From NCBI GenBank assembly GCA_977017575.1, contig CDRNVI010000030.1, forward strand, positions 124,001 to 188,000: a DNA stretch of 64,000 nucleotides, read 5' to 3'. Both the position numbers and the translations under genes were made by a program. The notes beneath the pieces were generated by a model that saw only the letters and a list, made by a program, of their open reading frames with translations, was not told the DNA's origin and did no database searches. Of the stretch, positions 1-64,000 are shown in pieces (position 1 is the stretch's first letter; every line of letters begins with the position of its first letter). The DNA comes from Paramoeba atlantica (lineage: Eukaryota; Protista; Discosea).

Positions 1-328
1 GCAACGCTTCTACAAAGTATAAGAAACTACAGAAAATAACATGCTGGTCGTATAGACATACCCCTGCCGGGTCGATGGGTAATTACCCATTAGCGGGTCT
101 GTGCGGGTAAATTACCCGGGTCTGTGACCCAGTTACCCGCACCGACCGGGTCATAAAATATTAAAGGCGCAAAGAACACACCCTGGAGTAAGTGGCTTGT
201 AAGTTACAATAGCATCTTTGCTTTTGCGTCTGTGTGTTGTATTTCAAAGTCTCTGCATATTCCACCGCATAATTCCTTCCAACACGGTAATTGCATGTGA
301 TACAATTTACGCAGACTAGGTCGTGTAA

Positions 329-727
329 TCAGTGATATGTATGTTTCCCACAGGCTTTGTATTTCGTGGAGTTGACGAGGCGGAAGATTTGTCGTATTAC
401 ACAGTTTCTGTCATATGCGATTCCGATTGAACCTCTTTGGTTGAACAATTCGAATATTCCTCCAGCCATCTTCTCCAGTATGGTCCCACGTGGGACTGCT
501 TCTGAGGCCCCAGATGTACAAGGGCTTCCAGGGTGAACTTCTTCCAGATTCAACACTCCCTTAACTCTTGTTTTGCTTCCCTTGGGCCGGCCGCGTGGGC
601 GCTTCGGGCCTGGGTTTTCCTCTATACCAGCTCGGATTAATTCAACTTGTAGGGTATGCTTCGTCCAACCAAATTTTCCATTGCGATCGCAAAAGGGAAG
701 GAGACTACGTAAGAAATCGTCTCAAAC
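329..727 (-). pseudogene. TE-derived open frame with a 2A-like motif (LIRAGIEENPGP) followed by an AT-hook (KRPRGRPKGSK)
   Basis: Manual translation upstream of ORF-track entry 329..556 stays open and reads ...HTLQVELIRAGIEENPGPKRPRGRPKGSKTRVKG...; GIEENPGP is at 628-605. No in-frame ATG was seen. Confidence 0.55.
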
Positions 728-1328
728 TTGAGACGATAGCCTCAAACTGAGCAGGGGTCCATGTTGCCAACTCCTGGCATAGCTCTACTCGATTCCTTTT
801 GTGCTCCTTTGTGAGTGCAGGGTTTCGGGGGACTGTGCGTGATATGATACCCTCCTTCTTGAGGGAACGTATCAGAGCGCGACGGGAGCACCTGAAACCC
901 TCTCCTACAAGTAGGTTCAGAAGGTGACCCCAAGAAGCGATACCATAGGTTTCATTCCTTGTTGCTTGATCAATAAGATTGAGTGCTCGCTTCAACAGAG
1001 GGTCAGATATTACAGGAGATTGGCGAGTTTTATAGGGTAAAGTAGCGTACCTGGATAAGTAAGGGGGGGTAACGGTATTACAGGAGATTGGCGAGTTTTA
1101 TAGGGAGACCTATCGACCTCACCAGTCTCTTCTTAACGCTGCACCCAACGCTTGAGTGTCCTCGTGACACCTAAACGTCTTGGCGACAGCTGAAAAAGAA
1201 TTAGTTTCCTCAAATTTTTTAACCAAAAGTATCCTATGAGATGCTTTAAGTTGCCCACGAGGCGAATAACAAAATCTACTCCGTTTCTGCACCTTTTTAT
1301 TATTCGAATATGACCTTTTCTTGGGCAT
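705..1328 (-). mobile_element. Tc1/mariner transposase N-terminal relic, fragmented
   Basis: 1119..1328 looks like an N-terminal HTH. 705..995 contains SRRALIRSLKKEGIISRTVPRNPALTKEHKRNRVELCQE (Tc1 HTH2/linker) and stops at IVSS, just before the expected first catalytic Asp. The junction carries the palindrome atcgtctcaa-ac-ttgagacgat. Confidence 0.7.
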
Positions 1329-2169
1329 GGTAGTGTATTAGGATCAAAAAAGTCTATAAATTCACAAAAAAAAGTATTTAATTCAAAAAACTGCAGAATT
1401 CTGCACTTTGAAAAATCATGATTTTTTTAATTTTTTAAAAAAATTAAAAAATGCGGGAAACGCATTATCACATGACATGTAACTCTGCGAGAGCTCTCGA
1501 ATGCGCTATTATTTTCCAAAATTGGCCGAGTTATAAGAATTTTGACCCCCCCCCCCCCATATTTCGTGCACCCCCCTGTATTTCCAAATACAAGACCTTT
1601 CCGTCGAGATCTTATGGATGTCCCTTGTGCGACTTAGAAAAATGTCCTTTCTAGCATTATCGTTCAATCTTCATCATCTTCGTTCAATCTGACCCCGTTA
1701 ACGACTTCACCCCCGCGAGGTACAAGTCATTCGTCGTCTCCTCGCTGCTGTTGAACGTTGTGATATCGAGCAAGTCCCTCCTCACTGTCCTTGTTCCTCT
1801 ACGGGACGAACTTGCTGTGCAAAAATTCAGTAACGCGGTACACAATCAGCCTTCGAACTTGAAGGACCACGAATCGACAGAAAGCGCAAAAGTTCTTTGA
1901 GATTTATTTTGAGAAGCATTTCGGTCCGTAATACGCACACGTGATGACCCACGGTGTGGTAAGCTTATACAAGCTTGTCTGAAACCCCCCGTGTTCAGTA
2001 CGAGTCTTGAACCACTGAACATGTAAAACTGCGAAGTACGTGAAGCCCTGAGTGGGCGACCAGATTTGGAGCACTCTACAGAGGTGGTTTCTAAAATCTG
2101 TCCGGGAACGGCAATAATGAACATTGAATCGGACAGAGTTCTCAATTAAGAAAGGGCGTTGCAATATAT

Positions 2170-2500
2170 GCGGGGTTACTTTGCTACATTCTACTCCGCC
2201 CCACTCGCACATGGGAGTATCCGTAGTTCAGGAGGGATGCGTATTGTCAATGTCCTATAGAAATTGAGCTAAATAATTTTATTTTTTAGTGGCTTCGTTA
2301 AACGCGGTGGTTGTTTTCAACTTAAAATGCACCACTGCTGCGCGCTTCGCGTTGAACACTACCCCCGCGTTTAACGAAGCGAGTAAAAAGGAAATTTCTT
2401 TTTGTTCCCTTTTTTTGCCATAATCGAGGGTAAAGCGGTAGTTATACAACCACCGCAATATTCCCTAGGGAATTGGGCCCTCGCTAGGATGCTGCGGAGT
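2170..2500 (-). pseudogene. LRR gene N-terminal relic split by a 182-bp hairpin element
   Basis: Removing 2277-2458 gives ARAQFPREYYLAQFL*DIDNTHPS*TTDTPMCEWGGVECSK, matching the N-cap of 58574..59335; two internal stops. Confidence 0.8.
2277..2458 (+). mobile_element. Minimal Helentron/HINE-like non-autonomous element (5' long hairpin, 3' short hairpin)
   Basis: About 40-bp-stem hairpin at 2283-2389; 3' hairpin gcggtagtt-atac-aaccaccgc at 2435-2456; 11-bp subterminal IR GCGGTGGTTGT/ACAACCACCGC. The empty site ctaaataa^tattccc is supported by the paralog at 3943-3957. Confidence 0.7.
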
Positions 2501-3913
2501 GACGGGTCTTAGATCAGGAACATAAAGTATAATTTATGGTCCTGGGATATACATGACATTTTATGTTGCTGGTCTAAGATATCGCAATGTAGTCTGTATC
2601 ACTCACGTTTACTTGTTGATTTCGGGATGACAGGAACCAGGCCTGGCATGACAGAAAAAAATGAAGAAACTCACCCGAAGTACTCATCAGAAAAGATTAA
2701 CCAGGGGGAAATACGCCCGACTTGCTTAGTCTTCCTGCAATGTATCTAGCGCTAGTCTCCATCAATATCCTTAACAGAAATGATTCGTTTATATTTTTTG
2801 TTCGACATAATGTTTTTTTCTTCTGTGTCAACCTGTTGTCTATTTGTGTCTTTGATTCCGGATATCTTCTTCTTTGCTTCCGGATATCTTCGCATATATT
2901 TCACAGAAATGTTGAGAGACCCCATGGGTCCCTGGTCGCGAAAAACAAGGAGGGGTGCCTTATTCTTGTTGAGGGGTTTACACTTGTATTATCCTGAATG
3001 TTGAGTAGCGTACACGAATAGCTTGCTGCCTTCATGCCAGGCTACATGTACATGTATCGTATTCTGTCCCTGTGCTTTGTTGGTTTTGCACCTTCAAGGT
3101 TCGCATCAACGACCCATTTGGCAAATTTGTTTTTATTGTAAATTTACATCGAGATCGGGCCTGTATGTAAGGCATAAATACGCGAATGGTAGACTAGATT
3201 ACCGAAAAAGGAGTTGAAATGTTCAGTGTTGTCTTCTGATCTGTTATTTGTTATATGCCCAGTAACGTTCGTACAGTGGTGCCACAGAAAAAGAAAGAGA
3301 TGGATGCAGCGAAGGTGGCTGCTGAGCTTGGCAAGGAAGGTGAGGAGAACGCAATACTTAAAGAACGTTTGGAAAAACACTCATCAGAGATCGAAACGGT
3401 GGAAGCGAATGTGCAATTACCTGAAAGCGTTTCGGGAAAGAAGTCACGCGAACTCCCTGAAGTGGTAACTTCACAGAAAGCGGAAATCAACCCAGTGGCC
3501 GGCCCCGTGGCCAAAATGCTCGTGTTCCGTTTCAAAAATAAAATTTTCAAGTTTTTTCAGGTTCACTGATTTAACGATCCTTCTACACTGTATGTTAGTA
3601 TTGGCGAAAGAGAGGACGTTGACTTACACTTATTTACGCGAAGCCATTCGGCGGAATTTATAGAAAATAAAAGTTATAAAGCTCAAATTGTGGAACACGA
3701 GGTTGAGAAAAGGTGTAGCGCACTTATAGAGCTCGGGAGGTTATCGATACTGTGTGGACAACACATAAATGAGCGTAATGGGAAAATGAGAGCACGAATG
3801 ATCTTTATCCCAGCCCCCAAAAGATGAACAGACGAAATACAAATAAATAATTTTAGTATACAGGCTGCCCTTCAAAATCTTTAAAAATCTTAGGGAAAAA
3901 AGGGAGATTTGAC

Positions 3914-3995
3914 CGTATTGTCAATGTCGTATAGAAATTGCGCTAAATAATATTCCCCAGTTAGTTTGGCCTTCGCTTTTCCCAAGCGATTACGT
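3914..3995 (-). pseudogene. LRR gene N-terminal fragment
   Basis: Translates RNRLGKAKAKLTGEYYLAQFLYDIDNT, the family N-cap, then breaks off. Confidence 0.75.
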
Positions 3996-4232
3996 TGAGG
4001 TAAAGATTCAGCCATACACAGTACAAGACTGTTCCTTGTGCAAAATAGGTTGAAAAAGAATCGAAACTTTTGAAAATGAAATCATTTATCCGTATATCAC
4101 TGTTGCACTATCCGAGTTTCACAGAATATCTTTTACACTAGTTGTTCATGAAGTAAACTGCAGATATTTGGACAAAATAATCGGAACAAATGGGCTTGCT
4201 TTTAGCGCTTCTAGCAGTGGAATGTTTTTGTT

Positions 4233-5117
4233 TTATGATACAACTAGAATTGCCGTTCCTCCTACGTGGATCCTTCGTCGGTTCGCCAAAACCGATTGAG
4301 GAAGCGCCCCGTAAAGATCTTTGTTGCAGCTTAAGTTGATTCTGGCTAATTTCAGAGGAAGATTATCAAACTCTACTAACCCAGAAAAACAGTTCCGATC
4401 GCAATCCAGAAAGTAGAGCGCGGGAGGTAAATGCTGCAAATCAAGTAGCCCAGAAAAGTTGTTGTGCGATACTCTTATCCAATCTATTCCTAGGGGCAAG
4501 TGCTGTAAATCCAGGGGTCCGGTGAATTCATTATCAGACAAGATAAGAGTTTTCAGATGTTGCGGCAGCCGTGATAAGTCAACATTCCCGGATAGGTTAT
4601 TTTGTGACAGGAGTATGCTTATCAAGCCTGCTGGCAATTGCGTCACATCGACACTTCCTTCGCAAAGGTTTTTAGCCAAATTGAGATATGTCAGTGTATC
4701 GGGAAGACGGGTTAAGCATAACTCACCACTGAATTTGTTGCCTTTTGCCTTGAGTTCAATCATCCGGCTCGGTAGTGCATGGAGCGACAGAGATCCTGTG
4801 AAGTCGTGCTCCGCCACGTTGCAAGATAATATTGTGGGCGGCAGATATTCCCACTGTAGTGAGCCCTTTAGTCTTTTCCTCGTGAAATGTATGTTTTCCA
4901 CCTGCTGATGCTCATTGCATGTAAAACCCAACCAAGAGCACGCGGAGATACGCTCGACACGGCCAAACCAATTTTTCTTTGTCGTACGCCAAGAGTCGTG
5001 CTTTTCTGTTACGTTTGAAAGGAAACGTTCCAGCATATCTTCTTGGGGGAGTAGCAGAGCCGTTACCTTACCACGGCGTAGATCGGAACCGTCGTCTCTA
5101 CCAGACAAACTGAGCAT
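4233..5117 (-). CDS. LRR protein, 294 aa
   Basis: N-cap LPQEDMLERF...CSWLGFTC followed by 22-23-aa repeats LPxxLxxLxLxxNxFxGxxDL; intact, no introns. Confidence 0.92.
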   Translation of the reverse strand: MLSLSGRDDGSDLRRGKVTALLLPQEDMLERFLSNVTEKHDSWRTTKKNWFGRVERISACSWLGFTCNEHQQVENIHFTRKRLKGSLQWEYLPPTILSCNVAEHDFTGSLSLHALPSRMIELKAKGNKFSGELCLTRLPDTLTYLNLAKNLCEGSVDVTQLPAGLISILLSQNNLSGNVDLSRLPQHLKTLILSDNEFTGPLDLQHLPLGIDWIRVSHNNFSGLLDLQHLPPALYFLDCDRNCFSGLVEFDNLPLKLARINLSCNKDLYGALPQSVLANRRRIHVGGTAILVVS

Positions 5118-5499
5118 CGAGTAATCTTTATGAAATCTGAATTCGCATGAAAAAAACGACGTTTTTGAAAGAATAGTGCTTAAAAGGATTTGCGTCGCAA
5201 AATTGAGTCATGTAAGATACAGGGGTCCCACCATGGGATTTTCACCCCTGTATATCACATCGTGTATTTTTTTTTGCGCTCGATAGATCTCGTTCCCGTA
5301 GCGCAGAGTCTTGTCACAATTCCCTTGCACACCTTGGACTCAATTTGTGGGAAATTACTACAAATTACTACAAGACTGCTACAAAAAGAGAATACAATGT
5401 ATAAACAACGAAAAGGATGAAATAAATCACGAAAGAGAAGTAAACGAAAAACATGAAGTGAAGTTTATATCAATTTCAAAAGTCATGCACCTTTTGTAC

Positions 5500-5965
5500 C
5501 CCGCAGTCGAATGACAGTCGTTGTGTGCTGTTGAGCGCGATACTTGATGTTGACATACAGTTCTCTGTTGTTCACAAGATTTAATTCCATTAATTTCTTT
5601 GGTAGGCTGTCCAACTGCACCATCCCTGAAAAATTGTTGTGTGAGCAGTTCAGAAATTCAATACTCGGAGGTAGACGATTCAATTCGAGTGTTCCGGTGA
5701 ATGCGTTGCGCGACAAACCAACCGTAGTAATAAAGGCCGGAAGACAGCTGAGATTAATCTCCCCCGAGAAGCTGTTCCGCGAAACCAGAAAGGAGCCCAT
5801 ATTCTGCCCTAAGCTAGTCAGATCTACACTATCCTCGAAATCGTTGTCATCCAAAGCGAGCTCTAATGTATTTGATAACTGATTTGCCTCGAACTTAATT
5901 CGCCTTCGAACAAAAATTTATTGACTTCAATAATAAAATGTGTAAGGTCAGACGGCAGCATGCGC
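5500..5965 (-). pseudogene. LRR gene C-terminal half, frameshifted
   Basis: LPSDLTHFIIEVNKF then a frameshift into LALDDNDFEDSVDL...LPKKLMELNLVNN; no N-cap. Confidence 0.8.
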
Positions 5966-7117
5966 CACAGTACTACCCCCGGTCACTTCATTATGCGGCA
6001 CCTTAAATTCACGTACTGTGGGTAAAAGATAAGACTAAAAGATAAGACTATTGTGGGTACTAGTACACAGGAATTCATCCTCCTCTTCTCATTAATTTCT
6101 ATAAATGACATTGCCACAGAACTCTGCTGTCTGGATTGTAGTACTATTCTATTATTGAAATACGGGTACCTGTGACATCAATCTTATTTAGTAAATGCGC
6201 GGGAAAATTTGACTTTATCAACTCACCCTCCAAATCTTTGTTCCACTCCAAGTAAAGCCCGTGTAGCGATCCTGGAAGCTGTGGAAACGCCACATGACCG
6301 GAAAATTGATTATTATTTAAGCGCAGCACTTCCAGTCCATCGGCAAGCTTCCCCAATCTCGGTTCACCTGAAAATTGATTGTGCTGCAACAACAGCTGCT
6401 TTATACTTCCAGGGAGCTTTTCTAAACACACAGATCCGGTAAATCGGTTCCGAGATAAAATCAAGGACGCGGTCCTGTTCGGAAGCAGCGTGAAATCAAT
6501 GCCCCCGGAGAGTCTGTTGTTATCTAAATCGAGCACGACAAGGTGAGCCGGCAGCGCTACCAAAGAAATCTCTCCGGAGAAGGCATTGCGGTAGAGATAC
6601 AAACTCTCGATAAACAACGGCAGGGAACCCAAGTCGAGTGTTCCGGTAAAATCATTATTACTTACATCGAGGAATATCAATTTACGGGGTAAGTGATCCA
6701 GCGCCACGGGGCCGCTGAACGCACACGTTTCCACAATCACTGTACAGAGGGAGTCGGGGAGTGACGAGAAGTCGAGCTCTCCGGTGTGATACGATTCTCC
6801 GTTCCAGTCGATGATTTCAACCTCGCCTTGCGCGTTGCATTGGTGAGTCTCTAGATCGCCATTTTTCGTCGCAAAAAAATACTCACAGCGACTCACAGCG
6901 ACTCACAGCGATTCACAGAAACCTACAGGTACTCAAAGTTTTTGCTATTCCTTTGTGACTTTCGGTTTTTGTTTTTCGATTTTTTTGACAGAAATAAAAA
7001 TGGTAAAGCAGATTTATACTCAGTGTTGTAGACCTTGTGTTCTAAAGTCATTTAGTATAGGAATAGAGTTTATCTTCTGCTAAACGTTTTTCTTGAAGTT
7101 TTTCTTAATCATAAGTG

Positions 7118-7909
7118 ATGGCTGAACTTTATGTGCGTTTGCACTGTTTTCACTGCGATAAGGTTACTCAGTTCCGTGCTCGGACTCCTTCCTCTTGCCT
7201 TGATTGCGGCAACGAGCACACTAATGAGGAATGCACCTCACTTGAAATGTGCGGCCATTGCTCCGAGTTTTGCGTGCCTGTTGGCTGCAACATTTGCCCC
7301 TCTTGCAATAAGCCGCAAGATCATCAAACCTTAGGTCCTGAAGTTGTGGCAAAGTGTGCCAAGCGTGGGTTGGACCAAAAGAGAGTCCAGGAAGCATGCT
7401 GTGTCTACGAAGGGTGGACAGTATGCCAACGGAAGTTGACATTCGCACTTGTGGCCCAAGTACTTTGCATTATACAGCGAAGCTTTACTGTGGGAAAGTC
7501 GAAAGTGTATCGCCGTGCGGCAACTTCCGTATCCGAATATTTCCGTCGTGAGCTTCCCTCTGCAGACGTCCCCGTTCTATCAAAGACGATGCGCCGCATT
7601 TGGACAACCTACAAGGGAACTGCTGCCAAGAGTGTTAAGGAGCAAAGGGAAGAACGAATTGCTATGATCCATGATCAGATTGGAGACCTGCTTGAAGGAT
7701 ATACAATCCGTCGTGATCGTTTGTATTTGGCTAAGGATGCCATTTTCAGCGGCGCAGAAACGCCGGATGACCTTTTCTCCGTTCTGTGCTCGTTGAAAAT
7801 CTTGTTGCCGAAAGCCAAAGATGGAGATTTCAAGTTGCTGCATGTTCAGAAGAGCAGAAAGAGAGCTAATTTGGACATTGAAACTGAAGTTGAAGTGATT
7901 ACTCTCTAA
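7118..7909 (+). CDS. Transposon accessory protein with four CxxC pairs (double zinc ribbon) and a helical C-terminus
   Basis: CFHC, CLDC, CGHC and CPSC lie in the first 64 aa; intact ORF inside the TIRs, upstream of the transposase. First ATG at 7118 (the ORF track starts at GTG 7115). Confidence 0.8.
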   Translation: MAELYVRLHCFHCDKVTQFRARTPSSCLDCGNEHTNEECTSLEMCGHCSEFCVPVGCNICPSCNKPQDHQTLGPEVVAKCAKRGLDQKRVQEACCVYEGWTVCQRKLTFALVAQVLCIIQRSFTVGKSKVYRRAATSVSEYFRRELPSADVPVLSKTMRRIWTTYKGTAAKSVKEQREERIAMIHDQIGDLLEGYTIRRDRLYLAKDAIFSGAETPDDLFSVLCSLKILLPKAKDGDFKLLHVQKSRKRANLDIETEVEVITL

Positions 7910-8090
7910 AAAAGGTTGGTTTAAAGGAACAAGGGGATACGAAGTAAGTTTCGATATTTATGGTTGCTCACTTATAAATATTTTGATACAAATTAATTTT
8001 GCGCGTATAAAGCTTAAGTTACAGTTCATTGTAATTGGTACAACTGCATAGTATTATTTATAGCTTTTCTGCCATTGTTTCTCTTTTTTT

Positions 8091-9113
8091 ATGCCCTCAG
8101 AACTCTCTCCTTGTGGACTTACGCACGCTACATACGACTACTTGCGAAAAATTGGTTACGATGAAGAGTTAATTTTTGCCTCATTTTTGTTTCTCCGCAC
8201 AGGGGGGCACTATGACACTGTTGCAGACCACTTAACCGCAAAATTTGGACGCGGTTGGTCTGAAAGCACTTGCAGGGCAAAAATTCCTGAATTTTTTGAA
8301 ACGTTGTACCGTGAGCTACAAGGCAATTGGTTAGTTTTTCGAGACGATATTCTCTTACATGAAGCGAATACAACGGATGACTTTTTTTCTAAGGATATTC
8401 TTCTCGCCCTTGACACCGTTCCAATTTATGTGAGATCCGCGGATAGGTGTTTTCAGCCCAAATATGCAGATCATGTCGTGAAAGCCGCAGTGGGGTGCAC
8501 ATTCTCAGGATATGTGTGTTTCTTCCCCGAAAATCTGTATACCGGTTCCACCCCTGACAACAACATTCTTGAGCACACGAAAATCACAGATATTCTTAAA
8601 ATTCATAAAATAAGGTGCCTCGCCGACGGCGGATTCAAAGGGTGCTCAGAAGTGATCCGTCCTTTTACTAAGACCCAAATATGGCCATTAAAGAGGCTTC
8701 TTGGTCAAACAGAGCAAGATTACGAAGATCAAGCTGACAAAAAACTCGAATTCAATGAGATGGTTGCCCATTACCGGTCGAGGGTAGAGCACCTTTTCAG
8801 TAGTTCAAATGGTGTAGGCCGATGGACAGCCTTTAAACATTGGAACAAAGATCTGAACTGTACTCTATTCTATGCATTTGGTTCTTGCCTTATCGTTCAG
8901 AATGTTGAAATGTTCCTTCGTCATCGAGAAAAGGGTAAGTATAAACCTATTAACGAAGCTGGGAAAGCATTGTTGGTGAAGAAGTTCAAGGAGCACAAGG
9001 CCATGTCATCAAGGTACCCCAATCCTACGACGCGGAGTCCTTGCGCGGAGTTTCAGTCAACTATACCTACGTACTTCTCTCGGAAAAGAAACGTGGAAAA
9101 TAATACTCAGTAG
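8091..9113 (+). CDS. PIF/Harbinger/IS5-like DDE transposase (DDE_Tnp_4-like), 340 aa
   Basis: HTH-like LFLRTGGHYDTVADHL...SESTCR; catalytic motifs LALDTVP, CLADGGF and YRSRVEHLF. Confidence 0.88.
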   Translation: MPSELSPCGLTHATYDYLRKIGYDEELIFASFLFLRTGGHYDTVADHLTAKFGRGWSESTCRAKIPEFFETLYRELQGNWLVFRDDILLHEANTTDDFFSKDILLALDTVPIYVRSADRCFQPKYADHVVKAAVGCTFSGYVCFFPENLYTGSTPDNNILEHTKITDILKIHKIRCLADGGFKGCSEVIRPFTKTQIWPLKRLLGQTEQDYEDQADKKLEFNEMVAHYRSRVEHLFSSSNGVGRWTAFKHWNKDLNCTLFYAFGSCLIVQNVEMFLRHREKGKYKPINEAGKALLVKKFKEHKAMSSRYPNPTTRSPCAEFQSTIPTYFSRKRNVENNTQ

Positions 9114-9825
9114 CTATAAATAAATAAATAAAGCTTATTTCTCGACATCATACTGCATATTCATTTAACAACATTCCATTACCGCTTCTTTTCATTACCG
9201 TTCTTTTTGGGGTGCAGTCAGTTTGCTATTTCAATTGCACTTTGTTTAAATTGCTTTTGGACCAAACCTTTTGTTACTTTTACTGTTTCGAAAGCATGGA
9301 TATGCTAACCTCCTTAACCACCGATCTTTTGGGTGCCTCTTCTCGTCTTTCAGGCTCTTCCGAGGGAAAAAAATACCCACAGCTACTCACAGATACTCAC
9401 AGCAGCCCACAGCGACTCACAGAAATTTACAGAAACTCACACGTACCTACAGATACTAACTACATACTCACCATTGTATCCCGGACCACTCACACGCGGG
9501 GGTCTCGGCGCTCCACGAGGGTTTCTTTGCATTCACGTGTTGAACAAAATGAGAAAGGGTAAACTCCTGGGGAAGATTGGCTCTGCTCACCTTTGCGGCA
9601 CCCGAGGTTGAGGAGGGGTCATGAAATACGAACCCGACGGCAAGCATAGGATGAAGAGCAGTGATGAAAGGAATCGTATTTCGTTTGTATCTCAAGATAG
9701 TATCTCAAGACTATCAGGCATAGAAGGGATGGTACGAAAATATAGGGGGCGTCAAAATTTGTAAAACTCGTCCAATTTTGGAAAATAGCACCGCATTCGA
9801 GAGCTCTCATAGAGTAACGTGTCAA

Positions 9826-10092
9826 GGTGGTCCTACCCCTACTGGTAAGGCTTCAAAATCATCAATTTCGGACTTTTGGCATCAAAAATCGGGCATATTC
9901 ACCCCCCCCCCCCAACAACATATTGTATCCATGATCTTTCGGCGATTTTCTTTTTTAGTCGCTTCGTTAAACGCGGAGGTATTTTTCGGCGAGGTAGTTC
10001 TTCTTCAGGTAGATCTTCTTCGACGCGCAGCGCGCAGCATAAGTGACTTTTAAGTTTAAAACAACCACCGCGTTTAACGAAGTGATGAAAAA
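9826..10092 (-). mobile_element. HINE-like family, 5' part with long hairpin
   Basis: gcttcgttaaacgcgg...ccgcgtttaacgaag hairpin at about 9950-10092 with an enlarged loop; the interior resembles the 28550 copy. Confidence 0.65.
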
Positions 10093-10391
10093 GCAAAATA
10101 GGGGTAACCCATAGCGTTATAACCCAAGTTGCATTAACTACATCATGTACTTAAACTACGTAATCTAATGAACTAAGTTTATGCAATGTCGTGTCTAGCT
10201 GTTGAGAGGAAAAATTGAAGTCCAAGGTATGTTTACTATTGGGGGTACTTTGGTAGACGGGGCAAGATATTTCAGGGGGGTATCGGTAAACCTAAGAAAG
10301 GGTTCTACAAAATGTACAGCTTTGACCATTTTCGGAAAATAAGAACGCATTTCAGAGCTTCTATAAAAAATAAGAGATAGGATTTTTTTTA

Positions 10392-11310
10392 TAAACCACC
10401 GTCCGGGTTATTATACCTAGGAGGTATAATAAGTGTCCCTAGGTATAATAAGTGTCCCTAGGTATAATAACTTTGCTTTGCAAAAAGGATAAAAAAAATT
10501 TCGCGCCGCTTCGCGGCGCGTTCTTCTTCACATTGCCCACAACAAGTTATGATCCATTTGTAAGTTTCCCTCGCGCGCCTGGGGAAACGTGTGCGAGTGG
10601 GGGGGTAAGATTGTTTTCTGGGGGGTCAGGGGTAAAAGAATATGAAATGCCACGAATACATGTATTTTCGTGGTTACTATACCCCAACTGATCAAAATTC
10701 TTGACAATGGATGTAATGCAAACAGATAGTGGCAGACGGTGACAGATGGTGGCAGACAAAACCATACACTTCTGCAGTACATCCAATGTCAATCTGATTT
10801 CTTGGTAAGTTTCCCTCATCAAACGCAACATTAAAATTTACGCGCAGTGAGTGGAAAAGATTGCTGCGACAACAAAGAGCATGCACCAGCATGCTTTTAC
10901 GTGTCCAGGAGATGAATTAACCCTTTCGGAGTGTTTATGTTTGGGCGATCGTCCGTAATCCCGTCTTTGTGGCATAAATCAGGGGGGGGATCAGAAAAAT
11001 TGTAAAAAATGCAAGATTTTCTCTACCAAAAAACAACGTGATCTATGTGCATTCGAAAATCCAAACGCAGATTACGTGCCTGCACGTTCATGAGCCCTGT
11101 TCGAGTGCTCTCGAATGCGCTATAACTTTCCAAAATGGGCCAAGTTTTACAAATTTTAGTCCCCTCCCACATCAAAGTTTACTGTCCTGTAAGTTCTTCA
11201 CCCGCCTCTGAAGGTAGGGGGGGGAGGTATAATAAGGACCCTAGGGACACTTATTATACCTAGGAGGTACAATAGGTGTCCCTAGGTATAATAACCCGGA
11301 CGGTGGTTTA
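10392..11310. mobile_element. TA-flanked MITE (Tc1/pogo type)
   Basis: About 30-bp TIR taaaccaccgtccgggttattatacctagg; internal repeats of ggtataataagtgtcccta; internal palindrome cgcgccgcttcgcggcgcg at about 10502-10520. Confidence 0.75.
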
Positions 11311-11511
11311 TATTTCACACTTTCCACTTCGAGATAAGATGCTCGTTAATCCATGGACCCACTTTATCCTGGGTTAATTAGTGTGGAGCTTTTTTAAAAA
11401 CAGATTAGAGGGTTGAAACCTACGAAAGGCAAAACCTGGAAATACCTACATATTCCTCATTGACGTGGCGAAGAAAAGTACTTTGTCAAAAATAGTGAAG
11501 AAAATTCGGTC

Positions 11512-11865
11512 AAAGTGAAGCATTATTTCACACTTTTTTTAAAACATCTATTATCGCCCCATTTTGGCAAAAAGGAAAAAAATAACTCTCTTGCCCTTGT
11601 TCTAGAACGATTTCTACGTTCTCGTAATATCATTTGAGGTGCTAAAACAGGCGACGGAGGGCATAATCTTCATGTTTTCCTCTCTTTAGCTTACTTTTCA
11701 CAATTTCTGCGCCGAACTTCAGCCGATTATATGATAATGGCCATATGATAATGCGATTACATGATAAGGCCATATGATAATGGCCTTATATGATAAGGCA
11801 ACACTTAGAACACATAAAAAATTAACGAAAAAAAATATTTTTTATGTGAAATAATGCTTCACTTT
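11512..11865. repeat. Inverted repeat pair around a tandem atatgataa(t/g)gcc array; probable MITE relic
   Basis: aaagtgaagcattatttcaca at 11512-11532, with its reverse complement at 11845-11865. Confidence 0.55.
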
Positions 11866-12246
11866 CACCGAAAATTCTTTAGTCACAAAATCCTCTTTGA
11901 GTATGCTATTTTCTTTATTTTTTGTGCTTAAAGTGTGAAAGTAAATTGATTGCACAGCATATTTTATGCTACATACATAATGTACATGTATGTTTTAATA
12001 TTAGTACAGTACCTTTTTTAGCGTTATTATAAATACGTTACTACAAATAATTTATGAATTCTTTTTCAATGATTCAATGAACTTTTAAGTTTATAGAAAT
12101 TAATGGGGGGGGGAAGTACGTGGAGGGGGAAGTGCGTCCCCAAAATTTAGCCTCTATTAAAGAGGGTTGATGAGGGAGGGTCTCTATTAAAGGGGGGGTC
12201 ACAGTACATGTACATGGTGACATATTCGTAGTGCTATGATATACAT

Positions 12247-13078
12247 GAGGGGTTGCGGGTGAGGTCCAAACGAGATCACGTAAGATCACGAGAGATCTCT
12301 CGGGAACTGATTTCGTTCGGGAGAGCGGTTGGACGGAGGGAGGGGGCATTAGGGCGGGTAGGGGAGTGACACGGCGGGGTGAGGGTAGTTGAGCGTAGGG
12401 TGGGCTGGACAGAAAATCAACGCACTCATGAGTAAAAGAGGCCTTTGCCCACACAAAAAGCATACACCCCCAGTAGCGAAAAAAAATAATTGCAACACCG
12501 TCACAAAACTATAACCAAAATTAATTCAAAAAAGCATCACTCCAGCTTCTTTGTAGAGTTTCGGGGCTTTTTGGGATCGCACGGAACATGGTGAATCAAT
12601 GATGTAAGATGTTCGCGATATGGTTTAACGTCGGGGACAATACCGCATCCTTTGCTACATAAGCATTCAGATTTCTTTACATTTTTTAGGTTTAAATTCA
12701 TAGACGGATCAAAATCATACTTAGGATCTGTAGCTAATAACCCATAGCATGCAGCCGAAACTATTTGAACGGCGGACTTGACCAACTTCATCTTATAATC
12801 CGTCCCACTTCCATTGAAGAAAAGCAAGATAATCGAATGAAAACCAATAATAATAATAATGATAATCAAAAACTGGATAAAACGTATATGATTTTATACA
12901 AACGTTATGCAAGAGAAAACTCACACTATGTTTTACTGTTTTTTCACTTACTGTGTCAAAACTGCTATGGCAAAACAAGATCAGTTATGATCACGCGTGA
13001 TCACGTGAGGTCACTCGATATCACATGAGATCGTACGAGATCACGCGACATGACGTGAGATCATACCCGCAGCCCCTC
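12247..13078. mobile_element. Non-autonomous element with GAG..CTC termini and 4-bp TSD (Sola2-like)
   Basis: TIR GAGGGG(T/C)TGCGGGT; ACAT on both sides (12243-12246, 13079-13082); many GAGATCAC subterminal repeats; Cys-rich ORF relic 12537..12869. Confidence 0.7.
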
Positions 13079-14045
13079 ACATGTAAGGTACGGTGAGTAC
13101 ATACAGAATTAATTTTTAAGAATCCTGAATCTTGTAATCTTAAGGAGCCTGTCGGATAAAGATGGGAAAGTTCGAGCCTTACATTTCCTTACGCAGCCAT
13201 CTGACCCAGGCCTTACTGTTATTTCTTTCGGCGGACTCCGCAAATCTGTTTTGTACGGATCTGCCCAAGAACACTCCGAGCAATATGAGTTTGCCCGCAT
13301 CCTAGTGGACAGAAACGTTACCGTACACCCCCCTAGCAATAGACCCCCCCCAGTAACAGAGATTTGACTATTTTTGGGCTGACCCCCAGTAACAGAGATT
13401 TGGCGCGGGAGGATGGTTGGAGGGGGGAGGGGGTGTTTGGCTTGGTGGGAGTGGCTGGGCGGGGTGAGGGTAGTTGCGCGGGAGCGATTGGTGTAGTTGC
13501 GGGGTTGTCTGGGCAGAAAATCAACGCACCCATGAACAAAAACGGTCTTTTACCATCAAAAAAGCATATCCCCCAGGAACAAGGATTTGGCCGTTTGGGT
13601 CCAAAATCGATTCTATTACTGGGGCGGGTATACGGTAATTTGAAAAACGAAAGTATTAGCGTGGGAGGCACCAGCGGAAAAGGGAATGGTGGTTTACGAC
13701 CATCACGGAGACACTGCGCCACGGATCATTTTCATACTGTAAAACAGCATAAAATTTCGAGATCTGTTGAATGCCGAAGGAATTAGGTCGAAGGCTCACA
13801 CGACACAAATTTTAGACCCCCCGAAATTGGTGTCACCGCTGTACACTATTGGGTAGATATTTCAGGACGGCAGAGGTAAATCAAAGAAAGAGGTCTAAAA
13901 ATGGTAAAGCTTGGCCAATTTTGGAAAACAATAGAGCACTTGTTTTAACCACCAGGAGTACTCAGTTTCCAGAAGAAAAATAAAGGATAGGATGTTCATC
14001 ACATCAATGCACCAGTGGCTTTGTTTTTGACCTTTAAGAGTCTTT

Positions 14046-15029
14046 TTAATCTTTAACAGTTCCGCGAGCGACCTTAGAGAGCAGCTCAGCGTATTTTTTG
14101 GGAGTATATCTCGTCATATTTTTGTCACTACGATGAAAGCCTTTTCTGGAGACAAATCTGTGGTAGATCAGGGCGTGAAAGAGATTTCCACGAAGGTCAA
14201 TAATAGTGCGGTCTAAACCGCTTGTGGTCAAATCTACGACGCCACTAAGCTGATTGTGCGAAACGTCAAGAGTACATAAGTGTTGAATTGAGGAAACATT
14301 TAGCGTACCTATAAAATGATTATTTTCCAAGGAAAGAATGCGCATTGATTGCGGGAGATGATCAAGATCAAGTGTGCCCGTCAAATGATTGCCACCCAAG
14401 TAAAGTACTTCCATGCTAGGAGGGAGTGCATGTAGAGCAAGAGGGCCTTCAAAAAGATTGTTCGATGCATAAACGTGGAACATATTTTGGGGCAACTGCG
14501 TAAGATCAGCGGAACCTACCAGACGATTCGACGATACGTAAAGCTTTCTCAGCTGTGCGGGAAGTAACGTAAAATCGAACACTCCATGATGCTTGTGCTC
14601 TAACACATCAAACTGACTCAATGGGGTCGTCAAGTCTGCGGAGTGTAACTCTCCTGTTAGCACCGTTTTGGTTGAAGATTCCGCGTTAACTTCCGCTACA
14701 TTCGGAGGTAAGTAACTCCACGTGATGTTCCCAGAGAGATCGAAGCGTCCCCAATGGAGATGTGTGACCCGTGATTCAGAATTGCACTTGACGCCTTTCC
14801 AAGCACAGGCAGAGGATCGCTTCTTCCATGATGCAGGGGAATCCGTGAGATGCTGCACAAGGCGACGCATCATGTCGATTTCAGACAATGTCACGGAGCT
14901 GACTTTGCTACCAAATTTTCGTCTTTTCTGCGGAGGTGCCTGCCGGGACTCGTCCAGTGCGACAATACACTGATGTTGAGCAAATAAAAGAACGCTTAAG
15001 GGCAGCACACAAAGCCGAAGATATTTCAT
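14046..15029 (-). CDS. LRR protein, 327 aa, with hydrophobic N-terminus
   Basis: CAWKGVKC cap and LRRs; N-terminal LCVLPLSVLLFA followed by PPQKRRK. Confidence 0.9.
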   Translation of the reverse strand: MKYLRLCVLPLSVLLFAQHQCIVALDESRQAPPQKRRKFGSKVSSVTLSEIDMMRRLVQHLTDSPASWKKRSSACAWKGVKCNSESRVTHLHWGRFDLSGNITWSYLPPNVAEVNAESSTKTVLTGELHSADLTTPLSQFDVLEHKHHGVFDFTLLPAQLRKLYVSSNRLVGSADLTQLPQNMFHVYASNNLFEGPLALHALPPSMEVLYLGGNHLTGTLDLDHLPQSMRILSLENNHFIGTLNVSSIQHLCTLDVSHNQLSGVVDLTTSGLDRTIIDLRGNLFHALIYHRFVSRKGFHRSDKNMTRYTPKKYAELLSKVARGTVKD

Positions 15030-16362
15030 CGAAAAAAGTAATAGAAAGCGTTATATCGGTTTATCAAATCTAGATTATTGATGTTACGAACGTTTCCATA
15101 TCGTCTTACGAACACTCATCAAAGCTTTTTTATTCATTCCGTAGCTTTGAGTGTATCGATCATTTCGGCTACATATCACTGAAATAATCGTTCGTGGTGC
15201 CCATTTATGCCCTATTGAAGTTTTGAAATATTAATGATTCTACCAGTGTAATTGTGTTCTAAGTGATACAGGGGGATTTTTTCGCTACTAATACAGAGGT
15301 TCTGCTTTATTGTGCAGAATACGATGTTATTGTGCCTCTGGGACCTATGTAAGGACCTTCGTACCTTTTATAGAACTTCTTACTATTCCCCACATTTTTT
15401 CCCATGCTCGTATACATTAAATGAAAGTCATAACTGTTAGTTATTTAAACTGTTCATTAATGAAGTTACTATCCTCATATGACCGCAGATAAGTCAAATA
15501 TCAGATATTACTCCAATGTCTCGGCAACGAGCAGCGCACCGTATTAGCAACGAACTGCGCGACGCTGTTAATCAGCGGGTGGTTGATGGACCAAGCCAAT
15601 TAAGCTTGACCACAATGAGACAGGTGCGAAGAAAGTGCAGTCTGGGAACGTTGAGGATCCACTTAAATTTGGAGATCTATCCTGTTACTTTTATTACGTC
15701 TTGTGTGATTTCAAGAATGCTGATAGCACTTCTTCGAAATTGTGCTCTAAGGAAATGAACATCGTCAGGGATCTGCATCATTCTTAAAAGATGCCGCTAA
15801 CCAGCGGCGTCAAGGGCCCCTTGGGCGAGCGTCCGCGCTCGCAGTTTCTCTTCGCAGAAACGCTTGTGCTTAGGAAGGGATCTTTCAGCGAAAATGTATG
15901 GTGTATTCTTCCTATTCAGAGAAAGATTTGGTCGATACTAATAAATACAATATTTTTTCTCGATTTCCACGAATTGCCACTGGCCTCCAAAAAGTTGGAC
16001 ATTATCATATGGGATCCTTGTAAACGTATATCACGATCAAGTGGCCGCGTATATCAGAACTCATTATGTAAATTTCTGGAAAGTTCGAGAAAAAAACTAA
16101 AATTCTGGTCAAAACTCAAAAAAATGGTCGATACTAATAAATACAATACGTTTTGTGTCGGCCATTTTTGTGGACAATACTTTTTGGCGGGGGTGTACAC
16201 CTCCATGCCGGCGAAAAAAAAACATGGGAAGGTCAAGTTCTAAATAAGAGAAAAGAAGGTGAATTCGTTCCTTTTAGAATGAGATCTTGCTTGGAAAAAT
16301 ATACAGTGGTGAGCACGATATGTACCCCCCCTACAGGTCTTGTATTTTCTCAGGTTTTGTAG

Positions 16363-16989
16363 ATATTTGGTATACCACCGTTTTTCGACCGAATCGTTCC
16401 GAATCCGAGGTCCTTTTCACTCGTGGAAAACTGGTTCATGTCGAAACCGCAAAAATTTGGGCTAAAAACCATGATTTTTACAGAACACCTATTTCTTGCG
16501 TCATTTTTCACTCTTCTTCGCTTTTACACGACGGAACTATCTCGTCCCGTGTGTCCTCCTGCACGACACGTACATCATAAGATGTGCACGCCTTTTGCCA
16601 CCTATTAGAAGCGCTATCATTATCAATAAATATTTTTCTTAATATTTTGTCCATTTTTTTTCACAACCCCCCCTTTTATCCTGAATAATTTTCGGGATGA
16701 ACCAGAATTGCCTGAAAACGTTTTGCAAAGCCATCCCAAGAATTTTTGGAGGGCGAGAAGGCAAGGAGACACTTAACTGAGCACTAATCACGAGCTTTCT
16801 ACCTGCTTACATATTTCTTACCTGGCTTTCAAGTCACTGTTTTACAAAAAATATTCAAAAATTTACCTCAAAAATCGTGTTCGCCTTCATTTTGACCCCT
16901 ACCTGGATAAGGGGGGTAGGGGGTAGCTCGAGTGAAACGGACCTCGGATTCGGAATGATTGGGTCGAAAAACGGTGGTATACCAAATAT
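16363..16989. repeat. About 60-bp inverted repeat pair, degenerate TIR element
   Basis: atatttggtataccaccgtttttcgacc...cactcg (16363-16423) mirrored at 16929-16989. Confidence 0.6.
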
Positions 16990-18180
16990 TTCCAAAATCG
17001 GAGTTCGGACTTGGTAATTTGAGGACAAGCAACATAAACCCCTCTATAGGGGGACATGGGGGGACACCTTTTTCTATGTTCTAAAAGATTGTACAAGAAA
17101 GCGACAGATTGGGCCTCGGCTATCATTCGGGTGCGGTAATAAGGCATTTTGCACTGCGTCAGAAAGAGATGAATGGCTTAAATTGTTGTTGGTTTTGTTG
17201 GTAATAAGAGCACTTGCAATACCCCCATGCAAGCGCCGCAAGTACCACTCCGGCTCTGGCGCTCCGCCCGATTACGGGGACGCAAGGCTCTTCCAGGTTT
17301 TCACCAATGTGTGTGTGCGTGTGTGTGATTCAAGCCTTTTGACTCCTAAGAACTATGGCTTCCTACTTCACGCGTAGGTCGCGCTGCCGGTTCTCCACGC
17401 GAAGCGTGATCTTCTAACACGAGAGCGTCGAAACGCTCGATCATACAGGTAGACACCGGACTTTCCTCACGGGCGGTCAGGGGGGCGGCGCACGGGTGAA
17501 GGAGGGTGCGAAGAGGGCGGGGCAGGGGGTCGAATTGAGTGGCCAGGAGGCTGGCCAAGAGTGAGGGCGAAGGCCCAGAGGGCAGGCGAGGAGGGCAGCC
17601 AGGGGGCTCCGAGGAGAGCGGCGAAGAGTGATGTGTGGGCAGGCTCACCAGTGACAATGAACACTCCATAGTTAGCCTACCATGTGTCAAAAAGATATAA
17701 AACGGCTCCCTCGGTCCAAAATTGAAAACAAAAATCAAAAAATGGAGGGTTCCCACACCTAGGGATGACCGCGCTGGTACATTCTAAAATATTTATGTAC
17801 TCGAAACCATGATAAAGTCTTGTAGGCTAAACATTTCCAACAACATGATTACGACATCCTCTAACTGAAACAAAACAAGATTAAGAAAAATTAAAAAGAA
17901 ATATTAAGATAAAGGTCCTTGGCGCTTCCAGGCGCTCCCGCCCAGAGTCACGCCTCTAAGAAAATCGATGACAAATCATGTTTTTTTCGCCGAAAAACTT
18001 GAAATTTATTCTTTCTTGGGACCAAAAAGAGTGATTTGCTCAACCTTTTGTTGAAATCAGCTGTGTAAATGAGGTAAATTATCGATCTAGTGCATAGAGC
18101 TGGTCATAAACCGAGAGAATAACTCTATTAGACAGATTGTAGATTATATTTTCTATTTTTAGAAGACAATTATTAGGAAT

Positions 18181-18443
18181 TGTAAAGTATCTTATTATAG
18201 GAAAAACCTCCGTAGGAGGTGCATTGAGGCCAATCCTGGACCCACCCCGATCCCCAGTGGGACGATCCTTGAGGGTATAGCGACAGCTGCAAATGTCGTA
18301 GGCTCCCCGCACTCAGCACCCCGGAGTGGAGAGCAGTCTGTAGGTTGTAGTCCCCCAGGGTCCTCCACCCCACTTACCCAGGTCGCCCCAACCGAGGAGC
18401 GAGGACTACCCCCTTCCCCGGAGCAGTTGGCGGGTCCCTAAGG
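18181..18443 (+). pseudogene. TE-like ORF relic with 2A-like motif RRCIEANPGP
   Basis: Codons tgc att gag gcc aat cct gga ccc at 18220-18243, followed by a Pro/Ser-rich open frame. Confidence 0.35.
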
Positions 18444-18848
18444 AAATTCTACGCCGTTGCAGCCCTTCCCTACGCCGTTCCCTGCTTTTGTATTGTATTC
18501 CCTGCTTTAAAAAAAAAATCTCACCGCTTCGCGGAGCGTTGTTCTCAAAAACATGATTCTACTTTTACTTTCTTGTGTTTCGTATACTACGACTTAAAAA
18601 GAAATATCGCTATTCTTAGCTAGTTTGTCAAAACATAGAGGTAGTTTTCAACCCGAAGCGCACTAGCGCACAGATCACCATATTTGTTGATTAGCTGAAC
18701 CAATTCTATCGAATCACCTACCTTATCAAGCAAACCAAACTGTGAAACTCATGAATACGCGAATCACAATTCGGTTTTCATTTTCCTAAACGTTCCAATT
18801 AGCAGTATCAAACGTGGCCAAAGTTCAGATTTTCAGAATTTTGAGTTA

Positions 18849-19649
18849 CTAAAATTTCCATACATCAGAGTCGAATGCGTACCGTAGAGGCAGGCAATAC
18901 GGCAATGAGGCGCCTGAAGGTATTCGCTTGATTTGCGTCCCTTCTATGGTAATAGTATAACGGAAGACGTACGCGCGGAATGGATCATACTCGCCGCTGA
19001 GATTCGGGTTGTTGTCCAGAAACACCCGGATGAGAACTGGAAGACTGTGCAAATTGACGGGCCCGGAGAAGCCGTTGAATGACAAGTCCAACGAATCCAT
19101 CGTGGTGGGTAAGCTTCCCAAGTCGAGACTACCCGTGAGATGGTTGCGCATTAGGTGCAATGCCAGGAAACCATGAGGGAGATGTTGTAATGAGATGGGG
19201 CCATGGAGGTCGCAGTAACTCAGACTGAACACTTGCAGGTGTTCTGGCATTTCTCCTAATTCTAATGTGCTATTAAATTTGTTTCCGGTACCGGTGAACC
19301 AAATGATGTTCGATGGTAAGAATTTTAGCGGAATCTCGCCGTCTAATGCATTGAGAGAAAGATGTACCTCAGAGCACTCTACACGAGATAAATGTATCCA
19401 ATCGGGCGTCCCACTGAGATCGCGATTTGACCACGCTATTCTCACAATTTCTTCACGCTCATTACAGTGCACGCCATCCCATTTGCACGCGGGAGTATTT
19501 ACATTCCACGAGAGATGTGTGTTTTCTGCACTCATGTGCATTCCTCTACGCACACGAACTTCGTGTAAGAATTCGGTTAAATGATACTCCGCTGGGAGTT
19601 TAGTTCTCGCCTTTCCTCGGCGGAGGAGGGGTGGTGAAGAATCGATCAT
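18849..19649 (-). CDS. LRR protein, 266 aa (subfamily B)
   Basis: GKARTKLPAEYHL cap, PACKWDGVHC, LRRs, tail LPLRYAFDSDVWKF. Confidence 0.92.
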   Translation of the reverse strand: MIDSSPPLLRRGKARTKLPAEYHLTEFLHEVRVRRGMHMSAENTHLSWNVNTPACKWDGVHCNEREEIVRIAWSNRDLSGTPDWIHLSRVECSEVHLSLNALDGEIPLKFLPSNIIWFTGTGNKFNSTLELGEMPEHLQVFSLSYCDLHGPISLQHLPHGFLALHLMRNHLTGSLDLGSLPTTMDSLDLSFNGFSGPVNLHSLPVLIRVFLDNNPNLSGEYDPFRAYVFRYTITIEGTQIKRIPSGASLPYCLPLRYAFDSDVWKF

Positions 19650-19855
19650 GTCAAGTCAATCGCGGTAAGTGGGTAAAAAATGAAGTTTAGCCTACGAATA
19701 ACTATATCAACCATCACTCAAGATGATACCAGCCACAATAGCGAAAATTGTAATGAAAAGAAGGAGAAGCTTTCTGAATAAAAATACTATATGATATACT
19801 ATATGTATACTTATCGTTGAGTTCTCAGAACTCACACGAATTATAGTACACAAAT

Positions 19856-20698
19856 CTAGTTTAAGTTTTTCGCCATTATGTTCGTACCATCCACTTTAAT
19901 ACTGTAAAGTGTGCCAGGCAGATCGGAATCGTTGACATCCCCGTAAAGCGCAGAGTTATCTCTCAGAGAAATGATCTCCAATCCTGGTGGAAGACTATGA
20001 AACTCTACCAATCCAGAGAATAGATTATGGCCACATTTCAGGTATCGAAGTGATGAAGGCAAATGCTGCAAGTTCAGTGGTCCAGTAAACCTGTTGTGGG
20101 ATAGGCTTATGAAATCTATACATGACGGCAGGCTTGTGAAATCAATTTCCCCCGATAAATCGTTGCGCGATACCTTCAAGGTACGTATATTTTTCCCCAG
20201 ACATGACATGTCTATACTTCCCTGGAAATCATTCCTATAGAGTTGAACCTCTTCTAGGCTTTCCGGTAAGTCGCATAGTTCCAATCCCCCGGTAAAAAGG
20301 TTACTGGGAATACTAAATTCCACAAACTTAGATGGCAACATATCCAAACGGACGTTTCCCGTAAGTTTGTTGTACGGTGCCCGGAATTCATGTAGGGTAA
20401 AAACAAAATAGTTCCATTGCAGTGATCCTCTCAGCTGCTGTCCGATGAAAGAATGCCAATTAATATACCTCACCTTTTGCTCTGTATCACACCACGCACC
20501 TTTCCACTCACAGGCAGGGGTTGACGTGTTCCAAGAAGGATACGGATTTTCGATATTCGCAACAAATTGTGAAAGTTCATATTCCTGTGGTAAATTGGAT
20601 CCCCTGACCTTGCCGGGACGCCTGCGCGTTCTGTCCAGATTAGATACATCTTTAGTATGGCAGGAGGAGAAGACCGAGGGCACGGGATTGGGAATCAT
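19856..20698 (-). CDS. LRR protein, 280 aa
   Basis: GKVRGSNLPQEYELSQF, PACEWKGAWC, LRRs. Confidence 0.92.
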   Translation of the reverse strand: MIPNPVPSVFSSCHTKDVSNLDRTRRRPGKVRGSNLPQEYELSQFVANIENPYPSWNTSTPACEWKGAWCDTEQKVRYINWHSFIGQQLRGSLQWNYFVFTLHEFRAPYNKLTGNVRLDMLPSKFVEFSIPSNLFTGGLELCDLPESLEEVQLYRNDFQGSIDMSCLGKNIRTLKVSRNDLSGEIDFTSLPSCIDFISLSHNRFTGPLNLQHLPSSLRYLKCGHNLFSGLVEFHSLPPGLEIISLRDNSALYGDVNDSDLPGTLYSIKVDGTNIMAKNLN

Positions 20699-21181
20699 GA
20701 GTTATGTGTTCACAAAATACTAGACTAAATGCTAAGGAAGAAGAAATACTAACAAAAGAAAATGTCATTCCAGGATCATTCCAGCATTTACAGGTGACAT
20801 ACATCTACAGATCTTCATTACAGGTGATGGACATTTGCAGACGTAGGTGGTGCAAAAGCATCATTTGAGTGGTTACGGTTGAGGCACAAGGGAAGCGAAA
20901 TTAGGGGGGAAAGAAATAAATTCAAAACCAGAACACGCGAGATCATGTCAGAGCACGCGAGATCATATCCAGTGCCACTCATTTGAGTAAGGGCTTTAAA
21001 GAATTCGTTTGTTGAAGTAGTTTTATGATATTCTCTGTCGTACGAAATGATGAGAAACTGAGCTGTTCAAAAAGTTTCGGACTGTACTACGCATCTCGCT
21101 CCGTCGACTACTTGATGGTGCTCCGAGGAAGGAGTAGACTAAGGGCAGGCATGGAACATAACCATCCTGCTCAACCTTCAA

Positions 21182-21194
21182 CTCTCTCTCTCTC

Positions 21195-21225
<31 letters not shown>

Positions 21226-21226
21226 C
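21182..21226 (+). repeat. (CT)n microsatellite
   Basis: Direct reading; one interruption. Confidence 0.95.
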
Positions 21227-21789
21227 GCCCGAGTTCAACGAAGTTCCTCTCGCCTCCGATCACCTCACACCGTCACTCACTTCACGCGAGAACGGCAAAC
21301 CTGTCGACCTATCTCCCCACCTCGCCACGGTAACCTTCGCGTTCAACCCCTTTCCTATTCCCGACTTCCCAACGCACCGGACCAACCTCGTTCTCCTCTC
21401 TCCCCATCTGATCTCAATAAGCCCTGACCTTGCCAGCCGAAAGCTCAGTTTCCAGCTCTGGCCGAAAACGGAATCGCCTTCTTGGAAACGATTGTTACGG
21501 TGAGCAAAAAGTCAAGCAATAAAATGTGTGGATGCAAAATCTTGAATCATTCAACTTCGTTTTTTTTAATTGATCACAAAATACAAAAATCATACAAAAC
21601 AATTTTCGAAAAAAGCACTTACTTTGTTACTTGCTTGAGAAACTTTCATTTCCGTACTTCCGCTTCTTGGGGTTCCCTTTGCTGCGCTTGGTCCCATTAT
21701 AGAATACGCTTCCCGCAAGCTTTGCTTCATCTGCGGTGCTGAAGCAAACACACCTCTTTTGCTCACGATGAGACGTGGGCATCGTACAA

Positions 21790-21946
21790 GGACCCCCGCT
21801 TCTTTTTCAGTTTGGGACCACCGTGGCCCCCTTTAGTATATTTTCTTCTATTATATTACTGTGTTCCTCTTTATAGTTTCACTGTTTTTTTTCACTTTTT
21901 TTTTGCAATAATCGAAGGTAGACCGGTAGTTACATAACCACCGTAA
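21790..21946 (+). mobile_element. HINE-like family, 3' end
   Basis: Matches the reverse complement of 61520-61650 and ends cggtagttacataaccaccgtaa^t. Confidence 0.65.
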
Positions 21947-22117
21947 TTACTGAAGAAATAATCCATCTTTTTAACAAAACATTCTTCACTAAAAAAATGT
22001 CCCAATAATATTATCTAATCAATCTGATTGAGTCAATCCTCAGAATGATGTAACATGCCCCTTAATAACCCCCATATACTATGATAACTATTCGTCTTTC
22101 ATTTCAAATATAACCAC

Positions 22118-22879
22118 TCAACAAAATTCTACATCATTAATGTACGTAATTTTCGTGTCCTGAATCTCTACGAAGAAAGGATTTAGACTCTGAGGCAAAA
22201 CACTATTCTTCACCTCACCTTGAAGTTCTTTATTACCCAACAGGCATAGACCCAGCAGACCTGAAGGTAATGAATCAAACTCTACCCAGCCTGCCAACTG
22301 ATTTCTATTGAGATCAAGATAGGATAGATTTGGGGGGAGTCTGCGTAAATCCGGAGTTCCCGTAAAGGCATTGTCATTCATCGCCAGGAACTCAAGATTT
22401 AGGGGCAGACGGCCCAAATCGACGTTTCCTGATAGTTTATTCCGCCGGAGGACTAGCTGTCGCAATGTTTGCGGTAAACATGTCAAATCGATTGATCCAG
22501 TGAAATTATTGTAGGAAAGGTCAATGATCGTAATTGCAGGAGGCAAGTCCTTGAGAGGTAATTCCCCAGTAAGCTTATTGTGTTTAGCATGAATTTCGAG
22601 CACTGAGTGAGGGAGATATTTCAAACAGATACGGCCCCGCAGTACATAGATACGGCCCCAGTCCAGCCTAGATACTTTATTTCCCTCATCACATATCACA
22701 TGATACCACTCACATGCCGGCGTGTTGGTATTCCAAGAGGGATCGGTATTTCCGACATCTTTGATAAAGTTTGCAAGTTCGTATTCTTGTGGGACGTTGA
22801 CACCACGAATCCGACCGGTACGTGACGATGTAATATCCTCAGCTGCACACAGAATATGTGAAAATGTCCTGTGAGACAT
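22118..22879 (-). CDS. LRR protein, 253 aa (subfamily A)
   Basis: RTGRIRGVNVPQEYELANF cap; close paralog of 41141..41887 and 25230..26615. Confidence 0.93.
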   Translation of the reverse strand: MSHRTFSHILCAAEDITSSRTGRIRGVNVPQEYELANFIKDVGNTDPSWNTNTPACEWYHVICDEGNKVSRLDWGRIYVLRGRICLKYLPHSVLEIHAKHNKLTGELPLKDLPPAITIIDLSYNNFTGSIDLTCLPQTLRQLVLRRNKLSGNVDLGRLPLNLEFLAMNDNAFTGTPDLRRLPPNLSYLDLNRNQLAGWVEFDSLPSGLLGLCLLGNKELQGEVKNSVLPQSLNPFFVEIQDTKITYINDVEFC

Positions 22880-23017
22880 AGAGTGTAGTATAGTGCAAAG
22901 AATAGCCTTAAAAACGATCTACAAAATAAAATGAATGTGGATACCATAGAGGACTTAAATATGGAGGGATCTAACATTTACAAAACTTGGCCATTTTTTG
23001 GGAAGTACTGTGGGGTA

Positions 23018-23496
23018 CGTCTCTACTTCGTTGACGGGTCAACCAATTGGCTGCCACTTCGTTGACAGTAAATCCGACTGTCAACGAAGTGGCAGCCAAT
23101 TGGTTGACCCGTTAACGAGTATGAATTTTCTGCTCACGAAATGCAACAATGAAAAAAACTGTGTTTGAGTCGATGAAAAATTTTCAGGAAATAAAATTTT
23201 CACCCAATCCTAACAGCTCCCCAATTCCGTGTTTCCAAAGCAGATCCTAGGTTCCTTGTTGTTGTGGGGCTCCTTACGGATTCCCATGCGAGGAAGTCGT
23301 CGTCGCTACGGCAAAAAGGCAGAAGACTCCGCCTCCTCCCTCCTCTACAGTTTTGCGGATCGCAAATGTAACAGGTCTTAGCGTTGATCAAATCACACTT
23401 GTTGACGGGTCAACCAATTGGCAGCCACTTCGACAATAAATCCGATTGTCAACGAAGTGGCAGCCAATTGATTGACCCGTCAACGAAGTAGAGACA
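23018..23496. mobile_element. TA-flanked fold-back MITE with a long hairpin at each end
   Basis: TA at 23016-23017 and 23497-23498; 40-bp stem 23029-23068/23078-23117 with a 9-nt loop; a second, degenerate hairpin at about 23400-23486. Confidence 0.8.
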
Positions 23497-25229
23497 TAGC
23501 CGTACTGTGCCCCCCCCCACTTATAGTGCCACGGTTTTCGACCAAACGGGTAAATTGTTTTCCATCCTAAAAAGAAATTGCAAGGATTTGGTTTTAAAGC
23601 TTTAAAGAATTCAGCAGAGCGCTCTCACTCTGTGCTCATCCAACACGTCAAGCTAATGCACAGCGAGTGGAAGGAAGTAATAGGGACAGTGAAGCATAAG
23701 GAAGCATAGCTTGTTTTAAAAAAAATGAACTGTATCAAAATGCAGAGAAGATGAAAGATGCTCGCGAAGAAGGAGAGGAAGCGAATAAATGCGATGAGAA
23801 AAAGGTAAGCGGAAAGCTTTTACTGTAAATTGCTTTCCGTTTACTCCGTCCTGAAAAAACATGAGAAAAGTGGCGCCAAAGAAGGGGGAAACAGCGTTTC
23901 CGAAGACGCAAGTAAGGAAGGTACCCTACCAGGCCTCATCGGTATATAATCTTCACCATGCCTTTCAGAGACCTTTGTCGCGTCCGTCAAACCGCAGGGA
24001 AAGGTAGCCACAAAGCAGAGCATGAGGATTATGGTGGCGGGACCACTGAGAAAGGGAGAAGAAACCGTCTTAGAGGAACTTGTCTCAGGCGGAGCTGGAC
24101 CTCTGCGCAACAAACATCGTTGCGACACAGGTTTTACCCATTACCGATTTGCGATGCGTTTTCGAGGACTATGGGCATTGACCTGAACACTGAAATTGTT
24201 GTGCCCACAGTTCTTCCGATGGGTCATACGTGGTCAGCATCGTTAGCTCACCGTGTATATTGGGGACCAGTATTATATCGTCCAAGTGCTGGCAGCTCCT
24301 CATGAGGTGCCGATGGGGAGGACTCAGTTGAAACTCCAAAAAATTTGATGAGGGAGAACATGTTGGATCCATTACGGTGTACTACGGTAACGTGCTGATA
24401 ATGACTACTACTTTATATACTCCCGCTTACAGTGTAAGTACCGATAGTGAAGGTATACCTTCACCATGCAGACTAGTTGGGATGCCACTTCAGGTCATCC
24501 AATTTACTAATTCCAAGTTGTGGTGATATTGAAGAAAAAAAAGGCCCCTACAAATTTGGATTTCCTGCGCACTACAAAGGAGAACACATCCAATCGAGAT
24601 GCGAGACAGTAGCTATGGGTTACAGGAAGTACATTCGGATATTTAGTATTATTTTGAATATCTTTTTCAAGAGTAATATATTATACTACTTAGGTTTATA
24701 CTATAAACTTAGTCTCTCGAGACGACTATAGTCTCACTTTGCGAATACATTGTATGTGGAAATGGAGAAGTAAGCTACGCTTCGATTCGAAGTCACGTTC
24801 CGTTGATCTCGCTTTTTATCACATACCACTATTTGGTAATAAATGTTTACATGTTTACTTGGATTCGTAAAAACAAGTTTATATGCGTGAGTAAGTGGTT
24901 ATAAATTGGCAAGCATAGTACAGGTACAATTATTGTACATTTCATAGTCAATATCTATATCATTCCGAGTCAATATGTACAAGGTTTTTACACATACAAT
25001 TATGTAAAAAACAAATGGGCAAGTCTAAGTAAAATCCGCAAGCACCAATCAAATCCAGATGAATATAAATACGCACGGCCTAAATGAGGAGTAAAATCGG
25101 AATCAATGTAAATACACCAACCCTGTACGCTTTTGTCTTTCTCCTATAAACGACTAACTCGTTCACCCAATCTTACAAAACCATATTTAGTCCGAAACGA
25201 TATTCATCGCATTGCATGTTTACAAACAG

Positions 25230-26615
25230 TTAAAATTGGAAAACGCCCTTTGGTACAGTGTATTCTATCTCTATGTCATTAATGCGCGTAATCTCTGTAT
25301 CATAAATCTCTAGATATAACGGATTTGGAGTCTGGGTCAAAAGGCTATTCTTCACCTCACCTTGAAGTTCTTTATTACAACCCAGGCATATAGCGTACAT
25401 AACTGAAGGTAATGAATCCAACTCTACCCAGCCTGCGAACCGATTTCCGTTGAGATTCAAATAAGATAGATTTGGTGGGAGTCGACGTAGACCCGGAGTT
25501 CCCATGAAGGCATTGTCATTTATCGCTAGGAACTCAAGATTTAGGGGCAGACGGCCCAAATCGACGTTTCCTGATAGTTTATTACACGAGAGTTTTGATG
25601 TTCATGCGCTCGTTGGCGCAGAGATACAGCCCTTGATGCGACAGCCGATATCATCGGCACAATCCGTATTGACGGATGTCGCACCAAGGGGGTTTAGCTC
25701 GGACTCTGTCGATAGAGGGGGTCCAGGCAACTCGCCCTCTCTTTACGCAGCCGGAGGGGCGCACTGCAACCGACTCGGTCCCAGTCGGTAGAGGTGGTCC
25801 AGGCAACTCACCACCTCTTTACGCAGCCGGAGGGGCGCACTGCAACCGACCGCTGCCTCGCGATAAGACGAGGCAGAGCCACGCCCAGTGGTCCTCAAGG
25901 GAGGCCACCATGGCGCATAGCTCCCCGGGAAGAAAAGGGCGCGAAAGGTAGAAAGCCGGGGAGGGAAGAAAACCCACTCAAGGAGTGAGCCGGGGAGGGG
26001 TGATGGGGTGGAAGCGCGTCCCCTACTTCGCCGAGAAAGAGGGACAGTTTCGGCCTTAGTGCCGGCCGGCAACGGGCATATAACAGTAAGACTATGCCCG
26101 TTGCCGGGGAAAGAAAAGATGAACTAAAGAGAAAATGTACCAACAAGGTACAGAAACTGTATCTTTATATTACCTTTATATTATCTTTATATTAGCAGTC
26201 GCAAAGTTTGCGGTAAACATGTCAAATCGATTGATCCAGTGAAAATATTTTTGGTAAGGTCAATGATCGTAATTGCAGGAGGCAAGTCCTTGAAAGGTAA
26301 TTCCCCACTAAGTTTATTGTATTGAGCACGAATTTCGAGCACTGAGTGAGGGAGAAATTTCAAACAGATATGACCCTCCAGTTCGCGACCGGCCCACTCG
26401 AGCTTAGATGTTTTATTTCCCTCATCACATATCACATGATACCACTCACATGCCGGCGTGTTGGTATTCCAAGAGGGATCGGTATTTCCGACGTCTTTGA
26501 TAAAGTTTGCAAGTTCGTATTCTTGTGGGACGTTGACACCACGAATCCGACCGGTACGTGACGATGTAATGTCCTCAGCCGTACGCAGGATATGTGAAAA
26601 TGCTCTGTGAGGCAT
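25230..26615 (-). pseudogene. Subfamily A LRR gene split by a 597-bp insertion
   Basis: Removing 25594-26190 restores TLRLLILSCNKLSGNVDLGRLP in frame. Confidence 0.9.
25594..26190. mobile_element. Unclassified 597-bp GC-rich insertion without TIR or TSD
   Basis: Ends defined by the split LRR gene; about 73-bp internal tandem duplication; perfect 15-bp stem 26066-26080/26093-26107; related partial copy inverted at 28045-28270. Confidence 0.75.
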
Positions 26616-27249
26616 ACCTGAGTCTTGTAGACTTAGTAAAGTGCAAAGAATTGCCTTTTAAACAAGAAAGTAAACAAGAAAGTGGATACTACAGGGGAGT
26701 CCGCTAAATATATGGGGATCTAACATTCGCAAAACCTGGCCAATTTTCAGTAGTAATACCGCATTCGCGAGCTTTCGCATAACCCTCTTGTGGAGTCTAT
26801 ATGGTTTCCCGTGTTTTTACATATGTTTATGTATAAACATACATACATATGTATAAACATATAAACATGTTTAAACATACATACACTAGCAATCAGCTAT
26901 ATGTCACCCCCCCTCGAAATTTGAAAAACTGGTCTGTTTTTTATCGTCTTTTTTTTGAACGCAGAGAGAATTTTACATAGGTGCGTTTCCCGCTGCTTAA
27001 ACTGGTTTTTCTCGACTCATTAGGATCGAATTATTTTGTGAAAAAAATGAGCCGAACAAATGCTTCTTTTACGAAAATGTTCCAGTTTTTGACATATTTA
27101 CCGGGTAAAAACCCATAAATACAATCACTGCAGGAAAAGAAGATTACACAAAGACAAGCTTAATACCCAATATTCCACCCCCGTTCTTTGACACCTTGTT
27201 CATATGTTTTAAGTACTCTGAACACATTTTTTCTCATCGTGTCTTTTTA

Positions 27250-28011
27250 CCCATTTTCGTACCGTTTTTTTATCCACTTACTTGTATATTTTTTAGAGAT
27301 GGAAGTGATGGAAGCACCGCATTTTCGTTCAATAATAAACGAAATGCGCATTGCGATCGTCGTACGCTCCGAGTTGAGGTAACTCAGCCTGTGGTTGCTC
27401 ACCATGGGTATTAAAAGGGTAGTGTCAATGAGAAAAAAAGCAACCCCGGAAAGGTGCGATCTCAGGAACCACCGGAGTGTCATACCCGGCAAGTTCCGGA
27501 ACAACCTGTAAAAGTGATGTTCTGGACTGCTATCGGACCTATCTACGAGGAATGGAGATCACCTCTTTATGTTCACCACACTTCCGTGAATGCAGATACG
27601 TATTGCGAGTGTCTTGAAAACATATTGTTACAAATAACGAATTGTGCACGCCCACGGTATATGTGGAAATTTATGCAAGATGGGTGTAAACGAGGGCCTC
27701 ATTCCTCTTTGAAGGTAAGAGATAAATTGTTCGAAATGGGAGTGAATGTTCTGGGCGACACATGGTCTTCCACATGGCCGCCGAATAGCCCTGATTTAAA
27801 CTCAATCGAATTTCTTTGGACTGTCTTAAAATACAGAGTTGATAAAAGATGCCCAAGAACGAAAGAGGAACTTATCAGGGTTGCATGTGAGGAATCAGAC
27901 CTAAATCCCACTCAAAGTGTGAGAAACACGCATAAGAAGGGCCCGTGCCTCGTGAGGAATGTGTGCTGTATATGCACGGTGTATGCATTACATAAATTAA
28001 ATGTACAATGA
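27250..28011 (+). mobile_element. Tc1/IS630 transposase relic, DD42E spacing
   Basis: KVMFWTAIG, FMQDG, WPPNSPDLNSIE; 42 residues counted between the second D and the E. Confidence 0.85.
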
Positions 28012-28044
28012 TTTGCCTAAGTACAATTATTTGCCTAAATGTAC

Positions 28045-28270
28045 AATTATTTGCCTGGACCACCTCTACCGACTGGGGCCGAGTCGCTTGCAGTGCGCCC
28101 CTCCGGCTGCGTAAAGAGAGGGCGAGTTGCCTGGACCCCCTCTACCGACCGAGTCCGTGTCGAACCTCCCTTGGCGACATCCGTTTTAGGCGGATCATGT
28201 GCCGATGATATCGGCCGTCGCATTAAGGGGATTATTTTTGCACCAAAAGAGCGTATGATAAACAACAATA
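28045..28270. repeat. Partial inverted copy of the 25594-26190 family
   Basis: Shares gcagtgcgcccctccggctgcgtaaagagagggcgagttgcctggacc and gccgatgatatcggc. Confidence 0.8.
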
Positions 28271-28383
28271 CGCCCATGCACAATTCTTTTACATTATCCT
28301 CCTTTCTATATGATGAGCCCTGTTGAGAGCAACGAAGAGTTCACCTCACGTATGAAGGTCATATCTGCGAGCGATCATGACGT

Positions 28384-28470
28384 ACAGTGCGGAACTTTAT
28401 TACGGGACACCTTAATTAAGGGACACCCCCTTTTTGGTCAAAAGTGTCCCGTAATTAAGTGTCCCTTAGC
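28384..28470. repeat. Pogo-like palindromic TIR relic
   Basis: tacagtgcggaactttattacgggacaccttaattaagggacacc...gtgtcccgtaattaagtgtccc. Confidence 0.5.
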
Positions 28471-28549
28471 TTTGCCCTGTGAGATGATCTGTGAAATGTA
28501 GTGAGTGATTGTACTGCAGGTTCTGTTATTATATTTTTTTTTATCTTTA

Positions 28550-29050
28550 TTAGGCTCTTCGTTAAACGCGGTGGTTGTTTTCAACTTAGAAGTTACTCAT
28601 GCTGCGCGCTTCGCGTTGAAAACTACCTCCGCGTTTAACGAAGAGTGTAAAAAAGAAAAATCGCGAAAAGATCACGCATAATTTACGTTTTTGGGGGAAA
28701 AACTCGATTTTTCAGCAAAAAATGGAAAAGTTCAACCCGAATTTCGGCCGTTTTTAATGCTTTACCAGTAGGGGCAGGAGGCGAATCTGACGAAAGAAAC
28801 GTCGTAGAATGGTAGCTGGGGTCCCAAACTCTCCAAACACGTTTTAGGAGTCGATTTTGGAAAAAAAATATTTTTACATTTTTTTGGGTCAAAAAATTTT
28901 TTTTTTTAGTCATCCAAAAATTTCGGAAAATTAGACCTTGTCGAACCCATCGTGCGCGTACCAGGGGGGGTACCCCCATGGGGGGGGTGGAAAATTATCG
29001 CCGCAGCCTACTCTACCACTTCCCTGCACTCAAATTTGAAAAGCAAAAAA
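28550..29050 (+). mobile_element. HINE-like family copy, 5' hairpin plus interior
   Basis: Hairpin at about 28550-28650; interior ggtggaaaattatcgccgc..tactctaccacttcc shared with the 55345 copy. Confidence 0.7.
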
Positions 29051-29666
29051 TTCTCTCTAAATCTCTCTCCGCTCTTTTAAAAGAAATGTGGAGCACCTTC
29101 TTTAAGGTGTGCTGCACCCAATGACGTAATCGATCGAATTTTTCAGAGTCTGCATGTCCTTATGAACATGCCACTATCTCACTATCTTTGGGAGGCGTCC
29201 ACAAGGAATGTATTGCAAAAAGGTAGTGTAATAAAACGATATTCAAAAGAAGAGGCGAAAAATATGAAATGTACCAATGCACATGTACGCCCGTATAAAT
29301 TACACAAAAAAAAATTATGAAAATATTGTGAGTTTGCCAATATCTAGGCATTGAGAAAAAATATAAGGATAAACAATATTTTTTCAAAGCTCGCAGAAAC
29401 TTTTCATGTAAATTAGGCTCATAGAAAGTTATCGGCGTTCTGAGAACGAAGAACAGTTCTCAGAACAACATAGTATGTAAACTTATGGGGGGGAGCTATG
29501 ATAATTAAGTAGAGGGGTACAGTAAAATATCTAAAAAAAATCACCCCCCACTCAGCCGCACCATGACGCACCCACCTGCTTCAATCCTCTGAGTGATATG
29601 CCTAAAATGCGTCTTTATACTGTATACTTCCTTTCAAAACTAACTTGCCGACAAAATGCACCGTCA

Positions 29667-30536
29667 TTACTCAACATCACAAATCGTAATTTTCGTATTC
29701 TGAATGTGAAGCCAAAACTCCTGTAACTTGGGCGGAAGGCTCAATCTCTGTACGACGCCATGCAAACCAATATTATTACACAACATTAAGTCTCCCATGT
29801 TTGCGGGAAGATGCGTCAAGTCCACCGGACCTGAAAACAGGTTGTCGGACAGGTCAATTGTTCTTATTTTGGACGGAAGCTGGTCCAGACGCAGCCTACC
29901 GGAGAACCGATTTCGAGCCACGTTCATCATCACCATGTTGCGTGGTAGAGAGGTCAAATCGATAGATTCGGTAAGTTGATTGTCCTGGATGTACAGGCCG
30001 GTCAGGGAAACTGGAAGATTTGATAAGCAAACGCTTCCCGTAAAGTGATTACGGCCTAAATAGAGTTCTTTTGTTACAGGAGGCAACAACGTCAAATCTA
30101 TTCCTCCTTCAAATCGATTGTGCGAAAGACTCAGTTCCTCGAGTCCCGACGGTAATTGATCCAGTGGCACCGAACCTGACAAATTATTATTATATACCAG
30201 AAACGACTCCAGGGTACGGGGAAGATACATAAACCTCAAAGACCCTGACATGTGCGCAACCTCCCAAGTGATATAAATAACTTCTTCATCTTCGTTACAT
30301 TCAACACCATGCCACTCACAGGCTGGGGTTTCAGTACTCCATGATTTGTGTAAGTTGTTAACGTCAGCTACTAGCCGTGCTAACTGGTATTCTTGAGGTA
30401 AGTTCGTAGCACTCACCTTTGAGGTATTCACTCTCACACCAGTTGTCGCCACTTTCAATGACGATTCTTTTTCATCCCCCGTGCGACATTTAACGGATGT
30501 TGCTGGAGCATCCAAGCATGAATAACGAGAGATCAT
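29667..30536 (-). CDS. LRR protein, 289 aa
   Basis: SKVSATNLPQEYQLARL, PACEWHGVEC, LRRs. Confidence 0.93.
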   Translation of the reverse strand: MISRYSCLDAPATSVKCRTGDEKESSLKVATTGVRVNTSKVSATNLPQEYQLARLVADVNNLHKSWSTETPACEWHGVECNEDEEVIYITWEVAHMSGSLRFMYLPRTLESFLVYNNNLSGSVPLDQLPSGLEELSLSHNRFEGGIDLTLLPPVTKELYLGRNHFTGSVCLSNLPVSLTGLYIQDNQLTESIDLTSLPRNMVMMNVARNRFSGRLRLDQLPSKIRTIDLSDNLFSGPVDLTHLPANMGDLMLCNNIGLHGVVQRLSLPPKLQEFWLHIQNTKITICDVE

Positions 30537-31279
30537 TTTTTGATAATTCTATTACCTTCCCATTTAATTAATTGCCGCATTTAATTGCCGCATTTAATTG
30601 CCGCATTTAATTCAGTCAACACCCCTATATTACAGCCCCACATTTATGAGCCCCACTTTCTTACATTAGGCCCCACAATCATGCTACTCTCGACCATCGT
30701 AGAAATCTTTTTAGCTCTTTGTATAGGGGGGCGTCACGGTACTTTTTTTTACTTCTTTTTGCTATAAAATTTTCAAAACCTTTTGTTCAGTTCGTCCAAA
30801 ACTTCGATCACCCTTTTTTATTTAATCATCCCTTTTGTTTCGCTGATTTTGAGCGTGAAGCGAAAGAGCATAAGCTAGGCTCCTGGAATCGATTTGACGC
30901 TAGCAAAGATCTCGTCCAGGGAGTGAGCACATACGAGGAAAGTTTATATACAACACCACTTCGGCCTGACCCCTCATCGGAATTGTCACTACACGCTGAA
31001 AAGATCGCTTGCGACATTACGGACTCTATAGAAGGCGAGACGCCGGATACGGGGCACCATGATACTATCACCGAAGAAGAACCTTTCTCTAGCGTCCGAC
31101 TGACTGAGAGTTACGAGTTTCAATTCGAAGGAACCAACCCCTCGTCACTCAGCCAATTGAAGACTTCTAATAAGGCTGTGAAGGGGAAGTGCGAGCGCCA
31201 TGTCCACAGGTCAAGCCGTACCGAATACGATTATGATAAAAATAAGCTAGTCTTCCCGGATCTTACACCTCAAGGTCTC

Positions 31280-34200
31280 AATTTCTCAGTGGTCGGATGT
31301 TGCAAAGGACGGAAAAAGAAGAAGCGGCCCTCTTTCCCAGCCGAGTACCTGGTGCGGGGCTACTGCTGATCTGAGTGCGGAGTCCGCGCCCGACAGCGAA
31401 GACCGTGACAACACAGACTCCAGTCTGAACTGCCCCAGACCCTGCACTCTTGTAGAAAACGAAGACGAAGCAGTAGCAGGACGCGTTGACAGCTCGTTGG
31501 GAGAATTGCCTCCCGACGAACGGAACCTGAACGCATCGGTCGGGAAACGCAAACGTCATCAGGTGGCGAAAACTGGGCACTCCGATTCCATGACCGCCGA
31601 GAAACTACCAGGGATGCGCATGGAAAACGGTGTCTCACGAGGGGCATTGGCAAGCATTCTACAACCACGTAGCCCACAGGCATGGGGACGAGGTTTCGGA
31701 TACCTGGTGGGTGGAAGAGGGGCGCTTTTCTTGCAACGACTGCAAAAAGCGGGATTGCAACAATAGGCAAGCGGGACACTCATGCCAAGAACTGCACGTC
31801 CCGCCGTTCACCACCTCACATTCCACCGACAACCCCCTCAACAACGCCACCTCTGCGAATACAACTCTCAATTTGGCCTCTCTCAATACCACTAATATCG
31901 CGCCGGAGGCCAACGCGGCCCCAGCGCATCAAACTACGGAAGGGGAGAGCGTCCAGGTCATAGATCCACCCCTTCCGCGTTTATTGTCGATCAGCGCTCT
32001 GCCCATACACACTTGTAAGGACATCCCAGACCGCTGCCGGCAAGAGTGGGCCAAGACGCGTAGTGGACGCTTATCCACGGCAATCCACGAAAACACACTT
32101 GAAGCGCAGAAAAAAAAGAAAGAAGAGGAAAAGAAAGCGACCTTACGCGCTGAACGAACGCTTGTTCGTGACGGGGAGCTCTCTCGCCCGAGGGCTGCCC
32201 TAACAAGTGAACCTCTTGCCCCTGACGATGAAGCGACTTACGCGAAGCTCCCGTCTAAGCACCCACCCAGACGATCCACCTCCAACGTGCAAAACCGGTT
32301 AACTTAAAGCAAAATTCGCATTTTTCAAAAATTTCAATTTTTTTCATATTTTAAGGAGAGAAAAACAACTTTCAGCTTCTAGCTTCCAACTTAAATACGT
32401 ACACAAGACTTACAAATGAATACAACGACACTGGTCTTGCAGATTCTCTAAGATGCGCAGCATCACATCGCCGCCATTGCATCGTAGACTGCCGTTGCAT
32501 TTTCCCTTCCTGGTATGAGTGGTCCCAAGGTGGCGTACATTCCCTTGCACCTTTTAGTACACCTCCACTTCTCGCCAGTGACGTGCATAGTGTAGGGCCC
32601 CTTGTGCGCTGACTTGTAACATATAACCTTCTGCGCCACCAAATTGTGGTTCCTTAACCACTACTACATTTTGATTCGCTCCAGAGAGAAATTTTGCTCA
32701 ATGTAAGATTTACTCGGCAAGAGAAACCACTACATCCTTTACAGGGCATGTGATGAAGAATATTAAAAGTCGGAATCTACAGGGCCGTTTATGTCAAAGT
32801 TGAACAATTCCACAGGTTGCATATGATGTCGAATTCAAATAAAATGTGCGAAATGCGTTAGTTTAGAACACAAGCCGATAGGGAAAAATATTTTCTACGC
32901 ACATGGGCCCCTGTACCCAAAAGATACAACGGTCCAAAAAGGCAATCTCAGGCAAAATTGACCAAGTATTTTATCATTATTTTTTCGATAAACTTTAGTT
33001 TTTAGTACTGAGTTTCTCCCCTTTCCCAGAAATCACTTATTTTAACATTAGTACATATACAGTATTTAGTAAGGAATCTTCTTTCCTTTATATAATATGC
33101 ACAACTCGAGTCTTTTTTTGAAGGAGACATGCAGCTTCTTTATCGACTCCTTCGCTTCTACGGAGTCCAAATATGATTCACATACGCGCTTAATTTCACC
33201 TGCAGAAATGGGGCATTTACGGTTCTTGAATTGCTTTGTTTGGTTCCACAAGTTCTCAATTGGATTAAGATCTGGGGAATCCGCCGGCCAGCGAAGCATT
33301 AACTCTCCAGTTGTACTCACGTACCGTGACAAGTTCATCGCCTTTCGATCTTTCCACCACTTTTTTGTAAGTATGGCCCGATGAGCGGGAGCACCGTCTT
33401 CCATAAGAATAATGTTTTCATGAGTGGCTGCGTAAGGCAAAAAATGGGGCTCTAATATCGACTTGCGGTAATATAACGATCCGAGTTTTAATTCCTGAGG
33501 AAATTCTTTCCGCTTTTCCCCAGGTAGCAATTCACGCGAAGCTTCATCCTTGTAAAACTTGGTGAAATCGCACCAGTGGTAAAAAACGTGTCCGTCGCCC
33601 GCAATAGCACCCCAAATCATTACTTTCGTTGGATGATGCGTCCTTGACTTATACGCAATGTCAGTCGGACTTTGCCAAGCACCTCTGGACATGTCCCCCG
33701 CTTCCATCCAGGAGTCGTCAGAAAATATTAATCGCTTAAAAAATATGCCTTCGGTTGCCTCGTTCTCTTTTAACATTGATTGACAAAAAGCGACTCTTGC
33801 GTCCATTTTTTGGGGAGAGAGACAGATTTGATACTTTGGCCTTAAAAGAATAACCACCGTAGTAGAGTAAAACATGTAATCGAAAACGTGGAATTACCAG
33901 TCGGCCGTTGCTCATTTCTACGAAGGCGCATCTCAGACTGGTAAGAGAACGGTGCGTTGGATGGGCTGCCATTACGCTCGATAGCATTCCTTTGGCCTGC
34001 TCAAAATTTTTCCAGTTTTCTAGCACCTGGCGCACGTGTCGAACTTTTTGAAGTCTTTCTCCAGCCTTAGAACTTTTCAGAACATAAGTGCACGTCGAAC
34101 GGGGCAAAGCAAACATGTAACAAAGGTCAGCGTGCCGGTAAACGCCGCTCCTGTGAAACAATTTTATATAATCGTACTTCAAGAAGTGCTCTTTCTTCCT

Positions 34201-36700
34201 TTACTATCTTCAGTTCGTTTTCTAACAGAGAGCATCGAATCTCAGCCTCTTTGCAAGTGAACTCACTGTTTTTCATGCTTGCGTTTACCCTCTCACATAT
34301 TTCATCATACCGCGTTTCTTGCTTGCAGTTACGATTTACAGCATTTCGTAACTATCGTGTGCGCAAACGTCTTCGTAGAGTACGTTCGACGTTCCTCTTG
34401 CTTCGCACCTCATCCGCCGTTACTTCTGTTTGAATTTTTTCCTCGTCGTGACTTGGTTGTACATTTGGAGTTCTCGACTCGATCTCGTCCGGAGGTTCTG
34501 CTCTTAGAACCTCTTCTTCTGGTTGCTGAGAAGAAAGACTATTGCCAATCAATTCTTCAACCACTAGATCATAATTTTTTTGGGGTGAGATTTTCTCGTA
34601 TGGGATAGAGCTCGCGCGAGATGAAACATCCCCTTTTATTCGTGAGATAAAATCTAAGAAACTTTCATCTTCACCGCGTTCGACGTTACAAGCTAATTGG
34701 CCATATGCTACAAGGCCCTCCCCGTCACTCCACTCATCTTCACTAATAAGAGAGTTATCGCTTGAATCCACGGAGAAATCACTCAAAGTCCAATCCGGGT
34801 CATCACCGAGTGAGGATGGTGTTGATACGCTCAAATCTGAAATTGAGCTAGCATCAGAGCGAGGGGAAATACAGTAACTGGACTCCTCGTCCAGTTGCAA
34901 TGGCATGTTCCAAGAAAGTAAAGAAAAAAACGCAATTTGGCAATTCTACAACAAAACACGTTTTGCATTTGATAGTATCAAATTCTTACTCTGTCGGATG
35001 CTTCAAATACATATGAACGCATGATTCAAATACGTGTGAGTAAAGACAAGCTTTTCTTTCACGATTCGAAGAGTTTTAAAAACAAGACGTTTTCTAGCGG
35101 CTCATCTGTACGAAAGGCGTCAAATATTACCAAAAAAAATATTAGTGTCTGAACCGCGCTTGGCGACAAAGTCATCATATTTTTCCTTTCTAGAGGAGGC
35201 TCGCGCCTATCTTTTGAGGTACATACAGGTATATAAAACATATATACACTTGTAAGAATTGTTCAAAAAATGCTGAACGATCCTGTAAGAAAAAGTCGGG
35301 AAAATAAACGAAAAAATGAAAATACGTATTATTATGAAAAAAAAGGGCGGTTTTCTGTCTTATTTTTTTCAAAAATGCGAATTTTGCTTTAACTTCACCG
35401 CAAAACCTCCTGATCCCGGATGTTGAACCGCTTGAAGCGACTCAAGAGGGAGTAGCCGAAGCTCTCTCCACCTTTCACCGAGGGTCATCAGGTGGGGCTC
35501 TTGGTCTGCGACCGGAACATCTGCAGGTAGCCACGCAGTATCCTCATGGCGCGTATATCGGCCCTCTGGGGACAATCACCAAATTCATCAATCCCATGCT
35601 CGCAGGAAAAGTACCGTTAGAAGTCCAAGGCTATGCGGGGGGTCGATTGTGCACAAAAGATTGAAAGTTGAAAAAAGATGAACATGACGTACGCCCGAGT
35701 GCTGCTGGTGAAACCCTTCGTCGCCTGGCAAGAACGTCGCCTGCCTCGCGACTAGGGCACATGCCCGCAAACTCTTCAAAGGGCACCAGTATGGTGTAGC
35801 TACACCTGCGGGTGCAGAACGAGTGATACATCTCTACCGGAAGACCTTCGCCGAACACACACAGGGCGATGATTTTTTGTGTGCTGTGCGATAGATCGAC
35901 CTCAAAAACGCTTTTAATCATGTTTCGCGAGATTCTTTCACGCACTGGACGTGATTACGATATCGGGCCCAAAATGGGGATTACATCTCCACGCCGCCAA
36001 GTGCGAGCTTACACCACACCCCGCTTCCTCCCACCGTACGAAAATTTCCAGAAAGAGTTTGAGAAACGTGATGCGGAAGTACGAAACCAAATGAAGATAT
36101 TACGGTCCATGACGATGAAAGTTGCCAAAAGTTGAACATCCGGCAGAACCTGAAAGGGTTGAGCACAGGAACCTACTCTGATGTGAGTTCTCGGCAGCCA
36201 ACGTCCTCTAGCCGTTTTAGTGGCCTTGAGGGACGCGCTCTGCGGGCTCGAAGGAGAGATGGAGTCACTTGCTGAGGCCCCGGTCATACCCGTGACTGAC
36301 ACCCTCACCCGAGGGGATCGAAACGGCAAAGATCTTCGTGACGCCTTTCGCAGTCTCATCGGGACGCGTGACAACCCTCGCTGCGGCGCCTAACTTCACC
36401 AGTGTCTAACAGACATCGATTTTCCCACGGAACCGTGGCTTTCCCAATACGTGAAAAGGGAAGTAAAAGGTTCGGTAAGATGCCGACCGGACATGCACCG
36501 TTATGGAAAGCTCCTCGCAGACTCCCCTCCGGACTCGCCCATACCAAACGCCGAATCCAGGGGCATGCGACTCGACGTTTGGTCCCTCCTGTGTAAGATG
36601 GGAGCCGTGCTGCTCCTGCACCGCTGGGCGTGTGTAACATGACCGAATTAGCTCTTTGTGTATGCTTCTCAAGGTTTTACCGGGTCTCAAAGTTGGAAGC
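31280..36700 (+). mobile_element. CRE/SLACS-clade non-LTR retrotransposon relic interrupted by a Tc1-like element
   Basis: Left part: GELSRPRAALTSEPLAPDDEATYAKLPSKHP. After 35392: RGSSGGALGLRPEHL, DVRPSAAGETLRRL, QYGVATPAGAE, IDLKNAFN, GPKWGLHLHAAKCEL. Many frameshifts. Confidence 0.8.
32307..35389 (-). mobile_element. Tc1/IS630-like DNA transposon, about 3.1 kb, frameshifted DD46E transposase
   Basis: TIR aagcaaaattcgcattttt (19 bp perfect) with TA/TTAA flanks; ORF 33066..33875 has FSDDS, VMIWGAI, MEDGAPAH, WPADSPDLNPIE; HTH part 33736..34182; acidic ORF 34352..34906. Confidence 0.85.
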
Positions 36701-36799
36701 GCTACGCTCCGTCCTCGTGTGGCGGCTCGAAGACGTACCTTAGGTACGACGTACCTAAGGGTCCCATAGGTTACCTTTGGGACAGTGGGCTACTACTTA

Positions 36800-37424
36800 T
36801 ATTGTACCCATACGAAAGTTTTACTCTTTGTACCACCTTTTTGCTCTTTTTCGTTTATTTTTCGTTTAGCATCCAAATCATATCAACAAACCTTGAATCG
36901 CATTCGAATGTTCACTCTCTTCTTCAGAGTCATCTTCTATCTCTTCATTGTCATCTTCGTAACACCTCCCTTCCCACTCCATTTCTTACAAACTTCAACG
37001 CCAACAAACGAGCGCAGATGCCTTCTTTCCAGATTGCATTCTTAGAAAAAAAGTGTAGTGAAACAACCGTTTCATCTGGAAACGAACGTTTCTTTAAGAA
37101 AGATAAATCCTCTTTAAGACTTTCATATCTTACTTTCGATACATACTTCCCCAACTTCCGTACTTCCTCAACTCAAACTCAGATTTCGTTCAAATCTGTT
37201 GTTTGAACTGTACGTGGGGGAGCCAGTGAGCCGGCAGGACGTCCGTGCTTCTTCGTACGTGGAGAAAGAGCATTGCTTGCAGTGTGGGGGACAATTGGGG
37301 ACTGCACGGGCACTTTGACATTCACCCGCATGGGAGGACGGGGTAAATGAAGAGGATTAGAGGGCGCGACTGTGGCCTCTATTGGGTTTACAATTATTCT
37401 TCCTCCGTTGTTTTCTTCATCCAC
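36800..37424 (-). pseudogene. Degenerate ORF of unknown family
   Basis: 37179..37424 and 36951..37154 are collinear protein-like frames separated by stops; no recognisable motif. Confidence 0.3.
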
Positions 37425-37564
37425 GTCTCATCAAATTGAACGTGCTGAAGTGTTGCAGGAAGCGTCTGAATTCTAATTTAGAATTTCTATCAGGGGTATG
37501 AAAATATATCATATGTATATTTATAGTATTTGAAAAAAAATTATAGTACTATACATACTGTATA

Positions 37565-38315
37565 CAGTGGTTTCAGTTGATCTTGCCCCCCCCCTCGGAT
37601 TTTTGATTTTTTTTATCCGATTTTGCTCATCTTTGCAGCATTGGAGAGATCTCGTTCCCCTAGCGAAGGGCTTTGCCGCCCGTTTTTCATAGAGACCCCC
37701 TGGTGCCCCCTGAGTGACCCGAAAGTTGACCAAAATAAAAACAAATGATATTTTTTTACCAATGAAAAATAGAGCAAAAAACGGATTTTCTGTCCAAAAG
37801 TTAACTCTGAAGGCAAAGAACTAGTATCCGGAATGGCTTCCATTGTTTTGCAACACGCTTCGAAGTCTATTTGGGATCGAATTCAATTGTGTCGCACACA
37901 TTGTGGAGTTGTCTTCTCTTTTGTCATTACTTTGTTCGACGTACTCCCCCTGTTTGGGGTATGAGGGTCTGATCTTCATAATGTAGAGGTGTTGACTAAA
38001 TTGAACTAGGCAATAGAGAGGGTACTAGACATAGAGCTTTCAAATTATCAATTTAGAACGCTATCACTCGTACTTACAAGTGCAAAATATGCAGAAAATC
38101 GGGAAAATGTGGCAAAAAATAGTTGTGTACACAGAAAAACTCCGTAAAAACAGTGTTTTTTGGACCCAGGGGGACCCAGGGGGTCTCTATGAAAAACAGG
38201 CGGCAAAGCCCTTCGCTAGGGGAACGAGATCTCTCCAATGCTGCAAAGATAAGCAAAAACGGATAAAAAAAATCAAAATTCCGAGGGGGGGGGGCAAGAT
38301 CAACTGAAACCACTG
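37565..38315. mobile_element. Tc1-derived deletion element with about 150-bp TIRs and TA TSD
   Basis: ta|cagtggtttcagttgatcttgccc...gggcaagatcaactgaaaccactg|ta; the interior minus strand encodes SIPNRLRSVLQNNG, a Tc1 C-terminal motif. Confidence 0.88.
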
Positions 38316-38633
38316 TAGTATTATAATCTATAAAAATCTATAACAGGAAAAAGTGCTCAAAAACATTTTGATGTTCTCTTTTAGCACGATTGGCACCAAG
38401 TACAATGTCAATTTATGACAGGCTTAATCAACTTTCTTATGTTTCGCGTCAGAAAACTTAGTTTTCAGTTTTTTTGATTGTGCATTTTCCACCAAAGGAA
38501 AAAAAGAAGCTACCAGGACTCGTTTTTGAGGGAAAAAATCATCCAAACCCGCCAAAAATCCTTCAAAAAATTATAGATTTTTGTATATAGTATTTTGAAA
38601 AATTATAATATTACTAGTATGTAGTACTAATTA

Positions 38634-41005
38634 CATACCTTCCGCGTGTATGTGTGTACGTACACGTGTAAGTTAGCCACTTACACACTTTTTTGGTAAC
38701 CCGTTTCGTAACAGGTGTACAGTAAAAAAATAATTATATGTACTTACCAAACGAAACTAGTCAAATTTAATATAGTGTTTCATCTGATTACATTCTTTCC
38801 TGACTTTCATTTCTCTTTTTGCTTTATGGGAAAGCGATCTCGCGTAAGCAGACGCGGACACACACAGACGAATTCACTTTGAATGCGAAGAATACATGGG
38901 GAATTTAGCTGAGTTTTATGGGAGAATTCAAGACATCGGTTCCACCGATCGCATCAACATTCAACTCGGGGTACGAGAGAGGCTGCCTAAGATAACTTTG
39001 TTGAGCTGCGTAGGACACGTGCTTAACAACATTGCGAAACAGACATTAAAGGATAACGAAAACAAGCCCATTTTTCGACTTAAGCGTTCCTTCTGCAATG
39101 CATTCTACTCCGGAGCACAAACTAGTGCAAAGCAAGGCAAGTACAGGGCCTTAGGCGTCCAGCTTGCGAAGTTTGAGAAGCGAGTAGTCGACGCTGAAAT
39201 TTTTTTCATGCAATCATATGGGGCCCTCGGAATGGAAGACGCGCCCAATTCTTGGATACTTATTCTCGAATCCCGAATTCGGGAAGCACTTTACGTCCTG
39301 AAGCCCGTTGTGGGAGAGAGCGCGGATTTACTATTAAGTGAACTTAATAATCCAGATAATACGAAGGAAAAGCACGAAATTCTTATTAAACACGGAGCTC
39401 AGATTTCCGAAGCTTTGAACATTTCACGAGCCAATAGGGCCGTAGAAACCCCGAAACTAGGTGGCGTCACTCGGTGGGTGCTGGACAAATTTGTTTCTAT
39501 CTCTTTTCTTGTTAAAGAAATGCGCACTGTTATGGAATACCTGCACCGAGAACTAGAAAACGAACGCGTATCTAAATCGGTTGCGGAATGTGCTCGACTG
39601 ATTCGGGTTCACGGTCATGAAGAGTTGCAAGAGGAAGGAAAGTTGTTTTTAAGCGAATGCAAGGAATTGCACACAGCCCTTCGCCGTTTTTCTGACTCAA
39701 AGCGGGTACCAACTGCGACACGCGTTTTTCCAATGTTCGAACGGCTTCGTGAGACTGCTGCTTCTCCTAATGCCCCATCTGGGTTGAGTGATGCCATTGA
39801 ACGAAATTGGAGCCGGCTCGAAAGAAACCACGACATGAAGATTTGGCAGGACGTTATGTAGTTCTCTCCTATATGCATAGTGACTTATTTGCGCGTAGGG
39901 GCGCTAGTCCCATATCAGTGCATCGCGCCAACAACCTATTTTGCCGAGATGAGAGTGAAGATTTGTTCGGTATTACTGAGATTGCTTGGAATGCTTTTGT
40001 TACCGCCGCTAATTATCACATAAGTCCCGTCAAGCACACGAACGAGCACGTGTGGTTGGAGGACATCGGGCGGACAATGTTTCCGGAAGTGTATCGGGCA
40101 GCGAAACATTGGATTCGGCTTCCTTCTGTAGTAACGCAATGCGATTCGTGGCTTTCAGTGTTAAGTAACAAGTACAGTAGTCGACAAGCCAGTATTGGAA
40201 CATGTACAGTCGCAAATCAAATGTTTTTACGAGGAAACATGTCATATTTACCTTCTTTGGATAAGTCGATAAAACCTATTGAGCAGTGCAATACGCAAAA
40301 GGGAGAAACCAGTAGCTACTATACTGAAGATAACACGTGCACATCTGAGAGTTCGCATTCTGAAGTTGAAACCGATAATATTATTGATTCGTAACTTTAA
40401 GTGATTCTACAATGCGTCGTATATTTCATTGTATGTTTTGAAAATGAAAATTTCAAGATAATATATTTCAAGATAAGATAGGGCGGGGGGGAGGGTAGGC
40501 TTCCGGTGGGCCTAGGGGGTGTACACCAAAAAAAATATTCGTTATAATTGCATGTAATGTTTTGAATTTAAGCATTTTTATATCCTCAGATGCTAATTAC
40601 GATAAAGTATACTTTTGTTTTCTCATTTTACGTGGGTTTTTCCGTCCGTTCTTCTCATTCGCATTGTTTTTCCTATTGTAAAAAATGGGAAATTATTTAC
40701 ATATTTTATAAACCTATACTACCCCTGTGTATACAGGGGGATAAGAGTAGGAAAACTACTCAAAATAAAAAAAAAATATTGTTTCTGTAAAGCTGCCTTC
40801 TCCGAAAGCTCTCGGACTTACCAGGCACTGCCATCTCATTGACGGTACACGCGCCGACCAAAAACGTCATTGGTTCAAAAATCCAAAAGGTGGACAAATA
40901 ATATTTCATACTCTGTGTAAAGTGTGTAAGTGGCTAACTTACACGCGTGTAAGATCCCACTTACACGCTCATTGTGTAAGTGGCTAACTTAGCCCGGAAG
41001 GTATG
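38634..41005 (+). mobile_element. hAT-family element, N-terminally truncated and frameshifted transposase
   Basis: CVGHVLN (CxxH), VTRW, C-terminal dimerisation-like region in 39807..40394; TIR cataccttccg/cggaaggtatg; gtgtaagt..acttacac subterminal palindromes. Confidence 0.78.
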
Positions 41006-41140
41006 TAATTATTACTTCTAATAATAGATTTTGTAGATTTTCAGACCCCTGATTCTATTACAATCTAAGCATTTGCGAATTTGAACTTCTTGCCTACTAG
41101 AAAGCAAAATAAAATGGTAGATCAAAATATCTTTCTATCT

Positions 41141-41887
41141 CTATGTCCTTGATTTGCGTATCTTCGTGCCCTCAATCTCTACGAAGTAAGGATTTAGACT
41201 CTGAGGCAAAAGACTCTTCTTCACCTCACCTTGAAGTTCTTTATTACAACCCAGGCATAGACCCAGCAGACCTGAAGGTAATGAATCAAACTCTACCCAG
41301 CCTTCGAACTGATTTCTATTGAGATCAAGATAGGATAGATTTGGTGGGAGTCGACGTAGATCCGGAGTTCCCGTAAAGGCATTGTCATCTATCGCTAGGA
41401 ACTCAAGATTTAGGGGCAGACGGCCCAAATCGACGTTTCCTGATAGTTTATTCCGCTGGAGCACTAGTTGTCGCAAAGTTTGCGGTAAACATGTCAAATC
41501 GATTGATCCAGTGAAACTATTGTCGGAAAGGTCAATGATCGCAATTGCAGGAGGCAAGTCCTTGAGAGGTAATTCCCCACTAAGTTTATTGTGTTGAGCA
41601 CGAATTTCGAGCACTGAGTGGGGGAGAAATTTCAAACAGATACGGCCCCGCAGTTTGCGACCTGCCCACTCGAGCTTAGATACTTTATTTCCCTCATCAC
41701 ATATCACATGATTCCATTCACATGCTGGCGTGTTGGTATTCCAAGAGGGATCGGTATTTCCGACGTCTTTGATAAAGTTTGCAAGTTCGTATTCTTGTGG
41801 GACGTTGACACCACGAATCCGACCGGTACGTGACGATGGAATGTTCTCAGCCGTAAACAGGATATGCGAAAATGTCCTGCGAGACAT
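41141..41887 (-). CDS. LRR protein, 248 aa (subfamily A)
   Basis: Close paralog of 22118..22879; intact. Confidence 0.93.
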   Translation of the reverse strand: MSRRTFSHILFTAENIPSSRTGRIRGVNVPQEYELANFIKDVGNTDPSWNTNTPACEWNHVICDEGNKVSKLEWAGRKLRGRICLKFLPHSVLEIRAQHNKLSGELPLKDLPPAIAIIDLSDNSFTGSIDLTCLPQTLRQLVLQRNKLSGNVDLGRLPLNLEFLAIDDNAFTGTPDLRRLPPNLSYLDLNRNQFEGWVEFDSLPSGLLGLCLGCNKELQGEVKKSLLPQSLNPYFVEIEGTKIRKSRT

Positions 41888-42539
41888 TAGTTACTACTAA
41901 TAGTAGTACAATCGGGTGTCAGAAAAACTCTTAAAGTTTGATTAATAGCATTAAATGTATAAAATAAAATATAGTACTACTCCCCCCTCCATAAGTAATT
42001 ATAAGTATAAATTATAACTTTTTTGAATTATAAATTTAATTATAATTATAATTATATTTACTTATGGATGTGGAACTGATAAACCTGGAGGGGAGTAAAA
42101 GTTGTTATCTTAGATACTTGCCATCACAATTTCACAAATAAGCGCTTCGAATAGATAATCGTTTTATTACCTTTACCTTCTATACCTTGTCTCTCTGTCT
42201 TGGTCAGAACGTGGAGTGCTGGGCCCAGATGCCACCTGGTCTTACCCCCGAACCAACCCCAAACGTTCGTGCTACACGACCCTCGATAAGTCAACAAACC
42301 TCTGTTGAACGGCCGAGCCGTCAAACACCGATATGAAGCTCTATAGTCTATAGATGTTTTGGAAACATCTATAATAGACAAAAACGAACAAAACATTCAT
42401 GTTCGAGGCAATAAATCACTAAGGAATACTTTATTAAACATAAGAAAATATTTACAATGTTATCGGTAACTCTTCGATTGTCGAAAACTCTAGGTAAAGT
42501 CATCGGACGGCCGTCCGTTCGAAGAGGACTCATCGAACA

Positions 42540-43030
42540 CGTCTATCGCTTTGGCGTCTGACCCCTCTTGTGCAAGCTATGTTACTTGCGGCAGAAGTTG
42601 GTAGAACTATTACAAAACGCTATCTAGTGCGTAAGAACCTGGATGCCAATTGAACCGATTTTTGAAGATGCTTCGGTGGCCAGAAGCGGGGATACTCAGT
42701 GAGGAGCGCAAGCGATTCTTTGGGGCCGTGGAAGCCCTGAAGTCCGGCACAGCCCTGAACCCGTGACGTTAGCCCTACCGTTCTTGTCGCGTTGCGGGAT
42801 AAATTGTGTTCCCACGAAGTCATTCTGACAGCGCAACCACTACAGGGCGTAGCCTCGCAATAAGAAGAGAAGACTAAGCCCTACAGAACGTCCAAAGACA
42901 TGCATGAAGCTTTTCGATCAGTCATCGGTACGCGCCAAGTGCCTTGATGCTTGGAGCTCTTGCGTCAGTGGACCCCGAGCAACTTCGGTGCATTTCTGGG
43001 GCCACTATGGACCGCTGGAGACCACTACGG
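42540..43030 (+). mobile_element. Second CRE-like fragment
   Basis: SKDMHEAFRSVIGTR at about 42895-42935 matches GKDLRDAFRSLIGTR at about 36325-36370. Confidence 0.55.
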
Positions 43031-43150
43031 GACAATCCGCGCCACGACAATTACACTTCAAAGTGTAAGTTGTGCATTCACGGGGGTGCACGAAATGGGC
43101 ATACAGGGGGGGGGGTCTAAAATTGGAATTTTTTTGCCCTACCCTGAAAT

Positions 43151-43787
43151 GAGGGGCTGCGGGTGAAACCTCGTGAAACTTCGGTGAAAACTTGTTGAAA
43201 CCTCGGTGAAACCTCGTGAAACCTCAGTGAAACCTCTCGAAACTCAGCTAAAACCCCTCAAAGCCATGCTCAAGAGTTTGTCGTCCAACAACTCAGCAAA
43301 TAAAATAGAAATACAGCAATACTCAGTGCTGGATAAATTCATTTTAACGTCTTTCAAAAATCGGTTCAACAACGCCACAACCACGACTACACAGGATTTG
43401 GTTCTCTTGCTTGAAATTTTTAAGAGATCTATTAATGTATGTGGCATACTCATACTGAGGATTCACGCACAATGATCTATACACGAGAACCAATACAATC
43501 TGCACCACATTTTTTATTTTTCAAAAGGGTCAGAAGAGTTCTTTGTCTTACAATTGCTTTACTCTATACTATTTAACTTTAATTATTAAAATTACTATTT
43601 TTAAAATGTGACAGATAACTAGGGGGAGGGGTGACTGATAACTAGGGGGGTACAGTATGTGTGTACATAAATCAAAAGAACACTTCGCTAAAATAAGACA
43701 TAGATAATCAATATTTTCCGGTGATCACCCTCACAAAATTATTGTGCGTGCGAAACCTCGGTGAAACCTCGCGACCCGCAGCCCCTC
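43151..43787. mobile_element. Second Sola2-like non-autonomous element
   Basis: TIR GAGGGGCTGCGGGT; AAAT on both sides; GAAACCTC(G) subterminal repeats. Confidence 0.7.
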
Positions 43788-43848
43788 AAATGTTTTGGTC
43801 TTCTAGACAAAATGGCTCTAGGGGTAAAGGGGAGGAGCGCGCGTTGCC

Positions 43849-44750
43849 CTATAAATAGGGGGAGATAATAAGACCGTTTCGGAGGCTACGTTTTTCGGGC
43901 CAACTGTAGACGGGGGAATTGATAATGTCAAACATCAAACGTGGTGGGCAGATGTACGGAAAGAAAAGTTTCCTTCTATTTATCGCGCTGTTAAGCACTA
44001 CTTGTCGGTATCCCCAATAGTCACTGCCTTGAAAGTTTATCAAAACATGTCCCTTTTTCAAGTCTGTGCATTCTTTCCGCAATGCGTTCTACCCCGGATC
44101 CCGAACTAGTGAAAAGCAAGGCAAGTGCAGGGGCTTGTGAAGTTTGAGAAACGAGTAAGTTATGCATACTAGCCACAAATACCGAATTCGTAGCCACAAA
44201 TACCGAATTCGGGAAGCACAGAGACAGCACAGAGAGGATTTACTAGTAAGTGAACTTCAAAATGAAGATAACACCAAGGAACAGCACGAAATTCTTGTAA
44301 AACACGGAACTCAGATTTCCTAAGCTTTGAACATTTCATGAGCCCTATAGGGCCATAGAAACCCCGAAATTAGGTGGCGTCACTGGATGGGTACCAGAGA
44401 AGTTTGTTTCTAGATCCTTTCTTGTCAAAGAAATGCGCATTGTTATGGTATAACTGTACCGAGAACTAGAAAACCTTTGCAAGCATTCCCCTATTTGGAA
44501 AAGGCGATAAGAACTACCCAGAACTAGAAAACATTTGCATACATTGGAGAAGGCGATAGCATCTCTTGAGCAACGCAATTCGGAGAAGGGAGAAACTACC
44601 ACCTATACTATACATGTATGGAAGACAACTCGTGTACATTCTGTGAGAGCTCACATTCTGAACTTAAAACCGACAATATTTGATTTGTAACCTTAATTGA
44701 TTGTTCAAATTTCATGCATTGCATATTTCCTTGTATGTTTCGAAATTGGC
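43849..44750 (+). pseudogene. Degenerate copy of the hAT transposase
   Basis: 44240-44470 aligns by eye with 39320-39550 (for example gaaaccccgaaa(c/t)taggtggcgtcact). Confidence 0.75.
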
Positions 44751-45715
44751 ATTTAGCTTCGTTACCCAATGCTTCGGTATGTACTGTAATGCTTTGAATA
44801 AAAACATTTTAATAGCCACAGAAGAAAAATACAGTACTTTTGTTTTCTCATTTTCTTTCAGTTCTCATTCACATTGCTCTTCCTATTTTAAAAAGTTATT
44901 TACAGAGGATACAATGGATAAAATTGTACAGGAAATTGTACAGTGGGGTACAGAAGATGAAATTAGAGGCCACGGCATCACCTACTTCCACACCTACTTC
45001 CTTACAACCACAGAAATCATGCCTTCATCGTCCGAGGACGCGACTACAATGTTCCCGAAGCAGTGTCCCACAATAAGTCTGAGACAATGGAACGGGTACA
45101 CCGCTCGTGCGTTCATGCCTCCTCGTTATGGTGCCCCCTCGCCCGAAAGAGTCATCGATATGATCCGACAAAATACAGAACTGACTTCAATAAGTACTTT
45201 GGAAGACTCGTATGCGAAGTTCAGACGGTCGTACGGTTGGGTATAGTGGGGTTGGGGCAAATACAGTGCTCAGCTCCCGCAGATGTGAACTTACGAATTT
45301 CTCGTTGGGTTGAAAAACTCTACGTAAAAAAGATTCTTTGTCATCCAACTTCACGACCGTGTCCTCAGTCGCCTATTTAAGAGGGCGTACGATGAGTTGC
45401 TTGGTTCATGGCGAATCGAGAACTCTGTGTGTAAGGTAACTCGTTATTTGGTGCTGGAGTGGACAACAGAGGCCCATGCGAGAGTATCGATCTTCTTAAC
45501 GTCGCCCGCAGGGACATCAAGCAGCCAGTAACTAAGCCTGTAAGGCCGGGAAACGATGGCAGTGCTATATAATCAACAAGGCTTCTCACAAGAAGAAATA
45601 GCAGAAAAGGTTGGAGTAAGCCTCCTTAGTAAGCGAGGCTACTCTGAACCGAGAGCTCAAGCGCGGCACATTTCTCGGCGAGTACAGTGCGCACGGGACG
45701 ACGGAAAAAGCCAGG

Positions 45716-46606
45716 GTGTCACGGAAGCGCAAGAAACTTACGATTTCAGATTCACTGCGACATAAAATTCTCTCCCTTTCGGAAAAGGGATTTAGTCCAC
45801 AACAAATAGCGACTGCAATACATAAAGAAGATGGTGTGAAGCTTTCGCGTGTCGCAATTTACGGTTTCATCAAACGCGAACACAGATCGGGGCACTTGGT
45901 CTTCTTTTTCTTCGGCGGGAGGAAGGTCGTGGCACAAATCGCCTCAAGATACCAAATAGGACGGATATTAGCAAACATCCCGATTCTGGGAACACTCGCT
46001 CCCCGTATGGGGACTGGGAATGGGTATGAGATTGGGAATGGAACCTCATGGAACCGACGCAGCACAGTACTGCGTTTTTCTCAGTATTGTAGAACGACAA
46101 CACCGGTTTGGCATCCTTCGCAAGCTGTCTTGCAAATGGTCGTAGCTCATTGCGCAGGAAATTATCCGAGCACTGCGAGGTTATCAGGTTCGTACTTTTG
46201 CGACAACGGCTCTGAGTTTGCGAAGCACGAAGCAGTGAATTCAGTGAATTTCGATTTTCTACAGTTTAACTCCATCCCGTCGTGGCTCACGAACCTCGAT
46301 ACTGAGCCCCGAGCAGACGGATGGGTGAAACTAACGAAAGGAGAGGAGTACATAATCGAGCTAATTTGCCCCTGGGAGGAGAACTTTGCCTACGCGCGTG
46401 AACGGAAAACGAACAAGTACACGAAGATTTATCATTCCAGGAAGCTTGAGCACCCAGCCACCTTTCTTTTGGTGTTCGAAATAGGTGCACGAGGGAAGCT
46501 CCACAGCTCAGCTCGAGCTCTGAACTCTCTTTTTCTTCGGAACGATAGTCTCATTCGAGGCATGCCGGCAAAGTATGACCCAGAGCGCACTGCGAGGAAG
46601 TTTTAA
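45716..46606 (+). CDS. ORF joining an HTH to a restriction-like (PD-(D/E)xK) endonuclease of RLE-type non-LTR elements
   Basis: N-terminal SPQQIATAI...LSRVAIYGFIKR; C-terminal PRADG, IIELICPWEEN, ERKTNKY, FEIGARG. No RT domain; GTG start, so possibly a relic. Confidence 0.6.
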   Translation: MSRKRKKLTISDSLRHKILSLSEKGFSPQQIATAIHKEDGVKLSRVAIYGFIKREHRSGHLVFFFFGGRKVVAQIASRYQIGRILANIPILGTLAPRMGTGNGYEIGNGTSWNRRSTVLRFSQYCRTTTPVWHPSQAVLQMVVAHCAGNYPSTARLSGSYFCDNGSEFAKHEAVNSVNFDFLQFNSIPSWLTNLDTEPRADGWVKLTKGEEYIIELICPWEENFAYARERKTNKYTKIYHSRKLEHPATFLLVFEIGARGKLHSSARALNSLFLRNDSLIRGMPAKYDPERTARKF

Positions 46607-47347
46607 ATTTTTTCAGCACCGCGATGACGTAAACTGGATCCATGACCCAATTCAAACGTTACTTGAACAAAAGTGAATTAAACACATTTTGTACGCGGAT
46701 AACAGAATTATTTTCTGGTCTTCATTTTACTCAATCTATGCAGATGATCTGTATTCGTCACACAGAGTATGCAGTTTCTTCATGTCAGCATAGCTACCAT
46801 CCAAAGTAAAACAAAAATCTCCTTCTCCCACTTTGGAAAACAAAGTTGATGGAGCCACACAAACGATTGTTGATTATACAAGTGTAAGAGGCAGGTGGCA
46901 ATACCCCACGCTCTCTATTTAAAGCAACAGGATGTCTGCGGCACATAGCAGCGATTTTTGGAATTTCGTCGAATTATTCGGGAAAACTGTCATGAACTCA
47001 AAGCCATCTTGGTGAAATCAACCATTAGGAATCAGCGACTGGTGAAATGGTGAAATCAATGATTGGAATGCGAAAAAAACTACAGCATGTTTCGGCGAAA
47101 CTGAAACAAACATCGGTTTTTTACTACTTATGCTTATCAAGTCCTCTGATTCTACATGTAGAAAGAGTTGAAATGCTATCGCTCCGTATCTCGGCAAGAT
47201 CTGCTGACTCGTAGGAGTTATATTTAGAGGGGTAGGAGTACCCCCTCTAAATACATACGTGATGGATATGAAGGTGCGGAATGAAGACTCTAAATCCCTA
47301 TTCGTTAAAACAGGGAACAAAAGATTTTTGAGAAATCATTTTCTATT

Positions 47348-48142
47348 CTAAAAGTTCCAAACCGAGGAATCGAAAACGTATCTGAGGGGCAAGAAGCAAG
47401 GATAAGACTCGCGGGACGGTAGTCTCTTAATCCGCGTGCCCAGTGTGCCAATGCTGCGCGCAAAGAGTATCGGGTCGTATGCGCCACTAAGATCTGCGTT
47501 GTTGTCTAACCGCAGGGATATACAATATGGAAGCTTATTCAAATCGACAGGTCCAGAGAAGTTGTTGTTTGACAAGTCCAACGATCTCATGGTAGGTGGC
47601 AAAACCCCGAAGTCGAGAGATCCCGAGAGATGGTTGACAGGCGCGCACAGACATTCGAATCCAGGAGGAAGTGCGTGAAACGAAATGGGTCCGCGTAAGT
47701 CGCAATGACCCAAATAGATGAATTTGAGATGTTCTTGCATATCTTCCAATTTTAGGCGACCCTTGAATCTGTTTTGCCTGGCGTAGAAAAATCTCATCGG
47801 TAAGAATTTGAAGTCAATCTCCCCGTTCACCTGGTTGTCATTAAGGTAAATATGCAGTTTCGGCATCATGCTTGACAAATGTACCCAATGCGGAGTCCCA
47901 ACGAGCTTGCGCCATCCCCAATCAATCAAATTGATTCGACCGCTTTCGGTGCACGTGACTCCATCCCATTGACACACGGCAGTATCTGTAGTCCACGAGG
48001 AATGCTTGTTGTCGATGTCGCGCAAAAATTGAGCTAATTGATATTCCTCTGGAAGTTTAGCACGAGCCTTTCCTAAACGGCTGTGTGGGGGTAAGGAATC
48101 CGCCATATGAAGCACAGTCCGCGATAGCATTGTGAAATGCAA
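47348..48142 (-). CDS. LRR protein (subfamily B); likely start at MADSL, 48106
   Basis: GKARAKLPEEYQLAQF, VCQWDGVTC, tail LPLRYVFDSSVWNF. Confidence 0.92.
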   Translation of the reverse strand: MHFTMLSRTVLHMADSLPPHSRLGKARAKLPEEYQLAQFLRDIDNKHSSWTTDTAVCQWDGVTCTESGRINLIDWGWRKLVGTPHWVHLSSMMPKLHIYLNDNQVNGEIDFKFLPMRFFYARQNRFKGRLKLEDMQEHLKFIYLGHCDLRGPISFHALPPGFECLCAPVNHLSGSLDFGVLPPTMRSLDLSNNNFSGPVDLNKLPYCISLRLDNNADLSGAYDPILFARSIGTLGTRIKRLPSRESYPCFLPLRYVFDSSVWNF

Positions 48143-48463
48143 ATTTGGTGTAAAGAAAAACTAAGAACTACTTCGGAAAATACCAAAGGAAACTCTTCAA
48201 CAATAATTTACTTATTTTTTACATGGATTCATTCCCTTGACTGATTCCCTTTAAAAAAAATTACCTCATACATTGCTCCCCAATGATAAGTACTGTAATA
48301 AGAAATTTGTCACAATACAAGAACGAGAATGAACGGTTCAAGTTAATATTATCCAAACTTCATAAAAATGAGTAAAAAAACGAAAGGGGTCGTGCTCACC
48401 TCGCCCACCCTTACCCGCCTCGCCCACGCCGCCCTGGTTCTCTCCCCCCCCCCCTCCCCTTCC

Positions 48464-51130
48464 TCACTTTTGCTTCAACTTCCTTTCAAACTCCCTGGAG
48501 AGTGTCGCAATCCTACGTTCCACGTGGGCCTTGTAATCCGCAATATCCCCGGCAAACTTGGTCACTTTTTGCTTCTCCACGACCCAGATCTCCTCCGCGA
48601 TCTGCGCAATCAGTCGTAGATCGTGACTGACCACCACGACGGCTCCCTCGAACCGATTCAGCGCCCCCGCGAGGGCGTCAATTGATTCCATATCCAAATT
48701 ATTCGTGGGCTCATCCAGGACGAGCATGTGCGGGGTGGTGAGGGCCATCCAGGCAAACATCACCCGCGCGCGCTGTCCATGGGAGAGGGTCTCCATGGGT
48801 TGGGTCTGTAGCGACCCGGAGACCCCAAACCGGCCTAACGCGCCCCGCAGGGGCTCCGGGGTTAGATACTCCGGGTAGGCCCCCTTGAGAAACCCCAGAG
48901 GGGACTGGGCGAGGTCACAGATATCGACCAGATGCTGGTGATACCGCGCGACCCGGAGGTGCCCTTTTTTGGTCACCACCCCCTGGGTGGGCTCCAGCTC
49001 CCCCAGCATGAGTTTGGTTAAGGTCGTTTTTCCTGCCCCGTTGGGGCCGCAGATGGCCACCCGCGTGTCCAGGTCCATACCAAAATTGAGGTTCTCCAGC
49101 AGCAGGGTCGGCTGACGGGGGTACTTAAAGCTGACTTCGGTGAATTGAAGCACCGGAGGGGGGAGGGGGCCGCGACTGGGAAAGTCAAAGCTAATGACAC
49201 GATCGGAGACGACTTTTTCGGTAAGCCCACTGGATTGCATTTTCGCAAGGGTCTTCTCCTTGGATTGGGCCTGCCGTGCGAGTTTACGTGAGCCATGACC
49301 GAAACGGGCAATGTAATCCTTCATGCTCGCGATTTGGTTTTGTTCTCGTACATAATTCTTGTGCTGGTGAATCTCCTTCTCGGCGCGCGTGCGGACGTAC
49401 TGGTCATAGTTGCCCTCATAGTAGGAGAGCTTCCCCCGGGCCATGTGGATAATCTGATTGCACACGTTGTTCAAGAAATCCTGGGAGTGGCTCACCAGCA
49501 GCAATATACTATCCTTGCGCCCTTGCAGGTATTTCTCCAACCAAACGCACGCCTCAATATCCAAATGGTTTGTGGGCTCATCCAACAACAAAATCCCGGG
49601 ATTCCGAAACAACCCCTGGGCCAACGAAATCCGCATCCGCCACCCTCCACTAAACGAGGACGCCGGACGTCGCTGCATATCCGCATCAAACCCCAAACCA
49701 AACAAAATCCGCCCCGCACGACTCTCCGCGGTATCCACCTCCAGCTCCTCCAGTCGGGTACAAATCTCCTCCATGCGGTTCGCCACATCCTCCGGACTCG
49801 CCTCCGTCGAACTCTCTTCTGCTCCCTCCTCCCCCACAATGCTCTCTAACTCGTTTTCCAGCCTCTCCCGCTCCGTGTCCCCGCGCAACACAATCTCCAA
49901 CGGCGTCGCCTCCTCCGCCCCCACCTCAGATTTTAAATGAAACACCTCCACCCCGGGAGGAATCGGGAGCTCCTCACCCTCCTCGTTTTCGTCACGCCCC
50001 GACGGAGCACGAGACGGGGTCGTCGTCGTCGTCGTACTCACCCCCTTACGACCCCCACCCCCACCCCCACGACGACGACTACTCCCCGTACCCCTACCCC
50101 TACTACCCCTACTGTCCGTACTACCCCTCCCCGTCGCAGTCGTAACCGCAGTAGGGTTCACATCCCCATTCTCCCTACCCCCGTTCCCCCCCCTCCCCTT
50201 GTGGTGGTTCATCCCCCCGCTGTCGTTACCCCCTCTGTTCCCCCGACGCCCCTCTCCGTGATTCCCCCTCCCCCTACCCCCCCCTCCCCCTCCCCCCCTC
50301 CCGCTCCCCCCCTCCCCGCTCCCCCTCTTCGCTCCCCCCAGCACGTTCAGCAGCGTGGTCTTCCCCACGCCGTTGGCCCCGAGCAGGCCGTAGCGGTGGC
50401 CGGGGTAGAGCGTGAGGGCGGCGTGGGCCAGGAGCTCCCGCCCGTGGTGGTGGAGGTCCAGGCCGTGGACCACAAGGTCCCGGGTGCCCTGTCGGACCCG
50501 TGTGGGGGTGAAGGAGAGGGTGGGGGCTGTGGGGGTAGTAGTGGTAGTGGGAGTAGTGGTAGTGGGAGTAGGCGTAGTGGTAGTGGGAGTAGTGGGAGTA
50601 GTGGTAGTAGTGGTAGTGGGAGTAGTGGTAGTAGTGGTAGTAGTGGTAGTAGTGGGAGTAGTGGTAGTAGTGGTAGTGGGAGTAGTGGGAGTAGTGGGGG
50701 TAGTGGTAGTGGGAGTGGTAGTGGGAGTAGTGGTAGTAGTGGTAGTGGTAGTAGTAGGAGTAGTGGGAGTAGTGGGGGTAGTGGTAGTGGTAGTGGGAGT
50801 AGTGGTAGTGGGAGTAGGCGTAGTGGTAGTGGGAGTAGGAGGAGGAGTACTACTGGTAGTTGTAGGAGGAGGAGGAGGAGGAGGAGGAGTTGTACTACTC
50901 GTAGGAGTTGTTGTAGGAGTAATCCTAGTAGTAGGAGTAGTAGTACTGGTAGTAGTACTAGCAGTAGTACTAGTAGTAGGAGTAGTAGTAGAAGTAGAAG
51001 TAGGAGTAGTAGTAGGGCGTGGGGATTGTAGGGGTAGTGGTGGGGTAGAGGTAGAGGAATGGGTTTGTTGTTGGTTGAGTTGTTGTTGAAGAGCACGACG
51101 TTGGTCACGTTGTGCTTTGGTGGTGGGCAT
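48464..51130 (-). CDS. ABCF2: ABC-F family ATPase, ABCF2/Arb1-like, 888 aa with low-complexity expansions
   Basis: Two ABC cassettes (GANGVGKT, FSGGWRMR, LLLDEPTNHLD; GPNGAGKT, LSHGQRAR, LVLDEPTN), no TM segments; linker YIARFGHGSRKLARQAQSKEKTL typical of ABCF2. Start MPTTK at 51130 is inferred from the duplicated 5' copies. Confidence 0.88.
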   Translation of the reverse strand: MPTTKAQRDQRRALQQQLNQQQTHSSTSTPPLPLQSPRPTTTPTSTSTTTPTTSTTASTTTSTTTPTTRITPTTTPTSSTTPPPPPPPPTTTSSTPPPTPTTTTPTPTTTTPTTTTTTPTTPTTPTTTTTTTTTTPTTTPTTTTPTTPTTPTTTTTTTPTTTTTTTTTTTPTTTTTTTPTTPTTTTPTPTTTTPTTTTTPTAPTLSFTPTRVRQGTRDLVVHGLDLHHHGRELLAHAALTLYPGHRYGLLGANGVGKTTLLNVLGGAKRGSGEGGSGRGGGGGGGRGRGNHGEGRRGNRGGNDSGGMNHHKGRGGNGGRENGDVNPTAVTTATGRGSTDSRGSRGRGTGSSRRRGGGGGGRKGVSTTTTTTPSRAPSGRDENEEGEELPIPPGVEVFHLKSEVGAEEATPLEIVLRGDTERERLENELESIVGEEGAEESSTEASPEDVANRMEEICTRLEELEVDTAESRAGRILFGLGFDADMQRRPASSFSGGWRMRISLAQGLFRNPGILLLDEPTNHLDIEACVWLEKYLQGRKDSILLLVSHSQDFLNNVCNQIIHMARGKLSYYEGNYDQYVRTRAEKEIHQHKNYVREQNQIASMKDYIARFGHGSRKLARQAQSKEKTLAKMQSSGLTEKVVSDRVISFDFPSRGPLPPPVLQFTEVSFKYPRQPTLLLENLNFGMDLDTRVAICGPNGAGKTTLTKLMLGELEPTQGVVTKKGHLRVARYHQHLVDICDLAQSPLGFLKGAYPEYLTPEPLRGALGRFGVSGSLQTQPMETLSHGQRARVMFAWMALTTPHMLVLDEPTNNLDMESIDALAGALNRFEGAVVVVSHDLRLIAQIAEEIWVVEKQKVTKFAGDIADYKAHVERRIATLSREFERKLKQK

Positions 51131-51274
51131 GGAAGAAAGGTTGTAGAAGGTAAATGAGTTGAAGTAAATATGAAATAGAGTAAGAGAATACGTGGAGTGA
51201 AAGTAGCTACCAAGGTAGGGTACATGTGGATGGAGAAATGCGCTATTACTTTCCAAAATGGGTCCGGAGCTTGG

Positions 51275-51588
51275 ACCACGAGATCCCGTGTGCCCTGGCG
51301 TAACCGTGTGGGGGTGAAGGAGAGGGTGGGGGCCGTGGTGGGGGTAGGAGTAGTAGTATTCCCAGTACTACTCGTAGGAGGAGGAGTAGTATCCGTACTA
51401 GTAGAAGTAGAAGTAGTAGTACTAGTAGCAGTAGGGAGTGGGGAATGTAGGGGTAGTGGTGGGGTAGAGGTAGAGGAATGTGTTTGTTGTTGTTGTTGTT
51501 GTTGGTTTAGTTGTTGTTGTTGTTGGTTTAGTTGCTGTTGTTGTTGAAGGGCACGACGTTGATCCCGTTGTGCTTTGGTGGTGGGCAT
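51275..51588 (-). pseudogene. Truncated 5' duplicate of the ABCF gene
   Basis: MPTTKAQRDQRRALQQQ...TPTRLRQGTRDLVV, then non-homologous sequence. Confidence 0.88.
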
Positions 51589-51889
51589 GGAAGGTGGGGC
51601 AAAAGTGGTATTCAGGCTATTTTTTAGTGGTGTATGGAAAGTTCATAGTTAAAGGCGTGGTGGTTTGTGACCTTTGACGTTGAAATATCGAATAGCATAC
51701 TTAAAAAAACAAAATACTCAAAGGCACGTCTACAGTGTACATGAAATGTCTACAGTGTATATGAAATAGACTGTTGAAAAATAAAGTGGTTTCAATTGAA
51801 TTAATTTGAGTCATTGTTTTTGTTGCAAACGAGAGATCTGGTCCCCCTAGTGAAGAGTTGCGGCACCTTTTTTTAACATTTTTTTTTTC

Positions 51890-51988
51890 GTCTCTTCGAT
51901 AAATGCGGAGGTAGTTTTTAACGCTAAGCGCGCAGCATGAGGGACTTCTAAGTTGGAAACAACCACCGTGTTTAACGAGGAGCCTAAA
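51890..51988 (-). mobile_element. HINE-like family hairpin, degenerate
   Basis: cttcgataaatgcggaggtag...ccaccgtgtttaacgaggagcctaaa. Confidence 0.65.
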
Positions 51989-51990
51989 TA

Positions 51991-52744
51991 CAGTCCAGGT
52001 ATTGGTTCCCCCCCAGGCTCCAGAGCGCGCCGTAACCGAGCTTTTGACCTAATTCCTTCGGCATTCAACAGATCTCGAAAAACTAGTACGTTTCTTACCG
52101 TTGCTTTGCCCATCACTCCCCCCTGGGTCCTAGGTGGGGGTGGTGAAAGTTGGCAAATTTCAAAAAAAAATTGAAGCCGGGCAAAAAATAGAAAAAAATA
52201 TGCATAGATTCCTGTCTATTAATACCCACAATGGTCTCCTTGAACGTTCTGCACAATTCGCAAGCGTGTAGGAACTGAATTCATACAAATTAAGAATTGG
52301 CGTCGATAAGGATGAGGCTTAAGCATCATAAAGGCTTTCTTTAGCGCCTTCCGGAGCTGTTTTTCAGTCTCTGGTTTCAATTTTTCCTTAAAAATTTGGT
52401 CAAGGCGCTCTGATCAAGTGCACATCGTGACGTTTTATGGGTAATAGGGGGTGTCTTGCTTTTTGGCAAGTTGTACTGGCCTTTAGTAGGTTTGACGGGA
52501 GTATCCCTCAAATTCATAGAATGAGAAACCAAATTTGGGAAAACATTGCCAAAGTTTTGAAATATTGGGATTTTTTAGTAAAAATATGCTATTTTTTCGT
52601 GTTTTTCCTAAATATTTTTCACCCAGGGGGGATGATAGGCAAACAAACGCTCTAGTTTTTCGAGACCTGTTGAATGCCGAAGGAATTAGGTCAAAAGTTC
52701 TTACGGTGTGTTCTGGAGCCTGGGGGGAACTAGTGCCTGGACTG
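51991..52744. mobile_element. TA-flanked MITE with about 140-bp imperfect TIRs
   Basis: ta|cagtccagg...cctggactg|ta; the inner TIR motif ttgaatgccgaaggaattaggtc also occurs at about 13767-13790. Confidence 0.85.
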
Positions 52745-53774
52745 TACATGTAGTTATAGTTCACTAGTCCAGTGTAGAAGTGAGTAGCGATATAATTGAA
52801 AAAGTCCTTTCTTTCGTGTCACACTCTCATGGCGCCAATCGATCTTCAAGGGGGGCAGGGATGGTGATAGTAGTCTCAAAATTTCGAGACTTGCTTAATG
52901 CCATCTTTACAAATTGGCTTTAAAAAATGCCATCTTTAAAAATTGGCCATCAATCCAAAAGAACAATCTGTGTCATTCTGATACCTTTCCTGAACGATAT
53001 TAATCTTCGTTCTGTAACACGTGAAAGATAAATCGTCGATAAGAATTTGAGGTGGAATTGAATGAAGTTTGCACACTTTTTCAAAACAGAATTAAAAACG
53101 ATATAATAAAAATAATACCGTTACCCCCACCCCTTAGATATCCCGCATTCCGTATCCGAAATGGACGGTTTGAGGATAAGTAACGTACTAGGATAAGTAG
53201 CATACTAGGATAAGTAGCGTACTAGAAGAAGTTCGAGTGGCCCTTGCGCCAAAAGTTGTTTTTAGCATGATACAACCGCGTCGAAAGTATTCGCCGATGT
53301 GTTCTTTTCGTCGGAGTTGCACGCTGTCCAAGTGAGGCGTCAAAATCAAAGTTAAAAATTATGTGATGGCTGTGATAAAGGAGATATGCTATGTAAATAA
53401 TGTGTTGTATACGAAAAAAGACACGTAAGCATTTTGCTTTCAAAGATACACTGCGCCACTTGAAGGAAGAAGCGCGCGGAAATTGGAATACCTATAGGGG
53501 ATTTACAAGACACTAGGGAAAACCACAGAAAAACTTAGATACGACGAGTCAAAACATAATATGAAAAACGTTGCTGTGGACGTAGCTCGGGAAGGTGGGG
53601 AGCGCTAAACCCCAACATTGTCAAAAAAGAAAATAGGCAATGCCCCTGACCTATAGCCTTGATCCCACCTTGAAAATAATGATACAAGATTTGTTAAAAT
53701 GTATGCCGCGCACATACAAGAAGGTGATTTTGAGTAGTATACTTCAGTAATCAAAATTAGCCTAGGAAATAACC

Positions 53775-54326
53775 TTATTCCTCGTCTTCGAGACGCGCTT
53801 CATCCTCCAAAGTTAAAGTTTGCGCCAAAAGAGAAATAAAGCCGGGCTCTTCATCAGTATCTTGAGTCGTGGCAGTCACAACTAAGGTGTTGGCACGTAA
53901 CTCTTCAACCGCTGAAATCGGGACAGTCTGCAAATCTCGCTGTAAGGCAGGAACATAAATCTTGCAAAAGGACTTCTCATAAGCTGAAGTCTCGACGGAA
54001 GCTAGGGCTGCGGCAACGAACTGAGTGATTAGCCGGCGAGTGGGTGGCCGTTTTTGAGTTCTGGTCGCTGCACGCCAATGAGCGAACAGCTCCTTGTACT
54101 TTTGCTTGAACGGGCGATTGACAGCCAAGTCCATGAGCTGAACCAGCGCTGTGCAGCCTGTAGGGACGAAAAAAACGTCAATTTCCTGGCGACGAAGAAG
54201 GGACAGGGCTACCTCGGTTCGGTGACTTGCGTACAACTCTAGCACCAATAAAGTCTTGCCGGGTGGATACTTACTGGTGTCAAAAAATTCCTTTATCATC
54301 CATTGAAAAAAGGAATCTCCTGTCAT
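53775..54326 (-). mobile_element. Pogo/CENP-B (DDE_1) transposase relic
   Basis: KTLLVLELYASH, FVPTGCTALVQLMDLAVNRPFK; the catalytic D of LLLD appears replaced by E. Confidence 0.82.
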
Positions 54327-54499
54327 CCAGCCTGATCCTGTAACGGTTGAAGCGCAACCATACAGATCTGATGCTGTGGTTAGTGAAGTTACGTTGACCT
54401 ATTGAATAACATGCTCAAAAGTACGTCTAATAAGTAGGTTTAATAATCTATATAAAATGGGCTGCTGAAAAGCGGAAAGAATGTCTCAATCTATTTTTG

Positions 54500-55113
54500 A
54501 GGAATCTTCCTGTTCGTTGAAGAGCACGACGTTGGTCACTTTGTGCTTTGGTGGTGGGCATGGAAGAAAGGTTGTAGAAGGTAATGAGTTGGGGTAACTA
54601 TGAAACAAAAGTAAGAGAATAAGTGGAAGGAAAGTAGCCTACAAGGTACACTGTAGTTGGAGTCGAGTATCAAACGATACGCTACAAATGTCACGCTACA
54701 AGAGTCGTAGAGTGTCTATTCGTACGAGGTAAACCTCTGATGTGCGCTATTGTTTTCCAAAATGGGCCCACGGCTTGTACGACCCGCTCCAGGGCTTGTA
54801 AGTCTCGTGTGCCCGGGCATACCCGTGTGGGGGTGAAGGAGAGGGTGGGGGCTGTGGTGGGGGGAGTGGGGGTAGGAGTAGATGTAGGAGTACTACCAGT
54901 ACTACTAGAGAGAGAGAGTGGGGATTGTAGGGATAGTGGTAGGGAGGTGGAAGAATATGTTAGTTGTTGGTTTAATTCGTGTCGTTGGTGTTGTTGTTGT
55001 AGGTTTAGTTGTTGTTCTTCTTGGTTTTGTTGTTGTAAGTTTAGTTGTTGTTGTTGGTTTAGTTGTTGTTGAAGAGCGCGACGTTGATGACGTTGTGCTT
55101 TGATGGTGGGCAT
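54500..55113 (-). pseudogene. Two further truncated 5' duplicates of the ABCF gene (55113-54780 and 54563-54500)
   Basis: MPTIKAQRHQRRALQQ...GTRDL and MPTTKAQSDQRRALQQ; about 200-bp upstream regions 54565-54768 and 55115-55327 are direct repeats. Confidence 0.85.
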
Positions 55114-55344
55114 GGAAGAAAGTTTGTAGAAGGTAATGAGTGATGGGGTAAAATATGCAAATATGAAACAGGTAAGAGAATAAGTGGAATGAAAGTAGCC
55201 TACAAGGTAAATTGTAGATGGAGTGGAGTATCAAACGTTACACTACAAACGTCACGCTACAAGAGTCGTAGAGTGTCTATTCGTACGAGGTAAACCTCTG
55301 ATATGCGATATTATTTTCCAAAATGGGCACTCGCACATTGATAA

Positions 55345-56075
55345 CTTCGTTAAACGCAGTGGTTGTTTTCAACTTAGAAGTCACTCATGCTGCGCGCTTC
55401 GCGTTGAAAACTACCACCGCATTTAACGAAAAGCCTAAAAAATAAAATTTCGCTTCGAAAGCTGAAGAAAACGGAAAGATTATAGCCAAAATTAGCCGAT
55501 TAGTACTAAACTCGACTTTGGCAAGTGGGAAATCATTCGTAGGCATGTATTCGAGGCTGCAGAACGTATTGGGTGGAGAATGCGACTCCAACCACACCAT
55601 TCTTCCGACCCAAAAAGACCCCTTTGGGTCCGAAAATTACTTTTTCGCATTTTTTGGTCAAAATTGGTCATTTTGGGAGGCGTACCACGGCTTCAAGAAG
55701 CGACATCTCGCGAAAACAATGACGTGGAAAGCTAGAATAGGTCCCAAACTATCAAAATACAATAGGGGAAACGATTTTGTAAAAATACTTTTTTTACCAC
55801 TTTTTTTTGTCAAGTTGAAAATCCGAGAAAATCCGAACTTGACGGACCCGTCCTGCGCATACGAGCGGGGGGGTCACCCCCGGGTAGGGGGTGGAAAATT
55901 ATCGCCGCGGCTTACTCTACCACTTCCTTGCGCTCGATTTTGAAAAGGAAAAACCTTGGAAAAAAAATCGCGACGTACGCCCCCCCGCTGGATCCCCCCC
56001 CCTATACACACCATTTTGATTTTTTTTTTCAATTTTGGACCACCGGAGCCCCCTTTTATATTTTTGTCTTCATAC
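55345..56075 (+). mobile_element. HINE-like family copy lacking both extreme ends
   Basis: Hairpin 55345-55430; the interior aligns along its length with the reverse complement of 61620-62340. Confidence 0.75.
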
Positions 56076-56354
56076 ATACTAGGCCCTTCACATACGTTTG
56101 GGGGTGCGAGGTCCGAACGCCTCTACCAGTTTCAGCCGACGTGTTTAACGTTGTTTAACGACCACATCGTGTACGGGAGTTGGTTCCATGCGGGGGGGGT
56201 CCGAGTCGGTCCCCAGACCTCAGACCTATTCGGAGGGTCTGTGTGGATTCGGAGCAGCTGTGCGGATCACTAACCATTGTTCTTCCTCGTGGATAGCTGA
56301 CTGGTCGAATTTCTCGGAGTATTAGACCGCCCACTATTACCGTAAGTCCCCACT

Positions 56355-56462
56355 CGCACATTGATAATGCATAGTTACTGCACATTGATATTGCATAACG
56401 TGCCGCACATTGATAATGCATATAGCACATTGATATTGCATACAGCACATTGATAATGCATA
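56355..56462 (+). repeat. Five copies of gcacattgata(a/t)tgcata with 2-7-nt spacers
   Basis: Direct reading; the two variants alternate. Confidence 0.85.
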
Positions 56463-56673
56463 ATTCGGAGAAAAAAAGTGCCTTCGAAAAAAATAAAAGA
56501 TTCGTTGAACGGTCTGCAACACAAATCGGCGAATGCTACGCATAATGTTTAGTTAAGGAGCCCAATAAATTCACCTTTGCTCCCATTAAGGCCCCGGAGT
56601 TGCGTGAAGGCCTCCTTACCCCACAACTACCACCTTCCACCTATTCAAATTTATTTAACCTGTGTCAATGTTA

Positions 56674-57549
56674 TCATTCCTTAACGATATTAATCTTCGT
56701 TCCGTAGCACGCGAAATCATCAATAAAATTTTGATTTTCTTCGCCATGGAGCTCTGCACATTCTTGAAGATGTAACTTTGTGAGAGACAGAGGAAGACGG
56801 TCGAACGAAACTAACCCACTGAAGGAATTGTGGTCACATTGAAGCTCTTTCAAATTTGGTGGCAAGTGTTGAAGATCAAGCGCCCCAGTAAAGCGGTTTC
56901 CACTTAAATTGAGATCTTCCAATGTGCTGGGCAAACTATGCAGGCAAACTTCTCCGGATAAGTTGTTCCGTTGAATTCGTAACGTGCGCAAATCAGGAAG
57001 ACTTGATAAATCAATGCACCCCTCAAACTTATTATCTGCCAACCATATTTCAATTAAGGTTCCGGGGAGATGCGTGAAATCGAGCTCTCCATTCAATTCA
57101 TTTTTGAACAAACAAAGATTGAGAAGCTGTGGCGGGAGAACATCACATGGCAGTGTTCCAGTAAGCTTGTTCGCCGACAGATCAAGTGACTTTAGCGTTC
57201 GTGGTAAACGATTCCAACGCATTGATCCAGAGAGGTCGAAATAACACCACTGTATTTTATATACAGTCTCACGGTCATCGCAAATTACTCCTTTCCATAG
57301 ACATGCGGGTGTGATTGTTTTCCACGAGGGTTGAGGTACGTGTGAGTCTATGTCCTGAATGGCTTGCGCGAGTTCGTACTCCTGTGGTAAATTCGCTCCT
57401 CGAATTTTACCCTTTCGAGTGCTTTGCGTACCATTCAGCGTGAGTGTGTCACGATTTGAAAGTACGGAAGTCTGCTGCGTTTCACGACCAGAAGCAAAAG
57501 GCACTGTATCGGACGATTGTGTTTGGGCTATTCGTAGAAAGGAAACCAT
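56674..57549 (-). CDS. LRR protein, 291 aa
   Basis: GKIRGANLPQEYELAQ, PACLWKGVIC, LRRs. Confidence 0.93.
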   Translation of the reverse strand: MVSFLRIAQTQSSDTVPFASGRETQQTSVLSNRDTLTLNGTQSTRKGKIRGANLPQEYELAQAIQDIDSHVPQPSWKTITPACLWKGVICDDRETVYKIQWCYFDLSGSMRWNRLPRTLKSLDLSANKLTGTLPCDVLPPQLLNLCLFKNELNGELDFTHLPGTLIEIWLADNKFEGCIDLSSLPDLRTLRIQRNNLSGEVCLHSLPSTLEDLNLSGNRFTGALDLQHLPPNLKELQCDHNSFSGLVSFDRLPLSLTKLHLQECAELHGEENQNFIDDFACYGTKINIVKE

Positions 57550-58573
57550 TAGATAAGAAAGAGAAAATGAAGAAAGGAAAATATCTGGACTATCTTTAAT
57601 CCTTCGTCGTTGTTTACGCAGACCAGTGATTCACTCTCGATAAAAACCCGATTCGTTAAATGCATTGAACGAAAAGCAGAGGCGTGTAGCCTTGGGGAGT
57701 GGAAAAAACCTTGGGGATACTCGTTTTCCATTATGTGCCCCATTTTGTAGCAAGGGGAAATAAAAAACAAGCCTGGCGCGTTGTTTATTGAATTGCCTCT
57801 ATATTCCCTATGAGATGGGGATGTATTGAAGAGACTGTAGAGCTAGGCTCCATATTAAAATCATGATAACAATCGGCCAGCGGGGATTGATATTCCAAAA
57901 TATATACTGTACCCCCGTACTTCAGAGTCCGCCGATTTTGGGCATTTCGACTCCTAAGTGGGGGGTCAGATTTTCCGGACTCTAAAGTGGGAGTCAGCAT
58001 TTCTTCATAAAATTACAATTTGGCCTTTTTTTTTCTATCTTTTTCTCCAATGAAGGTCGGCGTCTGTACTATCGATAACATAGCAGTGCCAGGGAAGATC
58101 AGGAGGAGGTCGTCATCATACTTCCCCATTACGCACTCGCATCAGGAGTGCTAAATTTTATAAATTTCCACAATTCTAGTCTAGTTAAGGTGAGGAGGGG
58201 GTTGATGAGAATGGTTGTGTAGCACGTCTGCCCGTAGTGTGCTCTTTCCTCGGAGTACCATTGTGCAACTTTTAAAAAAATGTTTCACAATAAATAATTC
58301 ACAAATTTTTTATGCACAAGTTTTTGTGCAGAGGATCATTCCTTTGGGTTTCCCGATCGCAAGAGCCTTCAACCGGAATAATTCACCCACATTGTTGTTC
58401 CGTTATTTAAAAAATGCATTTTTAGAATTTGGGAGAAAAAATGCAGACATAAAAAAATTTACCCGAAAAAAAATTTACAAATTTTTGTTTTCCTGTCACA
58501 CAGGTCCAATCCATCCGCGCGTGCTTAAAAATATCTTTTTACACTATAGAAAACAAGAAAGCATTCTCCTTTT

Positions 58574-59335
58574 CTAAAAGTTCCAAACATCGGAATCAAA
58601 AACGTACCTCAGAGGCAAAAAGCTCGCATAAGACCCGCGAGACGGTAGTTTTCTTATTTTTGTACCATGAATGTCAATGTCGCGTTCAAACCATGTTGGA
58701 TCAAACTCACCCCAGAGATTTGGGTTGTTGTAGACGCACAGAAATATGTTCTGCGGAAGTATACGAAAATCCACAGGTCCTGAGAAATTGTTGTCGCTTA
58801 GGATAAACCCTTTTATTGTGAGCGGTAGTGCTCCAAAGTCCAGAGAACCCGAGAGCTGATTGTGTCCTACTTGCAACGACCGGAATACAGGTGGTAGTGA
58901 ATGCAGAGAAATGGTCCCATGTAGGCTGCATCTATCTAATTGCAGGGTTTCTAGCTGTTCCGGCATACTTTCTAATCTTAAAAAACCACCAAACGTGTTT
59001 CCGCTACCAATGAAAAATCTGATATTCGGGGGTAACCACTCGAGTACGATCTCGTCCCTTAGTCTGTTGTCAGAAATAGATAAAGAACGGCACTTTACGT
59101 TTTCTAGATGCATCCAACCTGGAATTCCGCTGAGAGAGAGCGCAGACCAATCAATTCGGCGAATCTCACCTCTCGCATCGCACTCCACCCTATCCCATTC
59201 ACATACGGGAGTATCCGTATTCCACGAAGGATGTGTGTTATCTACGTCGCTTAGAAATTGAGCTAAATAATATTCCTCTGGCAGCTTTGCTCGCGGCTTC
59301 CCTAATCGGGTATGTGGTAGTAAAGTCTCTGCCAT
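58574..59335 (-). CDS. LRR protein, 253 aa (subfamily B)
   Basis: GKPRAKLPEEYYLAQF, PVCEWDRVEC, tail LPLRYVFDSDVWNF. Confidence 0.93.
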   Translation of the reverse strand: MAETLLPHTRLGKPRAKLPEEYYLAQFLSDVDNTHPSWNTDTPVCEWDRVECDARGEIRRIDWSALSLSGIPGWMHLENVKCRSLSISDNRLRDEIVLEWLPPNIRFFIGSGNTFGGFLRLESMPEQLETLQLDRCSLHGTISLHSLPPVFRSLQVGHNQLSGSLDFGALPLTIKGFILSDNNFSGPVDFRILPQNIFLCVYNNPNLWGEFDPTWFERDIDIHGTKIRKLPSRGSYASFLPLRYVFDSDVWNF

Positions 59336-60354
59336 GTGACGTACAGGACTAAGGAGTAAAGTTTAAAACAAAAAAATTGTTTTTTCCCAATTCCAAAAAA
59401 GGCCACCGAAACCACCCACCGAAAAAAAATCCTATACAGAATTAATTTAGATGAAAATAGACTGAATTATTTCAGTATTATGTAAGCGAGTGATTCAGCA
59501 TTATATTTTTGCTACTTACATGACTCTACTCTACCCCGTTTGCATGGGCTGCAAACTGTCTGACCTCATCATCGAATTTTATACTCGTAAAAATAACCGT
59601 AATAAAATCCACTCGTATTTGAATATTTCACTGTATCTTTCGTCGAAATTGAATGACGCACTTACTGACAAACGTTTGCTTCCTATCTACGAATCATGAT
59701 TCTCATTTTTTTTCAAAGCTCATCGAAAACTTTCATGTAAAGTGGGCTCATAGAATCGTGTTCTCAGTGTTCTGAGAACAAAGAGCAGTTCTCGGAACAA
59801 CATACAGTATAGTATTCCTAGTATGGTATATTGTATGGTGAACAGAATTTTTTTGTACACGCGCATGTATCTATCGATGTATTTCTATTCTGAATATAAC
59901 TGTGCACAACTCTTAAATTTAGAATTCATTTTTTTAAGAAAAGATTCTGAAAATTTTCTCTGTAAACTAGTACGCTACTTATCCTCTCGTGACCCAGAGG
60001 TTTCACCACAAAAGAGGATAAGTAGGTTTTCTAAGGGGGGAAGGGGGTAACGGTAGTTGGGAACATTGGATGACATGGTGGTGGAAGACTGGATCCGACA
60101 AGTTCGAAATATTTGGGGTGACTAAAAAACAAATGTGCAAAAATTCAATTACTTCTCTTCTTGATATTTTTTACAATGTTTCCTTTTAAGCGCTTTGTAA
60201 ACGGGGAGGCAGTTTTCAACTCGAAACGCGCATCATTAGTGAATTCTACATTGAAAACAATTACCGCATTAAACAAATCAACCAGAAAGGAAAAATTAGA
60301 ATTGTACCGCAATGCTACTGTACTACAGTCACATTGCATCTAATCTTCATTTGT

Positions 60355-61112
60355 TCAGCATGCTACAATGTCTGTGCCTTCGATGTTGAACCGATCTCCG
60401 TCCGCAAGGTGGAACTTGTATTTGAATCGTGGGAAGAATTTTTCTTTTGTTCGCATTTTCTTCGGCATGCGTGACGCACGATACACACCACTCAAATTTG
60501 GATTGAAGGAAAGTTCGAGTGAATACAGATTACGTGGCAAGTGGTCTAAGTCAACTACACCGTGAAATTGATTCATCATGAAGTCCATGACCTCCAATGA
60601 GCTTGGCAGCTGAGTAAAATTTAACTCTCCCGTTAAACTATTCACTCCAAGGGACAAGAGGCTCAGCGTCGCTGGCAAACTGCTGAGATCAATGGACCCC
60701 ACAAATTTATTTTGATGCAATGACAAATTCTTAAGTCGAGGAGGCAGATCACAAAAATTTAATGACCCCGAAAACAGGTTTTGGTAAAGAGTAATCGAAC
60801 GAAATTCACAAGGCAAGTGTTCCGTGGGAGATGGGCCTGATAGTTTGCTTGTACTTACGTGAAAAGAAAGCAACGTACTTGGCAACTTCCAGCATAGCTT
60901 CCCACGCAAGCTATCTTTTGCTTCTGACCGAAACGCTATGCGGCTCACGTCGCCTTCCTCCATGCATGTAATACCTTGCACGATGGGTCTGGATTCTCCA
61001 CCCCCTTCACTAATCCAGCCAGTATGTATTCCTGCGGGAGTGGGGCCGTAGCCTTGCCGAGTCGTGCTGACTTTGTGTCAGGATCTGCCGTTACAATTGG
61101 TTCAGGAGACAT
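60355..61112 (-). pseudogene. LRR gene frameshifted by a short deletion in the N-cap
   Basis: MSPEP...LPQEYILAGL..ENPDPS is out of frame with GITCMEEGDV...; the WxxxxPACEW segment is missing. Confidence 0.85.
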
Positions 61113-61359
61113 ATAGGCTAAGAAGTACGCATAGGCTAAGAAGAAACTTACGATACAATTCAAGGACAACAATACAAAACGGTTGATTTAAAAGCAGTTC
61201 AGTTGATTTAGATTTAGAAGTTGACTATATCGAAATCACCGAGTTTGGAGACGACTTTTTATCCTCTCATGCCTCACTTCCTTATCGCACTTGCCTTGCT
61301 GCACTAGCGATCTTTTTCGCGAAATAGAGGAGAATCTTAAAATCACAAACTCCTTGGTT

Positions 61360-62520
61360 CTAAGGTAAAAGCTCGATCTCAGTTCCTGTCACATCTATCC
61401 CCTCGGCAGTACACATCCACTCCTTTATTTTACCTAACAGTCCTGAGTTGTTTTCTAAATGGAGAAACCTCAAATCCTTTGGAAGACTGTCAAACAGAAC
61501 GATACCTGTAAACTGGTTATTGCGGTGGTTGTATAACTACCGCTGTACACTCGATTATTGAAAAAAAAGTGGACAGAAAAAGTGAAAATATAAAGCAGAA
61601 CACAGTAATATAATAAAGAAAAAAAATATTTGGGGGGGCTCCGGTGGACCAAAATTAAAAAAAAAGGGGGTCTAGGGGGGATCCATGGGGGGGTCTCGGG
61701 GGCGGGTCTAGGGGGGGGCATACCGCACGAATTTTTTTTCGAAAAAATTATTTTTCGAAAAAAACCCGCAGAAGGGGTAGCCGGAGTCTTGGCGCGTATT
61801 TTCCACCCCCCTACCCGTGGGTGACCCCCCTGCGTATCCGCAGGACGGGTCCGCCAAGTTCGGATTTCTTCGGAAAAAAAAATGTGAAAAAAATGGCAAA
61901 GAAAATATTTTTTCAAAATTCTTTGCCCTATTGTATTTTGATAGCTTGGGACCTATGCTGGCTTTCCACGCCGTTGGTTTCGCAAGATATCCCTTCTTCG
62001 AACCCTGGTAGGCCTCCCAAAATGACATATTTTCGACTAAAAAATGCGAAAAAGTATTTTTCGAACCCAAAGGGGTGTTTTTGTGTCGAAAGAATGATGT
62101 GGTCATGCGTACGAGTGATTTCCCCCGCCGAAATGTCGGATTTAGTGCTCTGAGAGCGTACGTAGAAATGTCCCTATTTTTACCTAAAAATCGGCTATTT
62201 TTGGCTCAAATCCTTCCGTTTTCTTCCGCGTTCCTGGCCAATTTTTCTCTTTAGGCTCTTCGTTAAACGCGGTGGTAGTTTTCAACGCGAAGCGCGCAGC
62301 ATGAGTGACTTCTAAGTTAAAAATAACCACCGCGTTTAACGAGGAGCCTAAAGAGAATTGCGACACGAGAACAATAAGAGTCCAGCGGGTAAGTCCAGCG
62401 GGTAACGCAGATGTGTCTAAGCCACGTGTGAATTGATTGTATGGTACCACCAAGAAGGCTAGGTGGGAAGGAAGCATCTCAAAAAGGTACCCCCCTGGTA
62501 AAGTGATTTTTTTCTGCTCG
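61360..62520 (-). pseudogene. LRR relic split by a full-length HINE-like element
   Basis: Removing 61520-62357 restores PAGLLLFSCRNNQFTGIVLFDSLPKDLRFLHLENN...GTEIELLP*. Confidence 0.85.
61520..62357 (-). mobile_element. Full-length (838 bp) HINE-like element
   Basis: Empty site tgtcgcaa^taaccag; starts TTCTCTTTAGGCTC, about 42-bp-stem hairpin at 62245-62357, ends ccaccgcaa. Confidence 0.78.
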
Positions 62521-63028
62521 AATTTGACGAAATGTGGCCCATAAATACCTCCACTGGAGGGAGCCTTTGAGTCCCACATCGGTCCACTCGATCCCGACAA
62601 CTTCGAGATTTGTTGCACAACGCACACCTGTTCAGTCACACGCAGGTACGTATGTGTTCCAAGAGGAATCAGAATTTTCAATATCTGTGGTAAATTTCGT
62701 ATTCCTGGGGTAAGTTCGCTATAATGCTTGTGAAAAATATTGTTTCGATTGGTTAATTCTATCCTGGTTATTTTCGTGACAAATCACCTGAACGGAAAAC
62801 TCACAAGGAATGTACAACGTATTACAACATGCAGTGTAGGTGTGCCCGCAACACAATGAGGCGAATTTTGACGCTTTTGTAGTTTCACCCGACCCCGAGT
62901 ACATTAGGAAAGAGTCCATAAGGAAGAAAGAGGTGGAAAACACCCACCGCAATACAGTGTAAAGGTGCAATGTGCCTATAAAGGTCAAATCCCCTGATGC
63001 CTTCATGTTAACCTCTACAAATATTTCC

Positions 63029-63943
63029 TCAATTGCTTTTTACGGTTATCCGTGTGCCATCCACGCCGAGAAGCTTCCTTCCCGCGCGCTCATCCTGCAA
63101 ACTGATGTTCTTCAACCCCTCGGGCAGCAAATCCGGATCGATTTCACCACAAAGTTCAGCATTACGGCTTAGCACAAGAAAACGCAAGCCCTCGGGGAGG
63201 TCATGAAAAAAGACTGTGCCACTGAAATCGTTATTCGCACAATCTAAAACTTCCATCGACGAAGGTAAATGCTGCAAACAAAGTGATCCGTAAAATTCGT
63301 TTTTCGAAAGGTCCAGATAAAATAGCTTTTGTGCAAGATGCGTGAGATCCACGACCCCGGTGAATCGATTACGACGAAGAAACAGATAAGACAGCGTCCC
63401 GGGGAGGTTAGTTAAATCAACATTCCCCTCTAACTCGTTGTCATGCAGCATTAATTCAAATAACAAGCTCGGGAGCTCGGTGAGCACCACAGCCCCATGC
63501 AACCGATTCCCACTTAACGCAAACTGTTTCGACATTTCCGGGAGATGGGCCAAATCGAGGACACCGGAAAACTCGTTATGTCGGATATCCAACATAGTGA
63601 GCGCCCCCGGGAGTTGCTCCAGGGCTACCGCTCCGCTCAGCGCGTTATCCATCATGGACAGATGGAGCAGCGTGGGGCACAGAAACTCCCAGCGTAGGGA
63701 CCCGGTAAGACGGTACCGCACCCAATCGATGGCGACAACTTTTTGGTCTTTCGAACAACTCACCCCACCCCACTCGCACGCCGAGAGGGAGGTGTTCCAG
63801 GAGGGATCGGGATAGATAATGTCCGCCGTGAACTGCGCAAGTTCGTATTCCTGGGGTAGCTGCGTTCCCCGTATTTTACTGGGGCGTTTCGCTGTGATGA
63901 TGCTACGCTCCGGAAGATCCATAGCCTCAGAAAATGAAAGCAT
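63029..63943 (-). CDS. LRR protein, 304 aa
   Basis: SKIRGTQLPQEYELAQF, SACEWGGVSC, LRRs. Confidence 0.93.
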   Translation of the reverse strand: MLSFSEAMDLPERSIITAKRPSKIRGTQLPQEYELAQFTADIIYPDPSWNTSLSACEWGGVSCSKDQKVVAIDWVRYRLTGSLRWEFLCPTLLHLSMMDNALSGAVALEQLPGALTMLDIRHNEFSGVLDLAHLPEMSKQFALSGNRLHGAVVLTELPSLLFELMLHDNELEGNVDLTNLPGTLSYLFLRRNRFTGVVDLTHLAQKLFYLDLSKNEFYGSLCLQHLPSSMEVLDCANNDFSGTVFFHDLPEGLRFLVLSRNAELCGEIDPDLLPEGLKNISLQDERAGRKLLGVDGTRITVKSN

Positions 63944-64000
63944 TATGCGAGCTTAAATTGCAGCAATTGTTTTTATTTAGAGTAATTAGAGTGCACGAAA

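Follow-up and report, generated by a model that had tools for sequence, protein, structure and literature searches.

A probable Pangu/Harbinger2-like two-gene transposon interrupting an LRR gene in a kinetoplastid-type protist genome

The element and the interrupted LRR gene

The copy described below lies on contig C30 at 130,842-133,472; all coordinates from here on are positions in the window, i.e. the whole 64,000-nt stretch of DNA that was analysed. Positions 6842-9472 are occupied, exactly as the first-pass annotation had stated, by a Harbinger-type element of 2631 bp which carries two intact open reading frames, both on the plus strand: ORF1 (7118-7909, 263 aa), an open frame for a helper protein, and ORF2 (8091-9113, 340 aa), recognized as a DDE_Tnp_4 transposase by its Pfam match, its catalytic residues and its structure model. 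The terminal inverted repeats GGTGAGT (6842-6848) and ACTCACC (9466-9472), read on the plus strand, pair perfectly over the 7 bp that had been claimed; the imperfect match of the left end runs on to about 6858, and 13 of 17 bases pair when this reading is continued. The same termini are found in all copies, and since six other copies of the family end at exactly the same bases, the ends of the element are not due to chance. The target-site duplication ATT is likewise exact (6839-6841 and 9473-9475). A 5-bp CATTG duplication combined with 6-bp terminal repeats was also considered and it was ruled out by the copies on C4, C12, C44 and C8 (e.g. cAAT...AATa).

Both ends contain a subterminal array on the plus strand. 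The left array (6879-6938) consists of six 10-bp units with the consensus nACTCACAGn and was detected by TRF at 6881-6918 with a period of 10, while the right array (9373-9471) repeats the left-array motif in about ten 10-bp units and extends into the terminus (TRF: 9373-9471, period 10, 9.8 copies); the two arrays have the same orientation. Additionally, a pyrimidine-rich tract with AG at its end (6940-6991, plus strand) lies upstream of ORF1 and is a possible trans-splice acceptor. An Rfam search of the window gave no match.

The element splits an LRR gene of the minus strand into a 3' part (6144-6838, Pfam LRR_1 and LRR_4) and a 5' part with an N-terminal cap that ends in ...CEWSGIQ (9476-9695). 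As had been claimed, the in silico removal of 6842-9475 restored the host gene in frame, giving an open frame of 309 codons on the minus strand with the junction ...PACEWSGIQCNAQGEVEIIDW... The same insertion, with an internal deletion of 497 bp, is present on contig C56, where the flanks differ by 0.3-0.4% from those of C30; judged from these flanks, the insertion is older than the split of the two contigs. No empty site was found in the assembly, where the host flank occurs on C30 and C56 only and is occupied on both, and none was found among the homologues of the host LRR protein, which are at most 38% identical. The empty site would read ...GCATTGTAT..., and a 24-mer of the restored junction, taken by eye from the window, had no exact match in the JGI metagenomes. 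The earlier view of a young insertion was thus only partly borne out: the intact reading frames, the exact duplication and the in-frame host gene speak for it, the insertion shared with C56 and the absence of an empty site from these searches against it.

The transposase, the helper protein and the sister families

ORF2 matched Pfam DDE_Tnp_4 (PF13359) with E=4e-10 and 39.9 bits at a cut-off of 24.8, and the proposed assignment of the element to the PHIS/Harbinger transposons therefore holds. The catalytic residues D108 (8412-8414), D179 (8625-8627) and E233 (8787-8789) are invariant in 35 relatives, and the spacing of 53 residues between D179 and E233 agrees with the first estimate of about 53. 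The AF2 model (pLDDT 92.8) is RNase-H-like, the top structure matches in the PDB being DDE transposases and integrases. Among 1.84 billion proteins, only 148 relatives were detected with a profile, and all of the 20 sampled from them were unnamed metagenome proteins, a result with which the suggested undescribed lineage is compatible as far as such a search can speak for it. The word-index protein search, carried out with the transposase alone and with a 35-sequence alignment, returned the protein itself and one input sequence only; the neighbours of ORF2 in the Atlas were generic eukaryotic DDE_Tnp_4 clusters.

ORF1 has two CxxC...CxxC zinc-ribbon motifs which are followed by a helical core. 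Nothing credible was found for it in Pfam (only DUF4914 below threshold, E=0.14, 10.7 bits, cut-off 25.7), and there was no match in PHROGs, NCBIfam, the ESM Atlas or the PDB sequences. Its structure model is of moderate confidence (pLDDT 66) and had no match in Foldseek, while the VIA-wide comparison gave noise-level matches with a best Z of 5.2. Myb/SANT/MADF domains were not matched in Pfam, and the structural matches to Myb, trihelix and SANT folds (Z 3.5-4.2) were within the noise; going by the model, ORF1 may nevertheless hide a cryptic fold of the Myb/SANT type. Homologues of ORF1 were recognized in three sister families of the same genome and on two unrelated metagenome contigs, always just upstream of the transposase and on the same strand. 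The identity between families is 26-31%, and C45, C48, C60, C63, D68 and W162 are invariant.

The sister families B (L011), C (L017) and D (L015) all contain this gene pair, and their transposases, 38-45% identical, form one supported clade (96/94) with that of the window element, whose family is designated A. The terminal repeats are distinct in each sister family (GGACCC, GGAGACTGTGCA). Same-orientation 10-bp arrays are found at both ends in families A, B and C, and likewise in the metagenomic relative L077, each with a unit of its own; in the layout of their ends, too, B and C match family A. In family B the duplication was ANT at five of six sites and C...G flanks were present at all six; 3-bp duplications that deviate from ANT were seen at a single site of family C (AAG) and a single site of L077 (CAT). 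In family D, the terminal repeat (a 7-bp match) and the duplication (TTT) do not rise above what chance would give, and both were left out.

Target choice, activity and proposed mechanism

The target sites of family A were collected from 12 independent insertions, nine of them with both ends visible. As expected from the first-pass annotation, the consensus was A-N-T at every site (ATT at seven, AAT at four, ACT at one), and the usual context was C/ANT/G. It was clearly demonstrated that the family inserted with a 3-bp stagger into A-N-T, with a preference for C/ANT/G, at these at least 12 sites, and that it gave rise to deletion derivatives and to a MITE.

Family A is small, numbering some 6 long copies besides about 10 derivatives, with a divergence of about 1% among copies. 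Both reading frames are intact in no copy other than that of the window; in every other full-length copy one gene is broken, and in the C26/C59 copies ORF1 is broken by a 1-bp deletion, which may be a homopolymer error. The non-autonomous derivatives retain the ends and arrays only; the minimal ones measure 127-432 bp, the smallest being a MITE of 127 bp, and the ends of the MITE-like derivatives are 94-100% identical. The differences between the transposases of independent copies (6 synonymous, 4 nonsynonymous) lean to the synonymous side, and this excess suggests that a functional master copy has been under selection. Since both genes are intact in the window copy alone, the element may be active, which, together with the low divergence and the synonymous lean, agrees with the potential activity ascribed to it before. 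From its sequence, the window copy is likely the current source of both proteins, which could also be supplied in trans by separate half-broken copies.

PIF/Harbinger elements need both of their proteins; in Harbinger3_DR the partner is Myb-like and has a subterminal motif of 9 bp as its binding site (PMC9710019). We infer that ORF1, a zinc-ribbon and helical protein that appears to co-evolve with the transposase, would bind the 10-bp subterminal repeats, which would be phased one helical turn apart, and that, by analogy with the partner in Harbinger3_DR, it might then recruit the transposase to the ends, perhaps also into the nucleus. Having the same orientation, the arrays would give the left and right ends a different geometry, and recombination between them might readily collapse the element.

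Two other readings concern the activity of the element and the role of its first gene. The family might be extinct and the window copy an immobile relic whose frames are open merely for lack of time, as might be expected of a small family in which one gene is broken in every other full-length copy, the insertion is common to two contigs 0.3-0.4% apart, and the assembly, the junction 24-mer and the host homologues offered no empty site. We consider this unlikely, since frames of 792 and 1023 nt are open in copies about 1% apart, the derivatives have kept nearly identical ends, and the synonymous excess in the transposase points to a functional master copy. Still less probable is a passenger or regulatory role for ORF1, with transposition independent of it: ORF1 has no recognizable DNA-binding domain and its fold matches are at noise level, but it was kept with the transposase across families at 26-31% identity as well as in the metagenomic relatives, derivatives with ORF1 only persist, and dependence on two proteins is the rule in PIF/Harbinger (PMC9710019).

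The host genome and placement among known transposons

The host genome is that of a kinetoplastid-type (trypanosome-like) protist. Copies of the family are spread over contigs on which KMP-11 and spliced-leader-like sequence are present as well, the latter identified by a 21-mer motif which we take to be that of the spliced leader; KMP-11 was found in the genome, the paraflagellar-rod family PF05149 was not. In the literature found, Merlin elements are the only DNA transposons reported for kinetoplastids, and trypanosomatids are described as being without class II elements (PMC8101967, PMC12278014); the intact two-gene Harbinger-type element and its minimal derivatives of 127-432 bp would thus fill a gap in the kinetoplastid mobilome. 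Furthermore, the pair could be of use as a transposition tool in kinetoplastid-type organisms. It is a compact system for the question how a non-Myb helper recognizes transposon ends, and a test case for how two ends might be specified by same-polarity 10-bp arrays together with a 7-bp inverted tip.

The element is very probably a two-gene Harbinger-type transposon that is Pangu/Harbinger2-like by its described features. Membership in the PHIS superfamily is indicated by the alignable DDE_Tnp_4 core and by the terminal inverted repeats that bound the element, with a target-site duplication within the range of 0-3 bp. Were this a canonical PIF/Harbinger element or one of the ISL2EU, Spy or Nuwa groups, the DDE_Tnp_4 domain and the generic eukaryotic neighbours in the Atlas would fit, and the canonical elements (Harbinger3_DR, Ping/mPing) resemble the present one in their two-protein cut-and-paste transposition, 3-bp duplications, MITEs and a helper thought to bind subterminal motifs. 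These canonical elements, however, duplicate TWA (TAA/TTA), which was found at none of the 12 sites, and have a Myb/SANT/MADF helper in place of a zinc-ribbon one, with terminal repeats much longer than here. ISL2EU and Spy have a 2-bp AT duplication or none, a THAP domain and a YqaJ partner, whereas the duplication here is ANT and Pfam detected no THAP or YqaJ. Nuwa I/II have CWG or C/TNA/G duplications and a Myb/SANT partner, and differ in the core from ANT, although the C...G flank preference of the present family resembles the Nuwa II context. With ANT duplications at all 12 sites and no Myb/SANT, THAP or YqaJ domain by Pfam, an origin in any of these groups is very improbable. Hardly any weight can be given to an intron-generating element of the introner type, in spite of the 5' splice-site look-alike G/GTGAGT that starts both strands and the arrays rich in ...ACAG: the host gene lies on the minus strand, where none of the candidate AG dinucleotides towards the far end restores the frame (11 or 13 bases would be left over), the terminal motif belongs to a protein-coding autonomous transposon, and the termini of the sister families are unrelated to it (GGACCC, GGAGAC). 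It is just as implausible that a bacterial IS5-family insertion sequence arrived here by contamination or recent transfer. The IS5 transposase is a DDE enzyme of the same broad fold family, ANT-type targets are shared by IS5 according to Han et al. (PMC4482050), and the sister transposases have faint NCBIfam IS5 matches (12 bits, E about 0.08); yet the present element is eukaryotic, with two genes, inserted in a eukaryotic LRR gene and multicopy over contigs with KMP-11 and spliced-leader-like sequence, and no NCBIfam IS model, IS5 included, matched its transposase at threshold.

A Pangu/Harbinger2-like element is the preferred reading. The Pangu group of the PHIS superfamily is defined by the 5'-ANT-3' duplication in Han et al. 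2015 (PMC4482050), in agreement with what the first-pass annotation had stated, and the same paper gives terminal repeats of 11-40 bp beginning with GG or AG, two reading frames with a partner without known motifs, and protist and algal hosts which include Chondrus, Ectocarpus and Phytophthora; this Pangu corresponds to Harbinger2 of Repbase (PMC12730594). A member of the group would also be expected to have its transposase in the Pangu clade, beside IS5, in a reference phylogeny. An ANT duplication and two reading frames, the partner without known motifs, were found here, and the likeness extends to the GG-initial termini, the size of about 2.5-3.5 kb and the pairing of a DDE_Tnp_4-type transposase (about 340-400 aa) with a motif-less partner (230-290 aa). 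The terminal repeats differ, being GG-initial but only 7 bp long when perfect (13/17 extended) against the reported 11-40 bp, and the genes are head-to-tail here versus tail-to-tail in the Ectocarpus Harbingers (PMC12477816). The host is kinetoplastid-type, and there was no named protein in the 20 sampled relatives. In the Pangu literature, to the extent that its text was available, no mention was found of same-orientation 10-bp subterminal arrays or a zinc-ribbon partner.

It is conceivable, if less than even in probability, that the element and its sisters form a separate undescribed PHIS branch rather than ordinary Pangu, characterized by a zinc-ribbon helper that replaces Myb/SANT, very short GG-initial ends, phased same-polarity 10-bp subterminal arrays at both ends and C/ANT/G targeting, and living in kinetoplastid-type protists and unsampled microeukaryotes. 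If this were true, the window copy would be, among kinetoplastids, the first Harbinger-type transposon with potential activity. The comparison bears also on whether the ANT targeting seen in Pangu, in IS5 and in the present lineage is inherited or convergent.

The element, its target site and its age

The two-gene Harbinger-type (PHIS) transposon of family A extends over 2631 bp (window 6842-9472) inside a minus-strand LRR gene, and its terminal inverted repeats (TIRs), GGTGAGT on the left and ACTCACC on the right, are perfect over 7 bp and match at 13/17 positions when extended imperfectly. It is flanked by two ATT copies of the target-site duplication (TSD; 6839-6841 and 9473-9475), and carries on the plus strand the helper-protein gene ORF1 (7118-7909, 263 aa counted from the ATG) and the downstream DDE_Tnp_4 transposase gene ORF2 (8091-9113, 340 aa). 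Upon in silico excision of the element and one ATT, two minus-strand ORFs fused into a single 309-codon open frame, which reads ...PACEWSGIQCNAQGEVEIIDW... at the join and continues with LRR_1/LRR_4 repeats. The 7-bp TIRs, the exact ATT duplication, the two intact co-oriented ORFs and the host gene restored in frame, as claimed in the first-pass annotation, were all recovered. Several paralogous plant-type LRR ORFs (LxxLxLxxNxFxG) occur in the window (5483-5854 and 6144-6896 on the minus strand, and about 26200-26350); since mobile DNA has broken at least two of the window's LRR ORFs, it seems to land often in LRR gene arrays.

Copies were sought in the window's own assembly (45.7 Mb, 248 contigs), where the window occupies C30:124001-188000, by six-frame search and then by DNA search. 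The former yielded five further copies aligning from base 1 to base 2631 with 98.3-99.1% identity, the latter added degenerate and internally deleted ones, and the same two terminal bases were found in every copy. When copies with identical flanks were merged, 12 independent sites remained, both ends being visible in 9/12. The duplicated triplet was ATT at 7 sites, AAT at 4 and ACT at 1, preceded by C in 10/12 and followed by G in 5/9. These counts demonstrate that the target of the transposase is A-N-T, with C-ANT-G as preferred context; the TSD consensus from other copies, proposed earlier as a check, thus held at 12/12 independent sites. A 5-bp CATTG duplication, allowed by the flanks of the window copy, was ruled out by sites such as cAAT...AATa.

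Among the copies of this genome only the one in the window has both genes open, because the two copies on contig C26 and that on C59 combine an intact transposase with a 1-bp deletion in ORF1, the copy at C56:4276 has an intact ORF1 and a transposase with 11-bp and 4-bp deletions, and that at C56:48707 lacks element positions 2075-2571. Independent copies diverge by 0.9-1.1%. Between the transposases of the window contig (C30) and C26 there are 6 synonymous and 4 nonsynonymous changes, small numbers in which the nonsynonymous class appears to fall below the neutral prediction. The first-pass claim of a young insertion stood in part: both ORFs are open and copies differ by about 1%, but C56 is occupied at the same site with flanks 0.3-0.4% diverged from C30, which counts against a very recent insertion, and no empty site was found in the assembly, in JGI metagenomes (junction 24-mer, exact match) or among host-protein homologues. 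The element is a real, intact ANT-targeting PHIS transposon and, judging from its open frames, possibly active at present.

Transposase and helper protein

ORF2 matches Pfam DDE_Tnp_4 (E=4e-10). D108, D179 and E233 were invariant in an alignment of ORF2 with its counterparts from the three sister families of the same genome (B, C and D) and 31 distant relatives, by which the catalytic residues are demonstrated; 53 residues separate D179 from E233, as had been estimated. The AlphaFold model built from the relatives' alignment (pLDDT 92.8) places D108 within a beta strand, D179 directly after a strand and E233 in a long helix. Among solved structures it matched best, though weakly throughout (top E=3e-3), DDE transposases and integrases (those of ISCth4, the P element and Mos1, and retroviral ones), and ORF2 is accordingly an RNase-H-fold transposase without close solved relative.

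Searches of PHROGs, NCBIfam, the ESM Atlas and PDB sequences with ORF1 gave no credible match, and in Pfam there was only a sub-threshold one to DUF4914 (E=0.14). Full-length homologues with 26-31% identity stand in the sister families directly upstream of 38-45%-identical transposases, and weaker ones with shared motifs precede the related transposases of L077 and L078, two unrelated metagenome contigs. The conserved features include CxxC...CxxC cysteine pairs, of which the second set (C45, C48, C60, C63) is invariant and sits in a C-P-x-C-x-x-P-x-D motif, followed by a helical core with an invariant Trp (R-N-x-W-x-x-Y). Based on these homologues and features, ORF1 is a conserved gene rather than a chance ORF. 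Its model reached a moderate pLDDT of 66 (75-93 in the core), and a fold search with it gave no significant match, Myb, trihelix and SANT domains scoring in the noise range (Z 3.5-4.2).

Subterminal arrays and derivatives

The left tip is followed by six units of 10 bp, with ACTCACAG and two further bases as consensus, and about ten of the same kind extend as far as the right tip and enter it. All of them lie on the same strand, so that the two arrays are direct repeats and the inverted portion of the ends is confined to the terminal 7 bases. The design is common to three relatives, but the unit differs in each: family B has TIR GGACCC and unit CCACTATGGG, family C a 12-bp TIR GGAGACTGTGCA and unit TTGGCATGAA. 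The GC-rich L077 element (1618-4503 of Ga0496116_0017939, JGI 3300048919; transposase 32% identical), inserted in frame into a mitochondrial-carrier gene with a CAT (or CATG) duplication, has the 9-bp TIR GGAGACAGG and unit AAATTCCnnn.

In PIF/Harbinger elements both proteins are required, and in Harbinger3_DR a 9-bp subterminal motif is bound by the Myb-like partner, which also contacts the transposase (PMC9710019). By analogy, ORF1 might bind the 10-bp units, spaced one helical turn apart, and recruit the transposase at the short inverted tips; the enzyme would then cut, and reinsert at ANT with a 3-bp stagger. We infer this role of array binder and recruiter from the conservation and position of ORF1 and from the co-variation of the repeat units between families.

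A 127-bp MITE on contig C34 (L067 1001-1127, AAT duplication) consists of the left tip, spacer and two units joined to the right array; it is the smallest unit retaining both ends and arrays, and its sequence corresponds exactly to what deletion or recombination between two same-orientation 10-bp arrays would be expected to produce. Other derivatives comprise one of 432 bp and ORF1-only forms of about 1.35 kb. A further one, of 1047 bp (C10:33663-34709), has foreign DNA with hairpin-forming repeats (TTCGATGAATATTCATCGAA) in its interior, possibly a member of the hairpin-ended family of window 2277-2458 that inserted into it. Separately, at C21:764933-781357 and at the end of C110, at least 10 tandem copies with a period of 1995 bp hold element positions 210-893, with ORF1 truncated yet open (197 aa); this array, at a contig end and with an orphan left end 5 kb upstream, is a helper-gene fragment amplified in tandem.

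Host genome and comparison with known groups

KMP-11 (PF03037, E=5e-43) is present twice, once on C2 and once on C12, contigs that bear these transposons as well; a spliced-leader-like 21-mer occurs 209 times in the assembly (7 on C30) and 0 times in the control; and the SSU rRNA, about 2.1 kb long, is of one type only. These markers fit a kinetoplastid-type protist. The whole-genome search gave no candidate for the paraflagellar-rod family PF05149, which reflects either a search miss or an organism without this rod. The 21-mer is spread over most contigs, which points away from a tandem SL array and towards an SL-carrying dispersed repeat or a retroposed copy; in the window (26100-26200, minus strand) such a sequence (...CAGTTTCTGTACCTTGTTG|GTACATTTTC...) adjoins an LRR ORF end, and it had no Rfam match. 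On each of C149 and C177, complete rDNA units (SSU about 2.1 kb) are separated by about 100 kb and form no tight tandem array. Contig ctg4007l of an ENA metagenome assembly (ERZ24900291) matches the window, with an identical transposase gene and the same neighbouring genes. In the literature searched such elements are essentially unreported from this host group: Merlin alone is reported among kinetoplastid DNA transposons, and class II elements are reported absent from trypanosomatids (PMC8101967, PMC12278014).

A word-index protein search with the transposase returned only itself. A profile of the four in-genome families, run against 1.84 billion representative proteins, gave 148 matches at E<=1e-3, 56 of them at E<=1e-30; the 20 sampled out of 148 all derived from metagenome or read assemblies (ENA, JGI or Logan), and none had an informative name or was on record at NCBI or in UniRef. 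The four families of this genome grouped as one clade (support 96/94) when 35 full-length members were placed in a tree, and so diversified inside this lineage.

The element departs from canonical Harbinger (TWA, Myb/SANT), from ISL2EU (AT, THAP/YqaJ), from Spy (no TSD) and from Nuwa (CWG or TNA) in the features by which each of them is defined. Han et al. (2015, PMC4482050) delimit PHIS groups by TSD composition and describe Pangu as 34 families, with Chondrus, Ectocarpus and Phytophthora among the hosts, having ANT TSDs (as given in the first-pass annotation), TIRs of 11-40 bp beginning with AG or GG, and two ORFs with a motif-less partner; two further papers equate Repbase Harbinger2 with Pangu (PMC12730594) and report Harbingers with ANT targets in Ectocarpus (PMC12477816). 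With Pangu so described, the element shares the ANT TSD, the GG start and the gene content, whereas its perfect TIR is 7 bp long instead of 11-40 bp. In this comparison of features it behaves like Pangu/Harbinger2 and falls within the TSD definition of the group; to the pattern outlined there it adds a conserved helper with zinc ribbons and phased subterminal arrays of one polarity.
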